IMG/VR virus record: IMGVR_UViG_3300029577_000220
Span: 1-11,007 of that record
Length of the DNA stretch: 11,007 bases
Reading direction: 5' to 3' (one strand)
Source of the DNA: a virus
Lineage: Duplodnaviria > Heunggongvirae > Uroviricota > Caudoviricetes
The position numbers and the translations under genes were made by a program. Numbering within the stretch: position 1 is the first letter of the stretch; the number at the start of each line of letters is the position of its first letter. Positions 1 to 11,007 of this stretch are shown one piece after another. The notes below the pieces were generated by a model. The model had not been told where the DNA came from, did no database searches, and saw nothing but the letters and a program-made list of their open reading frames with translations.

Positions 1-1505
1 TGGTCTCTCATCCTTCTCCACTGCTGTACAAAATATAGTCTTAGCGTGGGATAATTTCCGTTTTCCAAGCGGACCCCTTTTTGTCCTCCATTCGCCCTGC
101 AAACAGGGTAGCCAGTTGGCCGATAATCAGAAGGTGAGACGCTCATAAGCTCTTTGCTGATGGTGGCCGACAGTGCGTCTTCGGTCATTTCACCGATTCC
201 GTCTTCCATCTCGTCGAGCGCCTTTAGCGCCTCCTCCAGAGTCATTTCATCCGGCGCAGGAACAAAGCCAGACTCACTGTCTTTGGGCACTTCCGCACCA
301 TCTTTATTTTCTTTGCCTTCGACGTCTTCTTCAGTTTCCCCACGATCAGTATCGGAGTCCTCACCGCCATCACCATCGATGCCAGAGCCATAACCATCAG
401 AATCATCGGTATCTTCGCGAATACCATCGCCAGGTCTTGGAGCGCCAGTGCCATTGCTGCCATCATCATCGGTGTCAGAGTCACTTGATTTCATGCCGAT
501 AGCATCGGATTCTGGGGTGTCTCCTGACTCTTCGTGGCCTGCTTCTGTATATTTACTTTCTGTATCACTAATATCTTTAACGTGTGTAGGTAAGTCCTTA
601 TCTAATGAATCAGGCAAATCGGAATCCCCAGAATCTTCCTCTTCTGATGCATCATCTTCTCGTTCTTCCTTGTCATCGCCTTCGCCTTTGGCAGGCTTAG
701 ATGCAGAGTCACCATGAGACGGCTCGTCACCTGATTCTGGCGTTTCCTCGGACTCGTCTTTGCTCTCCGACGGCTTTCTGGCAGATGATTTAAGTTCTGG
801 TAATTTGCCCTCTGGCTTGTCTTTCATATCCTGCATGATTTGGGCTATAGCAGCAGCGACCTTCACGCAATCCTCAGTGTTCGACATATTGCGAACGGCC
901 ACGTCTATACCATGCTCCTTTAGTAAGGCTACCGGCCTCTCGATAAGGCGCCAGTGTTCTTCCATAAAATCGATGAAGGGGCTTTGTCCATCCCAGGCGC
1001 GGACGACCGGGCAAAGGAAGAATTTCAAAAACAATTCACGCTGGTCTCCGTGACAGGCTAAAACCGCTTCTGGTACTTTATTCCTGAAGTATTTGTCGAT
1101 AACCAGACTCTGTGTTGCAAGTAAATTACGCCGGGTTCCGTTAAAGACCTGCCCCATTCTGCGTTCAATAAAAACGTCTTCCAGCGCATTCCAAAGCCCC
1201 GTAGACGGAGCCTTTCCTCTTTCGCGCATCTGCATTGCGACTTTCGGTTCAGTAAAGAGAATATGGGCCACCTCATGGTCGAGAAAACCACGCACTGCGT
1301 TCATGAGGGTTGGCGACGCGTCGTCCGGTATAGATGGGATGTTTACCAGCACTGGTTCGCCGCGCCGGTTATAGCGGACATATGCTTCATTGCCTCGTTC
1401 TGCAACAGGTATTTGTTTACCTGAAAGCATCGCTACAACTCGTTTTACACAGTCGCGAAAATCCTGCACCTCTTTCAGTACAGCTTTGGTGGTTTTTTTG
1501 GACAT
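1..1505 (-). CDS. Large protein with N-terminal globular region followed by a ~200-aa D/E/S/G-rich acidic low-complexity linker; architecture resembles CobT-like (cobaltochelatase CobT / vWA-associated) proteins. Start ATG at 1503-1505; 3' end lies beyond the window start, so ~501 codons are in the window.
   Basis: Minus-strand frame set by ATG 1503-1505 is open to position 3 (translated by hand at both ends: MSKKTTKAVLKEVQDFRDCVKRVVAMLSGKQIPVAERGNEAY ... SPSDYRPTGYPVCRANGGQKGVRLENGNYPTLRLYFVQQWRRMRD). AAGGGA Shine-Dalgarno-like sequence ~8 nt upstream of the ATG. The Ser-rich plus-strand ORFs in the track (154..717) are antisense shadows of the acidic repeat region. Family assignment is from architecture only. 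Confidence 0.6.
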   Translation of the reverse strand, partial: MSKKTTKAVLKEVQDFRDCVKRVVAMLSGKQIPVAERGNEAYVRYNRRGEPVLVNIPSIPDDASPTLMNAVRGFLDHEVAHILFTEPKVAMQMRERGKAPSTGLWNALEDVFIERRMGQVFNGTRRNLLATQSLVIDKYFRNKVPEAVLACHGDQRELFLKFFLCPVVRAWDGQSPFIDFMEEHWRLIERPVALLKEHGIDVAVRNMSNTEDCVKVAAAIAQIMQDMKDKPEGKLPELKSSARKPSESKDESEETPESGDEPSHGDSASKPAKGEGDDKEEREDDASEEEDSGDSDLPDSLDKDLPTHVKDISDTESKYTEAGHEESGDTPESDAIGMKSSDSDTDDDGSNGTGAPRPGDGIREDTDDSDGYGSGIDGDGGEDSDTDRGETEEDVEGKENKDGAEVPKDSESGFVPAPDEMTLEEALKALDEMEDGIGEMTEDALSATISKELMSVSPSDYRPTGYPVCRANGGQKGVRLENGNYPTLRLYFVQQWRRMRD

Positions 1506-1558
1506 TAGAATTCCCTTGTTGTTAAAACAATTTGTTTTCTGATGTGCGTAATTTATCA

Positions 1559-1591
1559 CTGTACGAACAGGCATCTAATCTGTTCGTACAG
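1559..1591. promoter_or_regulatory. Perfect 12-bp inverted repeat CTGTACGAACAG-N9-CTGTTCGTACAG in the 5' leader/promoter region of the 1..1505 gene; candidate operator or leader stem-loop.
   Basis: Arms 1559-1570 and 1580-1591 are exact reverse complements; located 54 bp upstream of the start codon at 1505. Confidence 0.4.
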
Positions 1592-1605
1592 GCGCTAGAG
1601 AGGAT

Positions 1606-1618
1606 GGGAGGGGGGGGG
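1606..1618. repeat. Homopolymeric G tract (GGGAG followed by 8 G) between the stop of the 1619..1831 ORF and the start of the 1..1505 gene.
   Basis: Direct reading of 1601-1620: aggatgggag ggggggggtt. Confidence 0.6.
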
Positions 1619-1831
1619 TTAAATTGTGCGGACGGCTACTGAACCGCAGCCGGTATTGATGAGAGTGAAGCACTTGCCCTTTAGCTCAAAGATGTATGCG
1701 GTTGCGTCTTTCATGTCAAGTAACAAAGACTTTGTTGGCAGTTCAGTGAGTATGGCTGCTGCCCCATCATCGTCAATTGAAATCGTATGTCCGACCTCAA
1801 GGGCGATCAAATTAGAAGTTATTTTTTTCAT
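1619..1831 (-). CDS. Hypothetical small protein (70 aa), divergent from the HTH regulator gene.
   Basis: ATG at 1829-1831 (minus), weak GGATGA SD-like sequence upstream; shares a 247-bp AT-rich divergent intergenic region with the 2088..2477 gene. No recognisable domain. Confidence 0.3.
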   Translation of the reverse strand: MKKITSNLIALEVGHTISIDDDGAAAILTELPTKSLLLDMKDATAYIFELKGKCFTLINTGCGSVAVRTI

Positions 1832-2087
1832 TTCATATCATCCAACTGAACACGTAAATACCTTGCAATACTACTACCTATTGTATCAATACGGAATACT
1901 TATGTATCAAATACAACTTAGTTTTAAGTTCTTAAATGAGTTATTTTTTAGATAGTTGTCTATTAATGAAGCCTTTTGCGGTCAGTAAACCTATGTAAAA
2001 AAATAGATAAGTCTTTACAACACTAACCTTTGATGTAATATCAGTAAGCACTTACCAAATAAAATCAAAACACGCAGGTTGATAATT

Positions 2088-2477
2088 ATGGCTACCAACG
2101 AAACAAAAGAAGCTAAAGTAAGTCGCTACGCTGCTTACATTGACGCTTTAATCGCGATTTCTCCGAAAAGCCAGGCGACCATCGCGAAAGAAGCAGGCTA
2201 TAAAAACCCTAACAATCTTTCACTTATCAAGAGCGGCAAAATCCCGCTTCCGATCGACAAGGTCAGAGCGTTGGCTAAAGCATTGGATGCCGATTCGGTC
2301 CGATTGATGCTAATGGTGCTGGAAGAGCGTCATCCAGAGCTGTTAGCGTTTTTTCGCGACGAAGGCACAGCCCCTCTGACTAAAGATGAAAAACTAGTTC
2401 TGGAAGCCTTCCGTCGACGTTTCGGTGACCAACGTGGTGCGTCGGAGCGGGTTGTTGAGGCAATCAAGTCGCTATGA
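2088..2477 (+). CDS. XRE/Cro-CI-type helix-turn-helix transcriptional regulator (129 aa from ATG 2088; the track ORF begins at an upstream in-frame TTG at 2079).
   Basis: HTH_3-like segment SQATIAKEAGYKNPNNLSLIKSGKIPLPIDKVRALAKALDAD; AGGT ~9 nt upstream of ATG 2088; AT-rich upstream region; convergent with the integrase and overlapping its 3' end by 6 bp. Confidence 0.65.
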   Translation: MATNETKEAKVSRYAAYIDALIAISPKSQATIAKEAGYKNPNNLSLIKSGKIPLPIDKVRALAKALDADSVRLMLMVLEERHPELLAFFRDEGTAPLTKDEKLVLEAFRRRFGDQRGASERVVEAIKSL

Positions 2478-3575
2478 GAAATTTACACGGATTAGCTCAG
2501 TAGCGAGTCGATCTCCCTTGAACTTATGATCTATCTCCTCTAAATCCTGTTTCTCTACGATTGATGCGATGTACGCCGAAAAACTGTTTAAGGCGTCTCG
2601 CATCTCGTCTATATAATCGTGTCGATCGTATACTCGATCTATCCCCTCAAGACTGTGGTTCATAATTTTGCGGGATACCTCCTGACTTATGCCTAACGCG
2701 GGGAAGTAACTACGCGCAGTACGACGCAAATCTCGGGGAGTAAATGGCTCAAGCTCCATCAACTCTGGACGTTCTAAAATCCTTCTCAACGCCTGTGATA
2801 TGGCCACCTTAGACATTGGCACATCCTCACCCTGTTTCTTGTTTGAAGGAACAAGCCACTGGCTGCCTTTTCCGTATTTGATCAGCTCCTCAACACATTT
2901 GCGCATTAGCGGGCTTAATGGTAACGAGTGCTGGCGAGCCGATTTATTCCTCGTTCCTTGATTCCATAAATTATATTCGAGGTTGAATTCTGATCTTTTA
3001 GCTCGGAGCACTTCATCTGGTCGTCTGGCCGCTACAAGGCATAATCTGGCCGCCCACTTTGTACCCTCACATACGTTGAAGTAGTCCCATACATTCCAAA
3101 AGACCCAGACCTCTGCGTCGGTCAGTTTGCGCTCGCGCGGCGTGGGCTTCGCGCCACCGGCTACTCTGTTAAGCGACATATCGTTCAATGGGGATGTATC
3201 AATTAAGCCCTGAAATGCACACCAACTGAGAAACTGCTTCATCAGCGAGAACACACGTCTGCCCTGGACGATCTTGCCCTCAAGTATTAATGGGTTCACC
3301 AGCTGGTTGACTAAAACCCTACTAATATCACTTACTTTTACTTCACAGATATGCGGCATTACATGTATCAAAATACAATGAACAGCTATTTCAGGTCGAC
3401 GTCTCGTTATCAGCAAAGATAAGCGAGTGAATAACATGAATGCGGAAGAAAACGACATATCACCGTCGAAATTGGTGGTCGACACTGCTGACAAACCGGA
3501 AGCGCGTTCGAGATACTCGATGGCTTCTCTAGAGGTGTTTTCTGCTGCGCGTGCTTTATCAAAAGTGTTTTTCAT
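2472..3575 (-). CDS. int: Tyrosine recombinase/integrase, P4-like family, lacking the N-terminal arm-binding (DUF4102-type) domain; possibly a truncated remnant.
   Basis: C-terminal catalytic region FTPRDLRRTARSYFPALGISQEVSRKIMNHSLEGIDRVYDRHDYID matches the integrase box II / R..Y architecture; core-binding region ISRVLVNQLVNPLILEGKIVQGRRVFSLMKQFLSWCAFQGLID matches the P4-integrase core-binding pattern. The region upstream of 3575 (3576-3874) is AT-rich and non-coding, so no arm-binding domain is encoded. Confidence 0.85.
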   Translation of the reverse strand: MKNTFDKARAAENTSREAIEYLERASGLSAVSTTNFDGDMSFSSAFMLFTRLSLLITRRRPEIAVHCILIHVMPHICEVKVSDISRVLVNQLVNPLILEGKIVQGRRVFSLMKQFLSWCAFQGLIDTSPLNDMSLNRVAGGAKPTPRERKLTDAEVWVFWNVWDYFNVCEGTKWAARLCLVAARRPDEVLRAKRSEFNLEYNLWNQGTRNKSARQHSLPLSPLMRKCVEELIKYGKGSQWLVPSNKKQGEDVPMSKVAISQALRRILERPELMELEPFTPRDLRRTARSYFPALGISQEVSRKIMNHSLEGIDRVYDRHDYIDEMRDALNSFSAYIASIVEKQDLEEIDHKFKGDRLATELIRVNFS

Positions 3576-3672
3576 AGTCCACTCACTGAGTGAAGCCTGT
3601 TTTTACTGTATTTATAAACAGTATGTTAGGCCTAAGTTTTGTATGATCAACAGTAAAATAGACTGTTTTTGA

Positions 3673-3707
3673 AAATGATTCCATACCTTACAAGTATGGA
3701 ATCATTT
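3673..3707. promoter_or_regulatory. Perfect 14-bp inverted repeat AAATGATTCCATAC-N7-GTATGGAATCATTT in the integrase upstream region; candidate operator/recombinase-binding site.
   Basis: Arms 3673-3686 and 3694-3707 are exact reverse complements; the arm core GTATGGAATCAT recurs at 5326-5337 and 6346-6357. Confidence 0.45.
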
Positions 3708-3874
3708 ATATAGCTTACGTAAATTCTGAATAAATTATGTAGACAAACCATCTTAAACGCTAAATAGTAAAAAGCGCCTAATAACGCCAACTTTGGAATG
3801 CCATCTGAGCCAGATTGATGAGAATGATTTGTTAGAAGAAAAAGAATGATGAAGAAGATGACGATCGCTAAAGT

Positions 3875-4291
3875 TCAGCTAGAATGGAAACCTTCTGCGA
3901 CTTCAGCGAAGTAGCTGAGCAACCTAGTATCTCTTGCTGGCATACGATCGTGAGCTGGAGTGACTAGCCCCATCAGCAAAAAACGCCCGCTATCCCACAT
4001 GTGCTCGGTATAAACGAGATAGTGGTTTGAGGTTCGGTTGTAGTTCTCTTGCCTTGCGTTCCAGGTAAGCTGGAAATGCAAATTGACGTGAATATGCTGG
4101 ACATTAGCATCAACGGCGAACGGCGGGAAGTCAAATGGCGCATCTCGTCCAAGAAGATTAGATGGTGCGCCAGTTGATTTGTAAGTAATGAACTCGGATT
4201 TGAGCTGACTTTCTAGGTCAGGGTAAACGACAAAAGTGGGCTGAAAAAAATCATCCCACGTAACTTGACTGTATTCAGCCGTTAATGCCAT
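3875..4291 (-). CDS. YafO-family toxin (ribosome-dependent mRNA interferase type), 138 aa.
   Basis: Block-wise resemblance to E. coli YafO recalled from memory: FITYKSTGAPSNLLGRDAPFDF vs FISYKRDGVLPDIFGRDALYDD; VQHIHV vs VAHIHL; RTSNHYLVYTE vs RTNDEAHLVYCQ; FLLMGLVTPAHDRMPARD vs WLLIAILKPEPHKLARD; AEGF vs AEAF. Start ATG 4289-4291 overlaps the upstream gene's last codons by 10 nt. Confidence 0.7.
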   Translation of the reverse strand: MALTAEYSQVTWDDFFQPTFVVYPDLESQLKSEFITYKSTGAPSNLLGRDAPFDFPPFAVDANVQHIHVNLHFQLTWNARQENYNRTSNHYLVYTEHMWDSGRFLLMGLVTPAHDRMPARDTRLLSYFAEVAEGFHSS

Positions 4292-4830
4292 TTAGCCGCA
4301 GCCTTGTTGCCAGTCTCTAATAGATGGTTCATGGCTAAAAGGTTGACACCAGAGTCACGCACTACAGAAGTGCGTGTAATCTGATCAATCAGATTGAGAT
4401 AGTTTTTGGTCGCAATACTGACCATTTTAATAGCCTTAAAAAACGCAAACTCAACAGTGTTTTTTTCGTAAGACATGATGACGTCTTTTTCAGGTAACAT
4501 CAAAACAAAAGATTCTGCGATACCGGCTACATGAATAGTTTGATTCTTAATTTCTTCCGCTACTTTGATAGCAGCAAAGAAGTCAGTGTCAGCATAATGA
4601 GCAAGTTCAGCGCGGCTTGAACGCAGTTCTTTAGCCAATTCATTGAGAGCAGCTGTAAGATCACTGATGTCGGTTTTGTTGACTCTAGCGCCCATCTCAT
4701 AAACCCGTTCTACAATCGTAGGCTGACACGCAACCGCTTTGGGTTGCGGCTGGATACTGGCAAGAACCAGTGCCACTGCTGCCTGCAAATGCTGGATTTT
4801 AAATTTCACGATAGACTCCATAATCGTCAT
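4282..4830 (-). CDS. Hypothetical 182-aa protein translationally coupled to the YafO-like toxin; putative cognate antitoxin/partner, not YafN/RelB-like.
   Basis: ORF with ATG at 4828-4830; stop TAA 4282-4284 overlaps the start of the YafO-like gene; no recognisable RelB/DinJ/YafN-like sequence and roughly twice the size of YafN. Confidence 0.6.
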   Translation of the reverse strand: MTIMESIVKFKIQHLQAAVALVLASIQPQPKAVACQPTIVERVYEMGARVNKTDISDLTAALNELAKELRSSRAELAHYADTDFFAAIKVAEEIKNQTIHVAGIAESFVLMLPEKDVIMSYEKNTVEFAFFKAIKMVSIATKNYLNLIDQITRTSVVRDSGVNLLAMNHLLETGNKAAAKWH

Positions 4831-4908
4831 TTCTCGACGAAGCGTAGCATTCTACTACTGAACTTAACTATAAGCTAAAAAAAGTTGGTTGCATATGCGA
4901 CTTGATAG

Positions 4909-4929
4909 CAAAAAGGGGCCGAAGCCCCT
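4909..4929 (-). terminator. Rho-independent terminator downstream of tRNA-Asn (minus-strand sense GGGGC-UUCG-GCCCC followed by UUUUU).
   Basis: Plus strand 4910-4932 aaaaaggggccgaagcccctttg: 5-bp GC stem, UUCG tetraloop on the minus strand, T-run on the minus strand (A-run 4910-4914 on plus). Confidence 0.55.
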
Positions 4930-5005
4930 TTGGATTTTGCGCTGAAAAAAGTGTTGCTACGATGCTTAGAAGCAATGGTTAAAAAACGTCTGCCGTGTCT
5001 ATCAC

Positions 5006-5080
5006 AGCGCTGAACGGTCTGGCGACATTTGCGGAGTCTTTCGTTCGGACGGTGGTGGCGAATCCAAACCGTTCAGCGCT
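5006..5080. other. Long hairpin: 13-bp perfect inverted repeat (AGCGCTGAACGGT / ACCGTTCAGCGCT) enclosing 49 nt, immediately 3' of the tRNA; possible structured RNA or degenerate tRNA-like element.
   Basis: Arms 5006-5018 and 5068-5080 are exact reverse complements; the enclosed sequence does not fold as a cloverleaf by hand. Confidence 0.35.
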
Positions 5081-5084
5081 ATGT

Positions 5085-5159
5085 TGGCGATGGTGGGTGG
5101 ACTCGAACCACCGACCAGTTGATTAACAGTCAACCGCTCTACCACTGAGCTACACCATC
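5085..5159 (-). tRNA. tRNA-Asn (anticodon GUU), 75 nt with encoded CCA.
   Basis: Minus-strand sequence GATGGTGTAGCTCAGTGGTAGAGCGGTTGACTGTTAATCAACTGGTCGGTGGTTCGAGTCCACCCACCATCGCCA folds by hand: acceptor GATGGTG/CACCATC, D-stem GCTC/GAGC, anticodon stem GTTGA/TCAAC with loop CTGTTAA, T-stem GGTGG/CCACC with loop TTCGAGT, discriminator G, CCA. Confidence 0.85.
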
Positions 5160-5408
5160 ATTTTCGCGGCGGTACTAGCTTATGGACAACCAGGCAGCCA
5201 GAAACTTTCCCGTAACTTGCACTTTACGTTAGTGCCAGACGAGGTATGTGGCTCGCTCATATGAGCGAAGATCTCGAATCTTTCTCGGTGGTTGATTGCC
5301 GTTAGATTCTTCGATCTTATTGGATGTATGGAATCATACATGTTGTGAAGCCAGGGGCAATAAAGGCAACAATGTTTTCACTAGAGGGTTAATTAATCCT
5401 GCTTTCAC

Positions 5409-5518
5409 AACGTTGAGATCACTGAACCGATTAATGTTCAACCCAACATATTGATCAGTCGCTACAGCTATGTGGAATCGCCTGTATGATTTTAAGAAAA
5501 ATCAGTGATCTCAACGTT
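5409..5518. repeat. 17-bp perfect inverted repeat (AACGTTGAGATCACTGA ... TCAGTGATCTCAACGTT) separated by 76 bp in the non-coding region between the tRNA and the small-gene cluster; candidate structured ncRNA, origin-like element or MITE-like remnant.
   Basis: Arms 5409-5425 and 5502-5518 are exact reverse complements; no convincing ORF in 5160-5900. Confidence 0.4.
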
Positions 5519-5883
5519 ATGTGCTGACTAACCAAGTCAGCCGGGTTACGTCGCCGCTTTTAACCCAAGTATAAACGACATAAGTAATGGAAATGACGTA
5601 ACAGAATGGACGGTCAGCTGAAACCGGGATGGGTGAATGGAATGATGAAACCAACCGCCCATTCTGTTACTTCATTGAATGGGGCATGGATGGTGCAATA
5701 TGCCCTATTCTGCGTTCTGCAATCACACTCGCTCAGTGTGTCCCATTTTGGTGACGAGGCTGGAAACTGACCTCGCTGGTGTTTGGCTTCTTAGGCTACT
5801 GCCAGGTATGCATCTTCGTTTGCAGTTATATTTAACGTTCAAACAGTCGCATCTCAACGAAAACAAAGTGATCTTATACATAT

Positions 5884-5909
5884 TAGATAAGTAAGTAAAT
5901 ACTTATCTA
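5884..5909. promoter_or_regulatory. Palindromic site TAGATAAGTA-AGTAAA-TACTTATCTA overlapping the stop of the 5903..6208 gene; shares the 11-mer ATAAGTAAGTA with sites at 10811-10821 and 8582-8592 (reverse complement).
   Basis: 10-bp arms 5884-5893 and 5900-5909 are reverse complements; the 11-mer recurs at two other loci, both 5' of minus-strand genes. Confidence 0.4.
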
Positions 5910-6208
5910 TCTGTGATGCGTTTAGTTGCTATCTTTTTGATCAGGCTCCCCTTTTGTTCCGAAGTTCTCATGATGATGGCGGTAAAACGCTTCGCTTGAA
6001 TAGTGATAGTTTCGTTTTCCTTGAGTTCGCCGTAATGCGTCTCTAACAGGGACCCCAGACGCCACAGACCGTCGTCTATGCGTTTATGGCTGGCGAATCT
6101 GATCAGCAGTAGCTTTACGATTAACTGACCAATGTAAAAGGCAAATCCGAAGCCGGCCGCCACAAGGTAGGTTGCCAGCCACCAGTCGAAGGAAGTCAAA
6201 TTGCTCAT
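5903..6208 (-). CDS. Hypothetical small membrane protein (101 aa).
   Basis: ORF with ATG 6206-6208; hydrophobic segment WWLATYLVAAGFGFAFYIGQLIVKLLLI; start overlaps the stop of the upstream 50-aa ORF (ATGA). Confidence 0.5.
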   Translation of the reverse strand: MSNLTSFDWWLATYLVAAGFGFAFYIGQLIVKLLLIRFASHKRIDDGLWRLGSLLETHYGELKENETITIQAKRFTAIIMRTSEQKGSLIKKIATKRITDR

Positions 6209-6357
6209 TTTCGCACTCCCGTCTCGTGAACAACCCGATACACACGCTTACCGACACGAAGTGTTTTGGTTTGCAGTTCCTGCTGGACCAGGGCGCGGCA
6301 GATTGCGAGGCCGAGGCCCACGCCACCAGTAAAAGATAAAATGATGTATGGAATCAT
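6205..6357 (-). CDS. Hypothetical 50-aa protein with a hydrophobic N-terminus (MIPYIILSFTGGVGLGLAICRALVQQ...); not in the supplied ORF track (below the size cutoff).
   Basis: Hand translation: ATG at 6355-6357 overlaps the TGA of the 6357..6569 gene (TGATG), and its own TGA (6205-6207) overlaps the ATG of the 5903..6208 gene (ATGA). Confidence 0.3.
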   Translation of the reverse strand: MIPYIILSFTGGVGLGLAICRALVQQELQTKTLRVGKRVYRVVHETGVRK

Positions 6358-6569
6358 CAGTGCGCCCCCGCCTCAGTCAATTGCTGCAACAACAAATAAC
6401 CTTTTTCAGTCAGTTGATAGTTCTCAATACATCCCTTTGGAGAAACGTTGGCGACAAGATTCATGCGCTCCAGTTTGGCTCTGGTCTTCGGCTTCCAGTT
6501 GGCGTAGAACTCCTTCCACTTGCTGATTTCACGCAGGGTTTCCTTCTCTCGTTTACTTAACATGCTCAT
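6357..6569 (-). CDS. Hypothetical small soluble protein (70 aa), Lys/Glu-rich, possibly DNA-binding.
   Basis: ORF with ATG 6567-6569; embedded in the overlapping gene chain downstream of the ligase. Confidence 0.45.
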   Translation of the reverse strand: MSMLSKREKETLREISKWKEFYANWKPKTRAKLERMNLVANVSPKGCIENYQLTEKGYLLLQQLTEAGAH

Positions 6570-6729
6570 CCTTAATCTCCTTCAGTGTGTCCGTGATATC
6601 TACTATGCGATAAATACGACCTCGCCTTTGCATGACACCGGCTTTTACGTAATCGTGGATACAGCTGGACATAACCAGACTTCCGATAACAATGCCGACG
6701 ACTAAAAATACAAACATCCAGCCGAGCAT
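6553..6729 (-). CDS. Hypothetical 58-aa protein with an N-terminal transmembrane helix (MLGWMFVFLVVGIVIGSLVM...); not in the supplied ORF track.
   Basis: Hand translation: ATG at 6727-6729 shares one base with the ligase stop codon (TGATG); TAA at 6553-6555 lies inside the start of the next gene. Confidence 0.3.
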   Translation of the reverse strand: MLGWMFVFLVVGIVIGSLVMSSCIHDYVKAGVMQRRGRIYRIVDITDTLKEIKDEHVK

Positions 6730-8051
6730 CATTCTTTATCTCCAATACGATCTTCGGTATCTCGAAGACATTTAGGCCACTTCAGACGTGGATGACGCAA
6801 GCTACCATCTGGCGTTTTCTCATGGCAGTGAACCTCAACGATGCGTCCACGATACTTCTCCTGATTGTTCCAGATTTCATCCAGGTATTTATGCTTGATA
6901 CCGCTGGCACGAACGATGACGCCGTTCTCCAGACGAATCACTATCTTGCCTAGCGTATGCGCAAATCCAGAATCCGGATCGCCAGGCTCGAAGTCGATGA
7001 TTTCACCGTCTTCTGAATCCTCGTCTTTCAGCTTCCACCAGCTGCGGGTACGTTTGAACTCGTAAACTGAATCCGGATCTTTGCCCATCTCTCCCTCTTC
7101 ATTCTCGTCCAGTCGCTTCATGAAACGTTCGATGAAATCTTCGTGGCTATGGATGATGTAGAACGGATGAAGGTGGATATCTTGCGCATAATCTTCCACG
7201 CAAGTGTTGCGGAACAACGCCACCAGCATAGCCAGGCGCTCTTTCAGCTTCATACCGGTCTTCAGGTACTCTTTGCTTTTTGCTTGAGCACGCCACTCCG
7301 GTAAGAAGAAATCGAAAATGTGGTAAACGGCACCAATGGCTTTCACGTTCTTCTTACGAAGCGCCGACACTGACTGGTTGAATGTACCTGCAGTGCCCTC
7401 TCCATCGAAGAAGATGTGATTGAAGCCGGAGAGTCTGCCCCGCTCCAGCATGGCTGGTTTAAGGTGATCGAGTGACGTAATCGGATTGCCGGTGCGCGTC
7501 AGGAAATTGACCTCACCCTCGTCCACGATGACTTCGCAGATAACCCGGAGACCATCGAGTTTGAGACTGCCGATCATTGGCCACTTGGCCTTTGGATTTG
7601 GTTTAAATGGGTATTTGTCGCCTTTCTCCTTGTACGGAGACGCCAGCTGTACCTCAAACTTCGGAATTGGGTTTTCGAACACCTTGTTGCACAGGCTGAT
7701 GCCGACACCGGCTTTCGGATCTTTCAGCAGGAAGCGACGAAACACGTCCTGCCCGTCAGCGCACATCGAGGCAACGAGTGATTCGACAGCAGCAATAGCG
7801 ATGTTCCCGGTCAGTTCGCGCGCTGCCAGCTTCTCCAGCAGATCTACTACCTTCTGGTCGCTGGGTACGGAAGTATCGAGTGGCTCGGCCACTTTGTACT
7901 TCTTCACACCGAATCGAATGAATGGATTGAGCATTAGCGAGACCATGCTCTGTTCAAATTCATCCAGATTGGCCAGCGCCTCTTTCTTGGCGTTGGTTCC
8001 CATCGTTTTAATAGCATCCAGCTTGTGCTTTAGGGCGATCAGTTTTTCCAT
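6729..8051 (-). CDS. ATP-dependent DNA ligase, T7-like (phage-type), 440 aa, with an ~80-aa N-terminal extension.
   Basis: Nucleotidyltransferase motif I KLDGLR; motif III FFDGEG; motifs IV-V EGEMGKDPDSVYEFKRTRSWWKLK (compare T7 ligase EGLIIKDP...SGWWKMK from memory); C-terminal motif VI TPDGSLRHPRL...RD. GGAGG Shine-Dalgarno 9 nt upstream of the ATG at 8051. Confidence 0.9.
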   Translation of the reverse strand: MEKLIALKHKLDAIKTMGTNAKKEALANLDEFEQSMVSLMLNPFIRFGVKKYKVAEPLDTSVPSDQKVVDLLEKLAARELTGNIAIAAVESLVASMCADGQDVFRRFLLKDPKAGVGISLCNKVFENPIPKFEVQLASPYKEKGDKYPFKPNPKAKWPMIGSLKLDGLRVICEVIVDEGEVNFLTRTGNPITSLDHLKPAMLERGRLSGFNHIFFDGEGTAGTFNQSVSALRKKNVKAIGAVYHIFDFFLPEWRAQAKSKEYLKTGMKLKERLAMLVALFRNTCVEDYAQDIHLHPFYIIHSHEDFIERFMKRLDENEEGEMGKDPDSVYEFKRTRSWWKLKDEDSEDGEIIDFEPGDPDSGFAHTLGKIVIRLENGVIVRASGIKHKYLDEIWNNQEKYRGRIVEVHCHEKTPDGSLRHPRLKWPKCLRDTEDRIGDKE

Positions 8052-8085
8052 TAGTGTTTAACCTCCATCGGTCGCTCGGGAGTTT

Positions 8086-8574
8086 TCATGTGTTTTCTTT
8101 GGTTGCTTCTTCAATGAGTGCCGCGTACACGTCAGTGACCGGCGCCAGTGAATCGGTGGGCTTGGTTTCGGATTTAGCAGGTTCTGTTTTCTTCGTGCGA
8201 TGAATAAGACTGTCAATTGTCGCGGTGTTTCGCTTCCGGGGGAGCGTTCTGGCATGGTCGTTTTGCTCTTCCACTTCTTTGATAAGTGAAGACATATCGA
8301 TGAAGTAGAGCTGTTCGTCTTTGCGGATCTCTTCGACCATCATTTTCAGTGCCTGACATTTACCAGCAGCAATAGCCGCAGCGCAGGACTGGAACGATGT
8401 AGCCGGGAGACGTTTTTCTTTATAGGCGAGGATCGTGTGTTGGCAGACTGTATAGCTGCAATGAGCCTCATGGCCGTTGAGCTTCACTTCCGGGCAGCGC
8501 AGCGAATAACCGTTGTTTCCGGAGATAGACGGGATTTTCGACAAATCTGTTCTTGTGGACATGCTTCTAACCAT
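8086..8574 (-). CDS. Hypothetical Cys/His-rich protein (162 aa), putative zinc-binding, immediately upstream of and co-oriented with the DNA ligase.
   Basis: ORF with ATG 8572-8574; segment CPEVKLNGHEAHCSYTVCQHT plus CAAAIAAGKC; 34-bp gap to the ligase start. Confidence 0.55.
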   Translation of the reverse strand: MVRSMSTRTDLSKIPSISGNNGYSLRCPEVKLNGHEAHCSYTVCQHTILAYKEKRLPATSFQSCAAAIAAGKCQALKMMVEEIRKDEQLYFIDMSSLIKEVEEQNDHARTLPRKRNTATIDSLIHRTKKTEPAKSETKPTDSLAPVTDVYAALIEEATKENT

Positions 8575-8599
8575 AATCTTGTACTTACTTATTAATCGC

Positions 8600-8627
8600 A
8601 GTTTAAAGAAGCCCCACGAGGGGGCTA
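8600..8627 (-). terminator. Candidate rho-independent terminator after the IS-interrupted gene (minus-strand AGCCCC-CUCGU-GGGGCU followed by a U-rich tail).
   Basis: Plus strand 8610-8626 agccccacgagggggct; the A-rich stretch on plus (8601-8609) gives UCUUUAAA on the minus strand. Confidence 0.4.
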
Positions 8628-8643
8628 AATGTTTTATCGAGGC

Positions 8644-9099
8644 TTACCAGGTCGCCCAGCCAGTCATTTTGTCCTGAGCAGCTTCGAACCGGTATGGGTC
8701 CAGTAAATCGTTGGTACGATGAACGGCGTAGGATTTGGCTTCTTGTTTAATCATGGGTAATTCGTTGGCCAGACGAGCCACTTGCCCTGCAAAACTGGCG
8801 AGTACTCCGTCACATGCCTGACCCACGTCGACAATGATGCGCACCAGGTCTAAGTCGCTGCGGCACATATCGCAGATAATGCCGTATTCCACCTCACGAA
8901 TGCGCTCAACGGCTTTTTTGATATCGCCACTGACCACCAATTCCAGCAAACCAGGTGGAGTTGTCAGATCTGTTACGCGCTCGGTAACTTCAGACTGTTC
9001 GACAATACTCAGGAACGCCGCGATGGACGGGTCATCCGCCACACCAGCTCTGACTTTGAGCGTGCGAAGAGTTGCGTCGACAATATCCTCAAACCGTTC
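8644..9099 (-). pseudogene. 3' portion (151 codons) of a ~270-codon gene interrupted by IS629; product unknown.
   Basis: The track ORF 8644..9042 (GTG start) extends in frame, with no stop, up to the IS boundary at 9099 (ERFEDIVDATLRTLKVRAGV ADDPSIAAF...). The frame is continuous with the fragment at 10410..10769 once the IS and one TTC copy are removed. Confidence 0.7.
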
Positions 9100-9153
9100 T
9101 GAACCGCCCCGGAAATCCTGGAGACTAAACTCCCTGAGAAAGAGGTAAACAGG

Positions 9154-9480
9154 ATGACTAAAAATACTCGTTTTTCCCCCGAAGTCCGTCAGCGGGCGAT
9201 TCGTATGGTTCTGGAAAGTCAGGATGAATATGACTCACAGTGGGCGGCAATTTGTTCCATTGCCCCAAAGATTGGCTGTACGCCGGAGACTCTGCGTGTC
9301 TGGGTTCGCCAGCATGAGCGGGATACCGGGGGCGGTGATGGTGGGCTCACCAGCGCTGAACGTCAGCGTCTGAAAGAGCTGGAACGTGAAAATCGTGAAC
9401 TGCGCCGCAGTAACGATATCCTTCGCCAGGCTTCCGCTTATTTTGCGAAGGCGGAGTTCGACCGCCTCTGGAAAAAATGA
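9154..9480 (+). CDS. IS629 transposase OrfA (HTH and leucine-zipper part), 108 aa.
   Basis: [23 protein letters not shown]... is typical of IS629/IS1203-group OrfA; ends ...LWKK* at the A6 run 9472-9477, the expected -1 frameshift window. Confidence 0.9.
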
Positions 9481-10367
9481 TGCCACTGCTGGATAAGCTG
9501 CGTGAGCAGTACGGGGTCGGACCGGTATGCAGCGAACTGCATATTGCCCCGTCAACGTATTACCATTGTCAGCAACAGCGACATCATCCGGATAAACGCA
9601 GTGCCCGTGCGCAGCACGACGACTGGCTGAAGAGAGAGATACAGCGCGTATACGATGAAAATCATCAGGTGTACGGTGTGCGTAAAGTCTGGCGTCAGTT
9701 GTTACGGGAAGGAATCAGGGTGGCCAGATGTACAGTGGCACGTCTCATGGCGGTTATGGGACTTGCCGGTGTTCTCCGGGGTAAAAAGGTCCGTACGACC
9801 ATCAGCCGGAAAGCCGTTGCCGCAGGCGACCGCGTAAACCGTCAGTTCGTGGCAGAACGACCTGACCAGCTGTGGGTGGCTGATTTTACTTACGTCAGCA
9901 CATGGCAGGGCTTCGTCTATGTGGCGTTTATCATTGATGTGTTTGCCGGATACATCGTGGGGTGGCGGGTCTCATCGTCTATGGAAACGACATTCGTGCT
10001 GGATGCGCTGGAGCAGGCGTTGTGGGCCCGTCGTCCGTCTGGCACCATCCATCACAGCGATAAAGGCTCTCAGTATGTGTCACTGGCCTATACGGAGCGA
10101 CTAAAAGAAGCCGGATTACTGGCATCAACAGGGAGTACAGGCGACTCGTATGACAACGCGATGGCTGAGAGCATCAATGGTCTTTACAAAGCGGAGGTAA
10201 TACACCGTAAGAGCTGGAAAAACCGTGCAGAAGTGGAACTGGCCACACTAACGTGGGTGGACTGGTATAACAATCGACGATTGCTGGGAAGGCTGGGCCA
10301 TACTCCTCCGGCAGAAGCAGAAAAAGCTTATTATGCTTCCATCGGAAACGATGATCTGGCAGCCTGA
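9477..10367 (+). CDS. IS629 transposase OrfB (DDE/rve catalytic domain), 296 aa; expressed as an OrfAB fusion by -1 frameshifting.
   Basis: rve-type motifs [58 protein letters not shown]; overlaps orfA by 4 nt in the -1 frame. Confidence 0.9.
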
Positions 10368-10409
10368 GTTCACAGATAAAACACTCTCCAGGAAACCCGG
10401 GGCGGTTCA

Positions 10410-10769
10410 TTCACCTTCATCGCACACAGTCTGATTGGTGTAGACAGTCTGATTAGTGTAGACAATGCGACCGTCGTACCATGCACCGATACTCACTTCG
10501 ACCGTTGCGTCTTTCATCTCGCGAGAGAACGCCACAAGTGCCGCGCGTTTCTGCTTAACACCTGACAACTCCGGGGACTCTCCAAAACGAACCCAGACCT
10601 GCATGTATTTCGAGCCTTCCGAAAGAGGTACGGTGCTCACGGACGTGGCGATATGCTCCAGTGCAGTTTGGATCGCCTCGTCGATAATCTTCTGGCGCTC
10701 TTCTGTATCAATTTCTACGCCGGATTTGTCGATGATGTCGCAGACTAACTTCTGAAATTCTTCTTTCAT
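10410..10769 (-). pseudogene. 5' portion (120 codons) of the IS629-interrupted gene; its promoter and RBS are intact.
   Basis: ATG at 10767-10769 with AGGAG 7 nt upstream; the ORF runs into the IS629 right end, where it meets a stop supplied by the IS terminal TGA (10407-10409). Confidence 0.7.
10428..10463. repeat. 18-bp tandem duplication (AGTCTGATTGGTGTAGAC / AGTCTGATTAGTGTAGAC) inside the interrupted gene, encoding VYTNQT twice.
   Basis: Units 10428-10445 and 10446-10463 differ at one position; in frame. Confidence 0.6.
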
Positions 10770-10809
10770 AGCAACTCCTGACTAACAGATGAAAATATTC
10801 TTTCAGAAA

Positions 10810-10831
10810 AATAAGTAAGTATCTACTTATT
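10810..10831. promoter_or_regulatory. Palindromic site AATAAGTA-AGTATC-TACTTATT in the promoter region of the interrupted gene; same motif family as 5884-5909.
   Basis: 8-bp arms are reverse complements; contains the 11-mer ATAAGTAAGTA; ~40 bp upstream of the start at 10769. Confidence 0.4.
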
Positions 10832-10861
10832 ATATCGGGCACAATAGTCTGCTATACGAAG

Positions 10862-11007
10862 AAGCCAGGCGTAAAAACTACTCGGATGCACATCCAGCAC
10901 CCGACAAAGCAGTCGGACAGGCCAGCAATAGGTGTTGCATTGACAGATTGAATCTACAACGGCTTTTTTTAATATGTCCCGTTCGTCGGTAACCCGCTTC
11001 AGCTCTT
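10862..11007 (-). mobile_element. Fragment of a second, different IS3-family element (OrfA C-terminus to OrfB N-terminus junction region); continues beyond the right window edge; inner boundary uncertain (between ~10833 and ~10865).
   Basis: Minus-strand translation ELKRVTDERDILKKAVVDSICQCNTYCWPVRLLCRVLDVHPSSFYAW shows the OrfA-type ...ILKKA and the OrfB-type LCRVL.V..S.(Y/F).W motif (compare IS3 MCRVLRVARSGWYTW from memory); A7 run at 10964-10970 lies at the expected frameshift window. Not IS629 (sequence differs from the in-window copy). Confidence 0.45.

Follow-up and report, generated by a model that had tools for sequence, protein, structure and literature searches.

A four-cysteine protein family encoded beside T4-type DNA ligases of SSU5-like phage-plasmids: a candidate ligase accessory factor

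The window analysed here, a stretch of 11,007 nucleotides, is part of a phage-plasmid of the SSU5/pHCM2 type and covers the ligase end of its replication module, where the gene for an ATP-dependent DNA ligase lies next to a gene for a small protein with four invariant cysteines (hereafter Cys4). Cys4 stays beside ligase genes across very distant phages and is therefore a credible candidate for a ligase helper. The role that we judge most likely from these sequences, with moderate confidence, is that of a metal-binding, non-catalytic accessory or adaptor of the T4-type ligase on the phage-plasmid. In such a role Cys4 would direct the ligase to nicks arising during lagging-strand synthesis or repair of the phage-plasmid genome, its four-cysteine domain making contact with the ligase core or with nicked DNA and its tethered C-terminal helix binding a further component of the replisome.

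The two genes described in the initial annotation of this DNA are real open reading frames of 440 and 162 codons. The ligase gene, its main parts and the spacer that separates it from the Cys4 gene are as follows.

6729..8051, minus strand: ATP-dependent DNA ligase, 440 aa, of the T4 Dnl/Pmar-Lig type, with a helical DNA-binding domain, a nucleotidyltransferase domain and an OB domain (open reading frame, Pfam, PHROG and PDB matches, motifs)
7662..8051, minus strand: N-terminal alpha-helical DNA-binding domain, ligase residues 1-130 (phmmer matches to 5wfy and 6dt1)
7560..7562, minus strand: codon of the motif I (KLDG) lysine K164, which is predicted to be adenylylated and aligns with KADG of T4 ligase
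8052..8085, minus strand: spacer of 34 nt from the Cys4 stop to the ligase start, containing GGAGG (sequence)

All of the ligase motifs claimed at the outset (I, III, IV, V and VI) were located, together with IIIa: KLDGLR at residues 164-169 (I), FFDGE at 214-218 (III), YHIFDF at 243-248 (IIIa), EGEMGK at 319-324 (IV), WWKLK at 338-342 (V) and RHPRLK at 419-424 (VI). The protein scores 46.2 bits against Pfam PF01068 (cutoff 26.2), matches PHROG 114 with an E value of 4e-124 and is covered over residues 319-437 by PHROG 30362; residues 307-435 align with the OB region of T4 ligase, and the match to the Pfam family DNA_ligase_C is weak (E 0.093). It misses the NCBIfam equivalog cutoffs for ligases of the NHEJ LigD, Lig B and Lig E types, scoring 43.8 against 227.75 bits for TIGR02779, 30.6 against 200 for PRK09125 and 15 against 400 for TIGR04120. 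By its motifs and its Pfam and PDB matches it is a complete ATP-dependent DNA ligase of phage type, as had been claimed, for which nick-sealing activity is predicted.

The description of this enzyme as T7-like has to be replaced by T4-like. T4 DNA ligase (6dt1, E 4e-24) can be aligned with the window ligase from one end to the other, and the Prochlorococcus ligase (6rau) over residues 28-429. With both T4 DNA ligase (gp30; 6dt1, 5wfy) and Pmar-Lig (6rau/6rar/6rce) the window ligase has in common the three-domain layout, the six motifs and a colinear course along almost the whole protein; its sequence is remote from theirs (E values around 1e-23 to 1e-24). The alternative reading, that a minimal ligase of T7 type has acquired a novel N-terminal extension of some 80 residues and is preceded by a protein with a Cys/His zinc cluster, draws on the length of the protein (81 aa more than the 359 aa of T7 ligase) and on the detectable relationship to T7 ligase itself (1a0i, E 7.5e-9); we consider it very improbable, since the similarity to 1a0i is limited to residues 298-394 and the N-terminus has its homologue in the DNA-binding domain of T4 ligase. 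The isolated T4 domain (5wfy) matches residues 12-125 (phmmer, E 1.7e-5), and the N-terminal match of 6dt1 runs over ligase residues 13-203 and 6dt1 residues 28-219. Because the motif I lysine is at position 164, the stretch ahead of the catalytic core is about 130 aa long. The lysine thus follows a T4-like DNA-binding domain, which sets the protein apart from a minimal two-domain ligase; the total excess over T7 ligase is indeed about 80 aa, as first reported, but what precedes the core is this larger, known domain. [quoted passage not shown]

The features of the Cys4 protein, the other half of the pair, are listed next.

8086..8574, minus strand: Cys4 protein, 162 aa, member of PHROG 5055/4558 (open reading frame, PHROG, alignments)
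8251..8547, minus strand: four-cysteine domain, about residues 10-108, a beta-hairpin and four helices (alignments, AlphaFold model md5e74fae0df6)
8095..8139, minus strand: conserved C-terminal amphipathic helix motif (TDVYAALIEEATKE), with a family consensus of about [YF]-A-D-[AV]-[IV]-N-x-A-[LIM] (alignments, model)

The start used in RefSeq and in most homologues is Met5 (8562), giving 158 aa, and this is probably the true start. Three parts make up the protein, namely a four-cysteine domain of about 85 residues, a flexible or disordered, mildly basic linker and the short conserved C-terminal helix. A profile of the family matches 160 representative clusters, from which 130 of the 142 sequences in our alignment were drawn; across these 142 sequences C27, C44, C64 and C73 (C-x16-C-x19-C-x8-C) and E82 are invariant, and N21 is nearly so. 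The Cys/His cluster to which the initial annotation drew attention is present as a string in the window protein (C27-x7-H35-x2-H38-C39-x4-C44-x-H46, the two histidines being separated by two residues rather than three). As a conserved site it does not hold: H35, H38 and C39 vary even in close relatives, H46 occurs in 78 of 134 family members, and two of the invariant cysteines, C64 and C73, lie outside the string, so that this element of the T7-type reading fails as well. Because four cysteines are invariant in a cytoplasmic phage protein, we infer that they bind metal, either as a structural Zn site or as an Fe-S cluster.

The 162-aa protein belongs to no characterised family, as first proposed. 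It matches PHROG 5055 (E 5e-92) and PHROG 4558 (E 1.7e-7), and its distant relatives match both; neither PHROG carries a functional annotation, and our account of the four cysteines, of the division into three parts and of the link to ligase genes comes from the present data. Profile and structure searches, which could have tied it to a well-known family unrelated to ligases, produced no such match: there was no family hit in Pfam, NCBIfam or PADLOC, the Cys4 profile had zero matches among PDB sequences, and no structural neighbours were found for the AlphaFold model. This model, built on the 142-sequence alignment, has a mean pLDDT of 84.3 (about 97 over residues 20-100) and supersedes a run with 17 close homologues (pLDDT 48.9). 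The protein contains no CxxC pair, and we set aside the classical zinc-finger, zinc-ribbon, zf-PARP and DksA-type classes, there being no CxxC or CxxH knuckles and no profile or fold match; a match to GatF (E 0.072), far under the cutoff, we treat as noise. The best 150 Cys4 matches include no Cys4-ligase fusion, and a literature search on SSU5/pHCM2 phage-plasmids, ligase accessory proteins and WGR yielded no study of Cys4 or of AplA, the product of the gene that follows the ligase. Cys4 is, in short, a widespread, uncharacterised family whose predicted fold is unmatched.

These properties also bear on the idea that Cys4 is a regulator or a host-directed factor (for instance a transcription factor, or a protein that inhibits a nuclease or ligase of the host) with no role at the replication fork. 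Small metal-binding phage proteins often target the host, Cys4 has no detectable homology to any replication protein, and its tethered C-terminal helix resembles a protein-docking peptide. We nevertheless hold this to be unlikely, because the gene keeps a constant position within the replication module, not among early or moron genes, and because Cys4 matches no PADLOC family (the ligase, AplA and the neighbouring genes likewise have zero matches to PADLOC defence models).

The surroundings of the pair in the window are listed below, from the downstream to the upstream side of the pair.

5903..6208, minus strand: conserved 101-aa gene, PHROG 4507, at the position of SSU5_048
6357..6569, minus strand: conserved 70-aa gene downstream of AplA, PHROG 4054
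6553..6732, minus strand: AplA ('after-plasmid-ligase protein', the RefSeq name), a single-pass membrane protein of 59 aa, PHROG 4381, whose start overlaps the ligase stop
8610..8626, no strand assigned: GC-rich hairpin (AGCCCCACGAGGGGGCT), located between Cys4 and the next gene upstream (sequence)
8644..9099, minus strand: C-terminal half of the upstream PHROG 4248 gene (SSU5_042 homologue), cut by an insertion sequence
9100..10409, plus strand: insertion sequence of 1310 bp belonging to the IS3 family (IS629/IS1203 type); the target duplication is 3 bp long (TTC)
10410..10769, minus strand: N-terminal half of the split PHROG 4248 gene

The Cys4 and ligase genes lie on the same strand, GGAGG precedes the ligase ATG, and the 34-nt spacer holds no terminator-like site; they are probably co-transcribed. 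The hairpin ahead of the Cys4 gene may act as a terminator or an attenuator. Matches of AplA to PUCC and CPP1 fall far under the cutoffs and are treated as noise, as is a DksA-like match of the PHROG 4248 gene (E 9e-4, cutoff 105 bits).

Earlier, the two genes were taken for accessory cargo; they are in fact part of the core replication module of SSU5-like phage-plasmids (PhoH-DnaB-DnaG-...-ligase-CobT/S-DnaE). The order primase, PHROG 4248, Cys4, ligase, AplA, small genes, tRNA-Asn and CobT/CobS is that of plasmids and phages of about 100-115 kb, and in the window it is broken by the insertion sequence and by an integrase/toxin-antitoxin block. Salmonella phage SSU5 shares the order 042-043-044-045-...-tRNA-Asn-CobT with the window, as do phage-plasmids of the pHCM2/pMT1 type; SSU5_043 (hypothetical protein, gp43) is the Cys4 counterpart, with 92.5% identity to the window protein, and SSU5_044 (DNA ligase, gp44) is the ligase counterpart (97-98%). 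The window differs from SSU5 in the IS3-family insertion inside the 042 homologue and in the integrase, YafO and HTH block beside tRNA-Asn; no convincing direct repeat of the 3' end of tRNA-Asn was found at the borders of the integrase/YafO block. All 255 E. coli matches are on plasmids, and the Cys4 gene is found on 793 plasmid records from Klebsiella, Escherichia, Enterobacter, Salmonella and Yersinia (including Yersinia plasmids of the pMT1 type). The window ligase is thus flanked, in a phage-plasmid replication module, by Cys4 and AplA; we know of no association of either gene with T4 or Pmar ligase.

Conservation of the pair extends far beyond these close relatives, which answers a question raised with the initial annotation, namely whether the two genes are kept together. 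Distant contexts were gathered from contigs encoding Cys4 homologues (about 25-38% identity) and by tblastn, and a clear ligase gene is near Cys4 in 11 of 12 of them. It is immediately downstream in eight (L083, L086, L087, L089, phage nickie [L093], Stenotrophomonas phage BUCTxx99 [L094], L096 and the Aeromonas plasmid L100), where an overlap of stop and start is usual, and one gene away in three (L092, L099 and the Acinetobacter plasmid L102); the pair is probably translationally coupled in many relatives. The partner ligases are 23-32% identical to the window ligase, except in L099 (71%), and that of L087, at 300 aa, is without the DNA-binding domain. In L095 the Cys4 homologue is followed by a 464-aa gene that we count as doubtful: it resembles ligases weakly, if colinearly, in their DNA-binding and OB regions, and no motif I can be recognised in it. 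What lies upstream of the pair varies (PHROG 4248, an unrelated protein of 252-257 aa, a WGR-domain protein, or the primase directly), as does what lies downstream (AplA or other genes).

The adjacency may nonetheless be in part inherited gene order. Every Cys4 context found belongs to a single deep lineage of siphoviruses and phage-plasmids of roughly 100-120 kb, all with a DnaB-DnaG-...-ligase-CobT/S module, and it is possible, if less likely than an accessory role, that Cys4 is a general component of the replisome or primosome (a helicase-loading, primase-associated or DNA-binding factor) that sits next to the ligase merely through the inherited order of the module. The gene always lies between DnaG primase and ligase in a module kept throughout the lineage, and other genes can intervene between it and the ligase, as in L092, L099 and L102. 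Against this, Cys4 and ligase form the tightest adjacency of the module, the intervals from primase to Cys4 and from ligase to CobT varying in gene content, and their stop/start overlap recurs in very distant members.

Cases without the pairing were weighed in the same light. Klebsiella-type SSU5-like elements have repeatedly lost the ligase, which is reduced to an 82-aa stub or replaced in full, and Cys4 is intact at 12 of 12 such loci, its copies differing mostly by synonymous changes; one E. coli plasmid carries a ligase with an internal stop. The intact Cys4 genes speak for a general replisome component, but the losses are recent and so are weak evidence against a partnership: one and the same Cys4 allele can be present where the ligase is kept and where it is missing (L043 and L045), and the losses are accordingly no proof of long-term independence. 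Also on the side against a partnership, no Cys4 gene adjoins the T4-like ligase genes of a Pseudomonas megaplasmid and a Bacillus plasmid.

An accessory role for Cys4 would have parallels among known systems in which a ligase has a small partner protein or domain, itself not an enzyme, that directs it to nicks, breaks or the replisome (XRCC1-Lig3, the zf-PARP finger of Lig3, XRCC4-Lig4, Ku-LigD, sliding clamp-ligase and WGR-ligase fusions). Cys4 resembles these non-catalytic partners in having a metal-type cysteine signature and, in three distant relatives, a WGR protein encoded directly upstream; WGR domains are known in fusion with ligases (PMC7470946). It differs from XRCC1, zf-PARP, XRCC4, Ku, the sliding clamp and WGR in resembling none of them in sequence or fold and in having the spacing C-x16-C-x19-C-x8-C without CxxC knuckles, and its partnership with the ligase is putative. 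A bolder proposal, which we advance tentatively, is that the family constitutes a new class of ligase cofactor, dedicated and metal-dependent, whose fold has not been seen before and which would correspond in phages to XRCC1, XRCC4 or the zinc finger of Lig3. Such a cofactor would sense nicks or bind the ligase core through its four-cysteine domain, use its C-terminal helix to hold the ligase at the replisome and, in some phages, act with a stand-alone nick-binding WGR protein.

Four invariant cysteines and a fold without a PDB match make Cys4 an obvious subject for structural work and metal analysis, and the family is a signature gene of a very common clinical phage-plasmid group whose replication is poorly characterised. 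T4-type ligases, workhorses of molecular biology, are usually treated as stand-alone enzymes; if the proposed partnership is true, a conserved protein that makes them better at recognising nicks, more processive or more readily recruited could serve ligase engineering and would be a new element in the lagging-strand biology of phages.

The sequence comes from an SSU5/pHCM2-type phage-plasmid, within its replication module. A search with 2.8 kb of sequence spanning the ligase gene and its 5' neighbor, which encodes a 162-aa protein (here the Cys4 protein, named for four invariant cysteines), matched 248 of 5,426 complete Escherichia coli genomes, and all 255 matching places were on plasmids, mostly of 100 to 140 kb. 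The Cys4 protein is encoded by 793 PLSDB plasmids (Klebsiella 347, Escherichia 219, Enterobacter 91, Salmonella 49 and Yersinia 43). The annotated E. coli plasmid pGS04EC-1 carries genes for an AAA ATPase, a CobT-related protein, an integrase, a YafO toxin, tRNA-Asn and small proteins, followed by aplA, the ligase gene and two genes for hypothetical proteins; Salmonella phage SSU5 keeps this order (SSU5_042-043-044(ligase)-045...tRNA-Asn-CobT), with 92.5% identity between gp43 and the Cys4 protein of the window. From the plasmid-only matches, the SSU5 synteny and the PLSDB plasmids, we therefore place the gene pair in a replication module and not among loose accessory cargo.

Features of the window (strand given where assigned)
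1-1507, minus strand: CobT-related gene, expected (by offset from pGS04EC-1) to run off the window start
154-717, plus strand: Ser/Pro-rich ORFs, probably antisense artefacts
2079-2477, plus strand: small HTH protein
2472-3575: tyrosine integrase
3875-4291: YafO-family toxin
4282-4830: 182-aa upstream partner of the toxin
5085-5159, minus strand: tRNA-Asn
6553-6732, minus strand: AplA, 59 aa, one predicted transmembrane helix (PHROG 4381)
6729-8051, minus strand: ATP-dependent DNA ligase, 440 aa
8086-8574, minus strand: Cys4 protein, 162 aa
8610-8626: GC-rich hairpin between the PHROG 4248 and Cys4 genes
8644-9099 and 10410-10769, minus strand: halves of the PHROG 4248 gene (SSU5_042 homologue)
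9100-10409, plus strand: IS3-family insertion sequence (IS629/IS1203 type, 1,310 bp, 25-nt inverted repeats)

Unlike the tRNA-Asn-CobT interval of SSU5, the window carries an integrase, toxin and HTH block (2079-4830) adjoining tRNA-Asn; it resembles an islet that inserted next to the tRNA gene of the phage-plasmid itself, and no direct repeat flanking the block was found. The insertion sequence, bounded by a 3-bp target duplication (TTC at 9097-9099 and 10410-10412), interrupts the PHROG 4248 gene, the immediate upstream neighbor of the Cys4 gene; this junction occurs in none of the complete E. coli genomes of the collection. The insertion could be polar on the Cys4 and ligase genes should these be transcribed from a promoter further upstream.

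Both ORFs of the pair were found where the initial annotation had placed them; RefSeq and most homologues start the Cys4 protein at Met5 (158 aa). Because the genes are separated by 34 nt, the ligase ATG is preceded by GGAGG and a consensus scan found no terminator-like site between them, their co-transcription is plausible on sequence grounds. The ligase matches PF01068 (46.2 bits, threshold 26.2) and PHROG 114 (E = 4e-124) and contains the full motif set (I, KLDGLR, residues 164-169; III, FFDGE, from 214; IIIa, YHIFDF, from 243; IV, EGEMGK, from 319; V, WWKLK, from 338; VI, RHPRLK, from 419). An N-terminal extension of about 80 residues had been described as a departure from the T7 enzyme. 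Extra N-terminal sequence does exist, with about 130 residues preceding motif I, and it is not novel: among the best solved relatives are T4 DNA ligase (6dt1, E = 3.9e-24, aligned to residues 13-203 and 307-435) and Prochlorococcus ligase (6rau/6rar, residues 28-429), and the isolated T4 DNA-binding domain (5wfy) aligns with residues 12-125 (E = 1.7e-5), whereas the alignment with T7 ligase (1a0i) is limited to residues 298-394. These alignments identify the predicted N-terminal part as the compact helical DNA-binding domain common to the T4 and Pmar ligases, which has no Pfam model (PMC7470946). The ligase and this domain are ordinary, known and already annotated.

The Cys4 protein was rightly called a protein of unknown function: its family corresponds to PHROGs 5055 and 4558, both annotated without a function, and has no match in Pfam, NCBIfam or PADLOC. 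A role as a regulator or host-directed factor seems to us improbable. The Cys/His cluster first described, C-x7-H-x3-H-C-x4-C-x-H, is present in the window as C-x7-H-x2-H-C-x4-C-x-H, and three of its residues (H35, H38 and C39) vary even among close relatives, in which the ligand-type residues C27, C44, H46 and C73 are invariant and C64 nearly so. When 1.84 billion representative proteins were searched with a profile built from the N-terminal 102 residues, 160 matched at E up to 1e-3 (a few spurious repeat proteins were taken out); most have 140 to 255 aa and carry the homologous domain at the N-terminus. In alignments of 134 and 142 members, C27, C44, C64 and C73 (C-x16-C-x19-C-x8-C) and E82 are invariant and N21 nearly so; position 46 is His in only 78 of 134. 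The domain is followed by a mildly basic linker of low complexity (median length 44 residues), a short conserved helix (TDVYAALIEE in the window, typically YADAINAAL or YADVVN in other members) and, in longer members, an extra C-terminal tail.

AlphaFold gave a poor model with 17 close homologues only (pLDDT 48.9); with the 142-sequence alignment the mean pLDDT was 84.3 (residues 20-100, about 97). The model has a beta-hairpin (24-32 and 35-40), four domain helices (41-52, 62-70, 74-85 and 94-108), a low-confidence linker and a C-terminal helix (149-160), and no structural relative of the domain was detectable among solved structures. The four cysteines lie on separate secondary-structure elements, without CxxC knuckles; most likely they bind a metal, as either a structural Zn(Cys)4 site or an Fe-S cluster.

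Synteny of the PHROG 4248, Cys4 and ligase genes is found nearly everywhere in 80 IMG/VR loci of SSU5-like elements, which says little by itself because these elements are all closely related. The informative test is provided by distant Cys4 members (about 25 to 38% identity in the domain). In eight contexts the next gene downstream encodes a ligase, usually with overlapping stop and start codons (relatives' loci L083 (P0051), L086 (P0049), L087 (P0059), L089 (P0084) and L096 (P0047); Pseudomonas phage nickie, gp107/gp106; Stenotrophomonas phage BUCTxx99, whose ligase is annotated as hypothetical; and Aeromonas caviae plasmid pNY4622-IMP), and one unrelated gene intervenes in loci L092 and L099 and an Acinetobacter baumannii 111-kb plasmid. 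Linkage is thus clear in 11 of 12 informative contexts (two contigs that end too early are outside the 12), in agreement with the proposal that the pair is kept together across phages. In the twelfth (L095, 6934-8328), a 464-aa protein downstream of the Cys4 homologue is only faintly similar, in colinear order, to the DNA-binding and OB regions of ligases and has no recognisable KxDG motif; this protein may be a ligase homologue that has degenerated or been inactivated. The partner ligases are 23 to 32% identical to the window enzyme, except that of L099 (71%), and that of L087 (300 aa) lacks the DNA-binding domain. No Cys4-ligase fusion was seen among the 150 best profile matches.

All of these contexts come from a single deep lineage, made up of siphoviruses and phage-plasmids of about 100-120 kb that share a PhoH-DnaB-DnaG-...-ligase-CobT/CobS-DnaE module (among GenBank phages, the family is confined to SSU5-like phages, Nickievirus and two Stenotrophomonas phages), so the linkage may in part reflect inherited gene order. 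No Cys4 gene neighbors the T4-like ligases of a Pseudomonas megaplasmid and a Bacillus plasmid. The main rival reading, that Cys4 serves the primosome or replisome in general and owes its place beside the ligase to inheritance, draws on this shared module; given the linkage among distant members, we hold it to be possible and rather unlikely.

The genes flanking the pair are not constant. Upstream lie the PHROG 4248 gene, an unrelated gene (252-257 aa), a WGR-domain gene (139-147 aa) or primase directly, and downstream lie aplA or other small genes. AplA ('after-plasmid-ligase protein AplA' in RefSeq), whose start codon overlaps the ligase stop, is kept down to 43% identity (L099) and is missing in L008, L029, L068, L071, L076 and L077. 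Stand-alone WGR genes directly upstream of Cys4 (L086, 7582-8001; L089, 4271-4714; L092, 1888-2328) give the order primase, WGR, Cys4, ligase; all three products have an RWGKxG motif, and two exceed the PF05406 cutoff of 22 bits (28.2 and 23.2), with L092 just below it (19.6). Because WGR domains are found fused to bacterial ligases (PMC7470946), such a neighbor would fit a ligase-centred unit, and the order recalls both these fusions and PARP-type nick sensing.

The ligase changes far more slowly than its neighbors: in L099 (4690-7354) identity to the window is 71% for the ligase, 43% for AplA and 38% for Cys4, and in Escherichia and Klebsiella relatives (L037-L082) it is 84 to 92% for the ligase, 63 to 67% for Cys4 and 40 to 60% for the upstream gene. 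The enzyme may be under strong constraint, or its gene may have been exchanged by recombination. In Klebsiella-type SSU5-like elements the ligase has been lost repeatedly: some carry an 82-aa stub (residues 1-75), to which PHROG 21758 apparently corresponds, and others a different truncation or a full replacement. The pGS04EC-1 ligase (L001, 8430-9752) has an internal stop; the ligase is therefore dispensable for upkeep of these phage-plasmids. Cys4 is intact in 12 of 12 such Klebsiella-type loci (L040-L044, L048, L049, L050, L052, L054, L055 and L065). The losses are recent. The Cys4 alleles differ at no more than about 15 codons, and some are identical with and without ligase. The losses show that Cys4 outlasts the ligase at first, and little else.

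The best-supported reading, which we favor with moderate confidence, makes the Cys4 protein a metal-binding accessory or adaptor of the phage ligase, with no catalytic role of its own. It would make contact with the ligase core or nicked DNA through the folded domain and use the tethered C-terminal helix to dock on another component of the replisome. We found no literature on the Cys4 protein or AplA, and in the sources searched neither the family nor its signature, unmatched fold or ligase linkage appears to have been described. If the reading is true, Cys4 would extend a known theme, that of ligases acting with targeting partners.

Follow-up and report, generated by a model that had tools for sequence, protein, structure and literature searches.

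The window analysed here, 11,007 nucleotides from a Caudoviricetes record, is collinear with the replication/early block of phage SSU5, the gene order that characterizes phage-plasmids of the SSU5/pHCM2/pMT1 type. In window order, the block consists of a CobT-like gene, an integrase, a YafO toxin, a tRNA-Asn, small ORFs, an ATP-dependent DNA ligase (matching PF01068 and phrog_114), an ORF of 158/162 aa, and a gene split by an insertion sequence. The syntenic stretch of SSU5 comprises the ligase, a 158-aa ORF, SSU5_042 as a single CDS, a primase and a helicase; the collinearity takes in the CobT-like gene, the tRNA-Asn, the ligase and the homologues of SSU5_043 and SSU5_042. Over positions 117-9099, the window and pEC21Z137-115K share 99.8% identity. 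Among complete relatives pLAO18 is the closest, a non-mobilizable IncFIB plasmid of 112 kb that carries repA and a ParB-like gene along with terminase, capsid, tape measure and tail genes. This combination of phage and plasmid genes on one replicon, of about 100-115 kb in elements of this type, was read in pLAO18; the window and the IS-bearing contigs cover 11-43 kb. Judging from these comparisons, the element that hosts the insertion is probably an SSU5/pHCM2/pMT1-type phage-plasmid of E. coli. The tRNA gene and the parts of the insertion are as follows.

5085-5159: tRNA-Asn
9097-9099: left copy of the target-site duplication, TTC; relatives have a single TTC here
9100-10409, plus strand: complete IS629 (IS1203 isoform) of the IS3 family, 1310 bp, with inverted repeats and 100% identity to named copies
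9100-9124, plus strand: left terminal inverted repeat (IRL), 22 of 25 bases being the reverse complement of the right end
9154-9480, plus strand: orfA in the ORF list, 108 aa, with HTH_Tnp_1 (PF01527, E = 2.4e-12)
9435-9551, plus strand: ALIL pseudoknot, stimulator of programmed -1 frameshifting, at the orfA/orfB overlap (Rfam RF01497, 121.5 bits, E = 7.7e-32)
9477-10367, plus strand: orfB, 296 aa, in the -1 frame, with a DDE integrase-core transposase domain (PF00665 rve, E = 9.3e-28), HTH_21 (PF13276) and rve_3 (PF13683)
10385-10409, plus strand: right terminal inverted repeat (IRR), whose terminal TCA reads TGA on the minus strand and ends the 5' gene fragment
10410-10412: right copy of the target-site duplication, TTC, corresponding to codon GAA (E120) of the split gene

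The initial annotation described a complete 1310-bp IS3-family element at 9100-10409, and this description is borne out by the ends, the ORFs, the pseudoknot and the existence of 100%-identical copies. The element begins with TGAACCGCCCCGG... and finishes with ...CCGGGGCGGTTCA. Its ends are TG...CA and its inverted repeats are imperfect, with the first 13 bases identical and 22/25 matching, as is typical of the IS3 family. The two ORFs overlap, with the second shifted to the -1 frame, and a structure that stimulates frameshifting scores well above the Rfam gathering score of 50 for RF01497; this is the arrangement known from IS629/IS1203. The direct TTC repeat that had been reported was found on both sides, and its 3 bp fall within the 3-4 bp of IS629. 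Since IS1203 counts as an IS629 isoform and target duplications of 3-4 bp are reported for IS629 (PMC3271280), "IS629" is an acceptable name for the element; we infer that it belongs to the IS1203-like sub-type I of that study.

Many copies in O157:H7 and other E. coli strains match the element over all of its 1310 bp at 100% identity; PGAP labels them "IS3-like element IS1203 family transposase". From its intact ORFs, intact ends and identity to multicopy elements, this copy would seem to be of the active type. IS3-family elements transpose by a copy-out-paste-in mechanism via a circular intermediate, and IS629 insertions that break prophage and plasmid genes are routine in E. coli. In size, ORFs, pseudoknot, ends and duplication, the element agrees with the IS629/IS1203 elements (IS3 family, IS51 group) of EHEC O157:H7, O111 and O26 and of Shigella. 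It does not itself differ from them; only its site of insertion, within a gene of an SSU5-type phage-plasmid, is absent from the complete-genome and plasmid collections searched. Its transposase lies on the plus strand, opposite to the strand of the split gene.

The interrupted gene and its empty site

Removal in silico of positions 9100-10412, that is, the IS and one TTC, yields an 813-nt minus-strand ORF (10769 to 8644) with 270 codons and no internal stop. The restored junction reads ...NQTVCDEGE|RFEDIVDATLRTLKV..., exactly as the initial annotation had claimed when it stated that the two frames join perfectly, and the sequence of the restored, IS-free site is CCGTTCACC. A 3-bp repeat on its own matches by chance at 1/64; the decisive evidence is the empty site itself. 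This site (...CAAACCGTTCACCTTCATC..., with one TTC) occurs inside one annotated 813-bp CDS in NZ_OP242248.1 and NZ_CP101235.1. The first of these is pLAO18, the nearest relative, which differs from the restored gene at 3 of 813 nt and has an identical junction sequence; pEC21Z137-115K differs at 6 nt and also has one TTC at the insertion point. The proposal that the target gene was intact beforehand is thus confirmed by IS-free relatives that carry the site within a single CDS.

The restored gene matches 249 plasmid records, in 227 of which at least 80% of it is covered without interruption, and it is found in 47 complete E. coli genomes, every time on plasmids. The annotation in these matches is one hypothetical protein throughout. 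An uninterrupted 795-bp form is present in phage SSU5 (SSU5_042; 86.7% nucleotide identity to the restored gene), in S. Typhi pHCM2-type plasmids and in Y. pestis pMT1, as well as on Enterobacter, Citrobacter and Klebsiella plasmids. All full-length homologues are single ORFs of 257-271 aa whose alignment spans the junction, with E120 invariant, and the match to PHROG 4248 extends end to end over residues 1-270. Comparison of the E. coli allele with that of SSU5 gives a dN/dS of 0.145, which shows that the restored gene is real and has been under purifying selection in the long term. The locus has the makeup of an IS-disrupted pseudogene, with an uninterrupted orthologue available and a disruption that consists exactly of the IS and its duplication. 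The two "hypothetical proteins" of 120 and 132 aa listed by annotation pipelines are better merged as one pseudogene.

Members of the SSU5_042 family (SSU5, pHCM2, pMT1, E. coli IncFIB phage-plasmids; PHROG 4248) share the position beside the 158-aa ORF and the ATP-dependent DNA ligase. The allele in the window differs from SSU5_042 in being interrupted by IS629 and in having an 18-bp tandem duplication, whereas SSU5 has neither. This duplication (YTNQTV x2), at 10426-10464, is separated from the IS end by 16 nt. IS-free 270-aa alleles share it, 264-aa alleles and SSU5 lack it, and it is therefore unrelated to the IS.

Searches with the restored protein returned no match in Pfam or PADLOC, nothing significant in a PDB profile search and no credible match in Foldseek against BFVD; NCBIfam gave sub-threshold noise only (DksA-like, 19 bits against a cut-off of 105). 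An exhaustive HMM search of 1.84 billion proteins recovered just 31 representatives, all unannotated, and Pfam gave no hit in the variant architectures among them. The sole family assignment is PHROG 4248, which has no functional label. A 2026 preprint on phage-plasmid heteroresistance was considered and concerns a different family.

Remnants of the gene and their expression

Two fragments of the gene and its leader lie around the IS.

8644-9096, minus strand: 3' fragment of the split gene, codons 121-270 and stop, with the derived change A211V at 8825
10407-10769, minus strand: 5' fragment of the split gene, residues 1-120 followed by the IS-supplied TGA, with the derived changes P69S and T94I
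10770-10831, minus strand: 5' leader of the gene, its conservation reaching down to SSU5, with AGGAG 5 nt ahead of the ATG

The truncated ORF of 120 aa foreseen by the initial annotation runs from 10769 to 10407 and contains only native residues. Its stop is indeed supplied by the IS terminus, the TGA being the complement of 10407-10409, and the AGGAG of the leader agrees with the ribosome-binding site described. The 238 nt upstream of the gene are essentially as in IS-free relatives. A sigma-70 consensus scan upstream of the ATG found no promoter, and neither the frameshift lineage described below nor SSU5 conserves the TATAAT at 10834-10829. The statement that the 5' fragment "keeps its promoter" would hold only in the sense that the upstream region is unchanged. 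Motif statistics also pointed to a palindrome of the form 8-N6-8 in the leader, AATAAGTA-GATACT-TACTTATT, at 10810-10831. Just within the IS end, on the strand of the gene, a consensus match to a terminator-like hairpin is seen at 10400-10388, and this hairpin might terminate the truncated transcript.

In the 3' fragment, gene callers place a 132-aa ORF that starts with GTG and runs from 9042 to 8644. By eye, this GTG, the sole start that the 3' fragment has of its own, is preceded by a weak Shine-Dalgarno-like sequence. The next gene starts at 8574 and is preceded by a hairpin at 8610-8626 and by a copy of the upstream motif. Because of these two features, polarity on the ligase block may be limited.

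The structure of the full-length protein was modelled with AF2 on P0001, which is 96% identical to the restored protein and of the same length (pLDDT 84.6, pTM 0.72; residues 1-100 in blocks of 83-91). The predicted N-terminal part (residues 1-116) has two helices and a four-stranded sheet, and the C-terminal part (122-269) is helical. The IS falls in the connection between the strand at 111-116 and the helix at 122-140. When the 120-aa fragment is modelled alone, its secondary structure is kept; pLDDT falls to 72.2 and pTM to 0.49, which makes the stability of such a product doubtful.

Carriers of the insertion and other null alleles

An exact-sequence look-up placed the 120-aa product in 33 index blocks, and the IS adjoins it in all 23 of the 23 contigs read. 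Their sources are isolates (GCA_037638555.1, GCA_005388945.1) and several gut metagenomes. Both junctions, 1310 bp apart, are present in six loci from six different samples; the contigs L010 and L011 end within the IS. Five of the six loci differ from the window at 0-6 sites over 10.6 kb, and one, L008, equals it over 10,601 nt. L009 differs at 41 sites, 37 of which lie inside the IS, a pattern suggesting either that the assembly is chimeric or that IS copies have undergone gene conversion. The upstream neighbours vary among carriers, being a sucrose-utilisation cluster, a RecQ-like helicase block or queuosine/integrase genes. L006, L008 and L012 have the A211V change (base 8825), and L005, L007 and L009 lack it; because only some IS-bearing loci have it, A211V postdates the insertion.

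The insertion is a shared allele, inherited and spread, and not a private event. This bears on the description of the insertion as recent. In sequence terms the description is apt, as the IS matches many other copies at 100% identity, both TTC copies are intact and no decay is seen in the fragments. However, the insertion is neither fresh nor private, since the same junctions occur in six independent samples and three upstream contexts and one substitution has followed it. The junction was spanned by no record in the complete-plasmid and complete-E. coli collections, the carriers seen being draft or metagenome contigs only. A scan of IMG/VR gave no further carrier, and one of JGI/ENA metagenomes gave a single contig, which was already among the known carriers. 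Another candidate (H85) extended for 9 nt beyond the IS end, but it proved to be a different IS1203, lying in pilN and unrelated to this insertion.

Compared with the closest intact allele, the branch that leads to the window has three non-synonymous changes (P69S, T94I, A211V) and no synonymous one. By our calculation, this pattern has a P of about 0.035 under omega = 0.145 and of about 0.46 under neutrality. Being unlikely in the first case and unremarkable in the second, it offers weak evidence of relaxed constraint on both fragments. The restored 270-aa sequence was missing from a collection of 15 billion proteins both with V211 and with A211, so that no intact ancestor or precise revertant has been sampled.

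The gene is broken in other ways as well. A +1 frameshift, in which a run of six A becomes eight (ATATCAAAAAAG to ATATAAAAAAAAG), splits it into 177 + 82 aa and was found in 393 index blocks. A nonsense codon, E188 to TAG, is carried by pYUYZPE244-1 (NZ_CP139126.1). NZ_CP195943.1 carries a -1 deletion, that of plasmid p1 of strain C1, where 1 nt is missing near codon 46 and a sequencing error is possible. Two further protein fragments, P0049 and P0051, begin with foreign residues, which hints at additional insertion alleles. With four null alleles (IS629, +1 frameshift, nonsense, -1 deletion), the sequences indicate that the gene is dispensable for plasmid maintenance or carriage in E. coli, and its loss is probably neutral or mildly favourable.

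Insertional inactivation and its alternatives

We are highly confident that the locus represents plain insertional inactivation, by IS629, of the conserved 270-codon SSU5_042 homologue of an E. coli SSU5-type phage-plasmid. By the mechanism known for the family, an active-type IS629 copy would have transposed into codon 120/121 of the gene, duplicating TTC and splitting a gene of the replication/early-gene block. This rules out production of the full-length protein. What might still be translated from the unchanged leader, if anything is expressed at all, is an N-terminal fragment of no more than 120 residues that ends at the TGA of the IS. The C-terminal 150 codons have lost their own translation start and lie behind 1.3 kb of an oppositely oriented IS. 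The broken allele has since been inherited and has spread across differing neighbouring cargo, gaining an amino-acid change later. The element and the type of event are already known, and the inactivation of a gene in this manner is ordinary. IS629 inactivation in EHEC, for instance lacZ::IS in O121:H19, is likewise the result of simple insertion. Excision of IS629 promoted by IEE has been described (PMC9943667, PMC9397093). Here, loss of the IS and one TTC would restore the ORF exactly; no excised revertant was found in the collection of 15 billion proteins.

A different question is whether loss of the gene has been positively selected in SSU5-like phage-plasmids resident in E. coli, so that the IS629 allele would be one of several convergent adaptive knock-outs accompanying domestication to a plasmid lifestyle. 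The plasmid state might pay a cost for the product, or lytic development alone might require it. Four independent null alleles, two of them widespread (33 and 393 index blocks), and the persistence of the IS allele in different cargo contexts speak for such selection. However, the counts of null alleles cover this gene alone, the same numbers would result from clonal spread of either host or element, and the -1 deletion could be a sequencing error. In addition, the gene is intact in 227/249 complete plasmid records and its dN/dS is 0.145 over the long term. We therefore regard positive selection as unlikely.

Another alternative accepts the insertion and proposes that the 120-aa fragment is produced and has retained or acquired a function, whether as a stand-alone domain or as a dominant-negative product, the IS having entered a linker between two domains. 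The unchanged leader with its AGGAG, a stop placed directly after E120 with zero foreign residues, and the break in the AF2 model at the insertion point are all compatible with it. Against it are the poorer model of the lone fragment compared with the same region in the full-length model, the lack of a promoter detected in the sigma-70 scan, and the two derived non-synonymous changes. One of these, P69S, replaces a proline that 20 of the 24 aligned homologues retain; the changes point to relaxed constraint. A functional fragment thus seems improbable to us.

It is very improbable that the placement of the IS is an artefact, the assembler having collapsed a repeat or joined it wrongly. Assemblies do often break at IS629, a multicopy element, and two carrier contigs end in the IS. 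Nevertheless, both junctions and the perfect TTC duplication recur in six assemblies from six samples and different projects, and mis-joining would not generate a target-site duplication in agreement with the one TTC found at the empty site. Finally, the idea that the two fragments are natively separate genes with an IS merely between them can practically be dismissed: gene callers list the 120-aa and 132-aa ORFs and nothing more, but homologues always form one gene, of 264-270 codons, across the junction, with E120 invariant, and PHROG 4248 spans the whole of it.

Plain insertional inactivation by IS629 thus being the preferred reading, what the locus adds is an allele that tags a lineage in circulation, together with evidence of repeated knock-outs of the gene in E. 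coli. The junction (…GATGAAGGTGAA|TGAACCGCCCC…) provides a clean marker of one SSU5-type phage-plasmid lineage in human-gut and isolate datasets. The natural knock-outs also narrow down what the gene probably does: it would serve the phage part of the life cycle or have an accessory role of some kind. More speculatively, and with rather little confidence on our part, recurrent inactivation of this SSU5_042-family gene in E. coli might occur because its loss benefits the element or the host, in which case the IS629 and A8 alleles would be convergent domestication steps. If true, a part played in lytic development or a cost of carrying the gene might, for example, be the reason, and we would be looking at a phage-plasmid turning plasmid. 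The A8 run, or IEE-mediated excision of the IS, might then make the inactivation reversible.

Allelic variation in the split gene

Close to the IS629 insertion, the split gene carries a short repeat:

10426-10464: tandem duplication of 18 bp, in 2.2 copies that match at 95%, 16 nt from the IS629 end

This duplication encodes YTNQTV twice, and it varies between intact alleles, which come in 270-aa and 264-aa forms. In the AF2 model of the full-length protein, the only low-confidence loop (residues 105-109) contains the duplication site.

Inactivation of this gene is not confined to the IS629 insertion, and independent null alleles were found at L013-L016 (the frameshift lineage, 6001-6796), L021 and L022. 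In the frameshift lineage, an A6 to A8 change produces a +1 frameshift that breaks the gene into 177 and 82 aa (393 index blocks). NZ_CP139126.1 has a TAG stop codon in place of E188, and NZ_CP195943.1 has a -1 deletion near codon 46. Slippage at the A8 run of the frameshift allele could in principle occur.

The carrier contig L009 shares the insertion site exactly, but its IS (1659-2968) and the copy in the window disagree at 37 positions (about 2.8%), which makes it look like another IS629 sub-type. This divergence would stem either from a chimeric metagenome assembly or from gene conversion between IS copies.

The C-terminal helical part

Two proteins, P0069 and P0079 (313 and 307 aa), also have the helical C-terminal part of the split-gene protein (profile positions ~155-264), but there it follows an unrelated N-terminal region of about 200 aa. 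Its occurrence on unrelated N-terminal regions suggests that the C-terminal helical part is a separable module. A Pfam search of both proteins gave no match.

The upstream flank and other genes of the window

Upstream of the split gene lies part of another mobile element:

~10873-11007 and past the window end, minus strand: remnant of a second IS3-family element

Its reading frame gives ELKRVTDERDILKKAV..., with a slippery A7G run, and then ...LCRVLDVHPSSFYAWL. In L008 and L009, two of the contigs with the same IS629 insertion junctions, gene calling makes the ORF of the remnant a 128-aa HTH_Tnp_1 protein, and its end lies 53 nt upstream of the ATG of the split gene. The remnant is also present in the nearest IS629-free relative, pLAO18, and is absent from the frameshift lineage and from Salmonella phage SSU5, a distribution which marks this flank as a variable cargo-insertion hotspot.

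Other genes of the window include:

2472-3575: tyrosine integrase, adjoining the YafO-family toxin gene and 182-aa ORF
3875-4830, minus strand: YafO-family toxin gene (138 aa) and 182-aa ORF
5085-5159, minus strand: tRNA-Asn (GTT)

The 182-aa ORF lies upstream of the toxin gene, which overlaps its end. The tRNA-Asn of the window corresponds in relative position to that of phage SSU5. The 182-aa product is presumed to be the antitoxin partner of the YafO-family toxin, with an unusual size.

A palindromic motif shared with SSU5

Copies of a palindrome, (A/G)ATAAGTA-N6-TACTTAT(T/C), were located in the window:

5887-5906: perfect second copy, after a 101-aa ORF
8581-8593: half-site, before the next gene beyond the split gene
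10810-10831: palindrome, about 40 nt upstream of the ATG of the split gene

A 13-mer of the palindrome matches four times in the window, against 0.03 expected. The palindrome upstream of the split gene is conserved among relatives as distant as SSU5. No description of it was found in the literature searched. In pLAO18 (112 kb), 18 matches, a few of them overlapping, were counted at a threshold of two mismatches or fewer. Of those compared with the annotation, most are intergenic and adjoin minus-strand genes of both early and structural classes. The palindrome is a candidate for an operator or promoter element common to SSU5-type phage-plasmids.

Follow-up and report, generated by a model that had tools for sequence, protein, structure and literature searches.

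The DNA analysed here, hereafter called the window, is a stretch of 11,007 nucleotides from an SSU5-like phage-plasmid. E. coli plasmids of ~100-160 kb match 86-87% of its length at 99.1-99.7% identity, and Salmonella phage SSU5 matches 54% of it at 90% identity, with the SSU5 homology ending at position 10833. The 12-13% of the window that is missing from the related plasmids corresponds to IS629 (9100-10409, plus strand, 1310 bp), which has inverted repeats of 25 nt, is flanked by a target duplication of 3 bp (TTC) and matches copies in O157 Stx phages at 100% identity. IS629 cuts an SSU5_042-like gene of 813 bp, the 5' 120 codons of which occupy positions 10410-10769 on the minus strand. 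The element was found at this site in no PLSDB plasmid and in no complete E. coli genome and, as it is missing here in related plasmids, we regard the insertion as private to the source. Inside the interrupted gene, an in-frame 18-nt tandem repeat (10426-10461; 6 aa, YTNQTV) is present in two copies in the window and in its relatives L001 and pEC21Z137-115K (L129), and in one copy in p1585m1_B (L006), pE16EC1016-4 (L007) and E. fergusonii pRHB41-C15_2 (L130). Elsewhere, the window contains a tRNA-Asn (GTT) gene (5085-5159, minus strand), which also occurs in SSU5 and related plasmids, as well as genes for a DNA ligase, an integrase and a YafO-type toxin according to the annotation of its relatives.

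Upstream of the interrupted gene, the backbone between the gene start and a joint to insertion sequence DNA (10770-10860, minus strand) displays a TATAAT motif followed by a 22-bp perfect palindrome (10810-10831; 8+8, AATAAGTA-N6-TACTTATT), which is conserved in SSU5. Judged by sequence, this segment probably serves the downstream gene as promoter/operator, and the palindrome is a likely operator given its position behind TATAAT and its conservation in SSU5. A simple sigma-70 scan of 10770-10860 called no promoter; the TATAAT was read by eye.

Beyond this region, at the right edge of the window, a single minus-strand reading frame (10823-11007) extends around a run of seven A residues (T7 on the plus strand, 10964-10970) and reads ...ERDILKKAVVDSICQCNTYCWPVRLLCRVLDVHPSSFYAW..., or in full ELKRVTDERDILKKAVVDSICQCNTYCWPVRLLCRVLDVHPSSFYAWLLRIADYCARYNK. 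It is closed by a TAG stop codon at 10823-10825 and is still open at the window edge. The initial annotation had described an IS3-family fragment at 10833-11007, in which OrfA-type and OrfB-type motifs share one frame around A7, and had offered either a natively fused transposase or the insertion of one additional A at the frameshift site as explanation. Translation confirmed the shared frame. It is, however, a chimera made up of the end of orfA, an IS30 inverted repeat, the start of orfB and 14 codons of backbone. No Pfam match was obtained with the 60-aa window peptide, which we ascribe to the peptide being too short. At the same position in near-identical plasmids, PGAP annotates a pseudogene ('transposase, frameshifted; incomplete; missing C-terminus').

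The parent element of the orfA and orfB segments is a 1229-bp member of the IS3 family, for which we use the working name ISX. E. coli E6474 and HS carry intact copies, which PGAP labels 'IS3 family transposase, programmed frameshift' and their proteins (WP_094283415.1 in E6474, WP_085949497.1 in HS) 'IS3 family transposase'; the orfB-side segment of the window matches genes with the former label in 789 E. coli records. ISX codes for an OrfA of 92 aa and an OrfAB of 382 aa. The OrfAB reconstructed from the intact copy at L004:1635-2863 scored 436.9 bits against the IS3-family profile NF033516 (cut-off 160), and Pfam places HTH_Tnp_1 and HTH_21 in the N-terminal part and the DDE domain (rve) in the C-terminal part. 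The inverted repeats are of the TG...CA type (L004 termini TGAATCGCCAC.../...GTGGCGATTCA), and the element is flanked by 3-bp target duplications (GGT/GGT in L004, GTT/GTT in L005). Native ISX reads ATATTAAAAAAAGCCGCGGCGTACTTCGCAAAGCTGTCCGACTGAGGTACGCC..., with A7 at nt 303-309 and an 11-bp stem-loop 5-6 nt downstream, and orfB (..CWPVRLLCRVLDVHPSGFYAW..) is encoded in the -1 frame with respect to orfA. The sequence of ISX thus predicts the overlapping orfA/orfB arrangement with -1 programmed frameshifting at an A-rich run by which IS3-family elements are recognized.

ISX OrfB is 37% identical to that of IS911 and 35% to that of IS629. PGAP, PLSDB product names and NCBIfam gave no name beyond 'IS3 family'; presumably, ISX resembles ISfinder entries such as ISEhe3. 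The left end of ISX is the element called IS911A or insN in prophage CP4-6 of E. coli K-12. At 37% OrfB identity, this left fragment (L002) is ISX and not IS911, and the K-12 label 'IS911A' covers an element other than IS911.

Two parts of ISX are preserved in the window, both on the minus strand. The left part (10960-11007; ISX nt 266-313) comprises the orfA 3' region (..ELKRVTDERDILKKA) together with the native A7, runs past the window edge and is identical at 48/48 positions to the intact copies represented by L004 and to L001. The second part (10861-10929; ISX nt 370-438) holds the first ~23 orfB codons (CWPVRLLCRVLDVHPSSFYAW), natively in the -1 frame with respect to orfA, and is identical at 68/69 positions (98.6%) to L004, L129 and L001. 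This segment includes a terminator-like structure at 10882-10904, a G+C-rich hairpin of 8 bp with a T run behind it, which is native to ISX at the start of orfB (TCGGGTGCTGGATGTGCATCCGA) and sits ~90 nt after the slippery site. To the right of the fragment, the relatives run on into the rest of orfA and the left inverted repeat. Judged from the relatives, through which this region outside the window is known, position 11007 would be followed by the remainder of orfA (start MSGKRYPEEFK) and, ~270-330 bp on, by the left repeat TGAATCGCCACAGG.

The IS3-family likeness noted initially is therefore not coincidental, as the two segments match an intact 1229-bp element and the right side in the relatives consists of orfA and a terminal inverted repeat. 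The IS3-family nature of the fragment stands, but not its extent, since the IS-derived sequence stops at 10861 and not at 10833. It was also correctly distinguished from IS629, from which it is separated by a gap of 451 bp and by an OrfAB identity of 35%. As a mobile element, however, the window copy is incomplete. It shares the A7 run and the orfA and orfB motifs with intact ISX but holds ~117 nt of it, interrupted by the IS30 repeat, which has replaced the frameshift stem-loop. ISX ends at nt 438 of 1229, without rve and without the right inverted repeat. Lacking DDE domain, right repeat and frameshift stem-loop, this copy cannot transpose.

The two explanations offered initially for the shared frame make different predictions for related copies of the element. 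We scanned one genome per species and obtained 120 ISX copies from ~100 species, mostly Enterobacterales. An A7 run was present in 110 copies, 56 of which had a 303-codon ORF in the -1 frame; nine copies had A6 and were all degenerate, and a single copy had A6G with an intact 303-codon ORF, again in the -1 frame. A long orfB in frame 0 occurred in none of the 120 copies. The census shows that A7 is native and that there is no natively fused form of this element. Many IS3-family members use A6G, and the presence of A7 together with both motifs in one frame could be read as the result of a +1 A insertion (A6 to A7) that fused orfA to orfB. Yet A7 is the slippery run of the 56 copies with an intact -1 orfB, and A7 followed by the native downstream sequence leaves orfB out of frame, so that an additional A has next to no probability as the cause. 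A natively fused, single-ORF transposase, to which the single open frame covering both motifs had pointed, is refuted: beyond the missing frame-0 orfB in the related copies, the linker between the two motifs is the terminal repeat of IS30, and the frame stops 14 codons past the joint between ISX and the backbone and includes no DDE domain.

The IS30 sequence, a third insertion sequence that had been overlooked, is located at 10931-10958 (minus strand). It is a solo right-end inverted repeat (IRR) of 28 nt (TGTAGATTCAATCTGTCAATGCAACACC), the sole remnant of a 1221-bp IS30, and matches the IRR of the complete element extracted from L003 at 28/28 positions. A pattern search for the IS30 IRR returned this one match with 0 mismatches, where 0 were expected from 200 shuffles. 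In the chimeric frame, the repeat is translated as 'VVDSICQCNT'. Past AAAAAAAGCCG, the window reads T followed by TGTAGATTCAATCTGTCAATGCAACACC and then returns to ISX at ATTGCTGGCC. The junction base T (10959, minus strand) forms, together with the preceding G, the left copy of a GT dinucleotide flanking IS30: the junction reads GCCGT|TGTAGA in the window and L001 and TCTACA|GTGGCGTAC in the sister plasmid p1585m1_B (L006), while native ISX reads GCCGCGGCG at this point. The 56 nt of ISX right after A7, covering the stem-loop and the end of orfA, are swapped for 30 nt. The net change of -26 nt is equivalent to +1 modulo 3 and places orfB in the frame of orfA; in its effect on the frame, it would mimic the programmed -1 shift. 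A random indel has a chance of one in three to restore the orfB frame, and the shared orfA/orfB frame of the window is an accident of the IS30 scar.

At the inner end of the repeat, CAACACC(C) (10931-10937, minus strand) is common to the IS30 IRR and to ISX nt 362-369 and marks a deletion joint. Here, IS30 reads GCAACACCCCTTTC (GCAACACCCC in the inner repeat) and ISX reads GACAACACCCATTGC, and the window departs from IS30 after GCAACACC; the joint was aligned across the window, L001, L129, L006 and intact ISX. Compared to the complete 1221-bp IS30, the window retains the perfect 28-nt right repeat, which includes the 26-bp terminal inverted repeat of the element, and shows a 2-bp duplication at the centre of the near-palindrome GCCGCGGC, but it lacks the transposase gene and the left end. 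The left inverted repeat (IRL) lies outside the window, in L006. This sister plasmid carries the reciprocal half, consisting of the first ~97 nt of IS30 with the IRL, then GT, ISX nt 315-438 and the same backbone joint. With GT on the left in the window and L001 and GT on the right in L006, the two lineages share a GT/GT insertion of IS30, reversed with respect to ISX, and have lost different parts of it. In pEC21Z137-115K (L129), the plasmid most closely related to the window overall, the same truncated ISX is present without IS30.

On the other side, the ISX-derived sequence ends at 10861 within a 10-bp sequence, GCCTGGCTTC (10861-10870, minus strand), which occurs in ISX (nt 429-438) as well as natively in the backbone and thereby forms the joint of a 3' deletion. 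In E. fergusonii pRHB41-C15_2, which represents the empty site, the native GCCTGGCTTC is part of the terminator of an intact gene for a 137-aa lipoprotein. In pE16EC1016-4, a tip of the ISX right repeat (16/17) lies inside this lipoprotein gene, 103 bp upstream of GCCTGGCTTC. The lipoprotein gene (L130:1169-1582) occurs in E. fergusonii and in some of the SSU5-like plasmids of E. coli, not in the lineage of the window, where the insertion of ISX and deletions seem to have destroyed it. The putative promoter/operator region of the downstream gene is unchanged, because the 10-bp joint restores the native sequence.

Taken together, the locus is very probably a three-layer insertion sequence scar, dead as a transposase, in which an ISX copy was hit by IS30 and IS30 was then mostly deleted. 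We propose the following order of events. ISX would have inserted into the small lipoprotein gene of an SSU5-like phage-plasmid. A deletion between the 10-bp GCCTGGCTTC repeats, ISX nt 429-438 and the backbone terminator, would then have removed ~790 bp, namely the 3' two thirds of ISX, which hold its catalytic part, together with the right end. In the next step, IS30, reversed with respect to ISX, inserted at the centre of the GCCGCGGC palindrome just behind A7 and left the GT duplication. Finally, a deletion between the 8-bp CAACACCC microhomologies of the IS30 right repeat and ISX may have removed ~1.19 kb of IS30 and ~47 nt of ISX, from the insertion point after nt 314 to nt 362, leaving the 28-nt repeat. 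Both deletions may have occurred by slippage between the short repeats. The intermediates are reconstructed: our searches returned no phage-plasmid with at least 300 nt of IS30 next to the middle of ISX and this backbone, only IS30::ISX composites in other contexts, and no relative with full ISX next to the tail of the lipoprotein gene. Moreover, in L001 and L129 the sequence that precedes the IRL of ISX on the left differs from the lipoprotein gene flank expected there, which indicates further rearrangements beyond the detail of this model. As the native dinucleotide at the insertion point is GC and the census contains no native copy with T at this position, we assume that the GT arose as junction spacer or during repair.

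Alternatively, the IS30 end could have been imported by recombination or gene conversion from an ISX::IS30 copy of the host, followed by deletion. IS30 occupies the same position of ISX in 234 plasmid records and thousands of E. coli chromosomes, and composites with chimeric flanks show that such exchanges occur. Also, the backbone of the window is nearer to the type-A plasmid L129 (99.7%) than to L001 (98.8%), yet the scar is shared with L001. However, the widespread composites that we examined have GC at the junction, and K-12 has GCTGC, not GT, and the GT/GT pair is common to the window/L001 and L006 lineages in the same backbone, which makes import unlikely compared with an insertion into the phage-plasmid itself. 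Direct descent from the copy in CP4-6 of K-12 or from the composites that are widespread on plasmids was likewise rejected, their junctions reading GCTGC or GC instead of GT.

Apart from its origin, we considered whether the remnant is kept for a function, either as a truncated, OrfA-like helix-turn-helix protein that dampens ISX transposition or as a solo repeat that attracts IS30. In the IS3 family, transposition is regulated by the OrfA proteins. The scar is shared by ~30 E. coli phage-plasmids. IS30 has also been reported to insert beside its own inverted repeats (PMC9333248). Against such a role, orfA is broken in the relatives by additional frameshifts, a +1 A in L001 and a -1 C at GCC in L129, and PGAP calls both pseudogenes, which argues against selection on the chimeric ORF. 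In addition, the two window-specific changes within the chimeric frame are both non-synonymous, and a new IS30 copy at the scar was found in no relative. Retention for function is hence quite improbable, and the scar is best regarded as an ordinary composite of known elements that follows known biology.

The insertion behind the slippery run is not a singular event. IS30 or diverged IS30-like elements occur at the identical phosphodiester bond of ISX in both orientations, as in K-12 CP4-6, L003, L027, L045, L054, L067, L072, L131, L132 and the plasmid records mentioned above. IS30 is known to insert into near-palindromic hot spots with 2-bp duplications and to target its own repeats, and E. 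coli K-12 harbors an IS911 interrupted by IS30, IS911'::IS30A::IS911'' (PMC9333248). In that case as in the window, IS30 sits at the equivalent point behind the slippery run (ILKKA^) of an IS3-family element; the host element in the window is ISX and not IS911. The equivalent point of IS911 is also seen in L003 (300-2900), which has the structure ISX-left::IS30::IS911-right, and in L132, with IS911-left::IS30::ISX-right. These structures indicate that IS30 copies sitting at the equivalent hot spot recombine with each other and so produce chimeric IS3-family shells. In L131 (~550-700), a third sequence (..GGAGTTTCTCAGGAAAGCCGC|IS30 IRR) flanks IS30 opposite the right half of ISX, and this may be a further element of IS3 type into which IS30 inserted at a comparable GCCGC motif.

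Loss of IS30 from such sites also has precedents. Imprecise deletion between short repeats, with the IRR often left behind, is how elements of the IS30 family decay, as described for ISApl1 around mcr-1 (Snesrud et al. 2018, PMC5821093), and that study cites Szabo et al. (1999) for IS30-associated excision through illegitimate recombination. ISApl1 decay and the window have in common the imprecise loss between short repeats and a remaining IRR segment, but the microhomology in the window is 8 bp instead of 1-4 bp and both end points of its deletion lie away from the IS tips. Other traces are found at the IS30 site of ISX in Citrobacter sp. (L015), which reads GCCGTTGTACTTCG, and in Pantoea eucrina (L061), which reads GCCGCTGTATACTTCG; these look like 4-nt IS30 footprints (TGTA) from excision at GTA microhomology.

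That the stretch after the slippery run is a sequence-specific IS30 hot spot in several IS3-family elements, namely ISX, IS911 and at least one more, is well supported. It is conceivable, if somewhat short of probable, that IS30 repeatedly inactivates these elements as an 'IS-in-IS' insertion at the very place where the OrfA/OrfAB ratio is determined, that halves of unrelated IS3 elements are shuffled by recombination between such IS30 copies and that solo repeats stay preferred targets. For the SSU5-like phage-plasmids, the suspicion of a busy region is borne out, as the fragment lies upstream of where the gene split by IS629 starts, in a stretch that varies between related phage-plasmids. 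This intergenic zone gathers insertion sequence traffic, with ISX, IS30 and IS629 in the window and IS1 and other IS3-type elements in relatives. More generally, two transposase motifs that share a frame at an A-run need not mean a mutation of the frameshift site or a fused transposase. A nested insertion sequence scar can give the same picture, which bears mainly on the correct annotation of such loci.
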